Source: Fimbriimonadales bacterium
GTDB taxonomy: Bacteria > Armatimonadota > Fimbriimonadia > Fimbriimonadales > JABRVX01
NCBI GenBank assembly: GCA_045862955.1
Contig: BTVI01000003.1
Coordinates: 1-64,000 of the forward strand
Reading direction: 5' to 3'
DNA length: 64,000 bases
Numbering within the stretch: position 1 is the first letter of the stretch; the number at the start of each line of letters is the position of its first letter. The position numbers and the translations under genes were made by a program. This document shows positions 1 through 64,000 of this stretch, piece by piece. The notes below the pieces were generated by a model, which was given only the letters and a program-made list of their open reading frames with translations, did not search any database and was not told where the DNA came from.

Positions 1-30
1 GCCCGCGTCCGCCGCTTGGCAGCAGCGAGG

Positions 31-192
31 GCATGCTTCGACAAGCTCAGCATGACGGTCCCGAACGGCTGCACGTTCTCACTCACCCATCCTCACGCAG
101 TGGTGAGCGGTTTGGTCAGCAGCCGCGAGCGCGGCATGCACAGGTGATACGGTGCGGCCCGTGCGGGCATGCTTCGACAGGCTCAGCATGAC
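31..192. repeat. Two copies of REP-like palindrome family A (GCATGCTTCGACARGCTCAGCATGAC)
   Basis: Copies at ~31-56 and ~167-192; the same unit recurs six times at 55963-56580. Confidence 0.85.
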
Positions 193-289
193 GTGGCAAA
201 GGGCACGTTGCCGTCTGCCGCCACGCTCTCGCCCAGCAGCCCCCCGAGCAGCCGAACGTCGAGGCACCGAAAGCCAGGGGCTGGTGATG

Positions 290-337
290 CCCCCTCACCC
301 CCTCCCTCTCCCCCGAGAACGGGGGAGAGGGAGGGGA
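290..337. repeat. REP-like palindrome family C (CCCCTCACCC..CCCTCTCCC..GGGAGAGGG), just past the pilC stop
   Basis: CCCCTCCCTCTCCCCCG-AGAA-CGGGGGAGAGGGAGGGG hairpin; related copy at ~36082-36122. Confidence 0.7.
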
Positions 338-344
338 GAACGCG

Positions 345-1556
345 CTAGTTCGACGAGAGGGACTCGATGACTTTGACTAGAGGCATGAAGAGCGAGATGA
401 CGATGAAGCCGACTACCACGCCTAGGAACACGATCAGCACCGGCTCAATGGCGGACGTCAGTGAGGCGATCGTGGAGTCGACCTCTTGTTCGTAGAAATC
501 CGCGATCTTCTGGAGCATGAAGTCCAGGGAACCCGACTCCTCGCCGACGCCGACCATATGGACCACCATAGGTGGGAACATACCACTCGCCTCGAGTGGG
601 TCGCCGATACGGTCTCCCTCGCGAATGCGCGCACGCGCTTCGAGGATGGCGTCCGCGAGTATGTTGTTGCCGACGGTCTCGGCAACCGTCTCCATCGCTT
701 GCAGAATCGGGACACCCGAAGAGAGCAGCGTACCCATCGTGCGGCTGAAGCGCGCGAGGCAGATCTTGTGGTGCAGTGGTCCGAAAACCGGAAGCTTCAG
801 TTTCATCCGGTCTATGACGCGCCGCCCGAACCTGGTGCTGGCGAAGGACTTCCACGCGATGAGGATGGCGACGAGAATGCCGACGAACAGCCACCAGCGG
901 GAGATCAGGCTGTGGCTGAGGTCAATCAGGATCTGCGTGCCCCAAGGGAACTCCTTGATGTTCAGGTCCTTATACAGCTCGGCAAATTTCGGGATAACAC
1001 CCACGACCAGACCGATGACCACGACGAGTGCGAACACGACGACGATGGTCGGGTACGTCAGGGAGGCGCGCACCTTCCGGCGAAGCTCGACGTCTTTCTC
1101 CAAGAAGTGAGACAACCTCTGAAGCGACTCCTCGAGTACGCCGCCGACTTCGCCGGCACGAATTAGACCGATGAACAATTTGGAGAAGGCTCGCGGGTGG
1201 CGGGACATGGCGCGAGACAGGCTCTCGCCGCCCTCCACCCGCTCACCGACGTCGATAAGGATTCTCTTCAGCTTCGCGTCGTTGCACTGCTCGCTAAGAA
1301 CGTCGAGACAGCGTACCAACGACACGCCGGCATCCACCATCGTCGAAAACTGGCGACAGAAGATCGAGAGGCTGGTGAGCTTGACGCGCCCGAAGCCTAC
1401 CGCGCCCTTGCGTGCGCGGCGCACTTGGGTGACCTCGGTCAGAACGAGGCCTTGCTCCTCGAAGCGTTTCCGGAGCAGTTCCTCGCTTTCGGCTTCGACC
1501 GTACCGGCTTGCGTGTTGCCGTCTGCACCACGAACCTTGTATGAGAAAACCGGCAT
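345..1556 (-). CDS. pilC: Type IV pilus platform protein PilC (T2SS F family)
   Basis: FCRQFSTMVDAGV, RAGEVGGVLEESLQRL, VGEESGSLD, IEPVLIVFLG; follows pilB and pilT. Confidence 0.95.
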   Translation of the reverse strand: MPVFSYKVRGADGNTQAGTVEAESEELLRKRFEEQGLVLTEVTQVRRARKGAVGFGRVKLTSLSIFCRQFSTMVDAGVSLVRCLDVLSEQCNDAKLKRILIDVGERVEGGESLSRAMSRHPRAFSKLFIGLIRAGEVGGVLEESLQRLSHFLEKDVELRRKVRASLTYPTIVVVFALVVVIGLVVGVIPKFAELYKDLNIKEFPWGTQILIDLSHSLISRWWLFVGILVAILIAWKSFASTRFGRRVIDRMKLKLPVFGPLHHKICLARFSRTMGTLLSSGVPILQAMETVAETVGNNILADAILEARARIREGDRIGDPLEASGMFPPMVVHMVGVGEESGSLDFMLQKIADFYEQEVDSTIASLTSAIEPVLIVFLGVVVGFIVISLFMPLVKVIESLSSN

Positions 1557-1573
1557 CTATTTGCCTCCTGACC

Positions 1574-2857
1574 TTACTTTCGTGGCGGCATCGGCGGGCG
1601 ACCCTCGCCCGGTCCCTGGCCCGGCGTAATCATCTTCTTCAACTCGTCTACGTTCATAGCGCGTGCCATGGCGTCTTCGAAGGTGATCAGGCCTTGGTTA
1701 TACAGCGTTCGCAGGTGCTGGTCCATGGACATCATGCCGTGCTGACCGCCTGTCTGTACCATAGACGGGATCTGATGCGTTTTATTCTCACGGATCAGGT
1801 TGCGAACTGCAGGAGTTGCGATCATGATCTCGCATGCGGGGATACGTCCAGGTTGGCCGGCTCTGGGCAGAAGCTGCTGCGAGATGATGGCCACGATGTT
1901 GTTCGCGAGCTGCACACGGATCTGCTCCTGCTGTCCCGTCGGGAACACGTCCACGATACGGTCGATGGACTCGGCGGCGTTGTTGGTGTGTAGGGTGGCG
2001 AAAACGAGGTGGCCGGTTTCTGCAGCGGTGATCGCCAGGTGAATGGTCTCCGGGTCTCGCATCTCACCGACCAGGATCACGTCCGGGTCCTCGCGCAGGG
2101 ACGCACGGAGCGCATTTGCGAACGCCTTGGTGTCCTGACCCAGCTCGCGCTGATTGATGATGCACAGCTTGTGCGTGTGCAGGTACTCGATCGGGTCCTC
2201 GATGGTGATAATGTGCAGCGCTCGCGTGTTGTTGATATTGTTGATCATCGCCGCGAGGGTGGTGGACTTTCCGGAGCCGGTCGGGCCGGTCACCAGGATC
2301 AGACCTCGCGGGCGACCCGTCAGGTCGTTGAGGATCGGCGGGAGGTTCAACTCGGCAACTGTCGGGATGCGCGTCGGGATGAGTCGGAAGGCTGCAGCGA
2401 TTGCGCCGCGGTCACGATACATGTTCACGCGGAAGCGAGCGGTCTTATAGAGCTCGTACGAGAAGTCGAGTTCGAGCGTGCTCTCGAAGCGCTGTATCTG
2501 CTCGTCCGTCAACACGTCGTACATCAGGCGCTGGGTATCGAAGGCGGTGAGTTTCACGTAGTTCAGCCGAATGAGCGCTCCGTCCACGCGTATTACCGGC
2601 TCGCTATCCTTGCAGATATGAATATCCGAGGCGTTCTTCTCGTGAACGATGCGAAGCAGCTCGTCTATATGAACGTCTTCGATCGGGCGCGGGCCCGTGA
2701 CGCCAGCCGCGGCCTCTGTGCGTTGCGGTCTTGCGGTGACGGCGCCGAAGGTCGCACCCTTCGGGGCGACCTGCGCCTGCACACGTACATCGGATGGCCC
2801 CGGGCCGGGAGCCGGCCGAGGATCAGGCGGCGTCTTGGGTTCTTCGTTGGCTGCCAT
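1574..2857 (-). CDS. pilT: Twitching motility retraction ATPase PilT with Pro-rich N-terminal extension
   Basis: GPTGSGKSTT, TIEDPIE, LREDPDVILVGEMRD, AVRNLIRE. Start moved to ATG 2857, which has a GGAGG RBS. Confidence 0.95.
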   Translation of the reverse strand: MAANEEPKTPPDPRPAPGPGPSDVRVQAQVAPKGATFGAVTARPQRTEAAAGVTGPRPIEDVHIDELLRIVHEKNASDIHICKDSEPVIRVDGALIRLNYVKLTAFDTQRLMYDVLTDEQIQRFESTLELDFSYELYKTARFRVNMYRDRGAIAAAFRLIPTRIPTVAELNLPPILNDLTGRPRGLILVTGPTGSGKSTTLAAMINNINNTRALHIITIEDPIEYLHTHKLCIINQRELGQDTKAFANALRASLREDPDVILVGEMRDPETIHLAITAAETGHLVFATLHTNNAAESIDRIVDVFPTGQQEQIRVQLANNIVAIISQQLLPRAGQPGRIPACEIMIATPAVRNLIRENKTHQIPSMVQTGGQHGMMSMDQHLRTLYNQGLITFEDAMARAMNVDELKKMITPGQGPGEGRPPMPPRK

Positions 2858-2910
2858 CTGTGAATCTTCCTCCCCAATCATATGACGACCCGGAAAGGCC
2901 GCTCGGAATA

Positions 2911-4662
2911 CTAGTAGCCCGCCGTGAATACGACTCTCATGACCTCTTCCGGCGTGGTAATGCCAGCGAGCACCTTGGTAAGTCCATCTTCGCGCAGTTC
3001 TTTCATGCCGTTGGCCTTCGCGGCCTCTTTCACGTCCGCGAGCGGGGCGCGCCGCACGACGAGCTCGGCAATCTCGGCGTTCATCACCATCAGCTCGTAA
3101 AGACCGATTCGGCCTCGCCATCCGGTGAAGCGACAGTGGTCGCAGCCCTTTCCACGATAGAGCGTCACCATCTCGTCGGGATTCTCAGGCTTGAACCCGA
3201 AGCGCCTCAACTCTGCTCCCCTCACCTCATATGGCTCTTTGCAGCGCTCACAGACACGACGACCTAGGCGTTGCGCGAGGATGCCGATGACAGTGGCGGA
3301 GATCAGATAGGGCTCGACACCCATATCCACCATTCGGATCACGGCGGACGGGGCGTCGTTGGTGTGCAGAGTGGACAGAACGAGGTGCCCTGTCAGCGAC
3401 GCCTCGATTGCGATCTCTGCGGTCTCCAGGTCGCGCATCTCTCCGACCATGATGATGTCCGGGTCCTGGCGCAAGAACGAGCGAAGGGCGTTGGCAAAGG
3501 TAAGACCGGCCTTGCGGTTCACGCCGACCTGGGAGATGCCCGCGAGGTGGTACTCGATCGGGTCCTCGATCGTGATGATGTTCTTCTCGATGGAGTTCAG
3601 CTTGTTGAGGACCGAATACTGCGTAGTCGTCTTGCCGGAACCCGTCGGTCCGGTGGAGAGAACCATGCCGTTCGGCTGGGAGACGAGCTCTTCGAGCGCG
3701 GCCTGCGTCTCGGGAGTGAAGCCGAGCTTCTCGAGACCCAGCAACACGCTGGTCTTGTCGAGGATACGCATGACGATCTTCTCGCCATACGGCGTCGGGA
3801 TGGAGGAGACGCGCAGGTCGTACTCCTTACCCGCGTGGCGGACCTCGATACGACCGTCTTGCGGGATGCGGCGCTCGGCGATGTTCATGTCCGACATGAT
3901 CTTGTAACGGGAGAGCAGCGGTGCCTGGATGGCTTTCGGCAGCGTCATCGTCTCATGCAAGACGCCGTCGATGCGGTACCGAATGCGCACGTTCCGGTGT
4001 TGTGGCTCTACGTGAATGTCAGAAGCTCTCTCGTCGATCGCCTGCTGAATCAGTGCGTTGGCAAGCTTGATGATCGGAGCTTGTTCGGCCAACTCCACGG
4101 CTGCCTTGTCGTCGTCGCCTGCATCCATGTCGCTCTTCGCGCCTGCAGCGGCGATGGCAGCACGGATATCCCCCATGACCGCGCCTTTGCTCGGTGTCTC
4201 ACCGCCGCCCCCGGCACCGTTTTTGTCGCCAGGATAGTGGCGACGTATCGCATCCTCGATGGCTCCGGGCACTGCCAGCACGGGGATAACGCGACAACCC
4301 GAGGCGAGGCGTATCTCATCCGTCGCCTTCAGGTCGTTGGCGTTCGCCATCGCGACCCAGAGGTTGGAACCCTCTTTGCGAATCGGGATGGCGCTGTGTT
4401 GTCGGACAATCTGTTCCTTGACTACGTTGAGCGCGCTGGACTCGATCTCCACCCGATCGAGGTCCACGAAACGATGGCCCTGCTCCTGAGCGCGCGCCTC
4501 ATAAACCTCCCGCTCACCGACGTATCCGAGGTCCAATAGTATCTTTCCTAGGTCGCCGCCCTTTGTGTTGGCTTGTATCTTTTTGGCCTCGGCCAACTGC
4601 TCTTCCGTCAAGTACCCCTTCTCGACAAGGTACTCACCGAGCGGCCTGCGAACCATGCCCAT
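2911..4662 (-). CDS. pilB: Type IV pilus assembly ATPase PilB with N-terminal MshEN-like (c-di-GMP-binding) motif
   Basis: RPLGEYLVEKGYLTEEQL, PQDGR, GPTGSGKTTT, LRQDPDIIMVGEMRD, CxxC...GCxxC. Confidence 0.95.
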   Translation of the reverse strand: MGMVRRPLGEYLVEKGYLTEEQLAEAKKIQANTKGGDLGKILLDLGYVGEREVYEARAQEQGHRFVDLDRVEIESSALNVVKEQIVRQHSAIPIRKEGSNLWVAMANANDLKATDEIRLASGCRVIPVLAVPGAIEDAIRRHYPGDKNGAGGGGETPSKGAVMGDIRAAIAAAGAKSDMDAGDDDKAAVELAEQAPIIKLANALIQQAIDERASDIHVEPQHRNVRIRYRIDGVLHETMTLPKAIQAPLLSRYKIMSDMNIAERRIPQDGRIEVRHAGKEYDLRVSSIPTPYGEKIVMRILDKTSVLLGLEKLGFTPETQAALEELVSQPNGMVLSTGPTGSGKTTTQYSVLNKLNSIEKNIITIEDPIEYHLAGISQVGVNRKAGLTFANALRSFLRQDPDIIMVGEMRDLETAEIAIEASLTGHLVLSTLHTNDAPSAVIRMVDMGVEPYLISATVIGILAQRLGRRVCERCKEPYEVRGAELRRFGFKPENPDEMVTLYRGKGCDHCRFTGWRGRIGLYELMVMNAEIAELVVRRAPLADVKEAAKANGMKELREDGLTKVLAGITTPEEVMRVVFTAGY

Positions 4663-4931
4663 CTACGGACTACTCCTAAATACGCGGGGGTGCCGAGCCG
4701 ACACGGGAGCCCGACCCATCAGCGGATGGTGCAGAGTATACACCAAACGGGGCTTGCTTTCTTCAGACCCGGGAAACGGCTCAGCCGAACTCACGGGGGA
4801 CTCGGACTCACCCGCGTTAGCATATGTACTACGATAATTCCGTAACTGAAATCCGTGAATCCGCGGCTCCCCCTGTCCTATCGATACGCAGGTCCGTCGT
4901 CTAGTATGTCGGGTCGAAGTACCTGCTTCGT

Positions 4932-5786
4932 TCACTCTGGCGCAACTCCCGGGGCTTTTTCGAGGGAAGATTCGAGCGCCGCGAGCATGACCGAGAGTGG
5001 AGCCGGTCTGCCGAGCCAGAGATCGAGCGATGCCGCACCCTGCCCTGCAAGCATCTTGACCCCGTCCACCGTCCGCAGACCCCTCGCCTCGGCAGCCCGA
5101 AGCCACGCGGTCCGTCGGGGACGATACACGACATCATAAACTACGGCTGCTGGCCGAAGGTTCCCGAGTGGGAAAGCGGGAACCGCCTCGCAGTCCGGCT
5201 CCATTCCGACAGGGGTGGCATTCACGACCAACGCTGCTTCGCGCGCTGCTCTAAGGGCCGTCTCGCCATCCCAGTGCCTCAGTTCACCTCCGAGCAGTCG
5301 GAAGTCGTGTTGCACTCGGTCTGGATCCCGGGCGAGAACGACAACGCGATGCCCTCGCCTGCTCAGCGCTAGGCAAATGGCCCGCGCTGCGCCACCAGCT
5401 CCAAGGATTACGGCGCTGCCACTGGTGTCGAGGTCGACGCCCTGCAACCCCATGAGGAAGCCTGCACCATCCGTGTTGTGGGCGAGAACCGCGCCATCTC
5501 GACGGGCCCAGGTATTGGCCACACCGAGGAGCTTCGCTTCCTCCGAAGCCTCGTCAGCCAACTCGAAGGCTGCGCGCTTGTGGGGGATGGTGATGTTGAC
5601 GCCGGCGAGCGCGCCGGCACTCACAGCCGCAGCTAGCCCGACGAGTTCGTGAGCCTCACACTCCACACGCAGGTACTCTGCCTCGATACCGAGTGCGTGG
5701 AAGGCGGCTCGGTGCATCTGCGGCGATAAGCTGTGGCCGACCGGCTTGCCAACCACGGCGAACAACAGCATCCGGTGAACTTCCAC
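4932..5786 (-). CDS. aroE: Shikimate dehydrogenase
   Basis: GKPVGHSLSPQMH, NITIPHK, HNTDGAG, GAGGAARA, VNATPVGM. Start uncertain (GTG 5786 or ATG 5771). Confidence 0.92.
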   Translation of the reverse strand: MEVHRMLLFAVVGKPVGHSLSPQMHRAAFHALGIEAEYLRVECEAHELVGLAAAVSAGALAGVNITIPHKRAAFELADEASEEAKLLGVANTWARRDGAVLAHNTDGAGFLMGLQGVDLDTSGSAVILGAGGAARAICLALSRRGHRVVVLARDPDRVQHDFRLLGGELRHWDGETALRAAREAALVVNATPVGMEPDCEAVPAFPLGNLRPAAVVYDVVYRPRRTAWLRAAEARGLRTVDGVKMLAGQGAASLDLWLGRPAPLSVMLAALESSLEKAPGVAPE

Positions 5787-5827
5787 GTGAGCCGGCGCCA
5801 TCCTGCGGGTTTCGGTACAATCCCAGC

Positions 5828-7753
5828 ATGTCGAGCCTAGCATCCAGCCTTCTCGTCCTCCTCATCACTACGTTTTCCCCAACCCAATCCGCCTGGAGGC
5901 AGGGTTATGAGGAGTACAGCCGATGGATGAGATCCATCGGTGTGGACCTCGCAGCCGGCGAGAGCCTCATGATGGAGTGGGCCCAAGCCACCCGCGACTT
6001 CAGCGGTCGCCGGGCGGCACAAGCGACGCCCGTGCTCGAACGGGTGATCGAGCAGCACCCCGAGTCCAGCCTTGCCGGCTCGGCGCAGTGGATGCTGTTA
6101 CAACAGGAGCTTCGGGAGAAACCCCCGCTGGTGCGCGCGCACCGCTTGCAGCGGTTTCTGGGCAGTTATCGTAGTCCAGAGTGGCTCGGTCCCGCCACGT
6201 CTCAATTGGTGAGCGCACTGGTGGAAGCGGGAAGGCAGGCCGATGCGCAGGCCGTCGTGCGCGACTTCGCCAGCAGGTGGCCGGGGAGCAGCCTCGTTCC
6301 CGAGCTCCGCCGAAGGTCTGGCCTCGACACCGCCACTGCGCCCGACCCCGGGCCCGCCAACGCCCATTGGGACGAGCTGAACAAGCTGAAGGCAGAGGTG
6401 CGCTGGGGCGAGCTTCAGCAGGGCCTTCGGGATCATCTCACGCGGTTCCCCGAGTCCCCACGGCGGGACGACGCGATCCGAGAGCTAATGCGCGTCGTTC
6501 GCCACCACATGCCTAGCGACGAGCCCGAGATTCGGTACTTGGAGGAGTTTGTCGACTCGCGCAACCCAATGCCCGGGGCGGATCTTGCCGCGGTGCGATT
6601 GGCGCACCGCTATCTGGAGAGAGGCGACAACGCGAAGGGCGCCGCGTTGTTAGAAAGGATAGCCGATGACTGGCCTCACTCGGTCTACGCACCGCGTGCG
6701 TTGGTGGATGCCGGCTTGGCACGCCTGGCGCTCGGGCAGCGTGCAGCCTGCCTGCGCGACCTGCGGAAAGCGGAAAGCCTGACCTTCGACCCATACGAAC
6801 TGCGAGACATCGCACTGGCCCGCGAGTACGCCAACTCGAACGGTAGGTGGGTCGAGCTGCTAGAGAAGGAGTACTCGGTTATCGAGGACCCCGCCACCTC
6901 GGTCGGGCGCCGGGCCGAGGCGCATGCACGGGTAAACGTGCTCCACGCTCTCGTCCCTCCGAACCGCGATCCGAGGCGAGCAACCGTCTGGAACGTACGG
7001 CTCTTCATCTTCAAGCGTCTCGACCACGAGTGGAAGACTAAGGATGGGGAGCAGCGACATGCCAAGTTCGAGCTGACGCCGGAGATGATCGAGGACATTC
7101 AGACCACGTTCGGCAAGTACAAGGAGGACGTGTTCCGGTATTCGCGGGGCGCACTGCGAATCGAGTCGGAGGTTCAGATTCTCGACGAGAGTGCCAAAGT
7201 CACCAAAGTGGATTGGAACCGCGATAATCCAGACCTGTTCTGGAACGCCCACGGGCACCCACTGGAGAAGATCCCCAACCGCTCTACCGGTCCCTTCCAG
7301 TCCGACTTCTGGGTGATTCCGGCGGAAGGGCTCCCTGCCTGGGCTCCAGCGGGTGCGGGCGGACCAGCCAAGGAGACGGGCAAGGGCGACGTAACGTACA
7401 TGTACGGGCCCGGCTGGAAGGACTGGTTCCGCTACGTGTACGTGCACGAGTGGCTGCACAACGTGGATGGGGCTTTCTGGCTGAACGGCTGGAAGCCACA
7501 GTGGAACCTCTCACACGACCACTGCGGGAGGGACTGGAACTCGCGCTGGCCCGATTCGGGCGATCCGGAGTGGTGCATCGGGTTCATCAAAGGCTGGGGC
7601 GAGCACGAGGAAGATTGGTGCGCGTTCTACCGCTGGACCATGAGCAACATCATCACGCCCCGCATGTGGTCGCAGGCGAAGCTGGACGGTATCCGAGGCG
7701 AGCAGGGCGCCACGCTCTCGACGGCCGTGTCCCTCCGCCACGGCTCCCGGTAG
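5828..7753 (+). CDS. Secreted TPR-repeat protein with C-terminal HExxH metallopeptidase-like domain
   Basis: Signal-like N-terminus, repeated x(H/F/W)PxS TPR turns, YVYVHEWLHNVD; TACAAT 6 nt before ATG 5828. Confidence 0.7.
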   Translation: MSSLASSLLVLLITTFSPTQSAWRQGYEEYSRWMRSIGVDLAAGESLMMEWAQATRDFSGRRAAQATPVLERVIEQHPESSLAGSAQWMLLQQELREKPPLVRAHRLQRFLGSYRSPEWLGPATSQLVSALVEAGRQADAQAVVRDFASRWPGSSLVPELRRRSGLDTATAPDPGPANAHWDELNKLKAEVRWGELQQGLRDHLTRFPESPRRDDAIRELMRVVRHHMPSDEPEIRYLEEFVDSRNPMPGADLAAVRLAHRYLERGDNAKGAALLERIADDWPHSVYAPRALVDAGLARLALGQRAACLRDLRKAESLTFDPYELRDIALAREYANSNGRWVELLEKEYSVIEDPATSVGRRAEAHARVNVLHALVPPNRDPRRATVWNVRLFIFKRLDHEWKTKDGEQRHAKFELTPEMIEDIQTTFGKYKEDVFRYSRGALRIESEVQILDESAKVTKVDWNRDNPDLFWNAHGHPLEKIPNRSTGPFQSDFWVIPAEGLPAWAPAGAGGPAKETGKGDVTYMYGPGWKDWFRYVYVHEWLHNVDGAFWLNGWKPQWNLSHDHCGRDWNSRWPDSGDPEWCIGFIKGWGEHEEDWCAFYRWTMSNIITPRMWSQAKLDGIRGEQGATLSTAVSLRHGSR

Positions 7754-7957
7754 CTGCCCCTGCGCGGACGCTGCTGGGATAGTCTCGCCCTCCCGGCGAT
7801 GTGTCCCATGCCGCGGCCCGGCGTCCTGGTCGTCCGAAACAGACCCTCCACCTGCGAGAAACCCAGGGACCGCGCCGGGGCACTCACGCTCCTCTCAGGC
7901 CAGCAGCCGGCGGTCCGGCGACACGCAGGTTAGTTCGCCGTCCCGGCGATTGAGAGG

Positions 7958-7981
7958 CATCCGGCGGGACGCCGGAATTAC
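7958..7981 (-). repeat. GTAG/GTAA-type REP-like palindrome family B
   Basis: Minus strand GTAATTCCGGCGTCCCGCCGGATG; further copies at 22369-22388 and 26771-26794. Confidence 0.7.
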
Positions 7982-8044
7982 GCCGGCCAAGAAGTGATCC
8001 GGCCGGCGAGACGTTGCATCGGCGGTGGAGCGGAAAGTCAGCCG

Positions 8045-10360
8045 CTACTGGCCGCCGGCAGCGATGCTGCGTGCGTCGCCATCCCCTGCGACCTGGACGT
8101 TGCGCGCTCCCGCCTCTTCCGGCAACAGCTCTATCATCACCATGGTCGCGTGGAGGCAAGCCAGTGTGCTCTCAGCACCCTGGTTCGCGCTGGGCCCATT
8201 GGGGGTCAACCCGTCCGAGCAGCCTCCGCTGCGGAAGTCGTACATCGGAGCCTGCAGATCGTTCGCCCCCAGGAACCAGTCGTACGCCATGCGCATCAGC
8301 TTCAGGTACCGCTCTTCCTTGGTGCTCTGGAACGCGGCGCCAGCGAGGGAGACCATCGCCGCGGCATCAATCGGCTGCTGGTCGAAGTGCGGCTTCTCCG
8401 GGTCGCCTCGGCGGAACCACCCGTTGGAGCCGACTAGCGACAAGTGTCCATCCCGCGTGCACTGCTCGAACAGCCATTCGGTGGTGGATCGCGCGACTTC
8501 CTGATACCGCTCGTTGCCCAGCACCTGCGAGGCCCGCCAAAGAGCGCGGGGCATCAGCCCGTTGTCGTATGCGAGCACCGGCTCGAACCAGTCCCAGCCT
8601 GGCGAACGGGTTTGCTCGTAGCAATACATCAGCTTCTCGGCCAGTTCGACCAGGGCGTTCTTGAGCTGCAGCGCGCCTGGGTACCTGTCGAGGTAGCGGA
8701 AGATGCCGAGCATCGCATAAGCGGCACCGCGCAGGTTGAGTTTGTGCAGGTTTGGCAGCGCCAGATCGAAGGCATCCTTGGCGACCGCCTGGTAGTCGGT
8801 AGGAGCATACGCGATGGTGTGGCCCAGTCCCCAGAGCGCCCGTCCCTGGCAGTCGTCGGAGCCCACCTCGTCCAAGAAGCGCCGCTCCACCGATAGGAAG
8901 TTTCGGAAGGTGCCGTCTTCTTTCTGGCAGTAGATAACGAACGCCAAGAAGGTCCCGAGCAGGTCCAAGACGTCCGGCTTGTTGAACAGCCGGTAGTACT
9001 TGGTGGCTGCTACCAGGGCGCGCGCGTTGTCGTCCACGCAATAACCGTGCGAGTAATCGGGGATGCGATAACGAGCGTGCTGGAACAAGCCGAAGCGGTC
9101 CGTCAGTCTTCGAAGATGCTGGAGACTGGGTTCTGGGAGCGAGCGAGAGCCGATGATCACCGCCCTGCTGCTGCGAGCGGTGGCTGCTTTGAGCTTTCCG
9201 GCGCCACCGAGTAGCGCCCCGAACTCCTGTACGTAGGCCTTGCCTACTTCGCGCCAGACCATTGCGCGACCATGCTGGTAGGCGCGCTTCCGCATGGCGT
9301 GCATCTCGACGGGGTTGGAAAGCAGCCAGTTGATCTTCTCGGCCATGTCGTTCTCGTCGTTGAACTGGGTGAGGAGCCCTCGCCCATCGGCCAGCAGCTC
9401 TTCCGCATGCCAGAAGGGCGTGGAGACGATGGCCTTACCGGCACCCAGAGCGTAGGCCAGGGTTCCAGAGGTAATCTGATTGCGATTCGGATAGGGCGTT
9501 AGGTAGATGTCTGCAGCGCACAACGCTTCGCAGAGCTCCTCGAACTCCACGTATCGGTTGTAGAAGACGACGTGGTCTTCCAGTCCGAGGTCGGACACCA
9601 GCCGCTCCAGCGAGAGACGGTAGGCCTCGCCGGACTGTCGCACGACCTCTGGGTGCGTCGCGCCCAGCACCATGTACACGACTTCAGGGTGTTGATCGGC
9701 GACCTTGCGGACGGCTCGAATCGCCGTCTCGATGCCCTTGCCGGGGCCGATTAGGCCGAAGGTGAGCAAGACCGTTCGGCCCTCGAGCTCGAACTGGTCC
9801 TTGTAGTAGCTCGGGTCGACGACAGGGAGGTCGGGAATGCCATGGGGGATGTAGACGAGCTTGTCCAGGGGAACCCCCTGCGCCGAGAGCATGTCCACGG
9901 CTCGGTGCGTCATCACGACAATCTTGTCGCTGCGGTCAACGATCGCATCGAAGACTCGAGACTGTACCGGGCGCCGATCCTCGAGCACCGTGTGCATGGT
10001 GGTTACGACGGGCACACGCACGTCACGGAGCAGGGTAACTAGATACTCGCCCCATTCACCGCCGAAAATCCCGTACTCATGCTGTATGGAGATGATGTCT
10101 ACCCGGCTGTAGTTCAGAAACTCGGCTGCACGCTTGTAGTCACTCAGGTTGTGTTGCTGAATCTCGAACTTGACACGCGGTGGATACTGATACTCCTCGT
10201 CCGTGTTCGTGATGGCGACGGCGACGACGTTTTCCTGCGACGGAAGGTGTTCGACCACTGCGTTAGCAAGGTCGTGCGTGAAGGTGGCGATCCCACAGCG
10301 ACGAGGGGGGTACGTACTGAGGAAAGCGATACGTTGACCGCCGGTGGTCCCCTTCTCCAA
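8045..10360 (-). CDS. GT4 glycosyltransferase fused to a C-terminal six-hairpin glycosidase-like domain
   Basis: STYPPRRCGIATF, IQHEYGIFGG, SGTLAYALG; C-terminal GYCVDDNARAL, FDQQPID, NQGAESTLA; TTG start with AGGAGG RBS. Confidence 0.88.
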   Translation of the reverse strand: MEKGTTGGQRIAFLSTYPPRRCGIATFTHDLANAVVEHLPSQENVVAVAITNTDEEYQYPPRVKFEIQQHNLSDYKRAAEFLNYSRVDIISIQHEYGIFGGEWGEYLVTLLRDVRVPVVTTMHTVLEDRRPVQSRVFDAIVDRSDKIVVMTHRAVDMLSAQGVPLDKLVYIPHGIPDLPVVDPSYYKDQFELEGRTVLLTFGLIGPGKGIETAIRAVRKVADQHPEVVYMVLGATHPEVVRQSGEAYRLSLERLVSDLGLEDHVVFYNRYVEFEELCEALCAADIYLTPYPNRNQITSGTLAYALGAGKAIVSTPFWHAEELLADGRGLLTQFNDENDMAEKINWLLSNPVEMHAMRKRAYQHGRAMVWREVGKAYVQEFGALLGGAGKLKAATARSSRAVIIGSRSLPEPSLQHLRRLTDRFGLFQHARYRIPDYSHGYCVDDNARALVAATKYYRLFNKPDVLDLLGTFLAFVIYCQKEDGTFRNFLSVERRFLDEVGSDDCQGRALWGLGHTIAYAPTDYQAVAKDAFDLALPNLHKLNLRGAAYAMLGIFRYLDRYPGALQLKNALVELAEKLMYCYEQTRSPGWDWFEPVLAYDNGLMPRALWRASQVLGNERYQEVARSTTEWLFEQCTRDGHLSLVGSNGWFRRGDPEKPHFDQQPIDAAAMVSLAGAAFQSTKEERYLKLMRMAYDWFLGANDLQAPMYDFRSGGCSDGLTPNGPSANQGAESTLACLHATMVMIELLPEEAGARNVQVAGDGDARSIAAGGQ

Positions 10361-10592
10361 GTGACTTCCTCCTGAGTGAGGTTACGTGCTATCCGAAGTC
10401 TGCTAGCCGCGAGGGACGATTCGCTCGGTGGCTGAAGGTCGGCGGGTAACAGTGTGCTGGCCCGCGCGGGCAAAATCTGTTCGAAGACCCCCCGAGATGC
10501 ACCCATCGCGACGGCAGCCTCGAACATTACTATACCCCGAGCCTCAGCGCGACCCGTCCGAACGGGGGCCTTAGCTCCCTAGAGAAGCCGAA

Positions 10593-10624
10593 GCGGCTGG
10601 ACGCTGAAACCTGCGCCCAGCCGC
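10593..10624 (-). terminator. Possible intrinsic terminator after rpoC
   Basis: 12-bp GC-rich stem (GCGGCTGGACGC/GCGCCCAGCCGC) followed on the minus strand by only a weak T-rich tail. Confidence 0.4.
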
Positions 10625-10640
10625 CAGATGTCGTCGTCTG

Positions 10641-13600
10641 TCAGTCCTTCACGCTCTCTTCGCCCGATGGCTCCGCCGCCTCGGAAGGCGGCACGCCGTT
10701 GCCCTCTGTGCTAGTGACTATCTTATCGAGCGAGATGCCCGTGTCTGTTGCGCTATCCGACCCGAGGTCATCCATATCGTCGGGAACCCCGTTACCCTCG
10801 TGCGCTGCATGGTCGCCTTCTTCTTGTAGCAGCTCGCCCTCCTCACTCGCAAGCTGAGACAGGGTGAGACCTCGCGTGATCAGGTTGAGGTCGTCCTCCA
10901 TCTCCTCGCCCGCAAGCGCAGGGCCCACGAGAGCGGTAAGGGATCGCTCGGCCCACTCCGGAGCCTTGTCCACGTCGATGTCCATCTGCCGGTAGGCCGG
11001 GAATCCGGTGCCTGCGGGAATAAGCCGACCGATAATCACGTTTTCCTTCAGGCCGACTAGCTCGTCGCTCTTGCCGCGCACCGCGGCGTCTGTCAGGACT
11101 TTGGTGGTCTTCTGGAAGCTTGCGGCCGAGAGGAAGCTCTCGGTGGCGAGCGCTGCCTCGGTGATGCCCAGCAGTACCCAGTCTACGGTGGCTTCCTTCG
11201 GCTCGCGCTCCTTGGTCTCTCCCGTCTCCGGGTCGGTGTACTTCAACACGACGCCGCGCTCACGCATTCTTCGGATCCTCTCGTTCTCGCGCTTCAGTAC
11301 GAAGCGGTCCACGATCTGGCCCGGAAGGAATGGAGTGTCGCCGGGTTCCCGGACCTTACGCTTCCGCAGCATCTGGCGTGTGATCACCTCGATGTGCTTG
11401 TCGTTGATGTCCACGCCCTGCGCCTTGTAGACCGCCTGCACTTCTTGGACCACATACTCCTGCACGCCGCGCACGCCTCGAAGGCGCAGAACCTTGTGCG
11501 GATCGAGCGGGCCAGGGGTCAAGCGGTCGCCTGGGCGCACTACGTCACCCTCCTGGAACTCCAGCTTGCCGCGGTAGGGAACCAGGATGAGTTCCATCAC
11601 CTTGATGTGGGTGACGCCCTCTTCGAGCAGAGCGGCAATATGCTTGTCCTTCAGCTCCGTGCCTGCCTCGATCTCCACCTTGCCGGCCTTGATCGCCTCT
11701 GCGGCAAAGCGACCCGTCGGGCTGTAGTCGCGGATGTCCACTTCGCCCTCGATGACGACCCAGCGACCTTTGTCACGGGTCTCGATGCGCTTCACCACGC
11801 CACCGATCTCGGTGATAATCGCTTCGCCCTTCGGGCCCTTCTTCGGGTCTCGCGGGTTCTTGTAGCCGCGACCTCGGGCCTCGAATAGCTCTTCTACTCG
11901 GTTGATACCGGAGAACTCCGATTCGAGCAGCTTGACCAGTCGCTGCGTCCAGCTCTTGGTTGCGTCGTGCTTTCTCTTCTCGCTATCCTTGGCACCGGCG
12001 ACGGCTCGAGAGCGTTCCTTCTTCGCCTTCGCGGGGGCCGCATCTCCAGCCCTCGAAGGGTCGGTTCTCAAGAACTCCTCGGCGACCTTGCGTCGTTCAT
12101 CATCCAGCTTGACGATCTCTTCGCCAGAGAACTGGACCAGACCACGCTCCTCGTCGGACATCAGCTCCGCGATATTGCGCTTGGCCTCTCCCATCTCCTT
12201 GACACCCGCGATGGTGAGACCTGCAATGCCTCCGGTGTGGAAGGTACGCATCGTAAGCTGCGTGCCCGGCTCTCCGATGGACTGCGCAGCGATGATGCCT
12301 ACGGCTGTGCCGATTTCCACGGTCCTACCGAGCGCGAGGTCACGTCCGTAGCACTTCGCGCAGATGCCCTGCTCCAACTCGCAGGTGAGAGGGGACCGAA
12401 TCTCCACTCCGAGCCGGTTTCGCTCGTCTATCTTGAAGCCGGCTGAGCGGTATTTCTCCTGGAACTTCTGCACATCGGGCGAGGTGCGTCCGCTCTTGGC
12501 CTGAAGTTCCTCCAGAGCTTGCCAGTATCGAGTGACGATTTGCTCGATTGTTTGGGCTTGGGCGTCAGAGATCTCCTCGTCCACGTCCACGATCACGTCG
12601 CCCGTGTCCGGGTCGGTAATCCTGGCAAGTGAGGTGCGCCCTGCAGCGCGCTCGGACAGCTTCTCGATCACCTCGCCATCCTTCTCCAGGCGCTGCACCG
12701 TGATACCCTCGGAGGTTCCGCAGTCGTGTTCTCGGATGATCACGTCCTGCGACACGTCCACCATGCGACGTGTTAGGTAGCCCGCGTCGGCGGTTCGAAG
12801 TGCGGTGTCGGCGAGCCCCTTGCGTGCACCATACGTCGAGACGAAATACTCGAAGATGGAGAGCCCCTCGTGGAACGACGAGCGGATCGGCAAGTCCTCG
12901 ATCAGGCGGCCGAACTGGTCGGAAATGAGGCCGCGCATACCTGCGAGCTGAGTGAGCTGCTTCACCGAGCCGCGGGCGCCGGAGTCGGTGACGATCATCA
13001 GCGGGTTGTACTGATCGAACGTTTTGAGGATCTCTTTTGCCACGTCATCGTAGGCCTTGGTCCACTGCTCTGTCAGGCGGCGGTGCCGCTCCTGGTCGTT
13101 CAGCATTCCTCGGTCGTAGCGCTCCTTGTCGAGCGCCGCGGCCTGCTCGGTCTCGCTGATGATGCGGTGACGCGCCTCGGGCGGGTCCATGTCGGTCATG
13201 GAGATGGTGATAGCGGACTGGGTGGCATAGCGAAAGCCTAGGTCCTTCAGCGCGTCCAGCAGCGTGATGGTGGCATCCGAACCCGCCAACAGATGACAGT
13301 CGTTGATCACTTCTGCGATGGCCTTCTTCGTGAGCAGAAGGTTCGTGTACTTGTCCCGGTAGCGCATCTGTGGCGGAAGCACTTCGTTGAAAATGATCCG
13401 TCCGGGGGTCGTCTCGATGATCTTCTTCTCACCGGTATCTGGGTCGGTCACCCGCACATCCACGGGATCGTGCAGGTCGATCTCACCCATGTCCATCAGG
13501 CACAACACTTCGTCCGGCCGCGCGAATACCACCTTGCGCTTCTCCGCCTTCTTGTTGCGCATCGTGAGGTAGTAGCAGCCGAGAACGATGTCCTGGATCG

Positions 13601-15356
13601 GTGAGACGATGGGGCGCCCGTTAGCCGGCGAGAACAGGTTGTTCGTAGAGAGCATCAGCACGCGGGCTTCCGCCTGGGCGTTCGCGGAGAGCGGCACGTG
13701 CACGGCCATCTGGTCTCCGTCGAAGTCTGCGTTGTAGGCATGACAGACCATCGGGTGCACCTGGATGGCTTTGCCGTCCACGAGCACTGGCTGGAAAGCC
13801 TGAATGCCCAGGCGGTGTAGCGTCGGCGCGCGGTTCAGCAGCACGGGATGCTCGGCAATGACGTCCTCGAGGCTGTCCCACACCGTCGGGTGCATTCTGT
13901 CAATCAAGCGTTTGGCGCTCTTGATGTTCTGGCTGACGCTCCTCTCGACGAGTGTCTTCATGACGAGCGGCTTGAACAGCTCGAGAGCCATCTCCTTTGG
14001 CAGACCGCACTGGTGCAGTTGGAGGTGCGGGCCGACCACAATAACCGAGCGTCCGGAGTAGTCCACACGCTTGCCGAGCAGGTTCTTGCGGAAGCGACCC
14101 TCCTTGCCTTTCAGCATGTCGGAGAGGGACTTCAGCGGGCGGTTGTTGGAGCCGACGACGGGCCGCGTGCGGCGGCCGTTATCGATCAGCGCGTCCACGG
14201 CTTCCTGAAGCAGGCGTTTCTCGTGGTTGATAATGCTCTCCGGAGCCCGAATCTCGATGATCTTCTTCAGGCGGTTGTTCCGGTTGATGATGCGCCGGTA
14301 CAGGTCGTTCAGGTCGGAAGTGGCAAACCGTCCTCCGTCGAGCTGCACCATGGGGCGAAGTTCCGGCGAGATGACTGGCACCTGCGTCAGCACCATCCAT
14401 TCCGGCCGGCTTCGCGACTTGTGCAGTGCCTCGATGATTTCCAACCTCTTGATCGCCCGCGCGCGGCGTGGTCCGGAGGTGCTGATAATTTCGTGCCTTA
14501 GCTCGCGACTAAGCCTGTCGAGGTCCACTTGTGCGAGCAGGTCGTGAATTGCTGCCGCCCCGATGCCTGCACGAAGCAAGGAGCTGAAATCCTTGCCCGC
14601 TCGCCTGCTCGCCACTTCGAGCATTCGGTCAACGGCACGGTACTTGTCCTCGTCGATTAGTTGACGCCGTTCGAGGCGCTGAAGGATTTCGAGGGCAATT
14701 TCCATCTCGGCCTTGCGCTCTTCGGCTTCTCGGTATTCGGCCTTGATGCGGTCGTTGACTGCCTTCGTGCGCTCTTTGATGTGGTGCTCGTCGTAGACGT
14801 CCTTGTTCTCTTCGAGTTCCTCCGCAAACGCCTTGCGTAGCTCCTCCTCGGTCTGAGCGGCGCTCTCGTCTATGTAGCGCTTCTCTTCTTCGATCGCGCT
14901 CATCAACACGCCGAGGTTCTGCTCGATGCCCTCTCTATCTATGTCAATTACGATGAAGGAGGCGAAGTAGGCGACCTTCTCGAGAAGTCGAGGTGAGATG
15001 TCCAGGATAAGGCTGATGGGGCTCGGGACGCCTTTGAGGTACCAGATGTGGCACACTGGGGCGCACAGCTCGATGTGCCCCATACGCTCTCGGCGCACTT
15101 TCTGCCTGGTTACTTCGACCCCACAGCGCTCGCAGATGATGCCCTTGTACTTGACCTTCTTGTAGCGCCCGCAGTGACACTCCCAGTCCTTGACTGGGCC
15201 GAAGATTCGCTCGCAGAATAGCCCGTCACGCTCGGGCTTGAAGGTTCGATAGTTGATGGTTTCTGGCTTTCGCACCTCGCCATGCGACCAGCCGACGATG
15301 TCTTCCGGCGACGCGATGGCGATTTTGATCTTGTCGAAAGAACTGACGTCTGCCAT
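10641..15356 (-). CDS. rpoC: RNA polymerase beta' subunit
   Basis: [61 protein letters not shown]. Confidence 0.99.
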
Positions 15357-15448
15357 TAGCCTGCTGCCTCTCCTCGCAACTTCGTGTTCCTGCGCCCTGG
15401 CTCAGGGCAAACCGTTATGTAGTGACGCCGCATTCTGGGCCGCGGCGC

Positions 15449-19714
<4,266 letters not shown>

Positions 19715-19784
19715 CCAGTTCCTCCTCCGGCGTGCGCGAACGCAAACTCTCAGTTGGGCTGTGGCATCGGCGCGCAGAAAAGAG

Positions 19785-19814
19785 AGACTACCCCGCCCGA
19801 CTTCACTCAGTCAA
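19785..19814 (-). promoter_or_regulatory. Sigma70-type promoter of rpoBC
   Basis: Minus strand TTGACT-18 nt-TAGTCT, ~70 nt upstream of the rpoB ATG. Confidence 0.6.
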
Positions 19815-19851
19815 GCAGGCTCGCTCGTCACCGGATTGAGGGACTAAAGAC

Positions 19852-20070
19852 CTAGTTACCTTGCGCTGGACCTCCCACTCCGCCGATCTCTGGCGGCCGA
19901 TTCCGGTTGGGATCGAAGTTCGGGTCGGTCTTTCGAGGGTCCTCCGGCAGCACGACGCCTTCCGCGCCCCCAGAGGTGCCACCCGCCAGGCTCCGGTACA
20001 GGAAGTAAGCGGCCACGAGAATCACCACCAGCGCGATAATGGCCACGACGTTGGAGCCGGACTTCTTCAC
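19852..20070 (-). CDS. Small single-pass membrane protein, partner of the upstream prepilin-type gene
   Basis: 72 aa, one hydrophobic helix and a Pro/Gly-rich tail; GGAGGTG RBS; 18 nt after the prepilin stop. Confidence 0.7.
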   Translation of the reverse strand: MKKSGSNVVAIIALVVILVAAYFLYRSLAGGTSGGAEGVVLPEDPRKTDPNFDPNRNRPPEIGGVGGPAQGN

Positions 20071-20088
20071 TGGGTCACCTCCTGCGCA

Positions 20089-20871
20089 CTACCACCAGAT
20101 ACAGCTATCGATCAGCAGCCACTTGACCTTCGCATCGTTCAGGTCCACGTACGCCTCGGACCAGCAGTTGGAGGGGGGCACCTGGCCGTTGGGGAGGAGG
20201 GACTTGGTTGGGAACTTTTTGCAGTGCCCATCGGCGAAAGCTACAGTGGCTCCCAGAGCGTGTCGGGTGCCGAGCGAGGTAGTCGCCGTGTTGTTCGGCT
20301 GTCCGTTTGCGCCCACGCCGCAAGCACCTGCCGCCTCTTTGTTGCTGGCGAGGTAGCCCCTACAGTGTTGGTCTCGCGTTGGGTCTCGCGGGTCCTTCGG
20401 CATTCCGTCGGCAAAGATCACTACCGTCGTCGGGGTCTGCATCTTCTTATAGCTGACGGGAATCAGCTGCATCGTGTCGGTCCGATACCAGCCGAAGATG
20501 TTCGTGTTGAGGCCGAGGGAGTTGTGTTTTCGGGTCGCCCAGGTGTCGCCGTAGACTGTGCCAGCGGCTGCTGGGCAGCCGTGAACGGCCTTATCCTTGA
20601 TGTACTTCTTCGCGAGGCCGATCCAGATGGGAGTATTCGGATACGGCTCTCCTTGCACGTTGTGGTAGTAGGCCCGAAGGATCATCATCATGTTGTAGTC
20701 TTCGCTGTACATCAGGCAACCCTTGTTGATTTGGTTGCAGTTGGATAGGCAGGAGGCGGCCATGGCCGACTCGCGTGCCCGCGCGAAGACCGGGAAGAGG
20801 ATAGCTGCGAGAATCGCTATAATTGCGATCACGACCAGAAGCTCGATGAGGGTGAAGCCTCTACGCTGCAT
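20089..20871 (-). CDS. Prepilin-type N-terminal cleavage/methylation protein (DUF1559-like, H-x9-DG)
   Basis: [30 protein letters not shown]...CLSN; C-terminal [14 protein letters not shown]. Confidence 0.92.
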
Positions 20872-20936
20872 TCGTCGTGTACCTCCTTAGGGTTAAATGA
20901 ATCAGCTTACGACGTCTATATGATTCCGCCGGTGAG

Positions 20937-20965
20937 AGTGTATCGCACTTCTGCCTACGCGTCAA
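20937..20965 (-). promoter_or_regulatory. Sigma70-type promoter of the prepilin-type gene
   Basis: Minus strand TTGACG-17 nt-TACACT. Confidence 0.65.
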
Positions 20966-21005
20966 GTCGGACGGCTTCCGGCACCAGCCGGGGCGTCTCA
21001 CCACC

Positions 21006-21566
21006 ATGATTCGCCGCCCTCGGTTCGTGATCCTGGATCGCGACGGCGTCATCAATCGCGACCGCGATGACTACGTCAAGAGCCTGGATGAACTCGAGAT
21101 TTTCCCATGGGCTGCTCCTGCCATCGCGGAGGCCACTCATTCAGGTTATCGGGTGGCTGTGGTCTCGAACCAGCAGGCGGTTGCCAAGGGCCTGCTGACC
21201 CCGGAAGGCTTGCGCCAAATCGAACAAGCGATTGTGGCCGAGGTACGCGCGGCGGGCGGGGAGATCGAGGCATTCCGCTACTGCACGCACCTTTCGAGCG
21301 AAGACTGCGAATGCCGGAAGCCGAAACCCGGCATGATATTGGACCTCCAGCGGACGTATGGCTTCGAGCCTCGCGAGACCTTCTTCATTGGGGACACGAA
21401 GAAGGACGTGCTGGCAGCGAGGGCCGCAGGCTGCCGGCCTTTGCTGGTGCTTAGCGGTCATGTTCGACGAGAGGACGTTGCGGGGCTGAGCGAACAGCCC
21501 GAGCGAGTCTTCGAGCACCTAGGAGAGGCGGTGCGCTGGGTGCTGAGTCAGGGTGAGGAAGGCTAA
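21006..21566 (+). CDS. gmhB: D-glycero-D-manno-heptose 1,7-bisphosphate phosphatase (HAD IIIA)
   Basis: LDRDGVIN, VSNQ, CTH..CECRKPKPGM, IGDT. Confidence 0.88.
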   Translation: MIRRPRFVILDRDGVINRDRDDYVKSLDELEIFPWAAPAIAEATHSGYRVAVVSNQQAVAKGLLTPEGLRQIEQAIVAEVRAAGGEIEAFRYCTHLSSEDCECRKPKPGMILDLQRTYGFEPRETFFIGDTKKDVLAARAAGCRPLLVLSGHVRREDVAGLSEQPERVFEHLGEAVRWVLSQGEEG

Positions 21567-22072
21567 CGGCGCGAGATGCTGCTCAGAGCTGCTAGCTCCA
21601 GCAGTCGCTCGTCTCCAGGGCAGCGCTCGAGTGCCTCGCGGGCAGCCGCCTGCGCGGCGCTCCTCTGGCCCAAGCCGATGAGAGAGCTAATACGAATCTC
21701 GTGCAGCATGGCAAGCACCGGATCGGGCTCTGCTTCGCCCCCGGTGAACTCGTCGAGAACAGCGAGGCCGGTCTCGGCGGCCGCAAGGGCGTCTTCCCAC
21801 CGCTCGAGCGTGTGCAGCGCACGGGCTCGTTCGGCTATTGCCTCGAGTGCGTCCGGGACGATCTCGAGCGCCCGGTCATAGGACGCGACTGCTTCCTCGC
21901 AACGTCCGGCCTCCTGGAGGATGTCGCCTTTGAGGGTGAGCGCCTCGGGATTCTCCGGTTCGGCATGCAGCGCGCGGTCCACCCACTCGAGCGCTAGCTC
22001 GGGGTTCCTGCAGTCGAAGCAGAGCCACTCCGCCAGGTCTATGTACTTGTCGGTGCGGTGAACCGGACGCAT
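21563..22072 (-). CDS. TPR-repeat protein
   Basis: ALHAEPENPEALTLKGDIL..EEAVASYDRALE; start 22072 or 22081. Confidence 0.8.
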   Translation of the reverse strand: MRPVHRTDKYIDLAEWLCFDCRNPELALEWVDRALHAEPENPEALTLKGDILQEAGRCEEAVASYDRALEIVPDALEAIAERARALHTLERWEDALAAAETGLAVLDEFTGGEAEPDPVLAMLHEIRISSLIGLGQRSAAQAAAREALERCPGDERLLELAALSSISRR

Positions 22073-22112
22073 GGGGTGCATCGAGTATACCGATGCACCG
22101 TGCCGGCCGAGC

Positions 22113-22208
22113 TCAGTTCGCCAAGATGTCGCGGACGTAGTAGACGACGCCGAAGATGGCGATTGCCGCCACGATGAGAGCTAGTACCGTGCCGAAGCTG
22201 CCGTACAT
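22113..22208 (-). CDS. Putative 31-aa single-helix membrane protein (MYGSFGTVLALIVAAIAIFGVVYYVRDILAN)
   Basis: ATG preceded by GGAAGGTGG; clean hydrophobic helix; lies in an otherwise intergenic gap. Confidence 0.55.
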   Translation of the reverse strand: MYGSFGTVLALIVAAIAIFGVVYYVRDILAN

Positions 22209-22368
22209 GCTATGCCCACCTTCCCTTGCCGATTGCAGTCGGGCTCGGATTCCTAGATGACGTTCCACGGCGCGATGGCGCCGCAGGCCAGTCGGTCTAG
22301 CGGGAGCCGGAGAAGCCGGCACGCTTCCCTGCCGGCAGTTTCGCCGTCACGGGGTTTGGGCACGCGTG

Positions 22369-22388
22369 CGGCGGGACGCCGGAATTAC
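22369..22388 (-). repeat. REP-like family B copy
   Basis: CGGCGGGACGCCGGAATTAC, identical to 7962-7981. Confidence 0.7.
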
Positions 22389-22441
22389 CGGGGACCGGCT
22401 GGCGCGCGGCGTCACGCGTGGCAGCCGAGGCGGTATACTAA

Positions 22442-24862
<2,421 letters not shown>

Positions 24863-24866
<4 letters not shown>

Positions 24867-25876
24867 CGGTCCCGCGAGACCACGAAGTCGGCGATGCGAG
24901 CGAGACACGCGGCGGCGGGAGTGTCGGGAAGAGGTGAGAGCGACGCCATCGCGGACTGAACGTGCGCGACTGCAAGTTCGCGCGCTCGCTCGAAGCCCCC
25001 GGAGCGCTCGATCATGCTAATCACCTCGGTCATTCGCCCGTTGTCTGCGTCTCTGCCGAACTGCCTTCTCAGAATGTCACGGTCCGAGTCCGGCGCGCTC
25101 ACCAGCGCATGGATCACGGGCAGCGTCGGGCATCCCTCTCGGAAGTCGCCGCCGATTGCCTTTCCGGTTTTTTCTGGGTCGCCTCGAAAGTCCAGGATGT
25201 CGTCGGCGAGTTGGAAGGCCATCCCGACGTGATGGCCATACTTGCCCAGCAGCTCTTCTTCTGTCTGGTCCGCCCCACCGATGCGCGCCCCAGCGCGACA
25301 ACATGCCTCGACGAAGACCGCGGTCTTCTTCCGCACGATCTCGAGGTGCTTTTGGGGCGTGAGGTCGAGGCAACCGAGCGACTCCACTTCCGCCACCTCA
25401 CCTTCACTCATCGCCACCACGGCTTCTGCCACCATACGCATTAGGCCGAGGTCGTCGTCCATGGCGAGCAAGCGCATTGCCTTGCTGAGGAGCACGTCGC
25501 CGGCGAGCACGCCGATGCGATTGCCGTACAGGGCGTTTGCGGTGGGGCGGCCGCGGCGCGTGCGGCTCTCGTCGATCACGTCGTCGTGGATTAGGGTGGC
25601 CATGTGCACCATCTCCATCGCGGCGCCGATGAGATGCACGCGGGTGGACCTGAATGGCTTCCCGGTTGCGCGGGCGGCGAGACTGACGATGGCAGGACGC
25701 AGGCGCTTGCCTCCCGCGGTGAAGATGTTTCGTGCAGCGCTTTCGACGGTGGGAAGCTGGGACTCGATCTCCCTCGCGATGAGGAATTCCACGGCGGCGA
25801 TGTCATCGGCGACTGCCTGCATCAGCCAGGGTGGCGCTGAGGACTGGAGCGCGTCCAGGCATGGGACCGCGCTCAC
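24863..25876 (-). CDS. Polyprenyl diphosphate synthase
   Basis: GGKRLRP, ATLIHDDVID..RRG, FQLADDILD. Confidence 0.93.
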
Positions 25877-26592
25877 TTCACACCTCGCAGTACGGTAAGC
25901 ATCCCGAATGCAAGATCGTGCGTTTCTGCCTCGCGAAAGCCTGCTTCCAGGGTAAGTCTCTTCAACTCATCCCGATCGGGGAAGTGATCGAGCGAGTTGG
26001 GCAGATAGGTGTACGCGCTCTTCCAGCCGAGGGTCGCACCGATGAGCGGCACGAGGCGATAGAAGTAGAACCGGGCAGGGCGAGCGAGCAGGCCCTTGGG
26101 ACGAGCGATGTCCAGCACGACGAAGCGACCACCATCGGCGAGCACGCGGTGCATCTCGCGAAGCCCCGCGGGGATGTCCGCCATGTTTCTCAGGCCCCAG
26201 CCGACGGTGATGGCGTCTACGCTGGCGTCGGCGAGTGGGAGACGGAGAGCATCTGCCATGGCCCAGCGCAACGGTGTGCCAGCGGACTTTCGCTTGGCGA
26301 TAGTGAGCATGGGCTGGGCGAAGTCCACTCCGAGCACCAGCCCGGCACCCGCTGCCCGAAGGTCGAAGGCGAAGTCGCCCGTGCCGCAGCAGAGATCGAG
26401 TGCGCGTTCGCCTGGGCTGAGGGGAAGGAGACGGACGGCTTTTCGGCGCCATCGCCGGTGTGAGCCTGCCGTCATGACGGTATTGATGAGGTCGTAGACC
26501 GGGGCGATGTCCGAGAACATGGTGCGGACGTAGGAGCTACGCGCCTCCCCCGTCGTCTGCCACGGGTTGTCTCGGGTCGCCACAGACATCAC
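25873..26592 (-). CDS. menG: Demethylmenaquinone methyltransferase (UbiE/MenG)
   Basis: MFSDIAPVYDLINTVMT, LDLCCGTGD, GWGLRN, AYTYLPNS. Confidence 0.9.
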   Translation of the reverse strand: MMSVATRDNPWQTTGEARSSYVRTMFSDIAPVYDLINTVMTAGSHRRWRRKAVRLLPLSPGERALDLCCGTGDFAFDLRAAGAGLVLGVDFAQPMLTIAKRKSAGTPLRWAMADALRLPLADASVDAITVGWGLRNMADIPAGLREMHRVLADGGRFVVLDIARPKGLLARPARFYFYRLVPLIGATLGWKSAYTYLPNSLDHFPDRDELKRLTLEAGFREAETHDLAFGMLTVLRGVK

Positions 26593-26770
26593 CCAGTCCT
26601 TTCTCGGAGGCTATCTTACCCGTCCTTCCGGCGGATTTCACTTTTTTCTGAAAAGATGCGACACTAGGACTGCTGCAGTGGCGTGCGGGACCGGCGTTCC
26701 TTCCCGGGGTAATGCACTTCTACGAAGCAGTCGTGCGGCGCAGCCGAAGTATCACCGCTTCCCGGGCGAC

Positions 26771-26794
26771 CATCCGGCGGGACGCCGGAACTAC
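26771..26794 (-). repeat. REP-like family B copy
   Basis: Minus strand GTAGTTCCGGCGTCCCGCCGGATG. Confidence 0.7.
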
Positions 26795-26810
26795 GAGTGC
26801 CCTGTCGCAG

Positions 26811-28550
26811 CTACTTCCCGATGCTCTGCAGGAACTGCTCGACGGGTTGGCCCTCACGCACTTCGTGGATGCCGAAGCGCCGGATCTTCTCTGCCACTAC
26901 GTCCGCATACTTCGCGCGTTCCTCGGGCGTCTCGGCCTGTGCCAGTCGCGTGTAGTCTATGGCGAGGCGAGCCTTCTGCACGCGCGCGAGCTCCGGCCTA
27001 CCCACCGCCAGCCTCTCCGCCTCTGCGAATAGCTCCTCGGCCTTGTCCACGATGTCCTTCCGCAGGTAACCGAGGTTTTTCGGATGGTCATAGATGCCGA
27101 AGTGGATATTTTCTTTTTTCACCGCGTCGTGCAACAGGCGCAGGTAGTCGCGGATGGGACGTGCTCCCTTGCCGTAGTAGGCGTTGACGAACTCGTCCAC
27201 CAGCTTCCACACGTCGCGCGATGGGTCCCATAGCAGTTTGGCGAGCACCCAGGATCGCAGTTCCGCGAACTCCGATCCTCCACCTCGCGGGTAGGCACCT
27301 TCGTAGAAGATGCCCTTGACGCCAAGCTTCTTGTACGCTCGCGTGCTACCCGCAAGCTCGTCGAAGTCCGGAAACGGTGCGAGGTAGTGCGCGAAGTTGG
27401 TGTTATAGTGCCAGATGTACAGGTTGTCCGTGATAGCAGCCCAGGCAAGAAGGTTCTCGTAGGGCTTCTTGTTGCGCTCGCAAGCGTCGATCGGATGTCC
27501 GAAGCAGTTGCCGATGGGTGCCATGCGAACCCGTACGTTCGGATGAGGTCGCACCTTCTTCGGAGGCTGCTCGGTCCACTGATAAGCGAGCGTGTCGATC
27601 AGCTTGTCTGGGTGGTCTTTGCACACCTGCTCGGCGACTGCATTGACGAACCGAAGGACGAGGCCGGACTGCGCTCCCTCTTCTTCGATCACTTTCTTGC
27701 ACTCGGCGCACTGACAACATCCGTACCAGTCGTTCTGCGACACGGAGAAGATGCGCGCCTCGGGGTGTTCGCGAATCCAACGACGCACACACTCCACTGT
27801 CAGTCGCAAGACATCGGGGTTCGTCAGGCATAGCTGTCCGCCGTCCACCTTGCGCACGCCGTCCAGCTCGGAGTAGTACTCGGGGTGTTCGGCGAAGTAT
27901 TGCTCGGGCGGCAGGATGGCCCAAAAGCTGTGGACGAAGGGCTGATAGCCGATCTTGCCCCCGGTCTCTTCATCCAGCTGCATGAAGCTACCGTTGCATC
28001 GGTTGCGTGCGGCCCAGTCTTTGTCCCACGCTTCCGTGTAGAAGGGCTCTCGGTACTCGAACGCAGGTATCACGACGGACGATATGGGCGGTACTGTTAG
28101 CGTTCGGTGCTTCGGCATTACCGTCACGTCGGTGGCATACCAGCGGCATCCTAACACGTCCTCCAAGAAGCCGTAGACTGCATACATGGTGGCCCTCGGC
28201 GTCATGCCACCTAGCACGAGCGTGTCGAAGACGGTGCGAATCACGTATCCCTCGTCGCCGAGCGCCTTTGCGTCGAACGGGATCCGCAGTCCGCGAATGG
28301 CCACGTTGTTCTGCGGGTTGCCGAGCAGGATAGCCTTCGCCGGGTTGGGCGGATGGTCCGAGCGGATGGGCAGGCTCACGCCAGTGATCCGGTAGAGCGA
28401 GGTTTGTAGCTCACGAGCGGCGCGCGCTTCGGCCGGCGCGGGACGGGACGGGATGACAATCGCATACTCCGACTTACCGTCCGCAGCCAAGGCGAGCGGC
28501 CCGGCTGCTGCCCCAGCTGCGTTCAGTGCCACCAGGAACGCCATGATCAT
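26811..28550 (-). CDS. Secreted DUF4838-like protein (glycoside hydrolase-like, GH67/GH20 N-terminal-like domain)
   Basis: Signal peptide, LGDEGYVIR, YGFLEDVLGCRW, PAFEYR, QLCLTNP, SVSQND..CQCAEC. Confidence 0.8.
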   Translation of the reverse strand: MIMAFLVALNAAGAAAGPLALAADGKSEYAIVIPSRPAPAEARAARELQTSLYRITGVSLPIRSDHPPNPAKAILLGNPQNNVAIRGLRIPFDAKALGDEGYVIRTVFDTLVLGGMTPRATMYAVYGFLEDVLGCRWYATDVTVMPKHRTLTVPPISSVVIPAFEYREPFYTEAWDKDWAARNRCNGSFMQLDEETGGKIGYQPFVHSFWAILPPEQYFAEHPEYYSELDGVRKVDGGQLCLTNPDVLRLTVECVRRWIREHPEARIFSVSQNDWYGCCQCAECKKVIEEEGAQSGLVLRFVNAVAEQVCKDHPDKLIDTLAYQWTEQPPKKVRPHPNVRVRMAPIGNCFGHPIDACERNKKPYENLLAWAAITDNLYIWHYNTNFAHYLAPFPDFDELAGSTRAYKKLGVKGIFYEGAYPRGGGSEFAELRSWVLAKLLWDPSRDVWKLVDEFVNAYYGKGARPIRDYLRLLHDAVKKENIHFGIYDHPKNLGYLRKDIVDKAEELFAEAERLAVGRPELARVQKARLAIDYTRLAQAETPEERAKYADVVAEKIRRFGIHEVREGQPVEQFLQSIGK

Positions 28551-28605
28551 GTCGTACCTCCTGCTGGGGAGTTAGGCAACCGTGCCGAGACTCCTTGCGA
28601 CAGCG

Positions 28606-29235
28606 CTATTCGCCGCACACGAGCACGATGTGCACCTCGCCGGGACCGTGGACTCCGAGCGTCACCACCATCTCGATGTCCCCCGAGCGGCTCGGCCCGC
28701 TGACGAGGACGATTCCGGCGGATTGGGACAGAGTGGTGGCGTTTGCTGCGAACCAGTCTTCGAGCGTGGGCACGATGCGGCTCTCGGCGAGAAGGGCGAC
28801 GTGGACGGGAGGAAGCAGCGACACCGACCGTGGCTTACCGGGGCCGGAAGCCAGCACGATGCTCCCGGTCGCAGCGAACCCTGCATCCGCGCCGGTGATT
28901 CCGACGTCGGCCCTCGGCCACTCGGTGGGTTCTAGAGCGCGGCATCCCGAGCGAGCGAGAGCGTCCGACAGTCCGGGCCGAGGAAAAGCTGCCGCATCCC
29001 AGGTCGCTGCCGCCCTCCAGCCCCTAGTGCTGACGAGTGAAGCCAGGTGCTCCCAGGCCGCCTGCCATCCCTCCACGCGGTGCACCTCGGCGAGGAGTGC
29101 CCGGGCGTTGGTCTCGAAAGCATCGGTGAGGTCGCCTTCTACCCGGAGGACGGGAATCGGCTCGGGTGCCTGCTCGCCCCCGGCCAGTCCGCGGGCGGCC
29201 CGAAGGGAACTCAGAATGGCCTCGCGCGAGCTCAT
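28606..29235 (-). CDS. lutC: Lactate utilization protein C (LUD domain)
   Basis: MSSREAIL, ATGSIVL, SLLPPVHVA, SGPSRSGDIEMVVTLGVHGP; ATGA overlap with lutB. Confidence 0.9.
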   Translation of the reverse strand: MSSREAILSSLRAARGLAGGEQAPEPIPVLRVEGDLTDAFETNARALLAEVHRVEGWQAAWEHLASLVSTRGWRAAATWDAAAFPRPGLSDALARSGCRALEPTEWPRADVGITGADAGFAATGSIVLASGPGKPRSVSLLPPVHVALLAESRIVPTLEDWFAANATTLSQSAGIVLVSGPSRSGDIEMVVTLGVHGPGEVHIVLVCGE

Positions 29236-30638
29236 CTCCTTTCCCCTTCGTAAAGGTCGCGGAAGCTGCGTGGAGCCGGAGCAGGCAGAGTGCGGCTTTC
29301 CAGCCATGCCGCGGCCGGTCCCGGTAGACCATCCAGGGAGCCGTCTTCGCCGCACCAGGGACGGGTCAAGAATCGGACAGCGGCCAGACCGGCGCGGTAC
29401 AGCGATGGATGCGACATGGCCGTTCGCCACACTTTCATCCCTAGCATCATCATCGGCCCACCCTTCTTTCGCAGAGGTGGCTCGGCGCGGAGCCGGACCA
29501 GCATTTCGGGAAGGTCTATCTTCACGGGACAGGCGTCGCGGCAGGCCCCGCACAGGCTGCTGGCCATTGGCAGGTCCGGCGCCTCGTCCAGTCCCAACAG
29601 CAAGGGCGAGATCACCGATCCGATGGGCCCCGGATACACCCACCCGTACGCGTGGCCCCCGATACGCCGATACACAGGGCAGGCGTTCAGGCAAGCGCCG
29701 CACCGGATGCAGAGGAGCGCTTCCGCATAGCCCCCATTGAGGATCGCGCTGCGCCCGTTGTCCACGATGACGAGTACCAGATCATCGGGTCCATCGGGCT
29801 CCTCGGCACGGCGTGGGCCGTGGATGATAGAGACGTAGGTGCTCACACGCTGCCCCGTTGCGACTCGGGGCAGCAGTTGGACGATCGTTGCTAGGTCCTG
29901 CCACGTCTCGACAATGCGCTCGAGCCCCATCACGGCTATGTGGGTGCGCGGCATCGTAGTCACCATACGGCCGTTGCCCTCGTTGGTCACGAGCACCAAG
30001 CCCCCGGTCTCTGCGACCGCAAGGTTGACGCCGCTGATACCCACGTCGGCTTGCAAGAACTTCTCGCGCAGATAGCGACGCGCGGCGTGCATCATCTGTG
30101 CCGGATCGTCCGTTGGCAGCATGCCGAGCTTCTCGGAAAAGAGCTTGCCGATGGTGTCTTTGGATTTGTGTAGCACCGGTGCGATGATGTGGCTCGGGGT
30201 CTCGCCGGCGAGTTGGATGATGAACTCGCCTAGGTCCGTCTCGACCACTTCGATACCGGCCCGCTCCAGGTGGGGGTTCAGGCCAGTCTCTTCGGTCACC
30301 ATGGACTTGCCCTTGACGACCCGTCGCGCCTTGCGCGCCTCGCACTCCTGAGCGATCAGCCGGTTGGCCTCTTCGGCGTCTACGGCCCAAAGCACCTTGG
30401 CGCCGCGAGAGACGAGGTTCGCTTCCAGCCGCTCGAGCAGTTCGGGCAACTTGTGGAGGGCCCGTTCCCTGGCCTCGCGAGCGAGCGACCGTAGACGTTC
30501 CCGATCCGCGGTTTCTGCCCACCGCTCAGCTGCCTGCAGGTAGGGTCGCATGGCTCCGGCGAAGATGGCCTTGCGCAGCCGGTCGTCCGCGAGAGCTATG
30601 CGTGAGGCGGGGATGAAGTCCTTGGTGGCCGGCTTCAC
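29232..30638 (-). CDS. lutB: Lactate utilization Fe-S protein B
   Basis: KGKSMVTEE, ETDLGEFIIQ, NEGNGR, CIRCGACLNACP, SSLCGACRDACP. Confidence 0.95.
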   Translation of the reverse strand: MKPATKDFIPASRIALADDRLRKAIFAGAMRPYLQAAERWAETADRERLRSLAREARERALHKLPELLERLEANLVSRGAKVLWAVDAEEANRLIAQECEARKARRVVKGKSMVTEETGLNPHLERAGIEVVETDLGEFIIQLAGETPSHIIAPVLHKSKDTIGKLFSEKLGMLPTDDPAQMMHAARRYLREKFLQADVGISGVNLAVAETGGLVLVTNEGNGRMVTTMPRTHIAVMGLERIVETWQDLATIVQLLPRVATGQRVSTYVSIIHGPRRAEEPDGPDDLVLVIVDNGRSAILNGGYAEALLCIRCGACLNACPVYRRIGGHAYGWVYPGPIGSVISPLLLGLDEAPDLPMASSLCGACRDACPVKIDLPEMLVRLRAEPPLRKKGGPMMMLGMKVWRTAMSHPSLYRAGLAAVRFLTRPWCGEDGSLDGLPGPAAAWLESRTLPAPAPRSFRDLYEGERR

Positions 30639-31369
30639 AGCGCCTCACCTAGTAATTCTGCATAGTGGCGTACACGGAGAGAGTGGCCTGCGCGTGTCAG
30701 ACCGCCGTTCAGATGCATGAGGCAGCCGGCATCGCCAGTGAGCACGAGGTCTACGCCAGAAGCCAACAGTGCAGCGATCTTGCCATCCATCATTGCGGTG
30801 CTGATGTGAGGCATCTTCACGGAGAAGAGGCCGCCGAAGCCGCAGCACTCCTCTGCCCGCTCGAAGTCCACGATCTCGAGGCCTCCTACGTTCTCCAGCA
30901 GGCGTCGCGGCTGCTGTTCGATCCCGCCGAAGCGCATGGCATGACAACCGTTGTGGAGTGCTGCCCGCAGAGGGGTTCTCAGTCTTGCACCCACGTCCGG
31001 CCGCTGTAGCACGTCGACCACGTATTCGGAGAACTCCCAGGTTCGCTCGGCAAGTCCGATGGCCTCCCTATGCTCAGGCGTGCCCTCGAGAATATGCGGC
31101 AAGTGCGATCGCACATAAGCAACGCAGCTGCCCGAGGGTGCGACGATGGCTGGACAGCCACGAAAGGCCCGCACGAAAGCCCTGCCGACCGCGCGCGCCT
31201 CGTCGCGGAAGCCGGCGTTGAATGCCGGCTGACCGCAGCAGGTCTGAGCAGGGGGAAAAGCGTGCGGAACACCGAGATGGTCTAGCACCCGCACCATCCC
31301 CATGCCGATGCCGGGATAGAAGCTATCCACCAGACACGTCGCAAAGATGGCGACCGGCTGCTGCGGCAT
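30635..31369 (-). CDS. lutA: Lactate utilization protein A (CCG domains)
   Basis: FATCLVD, QTCCGQPAFNAG, PSGSC, ECCGFGGLFSVK. Confidence 0.93.
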   Translation of the reverse strand: MPQQPVAIFATCLVDSFYPGIGMGMVRVLDHLGVPHAFPPAQTCCGQPAFNAGFRDEARAVGRAFVRAFRGCPAIVAPSGSCVAYVRSHLPHILEGTPEHREAIGLAERTWEFSEYVVDVLQRPDVGARLRTPLRAALHNGCHAMRFGGIEQQPRRLLENVGGLEIVDFERAEECCGFGGLFSVKMPHISTAMMDGKIAALLASGVDLVLTGDAGCLMHLNGGLTRAGHSLRVRHYAELLGEAL

Positions 31370-31370
31370 C

Positions 31371-33434
31371 TTAGCGCACGTAGGCCGCAGGCACCCCTGC
31401 ATCCACGGTCAGCGCTCCGCCCGTAGTCTTGGCGGAGCGATCGGACGCGAAGAACAGGATCGCCTCGGCGAGATCCTCCGGATAGACGGAGAGCTTGAGA
31501 GTCGTGCGCTTGCGGTAGAACTCCTCAAGCTCTTCGGGTTTGATGCCGTAAGCGGCAGCTCTTTCTTCGCGCCACCGGCCCTGCCAGATGCTAGAGCCTT
31601 GTAGGACAGCATCGGGCAGCACGGAGTTCACGCGGATGCCGTATGGACCACCCTCTTCTGCGAGGCAGCGCGCGAGATGGAGTTCGGCAGCCTTGGCCGA
31701 ACTGTAGGCAGTCGCGTTCTTCCCTGCTACCACGCTGTTCTTGCTACACACGAACACGATGCTGCCACCAATCCCTTGCTTTTTCATCAGGCGGAATGCC
31801 TCGCGCGAAGGGAGGAAGTAGCCGGTGACGAGGATCTCCTGGTTGCGGTGCCACTCGCTCAGCGTGGTCTCCTCGACCGGCGCACTGGAGGCGATACCGG
31901 CGCTGCAGACCAATATGTCCAGGCCGCCGTAGGTCATGACCGCCGTCTCGAAGGCCTTCGCTACGGCCTCTTCATTCGTCACGTCGCACTGCACGGCGAG
32001 CGCTCTATCTTGTCCGAAGCGCTGCACGAGATCGCACGCCACGGCCTCGGCGGTCTCGGGGTTGATGTCGGTGACCACCACGTTCGCGCCTTCTACGCAC
32101 AGGCGGTGGGCAGCCGCACGCCCGATGCCGGATCCGCCGCCGGTGATGAGCGCGATTCGCCCTGCCAGCTCGCGGGGTGGTGGGGCCAGCTTCAGCTTGT
32201 ACAGCTCGAGCGGCCAATACTCGATTTCATACGACTCGGCCTCGGAGAGCGACAAGAAACCTCCCATCGCGCTGCTGCCACGCATGACTGCTACCGCACG
32301 GTGGATGAGCTGCCGCGTGACCTCGGCGTTCAACACGTCTTTGCCGAGGGCGAACGCACCGAGTCCCGGCACGAACACGACGCGGGGGGCGGGGTCGAAA
32401 GGCTCGTCACCGGGAGCCTTGTGGCGCTCGAAGTAGGCCATGTATTCCTCGACGTACTTCTCCACGCCCTCGCGCAAGGCGGTTTCCAGAGCGTCCAGGC
32501 CATCGCCGGGCTTCCACTCGACGAAGAGCGGCACGCGCTTCGTGTGCACCAGATGGTCGGGGCAGGCGGCGCCAACTTGTGAGACGGGGCGAGCGTCTGC
32601 AGAGTCCGCGAAGGTGAGCAGCTCTTCGTGGTCGTCCCACTTCGCGATGGCTTTGCGTCGTTTGGAGGCTGCGCCGCGCAGCACAGGGAGCACTCTGGCC
32701 ACCGCCTCTCGCCGCTGATCCGCCGGCATCGGTGGCACGTCGAAACCGGCGAACTGCTTCTTAGCCTGCACCTGCTCTCGCACGAACACCTCGGCCTCGT
32801 GCACGATGCGGATGGTGTTGGCGTAGGAGGTCTTCGAGTCGGGGCCCCACGCGACGAGACCGTGCTTGGCCATCAGCACACCTTCGACCTGCGGACCGGA
32901 CTCCGCGGCGTCAACGATCCACTTACTCAGCGGGAAGCCGGGACGAACGTAATCCACCCAAGCCACCCTGTCACCGTACACCTCGCGGGCGATACGCCGT
33001 CCATCCGGTGCGCACGCGATGGCGATGATGGCATCGGGGTGCGTGTGGTCCACGCACGTGTGCGGAACGAAGGCGTGCAGAAGCGCCTCGATGGACTGGC
33101 GTGGGCGTCCGGGTTCGAACACGCAACGCGAGAGGTACTCGGTCATCTCTTCGTCGGTCATGTGCTCCCGTTGTCGGAGTGGGAGCATCTCGTCCAGCTT
33201 CAGCGCGGCGAAGCCCTTGTCCGTGATGGTCGCGAGGTCGGAGCCGGAGCCTTTGACGTACAGCACGCGGGTGGGCCGCCCTAGGTGGTCCGGGACGGTG
33301 AGCTTGGAGCTGGTGTTGCCGCCGTAGATGTTGACGACGGAGCGGTCGGCGGCGAGGAGTCGGGAGCGGTAGACGAGCCCATCGAGGTCAGGCAGGGCAT
33401 CCCGATCGGCATCGTTCCAGAGGTTCTGTGGCAT
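31371..33434 (-). CDS. rhaD: Bifunctional rhamnulose-1-phosphate aldolase / short-chain dehydrogenase
   Basis: GGNTSSK, VKGSGSDL, DHTHPDA, CPDHL, IEYWPLELYKL, TGGGSGIG, YSSAK; ATG with GGAGG RBS. Confidence 0.92.
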   Translation of the reverse strand: MPQNLWNDADRDALPDLDGLVYRSRLLAADRSVVNIYGGNTSSKLTVPDHLGRPTRVLYVKGSGSDLATITDKGFAALKLDEMLPLRQREHMTDEEMTEYLSRCVFEPGRPRQSIEALLHAFVPHTCVDHTHPDAIIAIACAPDGRRIAREVYGDRVAWVDYVRPGFPLSKWIVDAAESGPQVEGVLMAKHGLVAWGPDSKTSYANTIRIVHEAEVFVREQVQAKKQFAGFDVPPMPADQRREAVARVLPVLRGAASKRRKAIAKWDDHEELLTFADSADARPVSQVGAACPDHLVHTKRVPLFVEWKPGDGLDALETALREGVEKYVEEYMAYFERHKAPGDEPFDPAPRVVFVPGLGAFALGKDVLNAEVTRQLIHRAVAVMRGSSAMGGFLSLSEAESYEIEYWPLELYKLKLAPPPRELAGRIALITGGGSGIGRAAAHRLCVEGANVVVTDINPETAEAVACDLVQRFGQDRALAVQCDVTNEEAVAKAFETAVMTYGGLDILVCSAGIASSAPVEETTLSEWHRNQEILVTGYFLPSREAFRLMKKQGIGGSIVFVCSKNSVVAGKNATAYSSAKAAELHLARCLAEEGGPYGIRVNSVLPDAVLQGSSIWQGRWREERAAAYGIKPEELEEFYRKRTTLKLSVYPEDLAEAILFFASDRSAKTTGGALTVDAGVPAAYVR

Positions 33435-33581
33435 GGGGGCCTCCGCAGGGGTTCGGGATGAGTTCGGAGGCATTGTACCGCGGGGGGGTGGACCTACGGC
33501 GCACTGCCCCGGCGCGGTCCTGGGTTTGCCGTGTGCGGAAGAGTGGTGCTGCGCGGGTGGAGGCGGAACGGGGCATCGAAC

Positions 33582-33731
33582 CCCTCCCCGTGGGGGCTCT
33601 GCGAAAGGGGGAGGGGGTTCTTGCCGGGGACCGGAGCGGCGCCGCTCGGCCGGCAGCACGACGCGCAGACAGAGGTGGAGAAGAGACCCCCTCCTTGAGG
33701 TTCCCCCTTCCGCAGAGCCTACAGGGGGAGC
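33582..33731. repeat. Imperfect inverted pair of C/G-run palindromes in the intergenic gap
   Basis: CCTCCCCGTGGGGGCTCTGCGAAAGGGGGAG (~33582-33612) is approximately the reverse complement of TTCCCCCTTCCGCAGAGCCTACAGGGGGAG (~33701-33730). Confidence 0.5.
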
Positions 33732-33806
33732 CGGGGGCCGTGCCAATTAGGCAGCTAGCTGAGTGGTGAGCGTCCCTCTCGTCCAGATGAATGCAGGAGG
33801 CGAGGT

Positions 33807-34130
33807 CTACTCCCTGTCTGGGCGAGGCTCGGAGGTTCGCGGATGGGGGCCGGACAGGAGGTAGCCGACGACCACGCCGACGAGAAGGGCCCCAGCAACG
33901 AGCGTTAGCACCCCCGCTACCGAAGTGATATCCAGCCACTGTCGCGAAACCAGATAGCCCCGCCACATCAGATAGCAGATGGGACCCAATGCCGCCAGAC
34001 GCAGCAGGCCGCGACGAGACGGAGGGACGGCAAGGAGGCAAAGCACGCCAGTCCACACAGCGCATAGCAGGGTCAGCACGAGCCCGAAGCGGCCTTCGTC
34101 GATCCACTCGGGGAGCGTCTCGATTCGCAC
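33807..34130 (-). CDS. Small membrane protein, about 3 TM helices, unknown function
   Basis: Three hydrophobic segments; starts 4 nt after the mtnP stop. Confidence 0.6.
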   Translation of the reverse strand: MRIETLPEWIDEGRFGLVLTLLCAVWTGVLCLLAVPPSRRGLLRLAALGPICYLMWRGYLVSRQWLDITSVAGVLTLVAGALLVGVVVGYLLSGPHPRTSEPRPDRE

Positions 34131-34134
34131 TGTC

Positions 34135-34971
34135 TCACACTAACCGGATGTCACTATCGGATGCGGACACGCCGTCGCCGCGACTGAAGGCGTGCACCTC
34201 GGCGCAGGTACATGCCATTCTCTCCGTGGAGACACGGCGTATCAGGTCCAACACCACTTCCTTGATGCGGGCGGAGTTCTCGTTGAACACCCGCACCACT
34301 TCTTCGGCGGTTACGGGCTGGATGCCCGCCTCGTGCAGCCCGCAATCGTAGTCGGTGATGAGCGAGATGTTCAGTACACACATCCCCAGCTCTCGAGCCA
34401 GGTACGCCTCTGGGTACTGGGTCATGTTAATCACCTCCCACCCGGCGGCGGAGAACCATCGGCTCTCGGCCTTCGTGCTGAAACGGGGACCCTGAATCAC
34501 TACCACCGTTCCCTGCTCATGCAGCCCGATGCCATGAGACCGGATCACCTCGGCTGCCAGCGAGCGCATCTCCGGGCAGTAGGTATCTGCGGGGCTGACA
34601 TGGGTGGTAATAGGGCCGTCGAAGAAGGTGTCGGCGCGTCCCGAAGTGCGGTCTACGAATTGGTCACAGAGCACGAACTCGCCGGGTTTGACATGGGGCT
34701 GTAGACTACCTGCCGCACAAGGGCTGATGATGCGGGTTACTCCCAGCGCCTTCATCGCCCACAGATTGGCTCGATAGTTGATCCGGTGCGGGGGAATGCT
34801 GTGGTGTCGGCCATGACGAGGAAGGAACGCCACTCGCTTGCCACCCACCTCTGCCAGCATGACACTGTCGCTCGGAGGTCCATAGGGCGTATCAATCTTG
34901 GCTTCCTGCACGTCCTCTAACAGCGAGTAGAAGCCGGACCCGCCGAACACCCCGATCTGCGCTTTGGACAA
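34135..34971 (-). CDS. mtnP: S-methyl-5'-thioadenosine phosphorylase
   Basis: IGVFGGSG, TPYGPPS, FLPRHG, NYRANLWA, GPRFSTKAES, ITDYD. Confidence 0.93.
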   Translation of the reverse strand: MSKAQIGVFGGSGFYSLLEDVQEAKIDTPYGPPSDSVMLAEVGGKRVAFLPRHGRHHSIPPHRINYRANLWAMKALGVTRIISPCAAGSLQPHVKPGEFVLCDQFVDRTSGRADTFFDGPITTHVSPADTYCPEMRSLAAEVIRSHGIGLHEQGTVVVIQGPRFSTKAESRWFSAAGWEVINMTQYPEAYLARELGMCVLNISLITDYDCGLHEAGIQPVTAEEVVRVFNENSARIKEVVLDLIRRVSTERMACTCAEVHAFSRGDGVSASDSDIRLV

Positions 34972-35024
34972 CGTCGCCTCCCCGATATCAGGTAAGAAGT
35001 CGCCGGGAGTATACCGCCGGGAGA

Positions 35025-35876
35025 ATGTACGAGAAGCTGCGCGAGGAATACGGAGACTTCTTCTTTCTGGACGTCGAGTTGGACGGCGTTCGGGCGGTCA
35101 TGATTGCCGACACGGGCTGCCCCACCGACGTGTTGCTCACCGAGAGCTTTGCGCGGGACAACTTCGGCTACCGGCCAGACGAGGCGAGGCAGAACGATCC
35201 GATGGCGCAAACGATCCGGCTCACCAGCGCGCCCAACTATCTGTTCATCGCGGGCGAGACGCTGGCGCTGCAGGATCGCGAAGTGGACGCTCACAAGATG
35301 TCGGCCGGCTGGTCGGGCTCGGAGATCGCGGGGTGGATCGGCCTGCCCATTCTCGCGCAGTTCGCGTGTGTGATGGACTTCGAAGGGTGGAGGCTGCAAC
35401 TGGCGCGCTCGCTGCGCTCGGTTATTGGCCTGGCCGAAGCTGCCATCGAGGGCATCGTGCGAGTTCCTATCGAGCATGCGCCGGAGCCGTTCGTGCGCGG
35501 TCGGCTGGCGGGGTTGCCCGGCCGATGGCTACTGGACACGGGGAGAACGAACACCGCGGTGTATTACGACGCCTACCTGCGAGCCGGATTTCCCGAGCAG
35601 GAGCTAGAGCCCCCGGATCCGGACTACTGGGTGGCGGGATGGGACTGCAAGGGCTTTCACGTCGAGAGCATGCCGATCGAGATCGGCCCGGCGCTGTTGC
35701 CGGAGGAGTTCGTGGCGGTGACGGATTACAAGCCCGGGCGCGACTACAACCAGACAGCGATTGACCTATGGCTGGGCGACATCGGAACGGAGGCCCTGTC
35801 GTTCTTTCCCCTGGTCGTGATGTCGCCGGGAGCCGAGGAACTGATTTTGTTTCGCGCGCCGCTCGGGATTCGGTGA
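35025..35876 (+). CDS. Two-domain retropepsin-like aspartic protease candidate
   Basis: Two hydrophobic-DTG motifs (MIADTGC, WLLDTGR), each followed by a GxIG flap motif (GWIGLPIL, GDIGTEAL). Confidence 0.6.
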   Translation: MYEKLREEYGDFFFLDVELDGVRAVMIADTGCPTDVLLTESFARDNFGYRPDEARQNDPMAQTIRLTSAPNYLFIAGETLALQDREVDAHKMSAGWSGSEIAGWIGLPILAQFACVMDFEGWRLQLARSLRSVIGLAEAAIEGIVRVPIEHAPEPFVRGRLAGLPGRWLLDTGRTNTAVYYDAYLRAGFPEQELEPPDPDYWVAGWDCKGFHVESMPIEIGPALLPEEFVAVTDYKPGRDYNQTAIDLWLGDIGTEALSFFPLVVMSPGAEELILFRAPLGIR

Positions 35877-36081
35877 GGCTGGGATTCTCACGCAAAGAGC
35901 GCAGAGGGGTCGCCAAGAGCGCAGACAGGCACTTGACGCCTACGGGCACGGGGCGAGCCACACTTCAGCCCTCTCGTCTGCAAACTGCCCCTAGCCAAAC
36001 GACGCTGCGAGCCATGCGCGAGCGTGGTCCTTAGGTTTGCCGTTGCTACTAGTTGGGGGACACGGGCCAGAGCATGGAGAA

Positions 36082-36122
36082 ACCCTCACCCAACCCTCTC
36101 CCTTCTGAAGGGAGAGAGAGGC
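36082..36122. repeat. REP-like family C copy
   Basis: CCCTCACCCAACCCTCTCCCTTCTGAAGGGAGAGAGAGG. Confidence 0.6.
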
Positions 36123-36170
36123 CTGGTTCGTCTGTTGCGGCTTCGGCCTGTATGCGGTCAGAATGCGGGC

Positions 36171-36647
36171 ATGAGAATCCAAGATTTCGTCGCTGCGGAA
36201 ACCGAGCAAGCCGTGAAGTGGCTCTTCGAAACCGCTCGTCACGTCCCCGCCGACAAGCTCGACTGGAAGCCGTTGGACAACGGCCGAAGCTGTCTCGACC
36301 AGTTGCAGGAGTGCGCGCAGGCTCCCACTTGGTTCCTACCTATGCTCGAGACGAGGCAGGCTCCCCACCTCGACCCAGCCATGTATGAGGAGGCTAGGGC
36401 TGCGCGACGGCAGTGGGACACGCTGGAGAAGTGCGAGGAGGTTTGCAGGGAAAACACCGCCAAGCTTCTCGACGTGATTCGCAGCTACCCGGATGAGCAT
36501 CTGAGTACCGAGATTCCACATCCGTTCGCACCGGGAGAGACGATCAAGATGGCACACGTAATGCTATGGCATTACTGGAACACCGTGTACCACCTAGGGC
36601 AGATCAACTACATCCAGACGCTGCTCGGGGACTTCGAAATGCGATAG
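36171..36647 (+). CDS. DinB-family protein
   Basis: VPADKLDWKP..GRS, C-terminal YHLGQINYIQTLLG; CAGAAT 6 nt before ATG. Confidence 0.8.
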   Translation: MRIQDFVAAETEQAVKWLFETARHVPADKLDWKPLDNGRSCLDQLQECAQAPTWFLPMLETRQAPHLDPAMYEEARAARRQWDTLEKCEEVCRENTAKLLDVIRSYPDEHLSTEIPHPFAPGETIKMAHVMLWHYWNTVYHLGQINYIQTLLGDFEMR

Positions 36648-36658
36648 CTCGCGGGCTG

Positions 36659-37354
36659 CTAGCCGAGGCGCTTGATACGATGCCATGGAAGGGGTCGGTC
36701 GGAGGGGGTCTGCCCCTTCTTGCGCCAAAGTGGGTAAGTGAGGGTCCCGCGCGAGCGCACCCCTTCTTGCTCAAACCCGAGTGAGGCCAGCGCCTCGGCT
36801 GGCATCGGTTCGTCGTGGGCAGTCCGGTGCGGCACTGCATAGCCCCCGACCCTCACGAAGCCCGCGAGTAGCTCGGCGGCGACGGCGACCCTGCCGACCG
36901 CCCGGCATAGGGCAAGCCCGTATCGCTCGCGGTGAGTTGCGTCGTGGGCCGCCTCTTCGGCCCTGAGGTTCAGCACGGTAGTGCCCTCGAGGCCCATCTC
37001 CTCTACCACACGCTGAACGAACGCCACCGCCTTGCCGCGGGAGTCGATGAGGGTGATTTCGAGATCGGGCCTGACGATCTTCACCGGCAATCCGGGAAAC
37101 CCAGCACCGCACCCGACGTCCACTACCGGACCTTTCACGTCGCCGCCCAAAGCCCAAAGGGGGTGGAGCGACTCCAGCGCGTGGCGTTCCACGAACTCCC
37201 CTGGAGGTACCCGAGTGAGGTTTTGCACCGCATTCGCCTCGTAGAGGCGTGCAGCGAGCAGCTCCATTCGCTCGACCGCTACTTCGTCGATGGGGAAGCC
37301 GAGTGTCTCGGCCCCGGTCCGCAGCTCATCCAGGTTCAACGGGCAGACAACCAT
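36659..37354 (-). CDS. rsmG: 16S rRNA m7G527 methyltransferase
   Basis: NLTRV, RHALESL, DVGCGAGFPGLP, RAEE, CRAV. Confidence 0.92.
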   Translation of the reverse strand: MVVCPLNLDELRTGAETLGFPIDEVAVERMELLAARLYEANAVQNLTRVPPGEFVERHALESLHPLWALGGDVKGPVVDVGCGAGFPGLPVKIVRPDLEITLIDSRGKAVAFVQRVVEEMGLEGTTVLNLRAEEAAHDATHRERYGLALCRAVGRVAVAAELLAGFVRVGGYAVPHRTAHDEPMPAEALASLGFEQEGVRSRGTLTYPLWRKKGQTPSDRPLPWHRIKRLG

Positions 37355-37401
37355 AGTGCGGTTGTACCCGCCCAGTGGTGGACCGCTGTATAATGGCGCG
37401 C

Positions 37402-38424
37402 ATGCAGTCGCTGGAGCCCTATCTGCAAGCCGTGGTGGACGGAAGGTCTCTCAGTACCGAAGAAGCGCGTGCCGCGATGGGAGTGATCATGGATGGCGAG
37501 GCGCCGCCGACTCAGATCGCCGGCTTTCTCGTCGCCTTACGCATGAAGGGCGAGACGGGCGAGGAGGTCGCCGGCTTCGCGCAGGCGATGCGCGACAAGG
37601 TGACGCCGGTGCGAACCACTCGTCAGCCCCTGGTGGACACTTGTGGCACGGGTGGCGATGGGTTTAAGACGTTCAACATCTCCACAGCGGCAGCGTTCAT
37701 CGCTGCGGGTGCGGGAGCGGCGGTCGCGAAGCACGGCAACCGCGCCATAACCGGACGCTGCGGCAGCGCCGATGTGCTAGAAGCGCTCGGTGCCAAACTC
37801 GATCTGAACGTCGAGCGGGAGGTGGAGGCGCTCGAGAACATCGGCATCGCCTTCTTGTTCGCACCGAACCACCATCCGGCCATGCGGCATGCGACACCTG
37901 TGCGACGCGAGCTCCGCCTGCGAACGGTTTTCAACATCTTGGGCCCTCTCACCAACCCTGCCGGGGCGAGACGGCAGGTTATCGGAGTGTACGACCCGGC
38001 CCTGATCGGGCTCGTGGCCGAGGCGCTGGCACACCTAGGCGTCGACCGCGCCGTGGTATTCCACGGGGAGCCAGGCATGGACGAGGTGTCTGCGGTGGGC
38101 ACGACTCGCTACGCGGTCATCGAGGGGAGCGCGGTTCAGCACGGCGAGTGGCGGCCCGAGGACCTGGGCCTGAGACGCGTCCGGCCCGAAGAGATCGCTG
38201 CAGGCGATGACGCGGGGACGAACGCCAGGCTCCTCACCGAAGCCATTAGCGAAGTTACGAGTTCCCTTTCCGAAGCTGCCATCGCCACGGCGGGTGCTGC
38301 GCTGTGGGCGGCGGGCGAAGGTGATGTGCGCACGGGTGTCGAGAGGGCGAGGGAATCGGTGGCGTCGGGCGCAGCGGCGCGGAAGCTAGAGGAGTACATC
38401 CGTTTTACCAATGAGCATTCTTGA
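37402..38424 (+). CDS. trpD: Anthranilate phosphoribosyltransferase
   Basis: DTCGTGGDG, NISTAAA, KHGNR, RTVFNILGPLTNP; TATAAT 7 nt before ATG 37402. Confidence 0.96.
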   Translation: MQSLEPYLQAVVDGRSLSTEEARAAMGVIMDGEAPPTQIAGFLVALRMKGETGEEVAGFAQAMRDKVTPVRTTRQPLVDTCGTGGDGFKTFNISTAAAFIAAGAGAAVAKHGNRAITGRCGSADVLEALGAKLDLNVEREVEALENIGIAFLFAPNHHPAMRHATPVRRELRLRTVFNILGPLTNPAGARRQVIGVYDPALIGLVAEALAHLGVDRAVVFHGEPGMDEVSAVGTTRYAVIEGSAVQHGEWRPEDLGLRRVRPEEIAAGDDAGTNARLLTEAISEVTSSLSEAAIATAGAALWAAGEGDVRTGVERARESVASGAAARKLEEYIRFTNEHS

Positions 38425-39199
38425 GCAGATTCTGGAGAACAAGCGGCAGGAGGTCATCACGAGAAAGCTGCTTGCGCCCGTTGCGGACATGATCCTGCGC
38501 GCCGAGGATGCACCCCGCCCGCGACGCTTCGCCAAAGCACTAGCCGACCATCCCTCGAAGCCAGCGCTCATCGCAGAGGTGAAGAAAGCATCGCCGTCCA
38601 AGGGGGTCATCCGCGAGGACTTCGACCCCGTTGAGATAGCCTCGGCTTACGAGCGAGGCGGCGCCTGCTGCATCAGCGTACTGACCGACGAGCGCTACTT
38701 CCAGGGGCGGCTCGAGTACTTGACACGCGTGAAGGAAGCCGTATCTCTCCCGGTCCTGTGCAAGGATTTCATCCTCGACCCCTATCAGATCTACGAGGCC
38801 TTGGTGGCGGGGGCCGACGCGATCCTGCTGATTGCGCGTGCCTTCCGCGATGACCCGAACGCACTTGCAGACCTCATCTGGACGGCCGTAGAATACGATC
38901 TCGACACGCTCGTCGAGGTACACGATGCGGAGGAGATTCGACTGCTCGAAGGGTGCCGGTTCGACATGCTCGGCATCAACAACCGCGATCTCGAGACCTT
39001 CCATACCGACTTGGCGGTGACCGAGCGGCTTGCTGGTATGGCACCTCGTGATTCGCTCGTCGTGGCCGAGAGCGGGATTGAGACACACGAAGACCTGAAG
39101 CGACTCGCTCGGTGCGGTGTGTCGGCCGTGCTGGTCGGCGAGTCACTGATGCGACAGCCCGATGTGGAGGCTGCAACGCGGAAACTGCTAGGCCGATGA
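38411..39199 (+). CDS. trpC: Indole-3-glycerol phosphate synthase
   Basis: IAEVKKASPSKG, SVLTDERYFQG, KDFI, GINNRDL, AESGI. Confidence 0.96.
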   Translation: MSILEQILENKRQEVITRKLLAPVADMILRAEDAPRPRRFAKALADHPSKPALIAEVKKASPSKGVIREDFDPVEIASAYERGGACCISVLTDERYFQGRLEYLTRVKEAVSLPVLCKDFILDPYQIYEALVAGADAILLIARAFRDDPNALADLIWTAVEYDLDTLVEVHDAEEIRLLEGCRFDMLGINNRDLETFHTDLAVTERLAGMAPRDSLVVAESGIETHEDLKRLARCGVSAVLVGESLMRQPDVEAATRKLLGR

Positions 39200-39792
39200 C
39201 CCGCGTAAAGATTTGTGGCATCACCAGACTCGAGGATGCCCTAGTGGCGATCGAGATGGGTGTGCACGCTCTGGGCTTCGTTCTCGAGCCGTCGAGCCCC
39301 CGATACGTCGGGGGACGAGGCGACCTGTTGCGGGCAGTCGCGAGCCTTCCCCCGTTCGTGTCCACCGTCGCCGTGTACGGCGTTCGGGGAGGCGGCCGGA
39401 GCGACTGGGAGGAGGCGGTGTCGGCAGTGCAGGCGGTCGAGGGCGAGCCGGCGAAGCCCCTCCTGCGCACGCTGCGGTTGGAATCGGAGGCCGACATCGA
39501 ACGTCTTTCGGATGTCATTCGCGGGGCCTCTGCCTTGGTGCTAGACGCGTTTCACCCCACGCAGATGGGAGGAACGGGGCGAGCTTTGGACTGGTCGCTC
39601 GCTGCAAAGGTCTCTGCGATAAGTCCGGTGCCCGTGATCCTGGCCGGCGGTCTGACTCCGGACAACGTTGCGGAAGCCGCGTACGTCGTGCGGCCCTACG
39701 CGGTGGATGTATCCTCTGGTGTCGAGAGTGAGCCGGGAGTGAAAGATGCTCGCAAGATGGAGGCTTTCATTCGGGCTGTAGCCCTGATTTAG
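39196..39792 (+). CDS. trpF: Phosphoribosylanthranilate isomerase
   Basis: MTRVKICGIT, GGTG..DW, LAGGLTPDNV, VDVSSGVE; ATGA overlap with trpC. Confidence 0.95.
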   Translation: MTRVKICGITRLEDALVAIEMGVHALGFVLEPSSPRYVGGRGDLLRAVASLPPFVSTVAVYGVRGGGRSDWEEAVSAVQAVEGEPAKPLLRTLRLESEADIERLSDVIRGASALVLDAFHPTQMGGTGRALDWSLAAKVSAISPVPVILAGGLTPDNVAEAAYVVRPYAVDVSSGVESEPGVKDARKMEAFIRAVALI

Positions 39793-39862
39793 GGGGCGAT
39801 CGAGGCAAAAACGTGCGGGATTGCACAAGGAATCCTCTTCTACATGTCATAAACAAGGGCGT

Positions 39863-40459
39863 ATGCCGATGCATGTGTTAGCCGACAGCGATCTAGAGAA
39901 GCTGCTGACGGCAATACTGGACCGTTCCTATGGGGTTGCCCTGCGGATGGCGCGAAGCACAGAGGAAGCAGAGCTACTCCTCGGCGAGACCGTTGCCGAA
40001 GCCGTCCGGCGCTACCCGAAAGATGCTCCAGGACCGGCGTTTGGCCTGTGGTTTTATCGCCTTCTCGTAGAGGCGTTCGTGAAGTCGCGCGCCCGCAGGT
40101 TGCGAGAAAGCAAACAACCGGAGGCGGAGGAAGCGACCGAGCTCTTCCTCTATCACGAGACGCAGCGGCTGGGCATGCACTCGCAGTCCAGGGACCCGGC
40201 AGCGGTCTTTTTGGCCAAGCTCCGCCCGGAGCAGATTGCGGCGGCGGTCGAGGCTCTGCCTGATGAGTACCGTGTTCTGTGCGCGCTGTTCCTGTACGAA
40301 GACTTGCGGTACGTAGAGTTGGCTGCCATCCTCGGGGTTGCGCCGAGTGTGGCTCGCAGTCGGCTGCACCGCGGGCGCAACATGCTGCAGCGAACGCTGT
40401 GGCGCGTGGCAATCGAATCCGGGGTGATCCAAGAACCCGCTACGGGGAATCTGGCATGA
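39863..40459 (+). CDS. ECF-type sigma factor (SigH/SigR-like layout), region 2 divergent
   Basis: Region 4 ALPDEYR..EDLRYVELAAILG..ARSRLHRGR; coupled to a zinc anti-sigma; start uncertain. Confidence 0.8.
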   Translation: MPMHVLADSDLEKLLTAILDRSYGVALRMARSTEEAELLLGETVAEAVRRYPKDAPGPAFGLWFYRLLVEAFVKSRARRLRESKQPEAEEATELFLYHETQRLGMHSQSRDPAAVFLAKLRPEQIAAAVEALPDEYRVLCALFLYEDLRYVELAAILGVAPSVARSRLHRGRNMLQRTLWRVAIESGVIQEPATGNLA

Positions 40460-40713
40460 GCGACACCACCTTCTTCACCTGTGAAGAAACGTTTCGCCGC
40501 ATGAAGGACTACGTGGACCGCGAGCTGCCCGCCGCGGAGGTCGCGCTCGTGGAGATGCACCTGAAGGCTTGCGGCGCGTGTGCGAGCGAGTACCGGTTCG
40601 AGCAGACCTTGCTGCGAGAGATGCGTTCCAAGCTTCGATCCGTGCCGACCTCTCCGGAATCCATCGCACGCCTCCTTTCGAACGCCGCTAAGTCCGGCGA
40701 GCAGCCTAAGTAG
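40456..40713 (+). CDS. Zinc-binding anti-sigma factor (zf-HC2/ZAS, RshA-like), soluble
   Basis: TCEE..YVDREL..HLKACGAC; ATGA overlap with the sigma gene; no TM segment. Confidence 0.88.
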   Translation: MSDTTFFTCEETFRRMKDYVDRELPAAEVALVEMHLKACGACASEYRFEQTLLREMRSKLRSVPTSPESIARLLSNAAKSGEQPK

Positions 40714-40800
40714 GCGCTGAGACTACGAATCTTCAGCATCGCCGGCCAACGTGGAGCGCGTGGCGGGCCCACTCGAGTCGCATGATGTAAGCAAATCCAC

Positions 40801-40854
40801 AAAAAAAAAAGTACACAAGTAACTATTGACAAAACCTGGTGGGTAGGGCAGTAT
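40801..40854 (+). promoter_or_regulatory. Promoter of the Cys-rich module with upstream A10 tract
   Basis: A10 at 40801-40810, TTGACA 40826-40831, 17 nt spacer, CAGTAT 40849-40854 (TATATA nearby). Confidence 0.55.
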
Positions 40855-40876
40855 ATAAGTGCTGTTGGGCTAGTGC

Positions 40877-42097
40877 GTGGAAACCGAGATGCGAACGCAT
40901 GTGATGAAGCCTTATACGATAGCTGCCGCCGCATACGTCCTGGCGGGCGTAGGGGGTGTCGGAGCGGTGTTACTGCACGTTGGCGAACCTCGGCAGTACT
41001 CGGAACCCGTCTTCTACTATGCTCCCGACTGCCCCGGCTGTGGTGACGTGCTGCCCTCTATAAAGCAGTTGGCAGGCTTGCGTTACGTGGATATCTCGCA
41101 GGCAGACGGATACGAGCGGGCTGTCGCGGCGCAAGGCAGCCCCGAGGTCGAGGTTCCATATCTGCAACTCGTCGTAGCCGGCTCACTCCGTACTGCGGTG
41201 GGCTCGGACGAGGTCTCGGCTCTAGCCCATGCGGTCACTGCTACCGACCGCGAACGAGAGACCTCGTTCAAGGTGGCTGTTGGGCTGCTTGGAATAGTCC
41301 TGCTTGCCGGCGCCGCGTCCTGGGCTTGGCTGGGCGAGCTGGCCCCTCCTGCGGGCGTTCTTCTCTCGCTTCTGGCGGCGATGAGGCCGTGCACGGCATG
41401 CGCGTCGGGGGATCGCCTGCTGAGTGCGGCAGCCTCGGTTCTGGGCGTGGCCGTCTTCCTTTGCATCATGGTGGCAGCCCGAGCGCAGGCGCCGCCGAGA
41501 CACGTGGCGGCCTGGCTGTGCGTAGCCGGAGCCATAGTACAGGCGGGCATGCTGGTAGTAGCTCCGAAATTCTGTGTTCCGTGCCTCGGGGTAGGCCTAT
41601 GCTTCCTGCTCGGCGCCAAGATGCTGCCCAACCTGCCCGTGCCTACCGTGTCGCATCCCCAGAGGTCTCGCGCATGGACAGTCTTCGCCGGGGCGGCACT
41701 AGGGTGCAGCGTTGCACTGCAGGCCGCCTCATCGTCGTACTGGCCCGTTCCCAGCGGAGGTCGCCCCATCGCTGAGTATCGGGGCAAAGAGGCATCGGAG
41801 CTTGTCGGCATGCTCCCCGAGGGAGCGCCCCGGCTCGTGGTGCTGGTGGTGGCGGGGTGCGAGGCATGCCAACGTGCGGTGGGGGCGCTCACGAGGGGCG
41901 GGGTGCCCTTCATTGCAGTGCAGAGATGCAGCGAAGCTGCCGGTCCACCCTGCTTCGCCGATGCAGCGCTAGACACCGCATACCCCACCTTTCTGGTGCT
42001 GGACGAGAGCGGGCGGATCGAGAGGATTTCGGCGGGATGGCCTTCGGGTGCAACCGCCGATGAAGCCGTCGAGTATTACAGGAGGTGTACGCAGTGA
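40877..42097 (+). CDS. Membrane thiol-disulfide oxidoreductase candidate: thioredoxin-like + VKOR-like TM region + thioredoxin-like
   Basis: FYYAPDCPGC..VPYL; TM region with CTAC and FCVPC; C-terminal GCEAC..YPTF. Start may be 40889 or 40904. Confidence 0.65.
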   Translation: METEMRTHVMKPYTIAAAAYVLAGVGGVGAVLLHVGEPRQYSEPVFYYAPDCPGCGDVLPSIKQLAGLRYVDISQADGYERAVAAQGSPEVEVPYLQLVVAGSLRTAVGSDEVSALAHAVTATDRERETSFKVAVGLLGIVLLAGAASWAWLGELAPPAGVLLSLLAAMRPCTACASGDRLLSAAASVLGVAVFLCIMVAARAQAPPRHVAAWLCVAGAIVQAGMLVVAPKFCVPCLGVGLCFLLGAKMLPNLPVPTVSHPQRSRAWTVFAGAALGCSVALQAASSSYWPVPSGGRPIAEYRGKEASELVGMLPEGAPRLVVLVVAGCEACQRAVGALTRGGVPFIAVQRCSEAAGPPCFADAALDTAYPTFLVLDESGRIERISAGWPSGATADEAVEYYRRCTQ

Positions 42098-42173
42098 AGC
42101 TCGACACGTTGCTGAGGAAATCCTGGCGCGGCGCCGTTGCCGTGCTTGGCGTGACGATGATTCTGGGGCTGAT
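41838..42173 (+). repeat. Near-identical direct repeat, copy 1 (copy 2 at 43878-44213, offset 2040)
   Basis: Only scattered substitutions over ~336 bp; identity ends abruptly after ...CTGGGGCTGAT, near the end of the signal peptide coding region. Confidence 0.95.
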
Positions 42174-42492
42174 CCAGATGCCCGGCAGCGGGCAGGTGCC
42201 GCCACCCATAGACCCCGATGACTGCAAGCCGAGCGTTCAATCAGACACGGGGTGCAAGGACTTCCAGTATATGTGCAGCCTACTAGGCTGGAACTGGCAG
42301 ATCATCGTAGAATGCCACAGGTGGTGTTGCTATCGCGATGGATACCTATACGCGACGATCTGGGAAGTACCCTCGGCGTGTGACTGTACGCAGAACCGGA
42401 CCGAGTGCTGTTCGATCTTCTTCCCGAGAAACTGCATGGAGACTGCACAGCACATGCAGAGCACGAAGCCATGCCCGCAGGTTGAGCGCTGA
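42094..42492 (+). CDS. Secreted 12-cysteine protein, variant 1
   Basis: GTG with GGAGGTG RBS, GTGA overlap with the oxidoreductase; Sec-type signal; 12 Cys in the mature region. Confidence 0.85.
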   Translation: MKLDTLLRKSWRGAVAVLGVTMILGLIQMPGSGQVPPPIDPDDCKPSVQSDTGCKDFQYMCSLLGWNWQIIVECHRWCCYRDGYLYATIWEVPSACDCTQNRTECCSIFFPRNCMETAQHMQSTKPCPQVER

Positions 42493-42672
42493 GGTTCTAT
42501 GAGGAGTGACCAAGGCCGGGTACCCGGACGTGCTCGTCGCTCTCCGTTCGGGCGGTACTGCTGGGCGATCGTGCAGGGGAAAATGCGCGTGGCCCGCGGT
42601 GTCGGACGCCACTCTCCCCCGCGCGGGGCCGAGAGGTCGTTGTCGGTTATCACGTAGGAGGGGAAATCGGAC

Positions 42673-43083
42673 ATGAGCGGACTGGCGGATGAGATTCGAT
42701 CGTGGCGTCCAATATACCAGTGCGTGGCGCTAGGGGCGGCCGCAGGATTCACGTTCGGCGTCTTCGCCATGGTAGGCTACTACGTCCTCGGGGAATTCAG
42801 AGGTGAGCCGACGCAGACTGTCGCTATCAGCACCCTACTCTGTGCACTTGTCATAGCGCCTTGCGAGTCTCGGTGGGGCAGAGCCGGCTTGATCTGGGCG
42901 AACGCAGCCCTAGCCGTAGTCTGGATCGCGTTCTACTTGGTGGCTGCAGCCTACACCGGCCGCGTGTTCGTCGTCGGAGGTCTACGCGGCACTATCGTGG
43001 TGCTAACCGTGCTGCCCCTGCTAGCGGCGGGCAGTAGTGTGCTGTACGTACGGTTTCGGCATAGTCTGATGGTTGGTCGCTAA
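42673..43083 (+). CDS. Small multi-pass membrane protein, candidate cognate partner/immunity of variant 1
   Basis: 136 aa, about 4 hydrophobic helices, AGGAGG RBS; paralogs at 44672 and 45120. Confidence 0.75.
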   Translation: MSGLADEIRSWRPIYQCVALGAAAGFTFGVFAMVGYYVLGEFRGEPTQTVAISTLLCALVIAPCESRWGRAGLIWANAALAVVWIAFYLVAAAYTGRVFVVGGLRGTIVVLTVLPLLAAGSSVLYVRFRHSLMVGR

Positions 43084-43093
43084 GAGGTGTTGT

Positions 43094-43822
43094 ATGCTCA
43101 GGCGTGGTGTGGGACTAACGCTCGTGGAGCTACTCGTGGTCACCGCAGTGATCGCCGCGCTCGCTGCGATTCTGTATCCGGTAGTCACAGTCGCACGGAA
43201 ACGTGGGCAGAGCGCTCAGATCGTGAGTAACATGCGACAGCTCGCACAAGCGGTTAATGTATATATGGATGACTACTGCCTGCGTTTGCCACCCTTAGAT
43301 CCCAGGCCTCTACTGAAGAACCCGGCGGTCAGAGCCATCGCCTACTACCCACACAAGATGGCGACGCGGTCGGAGATGGACAGCGCACCGAGAGAAGAAG
43401 TTCCATTCCTCGGAGACTACGTGTACTGCCGGGAGGTGATCGGGCCGTCCGTTGGCTACGTGGTGTTTGATCACTGGCCAGACTTCTGGCGCGACCCCGA
43501 CGCTGTGTGGAACCACTACTGGACGGGCGTTCCGGCTTCCCCTGTCATCCTGGTATCCCTGCACGACGCGGGCTTTCACATGCTACCCCGCCAGAAGCCG
43601 CTGTGGGCGGTCTTCGACACCAAGTATGATGATCCGCCGCCGCCACCGTGGCTTCGTTTTCCCCCTAGGGTGCTGCGCTGTCGGCTGGACACTTCGGTGC
43701 GCACGTACCGTATCTTGAGGCACATGCAGACGAACATGGTCTTCTCCTATCTGCCGCTCTGTAGGAACAGGTTTGTCTGCTGTAGGACGTGTGAGGAGGC
43801 TGGTCAATACTGTTCGGAATAG
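43094..43822 (+). CDS. Prepilin-type (type II secretion/pilin-like) protein with Cys-rich C-terminus, copy 1
   Basis: GLTLVELLVVTAVIAALAAILYPV..SNMRQL; ends C-x5-CC-x2-C-x6-C; GAGGTG RBS. Confidence 0.85.
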   Translation: MLRRGVGLTLVELLVVTAVIAALAAILYPVVTVARKRGQSAQIVSNMRQLAQAVNVYMDDYCLRLPPLDPRPLLKNPAVRAIAYYPHKMATRSEMDSAPREEVPFLGDYVYCREVIGPSVGYVVFDHWPDFWRDPDAVWNHYWTGVPASPVILVSLHDAGFHMLPRQKPLWAVFDTKYDDPPPPPWLRFPPRVLRCRLDTSVRTYRILRHMQTNMVFSYLPLCRNRFVCCRTCEEAGQYCSE

Positions 43823-43876
43823 CCTCCGACGACGTCGGGGCGAAGCCCCCCTGTCTGCTCGGTAGCGCCAGGCGAC

Positions 43877-44137
43877 TTGGTGCTGGTGATGGCGGGGTGC
43901 GAGGCGTGCGAGCGTGCGGTGGGGGCGCTCACGAGGGGCGGGGTGCCCTTCATTGCAGTGCGGAGATGCAGCGAAGCTGCCGGTCCACCCTGCTTCGCCG
44001 ATGCAGCGCTAGACACGGCATACCCCACCTTTCTGGTGCTGGACGAGAGCGGGCGGATGGAGAGGATTTCGGCGGGATGGCCTTCGGGTGCAACCGCCGA
44101 TGAAGCCGTCGAGTATTACAGGAGGTGTACGCAGTGA
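43877..44137 (+). pseudogene. 5'-truncated duplicate of the C-terminal thioredoxin-like domain of 40877..42097
   Basis: Near-identical to 41837-42097, no clear RBS; carries the RBS of the next gene. Confidence 0.8.
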
Positions 44138-44523
44138 AGCTCGACACGTTGCTGAGGAAATCCTGGCGCGGCGCCGTTGCCGTACTTGGCGTGACGATGA
44201 TTCTGGGGCTGATACCGGTGCACACGTTGGGACAGGGAACGCCCCCGCCGCCGATGCAGTGCACGACCACTTCCCATGGGATGTTCGGCTGCAAGGACTA
44301 CCCTGGTTCATGCTCAACCTCAGAGACTAACTGGGACATTATCGTCGCTTGCGATCGCAAGTGCTGTTATGTCGAAGGACAACTCTACTCCGAGACGTGG
44401 ACTCTTTCGTCTAACTGCTGGTGCGTTCAGCTGCAGGGCTGCTGCGATTATAATCGCAATTGCACACAGACGGCGGACATGATCAAGGACAGGTGGCCCT
44501 GCCCGCGATACCAGCAGCAGTAG
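44134..44523 (+). CDS. Secreted 12-cysteine protein, variant 2
   Basis: First 27 aa identical to variant 1; same 12-Cys scaffold; divergent loops. Confidence 0.85.
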   Translation: MKLDTLLRKSWRGAVAVLGVTMILGLIPVHTLGQGTPPPPMQCTTTSHGMFGCKDYPGSCSTSETNWDIIVACDRKCCYVEGQLYSETWTLSSNCWCVQLQGCCDYNRNCTQTADMIKDRWPCPRYQQQ

Positions 44524-44671
44524 GAGCTTAGCAGCATGAGGCTTGAGAACGGCGGGCACACCGCGAGTGGCTACGCGCAGGGCCTCAGGTCACACCCTCC
44601 CAGGGAGGAATTGGCGCGTGAGGAACCAGCCCCGCTTGTCGTGTTGGCGAACTTCTGAAAGAGGAATCTAA

Positions 44672-45088
44672 GTGGACGTTAGGTATCGCGGCATTTGGGA
44701 CGAGGTGAGGGCATGGCCTGCATGGGTCCGTGTTCCGGCTGTCGGTGCCGCTGCCGGCGCTTCCTTTGGGGTGTTTGCATCGGTGGGGTACTATTTGGTT
44801 GGGCAGTACCGTGGTAGGCCATGGGAGATCGCCATCATCGCTGCTTTGTGGGGCGCTGCAGTTGTCGCTCCTCTGCACAACAGGTACGGCCGCGCAGCAA
44901 TAGCATATGCCACCTTGCTAGCAGCAACCTTGTGGCTGCCGTTCTCTGTGTACACGGGCCAGCTTACCGCGGAGCACATGGCCACCGAGCTCTTCTATAC
45001 TATTCTGTACGTCACGACATTGCCGCTCCTATCCGTCGGCACGTCGACGGTCTATACACTGATGGAGCGGGCAATGCGTGGGCACTAG
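44672..45088 (+). CDS. Small multi-pass membrane protein, diverged paralog of 42673..43083, candidate partner of variant 2
   Basis: Shares GAAAGxxFGVFAxVGYYxxGxxRGxP and LPLL with its paralog; GAGG RBS before GTG. Confidence 0.75.
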   Translation: MDVRYRGIWDEVRAWPAWVRVPAVGAAAGASFGVFASVGYYLVGQYRGRPWEIAIIAALWGAAVVAPLHNRYGRAAIAYATLLAATLWLPFSVYTGQLTAEHMATELFYTILYVTTLPLLSVGTSTVYTLMERAMRGH

Positions 45089-45119
45089 CGGTACATCCGA
45101 CGAGGAGCGCTAATTGGGG

Positions 45120-45505
45120 ACGGGCGGACTAGCGGATGAGATTCGATCGTGGCGTCCAATATACCAGTGCATGGCGCTAGGAACGGCCGCAGGATTCGCC
45201 TTCGGCGTCTTCGCCACGGCAGGCTACTACGTACTCGGGCAATTCAGAGGTGAGCCGATGCAGACTGTCGCTATCAGCACCCTACTCTGTGCACTTGTCG
45301 TAGGGCCTTGCGAGTTTCGGTGGGGCACAGCCGGCTTGATCTGGGCGAACGCAGCCCTAGCCCTAGTCTGGATCGGGTTCTACTTGGTGGCTGCAGCGGA
45401 GGTCCACTCGGCACTATCGTGCTGCTAACCGCGCTGCCCCTGCTAGCGGCGGGCAGTAGCGTGCTGTACGTTCTGTTTCGGCATCGTCCGATGGTCGGTC
45501 GCTAG
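45120..45505 (+). pseudogene. Pseudogene copy of 42673..43083
   Basis: Start-codon position reads ACG; 25-nt deletion (CTACACCGGCCGCGTGTTCGTCGTC) near 45398 causes a frameshift. Confidence 0.85.
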
Positions 45506-45515
45506 GAGGTGTCGT

Positions 45516-46250
45516 ATGCTTAGGCGTGTCGTCGCACTGACGCTGATAGAGCTACTCGTGGTCATTGCAGTGATCGCCGCGCTCGCTGCGATTCTGTACC
45601 CTGTCATCTCGGGAGCGCGGAAACGTGGGCAGAACGCTCAGATCGTGAGTAACATGCGGCAGCTCGCACAAGCGGTCAATGTCTACATGGAGGACAACCA
45701 CCTGCGTCTTCCGCCCTTCGACCCTAGGCCGCTGCTGAAGAACCCGGCGGTCAGAGCCATCGCCTACTACCCGCACAAGATGGCAACGCGGTCGGAGATG
45801 GACAGTGCACCCAGAGAAGAGGTTCCATTCCTCGGAGACTATGTGTACTGCCGGCAGGTGGTCGGAGTCTCTGCAAACTACTTCGTGGTTGAGCGCTGGC
45901 CCGACGTCATTTGGCGCGACCCCGACGCCGTGTGGCGCAACTACTGGACAGACATTTCGGCGTCACCTGTCATCCTGGTATCCCTGCACGACGCGGGCTT
46001 TCAGATGCTGCCCCGCCAGCAGCCGCTCGGGGACTCCGTCCCGGACACTGAACACGACAAGCCGGTCAGACCACCGCCGGTGAACTTCCCGCCGAGGGTC
46101 CTTAGGTGTAGGCTGGACACTTCGGTGCGGACGTATCGAATCGTGGAGCACATGCAAACGAACATGGGATTCTCGTATATCCCGTTGTGTATGAACAAGT
46201 ATGCCTGCTGCAAGCACTGCCAAGAGGCGGGCCAGGACTGCTCCGAATAG
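45516..46250 (+). CDS. Prepilin-type protein with Cys-rich C-terminus, copy 2
   Basis: [24 protein letters not shown]; close paralog of 43094..43822; GGAGGTG RBS. Confidence 0.87.
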   Translation: MLRRVVALTLIELLVVIAVIAALAAILYPVISGARKRGQNAQIVSNMRQLAQAVNVYMEDNHLRLPPFDPRPLLKNPAVRAIAYYPHKMATRSEMDSAPREEVPFLGDYVYCRQVVGVSANYFVVERWPDVIWRDPDAVWRNYWTDISASPVILVSLHDAGFQMLPRQQPLGDSVPDTEHDKPVRPPPVNFPPRVLRCRLDTSVRTYRIVEHMQTNMGFSYIPLCMNKYACCKHCQEAGQDCSE

Positions 46251-46262
46251 CGGTAGACGACA

Positions 46263-48464
46263 TCAGGGCGACGGTGCGGTTGCCTGCTCGGTAGAACCCG
46301 GCGACTTGTAGGAAGGCAGCGGGATGCGCCATGCGCCGCGCCCGTGCGTGGCAGCCGTCAGGTAGCCGGTGCGCCGGTTGAGCGATAGGCTCTCGACCGG
46401 AGTGTGCGGGATGCCCTTGCCGAAGCGCTTCCACTGCCCTCCCCCGGTGTTCGACACGAACACGCCGCAATCCAGCGCCACGTAGATGTCGTCCGGTCGG
46501 GTAGGGTCAATGGCGATGTGACGCACGGGAGCATCCGGAAGGTTGTCATCTACCGAGCGCCAGGAACCACCCGCGTTTTCCGTGAGGAACACGTGCTTGT
46601 TACCGAACCCGGCCAGCCCGACGATCACCCTACGCGGCGAGCGAGGGTCTACGGCGACCCAAGTGATCCACTGCGCGGGCAGTCCCGCCGAGATGTCGTA
46701 CCACTGTTCACCCGTGTTAGGAGTGACCCACATCCGCCCCCACCGGTTGCCGCAGTAGATCACCTCGGACTTGCCATAGGCGATACCAATCGCGGATATG
46801 GGGCCGATGTCACCGCTGATAACCTTCCACGTGTCGCCCCCATCGGTGGTGCGCGACGCGCGGAGGGCCCCCGCAACCAGGATGTCCGGGTCGTTCGGGT
46901 CCATGGCATAGGGTGCATAGAACAGCGCGCCCGTGCGGTCGATCCTATCGGCGATGGACTGCCAGCTCTCGCCCCCGTCGTCCGACTGATACATGGCAAG
47001 CCCTACGTAGGTGGAATAGGCCCGCTTGGGGTTCTTATAGTTGAAGAGACTGATGCCACCGTCTCCCTGCACCGATATCCGCCACACGGGGTTGCCGCGG
47101 TACTTGAGTGTGCCGTTATCCTGTGTGCCACCAATGGCATCGTATGGGTCCCACGGGTGCGTGTCTATGGTTTCGAATTGGATGTTGGCCAGGCCGGTGT
47201 TGATGGCACGCCAGGTGTCGCCTCGGTCATAGGTGACGAACATGCCGCCATCGGTGGCGCCATAGAGCACCTTCGGGTCGTGTGGGTCGAAGGCGTACCC
47301 GTGCCAGTCGGGATGAACGCCCCACTGGAAGGACCGTGCTGCGTCGATCCAAGTCTCGCCGCCATCCAAGCTGCGGAAGCAGCTGGAGCCCGCCGCATAC
47401 ACCACCTTCGGATCGTCCGGCCCGCATGCGAGGAAGTTATCGTACCAGCTGCCGTAGTTCGGTGCGTTGGGGAGGTGCACCCACGTTCGGCCGCCATCGT
47501 CTGTTCGGTACATGACGATGCCCGCATCGGTGACATAGGAGACGTACACGGTGTTGGGCACGTCGCGGCACTGGGCGAGTTGAGTGCGACCGAAGGTGCC
47601 TGGCGCGCGCAGTCCTCCCTCGAGCATCTCCCACGTGTTCCCCGAGTCATTCGTCTTGAATACACCTTCTTTGGGTGGGGTCCCACCACAGGCGTAGAAG
47701 GTATCCGGCTGCTTGGGGCTGTTGACGACGTCGCGGAAGTAGCCCTCGAGCAGTCGCGTCCAGGTGTTGCCTCCATCGAGAGAGCGAAAGAGACCGCGCG
47801 ATGTGGCGGCCAGCAGCAACCCCGGGATCTTGGGGCTCGCGGTCAGCTTGGCCCAATACGCGCCCGCGAACTGCTCTTCGGCCAGCAGCTCCCATGTGCG
47901 GCCCGCATCCATTGAGCGCAAGAGCCCCGCACCGAAGTAGCTGTCTCCGGAGCCGTGCGCCTCACCAGTGCCCGCGTAGATGATGTCCGGGTTGAATGGG
48001 TCGAGAATGAGCGAGCCGAAAGAGAGAGACGCCTCGAAGTCCGAGAGCGGCTCCCAACTCGCACCCCGGTTGGTGCTCTTGAACACTCCGCCGTGCGATG
48101 CGCCGATGTAGATGCGGTTGGTGTTGCGCGGGTCCACCGCGATGCTACTGACACGCCCCGCACACTCGTACCCGCCCCATCCATCGCGGAGTTTGCTGGG
48201 ACCGATGAACTCCCACGCGGGCACGTTGCCCTTGGCATCCGTCCAGTAAGGCAACTGGAGAGCGGCCAGCCAGGCCGAACGCCGCGCCTGCCACGCGGGC
48301 GCCTGGGGCGAGACGCGGAGCTGGTCGAAGTACTCCTCACGCTGCTCGAGTAGCTTGGCATACTGAGAGACGAGCTGTACGGGCGGGCGGTCTTGCGCGT
48401 CCTTCGGTGGGCCTATTTGTACGAGAAAGGCGGCGAGCACGACCAGCGATGCAACGAACCCCAT
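46263..48464 (-). CDS. Secreted BNR/Asp-box beta-propeller protein (VPS10/sortilin or GH74-like)
   Basis: Many SxDxGxTW repeats, AGRVSSIAVDP, YAGTGE, GGTQDNG, ATHGRGAW. Confidence 0.85.
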   Translation of the reverse strand: MGFVASLVVLAAFLVQIGPPKDAQDRPPVQLVSQYAKLLEQREEYFDQLRVSPQAPAWQARRSAWLAALQLPYWTDAKGNVPAWEFIGPSKLRDGWGGYECAGRVSSIAVDPRNTNRIYIGASHGGVFKSTNRGASWEPLSDFEASLSFGSLILDPFNPDIIYAGTGEAHGSGDSYFGAGLLRSMDAGRTWELLAEEQFAGAYWAKLTASPKIPGLLLAATSRGLFRSLDGGNTWTRLLEGYFRDVVNSPKQPDTFYACGGTPPKEGVFKTNDSGNTWEMLEGGLRAPGTFGRTQLAQCRDVPNTVYVSYVTDAGIVMYRTDDGGRTWVHLPNAPNYGSWYDNFLACGPDDPKVVYAAGSSCFRSLDGGETWIDAARSFQWGVHPDWHGYAFDPHDPKVLYGATDGGMFVTYDRGDTWRAINTGLANIQFETIDTHPWDPYDAIGGTQDNGTLKYRGNPVWRISVQGDGGISLFNYKNPKRAYSTYVGLAMYQSDDGGESWQSIADRIDRTGALFYAPYAMDPNDPDILVAGALRASRTTDGGDTWKVISGDIGPISAIGIAYGKSEVIYCGNRWGRMWVTPNTGEQWYDISAGLPAQWITWVAVDPRSPRRVIVGLAGFGNKHVFLTENAGGSWRSVDDNLPDAPVRHIAIDPTRPDDIYVALDCGVFVSNTGGGQWKRFGKGIPHTPVESLSLNRRTGYLTAATHGRGAWRIPLPSYKSPGSTEQATAPSP

Positions 48465-48789
48465 GCACTCCCGTTACGCCATCGAAATCCTCCTTCCTGC
48501 CCCGGTGACCTCGTGGCAGTAGGGGTTACCAGTATCGCAACAGTCGGCACACTGGCTGGACCTACGCGCTGCCCACACCTGCCCATGCGGTCTCGGGTCT
48601 GCCGGCATTCGAGAGCCATGGCGCTCACGGGCGATGCGGCCAACGGTACGGGGCAGCGAGCTGAGAGCCCGTGGGCCCCTCCGCGTATTCCGCTCTCATT
48701 CCGAGCCAGCCCGCAGTAGTGGTGGAGACATCAGCGCGCAGCAGGGCGGCAGCGATCGACGGGAGACCTGTCGCGGTAAACTGAGCCCC

Positions 48790-49530
48790 ATGCGACACAA
48801 GGACCGGACCGCCTTGGTCACCGGCGGCTGCCGGGGCATCGGATTGGCGGTCGCGCTGAGGCTGGCAGAGGAAGGCGCCGACGTCGCCATTATCTCCATC
48901 TCTCCCGAGTGCGTGGCAGCGGGCGTCGAGCGCATCCGCGCCCTCGGACGTCGTTCCGTGGGTGTCCCCGCCGACGTCTCCAAGACCGAGGAGGTGGAGC
49001 GGGCCTTCGGCCTGGTGACTCAGGAGCTCGGCGACATCCACTATTTGGTGAACAATGCCGGCGTCACCCGGGACCAGCTCCTGCTGCGGATGAAGGACGA
49101 GGACTGGGACCGCGTGATCAACGTGAACCTGAGGGGGGCCTTTCTGTGCACGCGCCAGGTTACGCGCTCGATGATGAAGAACCGCTTTGGCCGCATCGTG
49201 AACATCAGCAGCATCGTGGGCCTCGGTGGGCAGGTGGCGCAGGCGAACTATGCGGCGAGCAAGGCCGGGCTGATCGGGCTGACCAAGAGTGTTGCGAAGG
49301 AACTCGGCTCGCGGGGTATCACATGCAACGCCGTCGCCCCGGGCTACATTCAGACCGAGATGACCCGGGACTTGCCGGAAGAGTTTCGAAGCTGGGCTGA
49401 GGAGCACGCGCCGCTGCGGCGCCTCGGATCGGTCGAGGACGTAGCGGGCGTGGTCAGTTTTCTGCTGTCCGATGACGCTGCGTTCATCACGGGTCAGACG
49501 CTGGTGGTGGACGGCGGGCTAACTCTATAG
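48790..49530 (+). CDS. fabG: 3-oxoacyl-ACP reductase
   Basis: VTGGCRGIG, NNAGVTRD, NYAASKAG; upstream of acpP; TAAACT 7 nt before ATG. Confidence 0.95.
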   Translation: MRHKDRTALVTGGCRGIGLAVALRLAEEGADVAIISISPECVAAGVERIRALGRRSVGVPADVSKTEEVERAFGLVTQELGDIHYLVNNAGVTRDQLLLRMKDEDWDRVINVNLRGAFLCTRQVTRSMMKNRFGRIVNISSIVGLGGQVAQANYAASKAGLIGLTKSVAKELGSRGITCNAVAPGYIQTEMTRDLPEEFRSWAEEHAPLRRLGSVEDVAGVVSFLLSDDAAFITGQTLVVDGGLTL

Positions 49531-49578
49531 GGGACCGGGCCGCCGGGTGGTGGTCCGAAGCACGGAAGGAGTGAACTT

Positions 49579-49818
49579 ATGGACCAGGCAATTTACGAGC
49601 GCGTCGTGAAGCACGCAGTGGAGCAGCTGCACGTGAAGCCGGAGGACCTTACGCCGACGACGTCCTTCGAGGGCGACCTCAACGCAGACTCGCTGGACGT
49701 CGTCGAACTGGTGATGAAGCTGGAGGAGGAGTTCGGGGTCGAGATCCCGGACGTGGACGTGGACAAGATCAAGACCGTCGGCGATGCCGTGGAGTACATC
49801 TCCGGCAAGCTCGGCTGA
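49579..49818 (+). CDS. acpP: Acyl carrier protein
   Basis: [21 protein letters not shown]. Confidence 0.97.
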
Positions 49819-49833
49819 CCGACGGCGATACTG

Positions 49834-51093
49834 ATGGCTGAACGCACGCAACCGGCCCACCGCGTCGTCGTTACCGGCATCGGCGTCGTCACACCGATTG
49901 GCCTGAACCTGCGCGAGTTCTGGGAGGGCTGCCTCGAAGGCAGGTCTGGCGCGGGCCCTATCACGCTGATGGACGCTTCGGCGTACGACTGCCGGATTGC
50001 CGCCGAAGTGAAGGGCTTCGACCCGAGCGCGTTCATGGACCCCAAGACCGTGCGCAGGTCCGACCGCTTCACGCAGTTCGGTATCGCTGCCACAGAGATG
50101 GCGCGCCAGGATGCTGGGCTAACGATCGACGAGTCGAACGCGGAGCGCATTGGCGTGATGATCGGCTCTGGCATCGGCGGCATCGGCAAGCTGGAGGCCG
50201 AGTACGATGTGCTGATGGAGAAGGGCCCCAGTCGGGTGAGCCCTCTTCTCGTTCCCATGATGATCCCGGACATGGGCTCGGGCATGGTTTCCATTCAGCT
50301 CGGCGCGAAGGGGCCGAACTCGTGTGTGGTGACCGCGTGCTCGACCGGCACGAACGCCATCGGAGATGCCTACCATATCATTCGTCGGGGGGATGCCGAC
50401 GCGATGTTCGCGGGTGGCACAGAGGCGCCGATTACGAAGACGGGTCTCGGCGGTTTCTGCGCCGCCAAGGCCGTAACCTTCCGGAACGACGATCCGCAGC
50501 ACGCCAGCCGGCCCTTCGACAAGGAGCGGGACGGCTTCCTAATGGCCGAAGGGGCAGGCGTGCTGGTGTTGGAGCGCCTGGAGTTCGCGAAGGCTCGAGG
50601 TGCAAGGATTTATGCCGAGATCGTAGGATACGGCATGACGGGGGACGCCTTTCACATCACGCAGCCCGATCCAGAGGGTGACGGGGCTTACCGAGCGATG
50701 CGCATGGCGCTCGACACAGCGGGGCTGCCGCCCGAGTCGGTGGACTACATCAATGCCCACGGGACATCCACCCCTCTGAACGACAAGTTGGAGACATTGG
50801 CCATCAAGCGAGCGTTCGGCGATCATGCCAGGAAACTCGCCATTAGTTCCACCAAGTCCATGGTGGGCCACCTCTTGGGGGCTGCGGGGGCGGTGGAGGC
50901 CGCCGCCTGCCTGATGGCTATCCAGACCAACACGCTGCCGCCGACCATTAACTACGAGGTACCCGACCCCGAGTGCGACTTGGACTACGTGCCCAACACG
51001 GCTCGGGACGCCAGGGTGAACGTCGTGCTGTCCAACTCGTTCGGGTTCGGGGGGCACAACGCCACCATCCTGTTCAAGAGGTTCACCGACTAG
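49834..51093 (+). CDS. fabF: Beta-ketoacyl-ACP synthase II
   Basis: [39 protein letters not shown]. Confidence 0.97.
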
Positions 51094-51096
51094 GTA

Positions 51097-51507
51097 TTGG
51101 TATCCGAGGCTGCAGAGCTGATGCGAGCGGAGGATGTGCCTCCGGGCCACAACGAGCCGTCCCTCGCCGACCGGCGAGCGCTGGCAGGGCTCGTGATGTC
51201 TTACGTCGCTCTTAGTCTGTCCGCGCTGGCGTGGGCTACTGCGCTGGTGTTCCTCGCCGCTTTCCGCAAGGACCTCGATGTGGGCCCATGGCTGGTGCTG
51301 GGTGCCGGGATTGCGTCGCTCGCCGGGTGCGTGCTTTCGTGGATGGCTCGGCGCCGCGTGCGCGATGCCTCGCATCTGCACGCCGCGCTCGACTTCGTGT
51401 CCACGTTCGCTTGGCACGTGTCGTGGACGAGCCTCGTGGTCGTGATGTTCTGCGCATCCCAGGTCTACTCGGCCTGGCAGGCAGCGCAGGAAGAGGTGGT
51501 GCTGTAG
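51097..51507 (+). CDS. Hypothetical membrane protein, about 3 TM helices
   Basis: Three hydrophobic segments directly after fabF; start uncertain. Confidence 0.55.
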
Positions 51508-51588
51508 CCTTCCTGATTGCTCGGACCGCCTGCATAGCCGCCGCCACGCCAAGTCCTGGCAGGAGTCTCTTGGTCCCATAGGCAGGCA

Positions 51589-51617
51589 TACACGAATGTC
51601 TACATGTCGTGTACAAT
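51589..51617 (+). promoter_or_regulatory. uvrA -10 box overlapped by an inverted repeat (candidate operator)
   Basis: TACACGA-11 nt-TCGTGTA (51589-51613) overlapping TACAAT (51612-51617). Confidence 0.45.
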
Positions 51618-51644
51618 GGTCGTTTGCCGAAAAGGGGAGGCCAG

Positions 51645-54554
51645 ATGCCGCAGGACAAGATCGTCGTCGTTGGAGCACGCCAACACAACCTGAAGAACAT
51701 CACCGTAGAGATCCCGCGTGACAAGCTGGTGGTGATCACCGGCCTCTCGGGTTCGGGCAAGTCCAGCCTCGCCTTCGACACCATCTATGCGGAGGGGCAG
51801 CGCCGGTACGTCGAGAGCCTCTCCGTCTACGCTCGGCAGTTCTTGGGGCAGATGGACAAGCCGGACGTGGACCACATAGACGGCCTCTCCCCCGCTGTCT
51901 CGATTGATCAGAAGGGCGCCAGCAAGAACCCCCGCTCTACGGTGGGCACGGTGACAGAGATCTACGACTACCTTCGCGTGCTGTTCGCACGGGTCGGCAT
52001 TCCCCACTGCCCTCAGTGCGGCGAGCCCATCACTCGGCAGTCGGTGGAGCAGATCACGGACGCGGTGCTCGGGCTCCCCACGGGCAGCAAGATCCAGGTG
52101 CTGGCCCCGTTGGTTCGGGGACGAAAGGGGGAGTACAGGCAGGTGCTCCAAGACGTGCACCGGCAGGGTTTCGTGCGCGTGCGAGTGGATGGCCTAATCT
52201 ACGAGGTGACCGACGACATCCCGATGGACCGGTACAAACAGCACACGATCGAAGCGGTGGTGGACCGCCTCGTGGTGAAGGAGGGTATCGAGCAACGGCT
52301 AGCCGACTCCATCGAGACCGGACTGCGGCTGGGCAAGGGGCACCTGGTGATCCTGGGCCCGAACGGCGACGAGCGCATGTTCTCGGAGCAGTTTGCGTGC
52401 CCACGCTGCGACATCAGCGTCGGCGAGATCGAGCCCCGGACCTTCTCCTTCAACAGCCCGTACGGAGCGTGCTCCGAGTGCACAGGCTTGGGTTTTCGGC
52501 GCGAGTTCGATATCCAGCTGATGGTGCCGGACTCGACCAAATCGGTCCGCGAAGGCGCGCTGGCCCCATTCATGCACAAGAGCGGTGATCCGAAGTCCTG
52601 GTACCCGGAGCTGTTCGAAGCGGTGGCGGAGCGTGTCGGCTTCGACATAGACACTCCCTGGCAAGACCTCGCTCCCAAACACGTTGCGGCGCTGATGGAC
52701 GGAGTGGAAGGCAAGGTTTCCGTCCGCCTGGGCAGCCGCTTCGGACGCGCCCGCTACTTCGAGACGGATTTCCCCGGCGTAAAGGCCATCCTTCGCAAGA
52801 AGTATGAGCAGACCGAGTCCGATTGGGTGAAGCAGGACCTCGAGCAGTACATGGCGGAGCGCCCCTGCCCTGCTTGCGGCGGCAAGCGGCTGAAACCCGA
52901 AGCCCTCTCGGTGACCTTGGCCGGGAAGGCCATCTCAGACGTCACCTCGATGTCCGTGAGCCAGGCCGCCGAGTTCTTCGCTCGTCTGCCGAAGGAGTTG
53001 CGTGAGCGCGAACGCTTCATCGCCAGCCGCCTCATCAAGGAGATCCGGGAGCGGCTAGACTTTCTTAGCGGCGTGGGCGTGGGCTATCTGACGCTGGACC
53101 GGACGGCGCGGACGCTTGCGGGCGGCGAGGCCCAGCGTATCCGACTGGCGACGCAGATAGGCAGCGGGCTAATGGGCGTGTTGTACATCCTAGACGAGCC
53201 TTCAATCGGCTTGCACCAACGGGACAACCGCAAACTGATTGGGACGCTGGAGCGGCTGCGCGACCTGGGCAACACCGTGATCGTAGTGGAGCATGACGAG
53301 GAGACCATGCTGGCCGCCGACCACATCATCGACCTCGGCCCCGGGGCAGGCGAGCACGGCGGACATGTGGTCGCGGAGGGCACCGTGGAGCAGATTCGGC
53401 GCACTCCGGGGAGTATCACGGGGGCTTACCTGCGCGGCGAGCGGGCGATCCCAGTACCGGTGCGACGACGCCCGGTGAACGACAAGTGGATCGTGATCCG
53501 AGGCGCTCGCGCGCACAACCTGAAGAACGTGGAGGCGAGGATCCCGCTCGGCGTGTTCGTGTGTGTGACGGGCGTGTCGGGCAGCGGCAAGTCCACGCTG
53601 ATCCAGGAGACGCTGTTTCCGCGCCTCATGTACCACGTCTACGGCACTCGAACCGTGTGGGGCCCGCACGACGACATAACCGGCATGGAGCACGTGGACA
53701 AGGTGGTGGACATCGATCAGTCTCCAATCGGCCGCACACCGCGCAGCAATCCGGCTACCTATACCGGTGCGTTCAATATGATCCGTGATCTGTTCGCGCG
53801 CACGACGGACGCTCGGGTGCGCGGATACAAACCCGGGCGGTTCAGCTTCAACGTGAAGGGCGGTCGCTGTGAGGCGTGCCAAGGCGACGGCATCATCAAG
53901 ATAGAGATGCACTTCCTACCCGACGTGTACGTGCCGTGCGAGGTGTGCAAAGGCAAGCGCTACAACCGGGAGACGCTGGAGGTGAAGTACAAGGGTAAGT
54001 CCATCGCAGACGTGCTCGAGATGACTGTCGAGGAGGCCTTAGAGTTCTTCGGCCCAGTGCCGCCGCTCAAGCGCAAGATCGGCACGCTGATGGACGTTGG
54101 CCTAGGCTACATCAGACTGGGACAGCCTGCCACCACGCTTTCGGGAGGCGAGGCACAGCGCATCAAGTTGGCCGACCACCTATCGAAGCGAAGCACCGGC
54201 CGAACCGTGTACATTCTGGACGAGCCGACCACCGGTCTGCACTTCGAGGACGTGAACAAGTTGCTGGGGGTGCTGCATCGCCTGGTAGATCAGGGCAACT
54301 CCGTCATCGTGATCGAGCACAACCTGGACGTCATCAAGACAGCCGATTGGGTATTGGACATGGGACCCGAGGGCGGCGATGAGGGAGGCCAGGTGATCGC
54401 CGAGGGGACGCCAGAGCAGGTCGCGGCCACGAAGGGGACCCATACCGGGCGCTACCTGAAGGCGATGCTCAAGGGTGCGCCACGGGGCGAACTCGGTGCC
54501 AGGGACGGCCGTCCCGTGGGTGAGGCCGAACCCGCTCTCGTGGGCGAGGGCTAA
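51645..54554 (+). CDS. uvrA: Excinuclease ABC subunit A
   Basis: [33 protein letters not shown], two ABC cassettes, Zn fingers; GGAGG RBS before ATG 51645. Confidence 0.98.
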
Positions 54555-54626
54555 CCGGGACGTTGCACTTGTCGGCGCCTGTGCGGGCATAATTGCTTCG
54601 GGATGCCACTTCAAGGAGGAATCATC

Positions 54627-55886
54627 ATGAGCAGGATCGGCATTCGCCTCGGACTAGCCGTAGCAGCCCTCCTCGTCTCTGTCTGCGCACTCGCACAAGA
54701 CGGCTGGGACTACGAGGTGTCCATCGAGGCGCGCGTGCGCGGTGAGGCTCGCGACAACCGCGACTTCTTCGACGCCTCGAACGACCGTAGGGACGACATC
54801 TTCGGCCGATTGCGTGTCGGCTTTCGAATGTTCAACGAGGAGCAGGGGGTCTCTCTCTTCTTGCAGCCGCAGGAGTCGTACGACCAGTACTACACGCCTG
54901 CGCGCAACGATAACGACCACTACTTCGACATCTATCAGGCCTATGCGGAGTTTCAGGACAACACCAAGGCATGGAAAGTGCGTGGCGGCAGACAGGATGT
55001 GACGATGGGGCGCAAGCGCCTCTTCGGAGCCGGCTATTGGGGCAACTTCGGACGGTCCTATGACGGCTTGCGCATAGACTATGCTGTCACTAGCCAGGTT
55101 AACATCACCGCCTTCGGTGGCACCATTGGCTCGTCGGGCAGGCGGCCGCGGCATCCCGACATCGGCTTAGTCTTCGGTGAGTGGAAGTCGAAGGAAGGAC
55201 CCGCCGAGGTGTACTACATCTACAAGCATGACAATCTCGCGGGGATCTCCAACACCGTGCATACGTTCGGGGCTCGGGCTGAGCGCAAACTGAAGAACGG
55301 CATAGACTTCATCGCCGAAGCTGCATTCCAGAGTGGCGACTATGGCGACAAGAGTATCGAAGCGATGGGAGCATACTTGACAGGCGGATACACGTTCCAG
55401 GCTCCCTGGAAGCCGCGGCTCGGGTTCGAGGTCACCTATGCGTCGGGCGGCGACCCCGCGGATGACAAGTACAAGACCTTCGACCAGCTCTTCGCAATCG
55501 TCCATCCGGAGTATGGGATTGCCGACTATCAGGGCTGGCGGAACATGCGTGCGCTCATGATTGACGTGACGGCGGTTCCCGCCAAGAACTGGCAGTTCCG
55601 TGCCGCTCATCACTGGTTCCGATTGGACAACGCGAAGGATGCCTGGTACGGCTCGACCGGCGGGAAGAACTCGGGGGCTGGAGGCACCTATCAGGACCCG
55701 ACGGGAGCCGCAGGCAAAGACGTTGGTCACGAACTAGACTTGATTCTCACCTATAAGCCGAACAAGGCTTGGGCCGCGGAGATTGGCGTCGCGCGCTTCT
55801 TCCCCGGTAGTTTCATCAAGACCATCAATGGTGGTAGTGCACAGAACTCGGACTGGGGGTATCTGTCGGTCACCTGGTGGTACTGA
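54627..55886 (+). CDS. Alginate export (AlgE-like) outer-membrane beta-barrel
   Basis: Signal peptide (ALA-Q), QAYAE..GGRQ, RSYDGLR, YASGG..TFDQLF..H, GHELDL, aromatic C-terminus. Confidence 0.82.
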   Translation: MSRIGIRLGLAVAALLVSVCALAQDGWDYEVSIEARVRGEARDNRDFFDASNDRRDDIFGRLRVGFRMFNEEQGVSLFLQPQESYDQYYTPARNDNDHYFDIYQAYAEFQDNTKAWKVRGGRQDVTMGRKRLFGAGYWGNFGRSYDGLRIDYAVTSQVNITAFGGTIGSSGRRPRHPDIGLVFGEWKSKEGPAEVYYIYKHDNLAGISNTVHTFGARAERKLKNGIDFIAEAAFQSGDYGDKSIEAMGAYLTGGYTFQAPWKPRLGFEVTYASGGDPADDKYKTFDQLFAIVHPEYGIADYQGWRNMRALMIDVTAVPAKNWQFRAAHHWFRLDNAKDAWYGSTGGKNSGAGGTYQDPTGAAGKDVGHELDLILTYKPNKAWAAEIGVARFFPGSFIKTINGGSAQNSDWGYLSVTWWY

Positions 55887-55938
55887 CAGCTAGCTTCCGC
55901 TACATGCCGTATCCCTCGCCACTGGGAGAGGTGGGTCT

Positions 55939-56146
55939 GTGCGAGGGTGCAGCCGTGCGGGGCCGTCATGCTGAGCCTGTCGAAGCATGCCCTCGCCATC
56001 CGCATGGTAGTGCCCGTCATGCTGAGCCTGTCGAAGCATGCTGCCTCCAGACGCGCAGGTAGTAGCAGTAGAAGATCACGGGCGGCAATCGCCGTCATGC
56101 TTCGACAGGCTCAGCATGACGGCCCCGCACGGCTGCACCCTCGCAC
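55939..56146. repeat. 208-bp element bounded by perfect 51-bp inverted repeats built from family A units (MITE/BIME-like)
   Basis: 55939-55989 is the exact reverse complement of 56096-56146; third unit inside at ~56014-56041. Confidence 0.85.
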
Positions 56147-56413
56147 TGTCCCATCCTCTGCGGGTGTTGAGGGAAGCTCCTTTGGATAAGGGCGACCCGG
56201 AACCGACCACCGGTCGGGGACGAGGGCGGCTCAACCACGCTGTCCACGACTCTCGTCCCGACGACTCCGCATCCGTCCGCCAGAACTGGGATGCCGACCC
56301 TTCCGAGGCCGCTTCGCTTCGGGGGAAGGGGGGGCCGCGCGATTCCGCCTCGACGGCACGTGGGGTGATACGTTGGCGCCTGCCACTTACTCCCACCCCA
56401 CCGACCCCTTATA

Positions 56414-56580
56414 CCGTCATGCTGAGCCTGTCGAAGCATGCCCTCGCTATCCGCATGGTAGTATCCGGAGCCCGTCATGCTGAGCCTGTCGAAGCATGCT
56501 GCCTCCAGACGCGCAGGTAGTAGCAGTAGAAGATCACGTGCGGCTATCGCCGTCATGCTTCGACAGGCTCAGCATGACGG
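56414..56580. repeat. Second cluster of three family A units, a near copy of ~55963-56122
   Basis: Same units and linkers (CCCTCGCYATCCGCATGGTAGT; CTGCCTCCAGACGCGCAGGTAGTAGCAGTAGAAGATCACG). Confidence 0.85.
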
Positions 56581-56738
56581 CGTGGGACGCTGCTGCTCAC
56601 GCGTGGGATGCTGCTGCTCGCTAGGCGTGGGACGCCGCTGCTCACGCGTGGGATGCTGCTGCTCGCTAGGCGTGGGACGCTGCTGCTCACGCGTGGGATG
56701 CTGCTGCTCGCTAGGAGTGGGATGCTGCTGCTCACTAG
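56580..56738. repeat. Tandem repeat of alternating 21-nt and 24-nt subunits (45-bp higher-order unit, about 3.5 copies)
   Basis: GCGTGGGACGCTGCTGCTCAC / GCGTGGGATGCTGCTGCTCGCTAG, seven subunits. Confidence 0.9.
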
Positions 56739-56825
56739 GAGCCTATTCAGGGCTGCTCAGTCTCTGACTGCGCTTGGTACACGCGATGCGAGCACGTTCG
56801 GGATGCCGCGAGGCAGAGCGCAGCG

Positions 56826-57545
56826 CTATCGCTTCTTCCGCCACCAGACGTAGCAGTTGTCGGCGTGGAGTTGATCGCGCGTCATCACCTTCGCATGGCC
56901 GTCCACGAAGGCTACCATTGCGGACTTCTTGCCGCCGTGTCGGTACTTCACAATGCCGTAGTCGGCCGTGAAGATGCGGGTGCCGAGCGTCGTGTCCATG
57001 CACTTGTATGCTTCCGGCTCTGCGATCCAGTCACCGTCTCCGTTCTCCGTCACTATGATCGTCTCGCTCGGCACTTCCACACCGTTCACACGGGCGGTCT
57101 TGTGATCCTGGTAGTCGGCGACGTTGGGGTTGACGTTGGTGAACACATCTATGTACGCCCAGTTGTTGATGCCGTACTGCCCCAGAAACTTCACCTGCGG
57201 ATTGGCGTAGTAGTCGCGGCAATCCCACCCTTTGCCCTCGAAGCTAGGACAGCTGTAGAGCTCGTCCGCCTTCTGATACGGCTTGGTGATCTGCTTCCAC
57301 GAGGCGTTGTCGGCGCACCAAGGTCGGTCCCACAGCCAGGTGATAGGCAGCACGTCGTCGTGGTCGCCGTAGTACATTGCGATGGCCATGCCCACCTGGC
57401 GCATCTGCTGTCCGCACACGACTTGCTTACCGTGCTCGCGAGCCCGCGAGAATACGGGCAAAAGGATGGCGGCGAGCACCGCGATGATAGCGATGACCAC
57501 CAGAAGCTCGATCAGCGTGAAGGCGCTGAGCCTCGATCGATTCAT
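56826..57545 (-). CDS. Prepilin-type N-terminal cleavage/methylation protein (DUF1559-like)
   Basis: [31 protein letters not shown]-terminal RH..AMVAFVDGHAK. Confidence 0.92.
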   Translation of the reverse strand: MNRSRLSAFTLIELLVVIAIIAVLAAILLPVFSRAREHGKQVVCGQQMRQVGMAIAMYYGDHDDVLPITWLWDRPWCADNASWKQITKPYQKADELYSCPSFEGKGWDCRDYYANPQVKFLGQYGINNWAYIDVFTNVNPNVADYQDHKTARVNGVEVPSETIIVTENGDGDWIAEPEAYKCMDTTLGTRIFTADYGIVKYRHGGKKSAMVAFVDGHAKVMTRDQLHADNCYVWWRKKR

Positions 57546-57757
57546 TGTTCTTCACTCCCGAGCCACTGAGCCGCAACTTCCGTGCCGTTCGGCGCCCCCA
57601 GAATGCTTCTTGCGATGCATGCAGCTCGAATTGAGAATATCAATCTGGACCTTGAGAAATCTTAGGTCCTTTGGCTCGCAGCGCAACGAAACACAAGGTC
57701 GGAGTGTATTCTGGGCAGAGCAGGTAGCCGTGATGGAGCCTGCAGGGGAGAGCGAGG

Positions 57758-57916
57758 ATGGAAATGGCGCTCAGTCTTACGAAGGAAGAGGCGTTTGCGC
57801 TGCTCGAGCTGGCGCTCGCCTCGGCGACGGAAGAGGACGAGGTGGGCGAGCGGGCATTGAGGAAGCTGGTAGAGGTATGCAAGCGGTACTTGAGCCAAGA
57901 GGTAGCGGTAGCCTAG
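57758..57916 (+). CDS. 52-aa hypothetical helical protein (MEMALSLTKEEAFALLELAL...VCKRYLSQEVAVA), below the ORF-track cutoff
   Basis: ATG after GGGGAGAGCGAGG, TAG at 57914-57916, amphipathic helical pattern. Confidence 0.65.
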   Translation: MEMALSLTKEEAFALLELALASATEEDEVGERALRKLVEVCKRYLSQEVAVA

Positions 57917-57975
57917 GGACCGATGGGCCATCGTCCCCGAGGCTCCGGGGTAACCTCGAAGGGGAGGTGATCGGA

Positions 57976-58365
57976 GTGGCGTGTGATCGGGTTGCGCTGT
58001 CGCTGGGCATCGCGCTCGCCCTGTTTGCGGCAGGTTGCCGGCCTAGTTCCTCGGGGCGGGAGGTGGTGAAGCCCCAATCGGGTGGCGGCGCAGGCTCTCA
58101 GTTGGCTCGCAGCGACCCGTCAGCCGCGGACGGTGAAGCCCTCTTCGCCAGGCACGGCTGCATGAACTGTCACCGATACCAGGGGAGGGGGTCGCCTACA
58201 CCCGGTCCAGCGCTGGACAAAGCGGGCCAGAAAGACGCGGAATGGCACCTCGCCCATCTGCGGGACCCGCGGTCCAAGTCGCCAGATAGCGATATGCCTA
58301 GCTATGCGCATCTGCCCGACGAGGACCTCGAGGCCTTGGCCCAGTGGTTGGCGACTCGCCGGTAG
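57976..58365 (+). CDS. Monoheme cytochrome c lipoprotein (cbb3 subunit II/CcoO-like domain)
   Basis: Lipobox FAAGC, CMNCH, GPAL..EWHLAHLRDPRS..SDMPSYAHL; GGAGGTG RBS before GTG. Confidence 0.85.
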   Translation: MACDRVALSLGIALALFAAGCRPSSSGREVVKPQSGGGAGSQLARSDPSAADGEALFARHGCMNCHRYQGRGSPTPGPALDKAGQKDAEWHLAHLRDPRSKSPDSDMPSYAHLPDEDLEALAQWLATRR

Positions 58366-58373
58366 AAACGCTG

Positions 58374-58403
58374 TTGACTCCCGCCGAGGCGGCGTGGGAT
58401 AAT
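58374..58403 (+). promoter_or_regulatory. Sigma70-type promoter of the kdsB leader
   Basis: TTGACT-18 nt-GATAAT with TG extended -10. Confidence 0.65.
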
Positions 58404-58420
58404 CCCGTCATCCCAGCGAA

Positions 58421-58570
58421 AAGGGGGTGGTGCAGAACGATGAGTAATTCAGATATGCGCCAGGAGGGTCGCAGGTTTTAGCGGCCGCCGGGCGCGGCGT
58501 CAGTGATGAACCGCGCCCTCCTGGCTGAAAACCTACTTCGCCCCGGACTTCGCTCCGGGGCGTTGTACTT
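58421..58570 (+). ncRNA. Structured cis-regulatory leader RNA (pseudoknot + hairpins), possibly ldcC-motif-like
   Basis: Pairings 58459-68/58516-25, 58473-79/58528-34, 58490-97/58511-18, and hairpin 58539-58562 followed by TTGTACTT; the family name is from memory only. Confidence 0.6.
58440..58481 (+). CDS. Putative 13-aa leader peptide MSNSDMRQEGRRF
   Basis: AAGGGGGTG RBS at 58421-58429, ATG 58440, TAG 58479-58481; overlaps paired regions of the leader RNA. Confidence 0.55.
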   Translation: MSNSDMRQEGRRF

Positions 58571-59311
58571 ATGGCTCACGTTGTCGCTGTAATCCCGGCT
58601 CGAATGGGCAGCACGCGCTTCCCGGGAAAGCCGCTTGCTCTAATAGCCGGCAAGCCCATGCTGCAGCACGTCTGGGAGCGTGTCGTAGAGGCTCGTAGCG
58701 TAGACGAGGTGTACATCTCGAGCCCGGACACCGAGATTCTGGAGGTTGCCACGCGCTTCGGCGCCGACGCGGTCCCTTCGAGCCCAGCCTGCCCCACCGG
58801 CACAGACCGGGTCGCAGAGGTTGCGGCATCCACGCTGGGTGACATCTACATCAACGTGCAAGGCGACGAGCCACTGATTCGGACGCAAGACGTGGAGGCA
58901 GTGGTGCGCCCGATGTTGCGAGATAACCCACCCGACTCCGCCAGCCTCTGCTGTCCGTGCACCCTTCAGGAAGAAACCGATCCCAACGTGGTCAAGGTGG
59001 TGCTGGACGTGTGGGGGTATGCGCTGTACTTTTCCCGGTCGCAGGTTCCCTATCCACGTTCGCGCCAGCAGCGCGCGCTGCGACACCTAGGCATTTACGC
59101 CTTCAATCGCGAAACGATCCTGCAGTTTCCGCACCTGAAGCAGACGCCGTTGGAGAAGTCCGAAGGGTTGGAGCAGCTTCGCCTGCTAGAGCACGGCTAC
59201 ACGATGGCGCTCACGCGGGTCCGGCGACCAGCAGGCCCTGCGGTGGACACCCCCGAGCAACTCGTGGAGGTCGAGCGGCTGCTATCCCGCGGGACTCGAC
59301 GGTCGTCTTGA
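58571..59311 (+). CDS. kdsB: 3-deoxy-manno-octulosonate cytidylyltransferase
   Basis: IPARMGSTRFPGKPL, TGTDR, INVQGDEP, ALYFSR, HLGIYAF, EGLEQLRLL. Confidence 0.95.
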   Translation: MAHVVAVIPARMGSTRFPGKPLALIAGKPMLQHVWERVVEARSVDEVYISSPDTEILEVATRFGADAVPSSPACPTGTDRVAEVAASTLGDIYINVQGDEPLIRTQDVEAVVRPMLRDNPPDSASLCCPCTLQEETDPNVVKVVLDVWGYALYFSRSQVPYPRSRQQRALRHLGIYAFNRETILQFPHLKQTPLEKSEGLEQLRLLEHGYTMALTRVRRPAGPAVDTPEQLVEVERLLSRGTRRSS

Positions 59312-59341
59312 GTAGTAGTTGGACGCGGGGGGTAGCGCCGG

Positions 59342-60364
59342 CTACTCGACACGGGCTTCGCCGCGGATTGCAGTGAGCAGGAAGTTCTGCACGGCGCGCT
59401 CGTCGGCAAAAGCCACCTCCTCGCGGAGCACCCACAGATCCGGCGCCCCTGGCAGCGAACGAAGCTTCACCGCGTCCTTCTCTGTGGTAACGGCCGTCAT
59501 CCGGCCCAGATTGTCGAGGTCGGCAGCGCTGTAGTCATGGTGATCACCGAATCGGAGGCTGGTCACCGAGGCCCCGAGATCTCGTAGGGTCTGCTCGAAG
59601 CGCTCCGGATTTCCAATCGCTGAGACGGCCAGCACCTTCTCCCCACGAAGCAGGGCTAGTTCTCGCCGCTGTGTGCCGTCCAGCGAGCGCAACTCCTTGG
59701 GTCGCCGAGTCACATGGAACGTAGGGAGGGGAGGTAGGTTCGGGGGTGTATGGTCTCCGACGACGAGCAGGGCACTGGCCCTCCGCAACCCACTCTTCGG
59801 CTCGCGCAGCGGGCCTGCGGGTAGGCATCGGCCGTTTCCGAAGGGGCGCGCCCCGTCCAGCACCACGAGGTCTAGCGTGCGGGCGAGTGGCAGGTGTTGG
59901 AAGCCGTCGTCCATCAGGATCACGTCCACATCGGACCGACCAGCCACCGTTTTCGCCATCCTCACACGGTTTCTGCACACGATAATCGAGGCGTCGGGCA
60001 ACGCCTCGCGCAAGAGCACCGCCTCGTCTCCCACCAGGCGAGGGTCCGCCTCTTTGCCCGGCGGCACCGCTGCACAGGGGCAGGTGCCTCCATACCCGCT
60101 GCACGAGACCAACACGCGCAGCCCTGCGCCTTGCAGAAGGTGGCCGATAGCGATGGTGACGGGGGTCTTCCCTGTCCCGCCAACCGAGATTGAGCCCACG
60201 CAGACTACGGGTACCGCAGGCTCGTGACGTTTCCGGAAGCCAAGCGCATACCACGCAAGGTACAGCCGCCAACCCAGCGCGTACAGATGGGACGCGGGGA
60301 GGAGGGCGGCTCGCTTGAGGCGGTCGCCGTGCGCGGGCGAATCCCACAAGCCTGGCCAGTCCAT
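59342..60364 (-). CDS. lpxK: Tetraacyldisaccharide 4'-kinase
   Basis: VGSISVGGTGKTP, GDEA, MDDGFQH, LPAGPLRE, DHH, TTEKDAVKL; CATAAT 6 nt before ATG 60364. Confidence 0.93.
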   Translation of the reverse strand: MDWPGLWDSPAHGDRLKRAALLPASHLYALGWRLYLAWYALGFRKRHEPAVPVVCVGSISVGGTGKTPVTIAIGHLLQGAGLRVLVSCSGYGGTCPCAAVPPGKEADPRLVGDEAVLLREALPDASIIVCRNRVRMAKTVAGRSDVDVILMDDGFQHLPLARTLDLVVLDGARPFGNGRCLPAGPLREPKSGLRRASALLVVGDHTPPNLPPLPTFHVTRRPKELRSLDGTQRRELALLRGEKVLAVSAIGNPERFEQTLRDLGASVTSLRFGDHHDYSAADLDNLGRMTAVTTEKDAVKLRSLPGAPDLWVLREEVAFADERAVQNFLLTAIRGEARVE

Positions 60365-60405
60365 GGGCGGATTATGGCACCCGGCCCGTCGGGTAGGATC
60401 GGCGC

Positions 60406-61734
60406 GTGCTGACGGCTGCATTCACCACGCTAGGCTGCAAGGTCAACCAATACGAGACGCGTCGCATCGCCGAGAGCTTCGAGCGTCGGGGATTTCGCGT
60501 GGTGCCCTTCGAGGAGGCTGCCAGCGTGTACGTGGTGAACACCTGCTCCGTGACTGCGGTTGCGTCCAGCAAATCGCGGCAGATCCTGCGGCGGGCGAGA
60601 CGCACCAACCCAGCCGCGAAGGTCGTGGTGACCGGATGCGAAGCGCATGCTGCGGCACGCGCGGGACGCCTGCTGCCAGAGGCCGACCTGGTAGTGCCAA
60701 ACCCCGAGAAGTTGGAGACCATCTCGCACTTCCTGCGCGCGTTTCCAGAGTACGCCGCTCGTGCTGCCGCTCCGTGTGCCGATGTAACGCTCCCACGGCC
60801 ACAGCGACGCACGCGTGCGGTGGTGAAGGTCCAGGACGGATGCAACGTCTTCTGTTCCTACTGCTCGATCCCCTATACCCGTCCCGTACTTTCGAGTAGG
60901 CCTTGGCGTGACGTCGTGGAAGAGGTCGAAGAACTGGTAGCCGAGGGACATCGCGAGGTGGTACTGACCGGCGTGCTGATCGGCGACTACGGACCACACA
61001 CCGGGAGCGGCGGGCCGAACCTGAGCGGACTGTGCGCCGAACTCGCGGACATTCGACGCTTGCAGCGCATCCGTATCAGCTCCATCGAGGTGACACAGGT
61101 CTCCGACGAGTTGATACGCCTGATGCGCGAAGAGCCCAAGATGTGCCCGCACCTGCACATCCCACTGCAGTCCGGCAGCGACCGGGTGTTGAGTGGCATG
61201 GGACGGCCTTACTCTCGCGACGAGTACGTAGCGAGGTGCTCGGAGGCGAAGGCTAGCGTGCGTGACCTGGCCATCACCACGGACATCATGGTAGGGTTTC
61301 CGACGGAGGACGAGACCGCGCTGGGTGACACCGTGAGAGTCGTCGAAAGAGTGGGATACCTGTCAGCACATGTGTTCCGATACTCTCCTCGGCCGGGCAC
61401 ACCCGCCGAGGCGCTGGGAGACTCCGTGCCGCACGAGGAGAAGATGCGGAGAAGCAGGATCGTGTGCGAGGCCGCAGCTCGCTCTGGTCGCGCCTACCGA
61501 GCCGGGTTCATCGGGCGCCCAGTGCGAGTGTTAGTGGAAAGTGTGCAACGAGCGTCGGGGCTGTTGAAAGGACACTCCGACAACTACCTCGAAGTGGAGT
61601 TCCCCGGGTCCGGTGAGCTGGTAGGTGATCTCGTCACGGTGCGAGTTCTCGCTGACGGCCCTCACTGCCTGTCGGGGGAGATCATGGAACCACACAATGC
61701 AAGGAGGACGAATGGACGGCTGCATATTCTGTAA
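60406..61734 (+). CDS. mtaB: tRNA t6A37 methylthiotransferase (radical SAM)
   Basis: TLGCKVNQYET, VNTCSVT, VQDGCNVFCSYC, RIRISSIE, HLHIPLQSGSD. Confidence 0.93.
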   Translation: MLTAAFTTLGCKVNQYETRRIAESFERRGFRVVPFEEAASVYVVNTCSVTAVASSKSRQILRRARRTNPAAKVVVTGCEAHAAARAGRLLPEADLVVPNPEKLETISHFLRAFPEYAARAAAPCADVTLPRPQRRTRAVVKVQDGCNVFCSYCSIPYTRPVLSSRPWRDVVEEVEELVAEGHREVVLTGVLIGDYGPHTGSGGPNLSGLCAELADIRRLQRIRISSIEVTQVSDELIRLMREEPKMCPHLHIPLQSGSDRVLSGMGRPYSRDEYVARCSEAKASVRDLAITTDIMVGFPTEDETALGDTVRVVERVGYLSAHVFRYSPRPGTPAEALGDSVPHEEKMRRSRIVCEAAARSGRAYRAGFIGRPVRVLVESVQRASGLLKGHSDNYLEVEFPGSGELVGDLVTVRVLADGPHCLSGEIMEPHNARRTNGRLHIL

Positions 61735-62056
61735 GATCGCGTCGAAGGAGGCACCCTCTCAATACGTTCACGAGACCGAGTACACGGTGGCTTTTCGCGA
61801 TCTGAATCCCGTTGCGCCTTCGCACATTCTGATCATCCCAAAGCGGCACATACTTAACCTGGACGCCGCCTCCGCAGAGGACGCAACGCTGCTCGGCGAG
61901 ATACTACTAGTAGCTGCTGCGATCGCGCGCAGTGAGGGATTCGCAGAGAACGGCTATCGGGTCGTACTGAACGTTGGGCCGGATGGCGGGCAGACCGTCG
62001 GCCATCTCCACGCGCACTTACTGGCCGGCCGCCACCTCACCTGGCCCCCGGGGTAG
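61712..62056 (+). CDS. Histidine triad nucleotide-binding protein
   Basis: CIFCKIA, GQTVGHLHAHLLAGR..WPPG; AGGAGG RBS. Confidence 0.93.
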   Translation: MDGCIFCKIASKEAPSQYVHETEYTVAFRDLNPVAPSHILIIPKRHILNLDAASAEDATLLGEILLVAAAIARSEGFAENGYRVVLNVGPDGGQTVGHLHAHLLAGRHLTWPPG

Positions 62057-62062
62057 TAAACA

Positions 62063-64000
62063 TCAGACGTCGTCGTGTTCGGTGCGCGCGATGATCTCGT
62101 CTTGCAGTGACTCGCTCAGGTCGCAGAAGTAATCGCTGTAGCCGGCCACACGCACGATCAGGTCGCGGTGCTTCTCGGGGTGCCGCTTCGCGTCGCGCAG
62201 CGTGTCGGCAGTTACTACGTTGAACTGCATGTGGTGGCCGTCCAGACGGAAGTAGGTGCGGACCAGATGTCCTAGCCGCTCGATGCCGTCGTCGCCTTCC
62301 AACACTTTCGGCGTGAACTTCATGTTCAGCAGCGTACCTCCGGTCCGTAAGTGGTCCATCTTCGCAGCGGACTTGATTACCGCTGTCGGGCCGTGCCGAT
62401 CCGCACCCTGCACCGGAGAGATGCCCTCGGAGAGGGGCTCCCCTGCCCTGCGTCCGTCCGGCGTCGCGCCCGTCACCGAGCCGAAGTACACGTGACACGT
62501 GGTAGGCAACATGTTTATGCGATAGCAGCCACCGCGCGTGTTCGGACGGCCGTTAACGGCATCGTAGTAAGCATTGAACACGGCTACCATCAGGTCGTCG
62601 GCGCAGTCATCGTCGTTGCCGTACTTCGGGCTCTTGTTCACGAGCATCTGCCTGAGCGGCTCATGCCCCTCGAAGCCGCAAGCTAACGCAGCCAGCAACT
62701 CGCTGATGCCGACCGACCGTCTCTCGAACACGTGGTGACGGATCGCAGCCAGCGAGTCGGTGATAGTGCCTATACCCACCCCCTGCAAGTAGCTAGTATT
62801 GTAGCGTGCGCCACCGGCGTTATAGTCCTTCGCGTTCTCGATGCAGTCGTCGATGATCACCGAAAGGAACGGCGCCGGCATGCGCTGCGCATACAGACGT
62901 TCGATGACGTTGCTGCCACGTAGCTTGACGTCCACGAAGTGCCGCATCTGCGCTACGAACGCCCCCATCAGCTGCTCGAAGCTCTGGAAGGTAGCGGGGG
63001 CGCCAGTCTCGAGCCCAATCCGCTTCCCGGTCCTGGGATCGACGCCGTTGTTCAGTGCGATCTCTAGCACCTTCGGCAGGTTGAAGTAGCCTGTTAGTAT
63101 GTACGCCTCTTTGCCGAACGCACCCGTCTCCACACAGCCGCTGGTGCCGCCACAACGCGCATCCTCCAAGCTCTTGCCTTGACGCAACAACTCTTCCACT
63201 ACCGCGTCGGCGTTGAACAGTGATGGTTGCCCCCAGCCCTTGCGCACGATCTTCAGTGCACGGCGAAGGAGCCTTTCAGGATTGCGTTTGCTAAGCTGTA
63301 TGTTCGTGCTAGGTTGCAGCAGGCGCATCTCGTCCACTACGTCCAGCATCAAAAAGGTGACATCGTTCACTCCATCCGAGCCATCCGGCCGCAATCCGCC
63401 GTGGCTGATGTTGGCAAAGTCGGTGTAGGTGCCACTCTCGGCAGCGGTAACACCAACCTTCGGGGGTGCAGGCTGGTTGTTGAACTTCACCCACAGGCAC
63501 TGCAGCAGCTCCTTGGCCGCTTCCTCTGTTAGCGACCCATCTTCCAGCCCTCGCTGATAGAAGGGTAATAGGTGCTGGTCGAGCCGACCGGGGCTGAAGG
63601 AATCCCAAGTGTTCAGCTCGGTGATGACTCCCAGATGGACGAACCAGTACATCTGTAGCGCCTCGTGGAAGTTCCGTGGAGCGTTGGCTGGCACGTGCCG
63701 GCAAACCTCGGCGATACGTAGCAGTTCGGCCTTCCGTGTGACGTCTGCTTCTTGTGCCGCTTGCCTCTCAGCCTCTTCGGCGTGACGCTCGGCGAAGCGA
63801 ATCAGTGCCTCACAGCACACCGACATGGCCCGCAACTGCTCCAGCTTGGCGAACGCTTCTGGGTCTGTTAGAAAGTCTAGCTGCTCGATGCGCGCTGCGA
63901 TACGCTGCTGGAAGTCTCGCAGTCCGTAGTGATAGATCTTGTCGTCGGCGACAGTGTGGCCGGGAGCTCGCTGCTCCATGAACTCCGTGAAGATGCCGGC
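62063..64000 (-). CDS. hypD: Glycyl radical enzyme, probably trans-4-hydroxy-L-proline dehydratase; 5' end lies beyond the window
   Basis: FMEQRAPGHT, WDSFSPGRLDQ, ESGTYTDF, TSGCVE, MLPTTCH, RVAGYS. Confidence 0.82.
   Translation of the reverse strand, partial: AGIFTEFMEQRAPGHTVADDKIYHYGLRDFQQRIAARIEQLDFLTDPEAFAKLEQLRAMSVCCEALIRFAERHAEEAERQAAQEADVTRKAELLRIAEVCRHVPANAPRNFHEALQMYWFVHLGVITELNTWDSFSPGRLDQHLLPFYQRGLEDGSLTEEAAKELLQCLWVKFNNQPAPPKVGVTAAESGTYTDFANISHGGLRPDGSDGVNDVTFLMLDVVDEMRLLQPSTNIQLSKRNPERLLRRALKIVRKGWGQPSLFNADAVVEELLRQGKSLEDARCGGTSGCVETGAFGKEAYILTGYFNLPKVLEIALNNGVDPRTGKRIGLETGAPATFQSFEQLMGAFVAQMRHFVDVKLRGSNVIERLYAQRMPAPFLSVIIDDCIENAKDYNAGGARYNTSYLQGVGIGTITDSLAAIRHHVFERRSVGISELLAALACGFEGHEPLRQMLVNKSPKYGNDDDCADDLMVAVFNAYYDAVNGRPNTRGGCYRINMLPTTCHVYFGSVTGATPDGRRAGEPLSEGISPVQGADRHGPTAVIKSAAKMDHLRTGGTLLNMKFTPKVLEGDDGIERLGHLVRTYFRLDGHHMQFNVVTADTLRDAKRHPEKHRDLIVRVAGYSDYFCDLSESLQDEIIARTEHDDV

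Follow-up and report, generated by a model that had tools for sequence, protein, structure and literature searches.

A tandem envelope cassette with a predicted exported cysteine-rich protein in a Fimbriimonadales bacterium: possibly a polymorphic recognition or antagonism module

Two genes in the window, i.e., the 64,000-nucleotide stretch of DNA that was analysed, encode small cysteine-rich proteins, referred to below as CysA and CysB, which begin identically and then diverge. The questions raised by this locus are what these proteins are, how two such versions came to lie so close together, and what they may do together with the genes around them. The data outlined below point to an envelope cassette that is possibly a polymorphic recognition or antagonism module.

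The cysteine-rich pair and its family

The two genes and the translation signal of the first are:

42094..42492, forward strand: CysA, 132 aa; leader at residues 1-27(-33), Pro-rich linker, 12-Cys domain
44134..44523, forward strand: CysB, 129 aa; leader as in CysA, second-type 12-Cys domain
42080..42085, forward strand: Shine-Dalgarno sequence AGGAGG of CysA, 8 nt 5' of the start, read directly

Each open reading frame has two possible starts (42085/42094..42492 and 44125/44134..44523, both on the forward strand). For CysA the start is likely the GTG at 42094 rather than an ATG; it overlaps the stop codon TGA (42095-42097) of the upstream gene, and the stored database proteins likewise start with MKLDTLL or MRLDTLL. 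An identical signal peptide had been claimed in the initial annotation, and residues 1-27 of CysA and CysB are indeed identical at 27 of 27 positions. The features sought in a Sec leader were a positive n-region, a hydrophobic h-region of 10-15 residues and small residues at -3/-1. As judged by eye, the charged residues are K2, R8, K9 and R12, the h-region is GAVAVLGVTMILGLI, and possible cleavage sites are GSG|Q (CysA) and TLG|Q (CysB), neither of which is a canonical AxA; relatives have clearer sites (VQA|G, AEGA|F and FAQS|G, also by eye).

The full-length proteins are 52% identical (BLASTP, E 3e-41) and the mature parts ~40%, with 12/12 Cys in register. The Cys spacing is exactly that described initially (9,6,12,3,0,16,1,6,0,7,12 in CysA and 9,6,12,3,0,16,1,5,0,5,12 in CysB), and past residue 27 the linker is 31% identical, the predicted strands 49%, the loops 29% and the helix 27%. 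CysA and CysB are genuine paralogs that share a predicted Sec-type leader at the N-terminus and the same Cys scaffold, and we infer that the proteins are Sec-exported and disulfide-stapled.

Diversifying selection on the mature region, the second part of the original proposal, was not borne out. In pairwise Nei-Gojobori comparisons of three sequences, dN/dS is 0.28 for CysA against CysB, at a saturated dS of ~2.4, and 0.27-0.52 for CysB against its ortholog in genome G001, on just 6-18 changes. In the wider family, members are mostly fairly alike, with 8 Cys rather than 12. The mature regions resemble long-standing alleles or paralogs that purifying selection has maintained and that are now adjacent, rather than fast-evolving loops. 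The dN/dS values carry no sign of positive selection, which counts against a self/non-self reading.

No curated family matched either protein (0 matches in Pfam and NCBIfam at E<=0.1 and in PADLOC at E<=0.01). An AF2 model (m82f2b023189f) has a pLDDT of 79, with mature-domain blocks at 80-95; the confident core is a compact sheet plus helix, and the Pro-rich segment after the leader is of low confidence. The proposed structural check, which was run with AF2 and Foldseek, found no solved structure that matches by sequence or by fold. Foldseek against the PDB returned nothing at E<=0.001 (best E 1.2), VIA-align against 48,161 chains gave a best Z of 3.8 with none >=5, and a PDB sequence-profile search with the Cys-rich family gave a best E of 1.2.

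CysA and CysB are members of a rare, small family without a name, not unique orphans. A profile built from 7 sequences retrieved 12 clusters among 5.8 billion proteins, and these clusters carry no Pfam domain. All 17 aligned members begin with a hydrophobic segment and have 8 core Cys in common, and in all but one of them the core Cys add up to an even number (8, 10 or 12), as expected for disulfides; against Pfam, 16 members were without a match at E<=1 and one row was returned, DUF6442 at E 0.27. The Pro-rich segment after the leader is found in CysA, CysB and some relatives, and many members have almost no linker ahead of the first Cys. Homologs are present in 10 of 228 genomes of the order (7/68 genera) and in one genome of another order, out of 401 genomes of the phylum that were searched; the placement of the family in Armatimonadota is taken from the source name of one database cluster. 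In most members the protein is fairly conserved and single-copy, an observation that speaks against an arms-race effector and fits a structural or adhesive role better.

Duplication and exchange at the locus

CysA and CysB are not isolated genes; they lie within a tandem duplication of ~2.0-2.4 kb. The components of the two units are:

40877..42097, forward strand: membrane CxxC protein, 406 aa, polytopic, ending in a putative glutaredoxin/thioredoxin-like domain; would be the cassette's thiol-disulfide oxidoreductase
42673..43083, forward strand: TM136, small, ~four hydrophobic segments by eye; paralog of TM138 (39-41% identity)
43094..43822, forward strand: prepilin-type protein of unit 1; Cys-rich C-terminal tail, N_methyl and GspG N-terminal matches
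43861..44137, forward strand: oxidoreductase remnant, the last ~90 codons of gene 1 (residues 317-406 at 92%)
44219..45109, forward strand: exchange tract, 891 bp, i.e., mature CysB, spacer and TM138; 1.6% divergence from the sister species
44672..45088, forward strand: TM138, small membrane protein; moves together with the mature region of CysB
45114..45505, forward strand: broken TM136-like gene of unit 2; 25-bp deletion and frameshift, leaving a 104-aa ORF and a second frame
45516..46250, forward strand: second prepilin-type protein (unit 2), 244 aa; 79% identity and dS 0.63 relative to the copy in unit 1

The flanking DNA had been described as near-identical around a divergent mature region. 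This holds upstream, where a 336-bp block (41838-42173 versus 43878-44213) is 97.6% identical and ends at leader codon 27, and the mature regions do diverge, with no blastn match between CysA and CysB DNA (word 7, E 1e-3); downstream (42677-43843 versus 45124-46271), however, the identity is 82.7%. The oxidoreductase remnant, which shows as repeat D1 (41821-42120 / 43861-44160, 95%) and carries the Shine-Dalgarno sequence and start context of CysB, marks the duplication junction. TM138 is an extra gene of unit 2 without a counterpart in unit 1. In the broken TM136-like gene the repeat offset changes (2447 versus 2422), the TM profile matches both pieces (ORFs 45114-45428 and 45308-45505), and dN/dS is 1.47.

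It is highly improbable that this arrangement is an assembly artefact, i.e., a chimera of two strain alleles joined at the 336-bp repeat. The genome is assembled in 94 contigs, a repeat at 97.6% could mislead an assembler, and the sister genome has a single unit. Yet the junction is clean, running from the end of the unit-1 pilin gene (pilin249) into the remnant within 17 bp, and a 394-nt contig covers 43549-43942 without any difference, although its run, X1, may be the source sample. In two other studies, moreover, both cassettes are found in one run, and the units are just 83% alike downstream, as for distinct loci rather than collapsed alleles.

The mosaic pattern recurs between species. 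CysB is 94% identical to its ortholog in G001, and the 891-bp tract is flanked by 12% divergence from the sister species just upstream and by unalignable DNA just downstream, with 14 differences in 44100-44218 and the same number in 44219-45109. Within the tract dS is 0.03 (mature CysB) and 0.009 (TM138), compared with 0.33-0.72 in the flanking genes. Metagenome contigs from the two other studies contain the CysA mature region (529 nt, 0 differences) and CysB with TM138 (16-17 differences); the neighbouring parts were not found in them at >=95%. Cassette exchange, which had been suggested as an alternative to diversifying selection, is therefore supported by mosaic identity both within the genome, where the similarity is lost abruptly once the signal peptide ends, and between species, where the low-divergence tract begins at that same point.

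Partner genes of the cassette

The order oxidoreductase, Cys-rich protein, prepilin-like protein is found in all 11 genomes with a homolog, and in 7 of these the coordinates give a 4-nt start/stop overlap between genes 1 and 2; the genes flanking the cassette vary.

In the 406-aa membrane protein three CxxC motifs (C172/C175, C233/C236 and C328/C331) are invariant in 6/6 aligned homologs, an invariant PKFCxxC precedes a transmembrane helix, and the topology, judged by eye, places all three motifs outside the cytoplasm. A PDB profile search gave Spx/Grx-like matches at the last CxxC (Spx E 0.004, glutaredoxin E 0.036), and Pfam Glutaredoxin appears below its cut-off (E 0.04-0.09) in 3 of 6 homologs. 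The protein resembles bacterial VKOR-thioredoxin and VKOR-DsbA fusions in having a polytopic part with paired Cys, a CxxC at the membrane edge and, at the C-terminus, a putative Trx-fold domain that has a CxxC as well. In contrast to these fusions, its first Cys pair is CxxC and not C-x5-7-C, and an hhalign comparison with the genome's own VKOR-DsbA aligns 23 columns only, at the Trx CxxC. Identity as VKOR (PF07884) was considered and not supported: there is no match at E<=1, compared with 52.3 bits for the genome's true VKOR, and neither the PDB profile (VKOR at E 1.4) nor hhalign (probability 1.6) favours it. The nearest Atlas cluster (score 0.90, VKOR on 25% of members) is a lead only, and profile searches detect no DsbB/VKOR membership. 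A canonical VKOR-DsbA fusion is encoded elsewhere in the genome, so periplasmic disulfide formation exists in this organism. The G001 oxidoreductase gene is split over three reading frames with CysB' intact, which counts against the proposed working of the cassette.

The prepilin-type proteins (242/244 aa) have the type IV pilin/pseudopilin motifs G|LTLVE and A|LTLIE and score 17.4-17.5 bits against TIGR02532 (cut-off 16.3). Full-length homologs occur in every cassette locus, and Pfam N_methyl is matched by 10 of the 11 partners (best 2e-9). The genome encodes at least 58 prepilin-type N-termini, and just 2 of these belong to full-length members of this subfamily.

TM136 matches no Pfam or NCBIfam family, and a profile search of the whole genome found three copies of the TM family: TM136, TM138 and the broken gene. 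The membrane proteins of different loci are 13-18% identical, which is too low to establish homology. A small membrane-protein gene placed after a pilin-like one also occurs without a Cys-rich gene (in genome G007 and on this genome's own contig C6), so that the membrane protein may belong to the pilin instead of the Cys-rich protein.

Directly upstream of the cassette, in this genus, are two regulatory genes:

39821..40459, forward strand: ECF sigma factor, SigH/SigR-like (Pfam Sigma70_r4_2, 2.3e-8; NCBIfam TIGR02947 SigH_actino 6.9e-23, under its cut-off)
40456..40713, forward strand: anti-sigma factor, RsrA-like, with a soluble zinc finger (ZAS type) HxxxCxxC (Pfam zf-HC2, 1.1e-8; NCBIfam antisig_RsrA 2.1e-8, under its cut-off)

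This pair, the CxxC motifs of the membrane protein and the 12 Cys within ~100 residues would suit an envelope redox or metal protein, i.e., a thiol buffer or sensor or a metal binder that would be under SigR/RsrA-like control and form a stress module with the CxxC membrane protein. We consider this very unlikely. The pair adjoins the cassette in this genus only, being absent there in the other genomes examined, and in G001 an 850-bp insert parts the two. Metal sites typically show CxxC or CxxH clusters; the Cys here are instead spread over the strands as CC, CxC and singles, and the even core Cys number and the compact sheet-and-helix core described above also argue against it.

Comparison with known systems and possible roles

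The cassette as a whole would be a self-contained envelope unit of three or four genes. Gene 1 would encode the polytopic membrane protein with three invariant CxxC and a Grx/Trx-like end; gene 2, the start of which is often coupled to the gene 1 stop, the Cys-rich protein; gene 3 the type-IV-pilin-like protein; and gene 4, usually, a small membrane protein with ~four hydrophobic segments by eye. The Cys-rich protein would be exported by Sec via its N-terminal leader and, assisted by the oxidoreductase that the cassette encodes, fold into a sheet of four strands and a helix, held by 4 disulfides in the core (6 in this genus). Outside the cytoplasm it would act together with the pilin-like and small membrane proteins. 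In this genus the mature domain and the next membrane-protein gene would form an allelic cassette, with the conserved leader as the left junction of recombination; old types A and B would have come to lie in tandem through duplication or insertion, leaving the gene 1 remnant.

Two roles of such a cassette deserve comparison. In the first, which we regard as somewhat unlikely, the protein is a pilus- or pseudopilus-associated exoprotein or adhesin without a self/non-self role, a periplasmic cargo or tip partner of its pilin-like neighbour, and the tandem reflects ordinary duplication plus gene conversion. One specific pilin-like subfamily, represented by so few of the genome's prepilin-type proteins, adjoins the Cys-rich gene in 11/11 genomes, and most members are moderately conserved. 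Studies on TcpF of V. cholerae and CofJ of ETEC describe Sec-exported soluble proteins that are encoded beside pilin genes, have a disordered N-terminal segment in the mature protein and are partnered by the minor pilins TcpB and CofB, respectively (PMC10120004, PMC6048534, PMC9565799); the low-confidence Pro-rich segment of CysA, CysB and some relatives is comparable. The present locus differs from these systems in that only one pilin-like gene is found and no assembly operon accompanies it, the Cys-rich protein is much smaller (~100 aa mature) and has no sequence or fold similarity to them, and a dedicated CxxC membrane protein is present. In addition, the near-absence of a linker in many members argues against this role, which alone does not account for the joint transfer of mature domain and TM138 between species with sharp borders.

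In the second, a polymorphic self/non-self role, the exported Cys-rich protein would be an effector with a protective membrane partner, or a ligand with its receptor. We find this role, within an envelope cassette that includes the pilin-like protein, the most likely reading, albeit a tentative one that falls a little short of evenly balanced; it is favoured by the allelic-cassette pattern, which is typical of such loci. In polymorphic toxin-immunity loci with orphan cassettes (CDI cdiA-CT/cdiI, Rhs and T6SS effector/immunity arrays), a constant N-terminal region serves for delivery and the C-terminal region varies (PMC5361080, PMC3967940, PMC4927057). In such loci a small gene immediately downstream moves with the variable region, additional modules in tandem retain a stub of the conserved upstream sequence, and modules are exchanged by homologous recombination. 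The present locus has the genetic signature only, i.e., constant leader, variable body, co-travelling gene and remnant stub. Here, in contrast, what stays constant is confined to a Sec leader of 27 residues and the 3' end of the gene before it. The gene that follows encodes a small membrane protein without a known family, and dN/dS lies well under 1; T5SS, T6SS and Rhs parts are absent, and no toxin domain was recognised by HMM or fold. By analogy only, animal, plant and fungal small disulfide-rich toxins and defence peptides also combine a signal peptide with a compact Cys-stapled domain having CC and CxC, and keep the scaffold while other positions vary, but the domain here is larger (~90 aa, sheet plus helix), lies in a bacterial operon and has no fold match (no Foldseek hit at E < ~1).

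A fuller version of the self/non-self role can be drawn, and in all its parts it is unlikely. A disulfide-knotted exoprotein of new fold, so far in genomes of this phylum alone, would be matured by its own CxxC oxidase, handled by a dedicated pilin-like protein and act on neighbouring cells, with the downstream membrane protein as protector or receptor and cassettes swapped between species at the signal-peptide coding sequence.

If CysA and CysB are only structural envelope proteins, they represent a lineage-specific family of an ordinary kind, in which the duplication history is neat. If the self/non-self reading is true, they would define a new protein fold and family, the model being confident yet the best structural Z just 3.8. 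The cassette would also offer a first functional handle on one of the at least 58 pilin-like genes here, a type that fills genomes of this phylum without a known role. Compact cassette exchange in which the crossover falls where the signal peptide ends would be unusual, as export would stay the same and the exported domain would be replaced along with its partner. Finally, a putative dedicated membrane thiol oxidoreductase that is paired with one substrate gene by start/stop overlap may provide a clean system for studying substrate-specific oxidative folding.

Gene order and divergence of the two units

The Cys-rich genes CysA and CysB lie in a tandemly duplicated region that retains a remnant stub; CysA is found in unit 1 and CysB in unit 2.

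Gene order at the duplicated locus, starting with the sigma-factor gene
39821–40459, ECF sigma factor
40456–40713, ZAS anti-sigma factor
40877–42097, 406-aa membrane protein (putative thiol-disulfide oxidoreductase)
42085/42094–42492, + strand, CysA ORF
42673–43083, small membrane protein TM136, 3′ of CysA
43094–43822, pilin-like protein, 242 aa
43861–44137, remnant of the 406-aa gene (its final ~90 codons), 5′ of CysB
44125/44134–44523, + strand, CysB ORF
44672–45088, small membrane protein TM138, 3′ of CysB
45114–45505, frameshifted TM136-like gene
45516–46250, pilin-like protein, 244 aa
46263–48464, − strand (other strand than the cassette), BNR/sortilin gene

For CysA, the GTG at 42094 is the most probable start. 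It is preceded by AGGAGG at a distance of 8 nt and overlaps the TGA stop of the preceding gene (as GTGA); the database versions of CysA and CysB likewise begin MKLDTLL/MRLDTLL. The shared leader and fixed 12-Cys scaffold described in the initial annotation were both recovered, i.e., residues 1–27 are identical, and all 12 Cys align at precisely the spacing reported there. Beyond residue 27, predicted strands are the most similar (49% identity), followed by the Pro-rich linker (31%), loops (29%) and the helix (27%); BLASTP of the two proteins gives E 3e-41. These are the only two copies in the genome.

At the DNA level, the units are 97.6% identical over 41838–42173/43878–44213, a block that ends at leader codon 27, and 82.7% identical over 42677–43843/45124–46271; blastn found no match between the mature CysA and CysB regions. 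Divergence was estimated by the Nei-Gojobori method, where dN/dS rests on three sequences. The leader yielded a dS of 0.085 (dN 0), the oxidoreductase remnant 0.047, the two pilin-like genes 0.63, and TM136 compared with its broken copy 0.07 (dN/dS 1.47). For the mature parts dS was about 2.4 (saturated), with dN 0.66 and dN/dS 0.28. By these estimates, the mature parts are much older than their surroundings and are under purifying selection, which argues against the earlier proposal of diversifying selection on hypervariable loops. The pattern favours two ancient types of allele that have come to lie next to each other, where the 5′ block either was recently homogenised or acts as a crossover site.

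Evidence from public sequencing runs was obtained from Logan contigs, with cover counted at 95% or more; bioreactor and sludge samples hold the locus. A 394-nt contig of run X1, possibly the source sample itself, spans the duplication junction (43549–43942) with 0 differences; an assembly artefact is the least probable of the explanations considered here. No promoter-like site was found in a promoter scan of the locus, and the terminator scan yielded 8 weak terminator-like sites (3.3 expected), all within genes, a result that was not used. The BNR/Asp-box gene (46263–48464, −; 733 aa, sortilin-Vps10-like β-propeller) converges on the cassette end and is kept in the sister species G001 (94% aa identity).

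A rare family with a conserved Cys scaffold

With a single sequence as query, 5.8 billion proteins yielded no clusters other than the two of CysA and CysB themselves, and a three-sequence profile, searched against 1.84 billion representatives, added only P0003. The latter, a 4596-aa repeat protein (18 weak stretches, E 1.7e-10), was rejected as a compositional match composed of T/S/A-rich repeats with about one Cys each and without the scaffold. Distant homologs of the 406-aa membrane protein in the same order gave a route to the family: directly 3′ of the homolog in genome G046, a Cys-rich ORF with a leader can be aligned to CysA and CysB (24% identity, common Cys). Iterated profiles then identified 12 family clusters among the 5.8 billion proteins, named "hypothetical" wherever the source names them, one of them labelled by its source as an Armatimonadetes bacterium, and none with a Pfam domain. 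Homologs were found in 10 of the 228 genomes of the order (7/68 genera); a search of 401 genomes of the phylum added a single genome from a different order. Among these, the window genome alone harbors two copies. Two further candidates were discarded, a match in G006 (E 0.002) that has three in-frame TGA, lies inside a large efflux-type gene and disappeared with a better profile, and one in G035 (E 0.004) recovered by neither profile.

The family is real, rare and phylum-restricted; every member has a hydrophobic N-terminal leader, and the Cys scaffold is conserved and even-numbered. The core defined by an alignment of 17 sequences comprises eight Cys (C44, C54, C61, CC78/79, CC105/106 and C127, CysA numbering), a WNYKIYY-like motif and N67; the window's genus has four Cys more (C74, C96, C98, C114). 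The Cys-rich protein would be exported by Sec and its leader cleaved.

An AF2 model of CysA from this alignment (pLDDT 79; blocks of the mature domain at 80–95) predicts four long antiparallel strands (44–56, 67–81, 84–90, 97–106) and a C-terminal helix (114–124). It superseded a first model from three sequences (pLDDT 62, no Foldseek match). Foldseek found nothing at E below about 1, and the best VIA-align score over 48,161 chains (Z 3.8) did not reach the background level that the tool gives as usual. A PDB sequence-profile search gave nothing for the Cys-rich domain, and in these searches no solved fold was matched to the family. The ESM Atlas gave no feature match for CysA; its structure rows derive from a poor model made by the Atlas itself (pLDDT 0.45) and were ignored. 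No curated family covers the Cys-rich proteins or their cassette, and no paper on either was found in the open-access literature searched.

The cassette and its partner proteins

In all 11 homolog-bearing genomes the Cys-rich gene is located directly 3′ of the CxxC membrane-protein gene and 5′ of a prepilin-type gene, which shows tight genetic coupling of the three. In 7/11 genomes (by coordinates) the membrane-protein stop and the Cys-rich start overlap by 4 nt. A small membrane protein comes next in most genomes; G171, G198 and G199 have a small lipoprotein-like ORF in its place, and G039 has both. The small membrane proteins are alike in size and, by eye, in layout, with only 13–18% identity between loci. 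The flanking genes vary among genomes; only the window's genus shows the sigma/anti-sigma pair. In G001, about 850 extra bases (L008 10690–11580; window 40677–40784) that include an oppositely oriented 159-aa ORF (MTNTLWVPGSETEAE...) separate the anti-sigma and oxidoreductase genes; therefore, this pair is not tightly linked to the cassette.

The three CxxC motifs of the 406-aa protein family are invariant (6/6 sequences), and its last domain has weak Spx/glutaredoxin matches (E 0.004–0.04). A relation to VKOR (Atlas 0.90, PDB E 1.4) is only a lead: Pfam VKOR does not match the protein, though it scores 52 bits with the true VKOR of the same genome, whose fusion partner is a DsbA-like domain containing CPSC (G000:C16:37404–37781; L032 739–2109, −). 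This fusion is likely the general disulfide-forming enzyme of the organism, where DsbB was looked for and not found. The Cys-rich protein would be stapled by disulfides via the cassette's own oxidoreductase; a redox or metal role is improbable. In G001 the oxidoreductase gene (L008, G001:C8, 9457–10687, −) is found in three frames matching residues 2–176, 143–321 and 302–406, i.e., it is either a pseudogene or carries assembly errors; the Cys-rich gene behind it is intact.

The cassette pilin-like proteins are homologous over their full length, with an N-methylation motif in 10/11. They are the sole two full-length profile matches in the window genome among at least 58 prepilin-type N-termini (GFTLxELLVV...SNLRQ), most of which match the cassette pilins over the first ~70 residues only. 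This expansion matches that of Fimbriimonas ginsengisoli, for which PMC4072686 reports 79 PulG-like genes. The pilin-like proteins of the window's genus have a Cys-rich C-terminal tail, C-x6-CC-x2-C-x6-C (43760–43822 and 46190–46250), and lack the CDPxDYW...C pair common to other cassette pilins.

A pilin-like and small membrane-protein pair without the Cys-rich gene is found in G007 and, on contig C6, in the window genome. At C6, the next-best match to the pilin profile (G000:C6:77547–78014; L048 3448–4515, −; positions 6–151 of 214, E 1e-29) is followed directly 3′ by a 146-aa hydrophobic ORF, with no Cys-rich or CxxC gene among ORFs of at least 70 aa in 8.5 kb. G336 has a second cassette-like small membrane protein (C13; L039 1892–2338, −), next to ABC-transporter-like genes at a distance of about 3.3 kb, which is perhaps an additional "orphan" copy.

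Cassette exchange and possible function

The locus of G001 consists of one B-type unit that is colinear with unit 2. Compared to the window, its background dS is 0.33–0.72 (sigma, pilin-like and BNR genes), while that of the CysB mature region is 0.03 and that of TM138 0.009. By direct count there are 14 differences in 44100–44218 (12%) and 14 in 44219–45109 (1.6%); past about 45180 the next membrane-protein gene is unalignable (33–48% identity per 60-column window). The low-divergence tract thus consists of mature CysB and the TM138 gene. Its left border is the end of the signal peptide, where A and B also diverge within the window genome. The strongest support for the cassette exchange suggested initially is that two independent events, the A/B split and the window/G001 tract, have one common border; the mature domain with TM138 is exchanged cassette-like.

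In X4 and X5, from two other studies, the CysA mature region (42178–42706) is present with 0 differences and CysB with TM138 (44172–45153) with 16–17 differences, where 11/16 listed variant positions carry the G001 letter. Neither run has cover at 95% or more over the oxidoreductase body (41700–42013) or over 45154–45467; in the stretch to 45624, X4 has no such cover and X5 is at low depth. This pattern is as expected if cassettes circulate among diverged backgrounds. An X5 contig joining 42207 to 45549 has only 30 letters on one side, too few for an interpretation. In the RNA-library run X15, contigs at 44365–44693 (CysB 3′ half into TM138 start; 6 differences) and at 45171–45416 on the broken TM gene (2 differences) are a weak hint of transcription, with DNA carry-over possible.

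The Cys-rich protein would act in concert with the membrane protein and the pilin-like protein. It could be a plain pilus-linked exoprotein or adhesin analogous to TcpF and CofJ (PMC10120004), a reading that we place second and consider less likely. Ranked first, though tentatively and as a whole, is a role in recognition or antagonism, because the cassette has the genetic signature of polymorphic self/non-self loci: its delivery part is constant and its body variable, a membrane protein encoded downstream travels with it, an extra module keeps a stub, and there is transfer between species.
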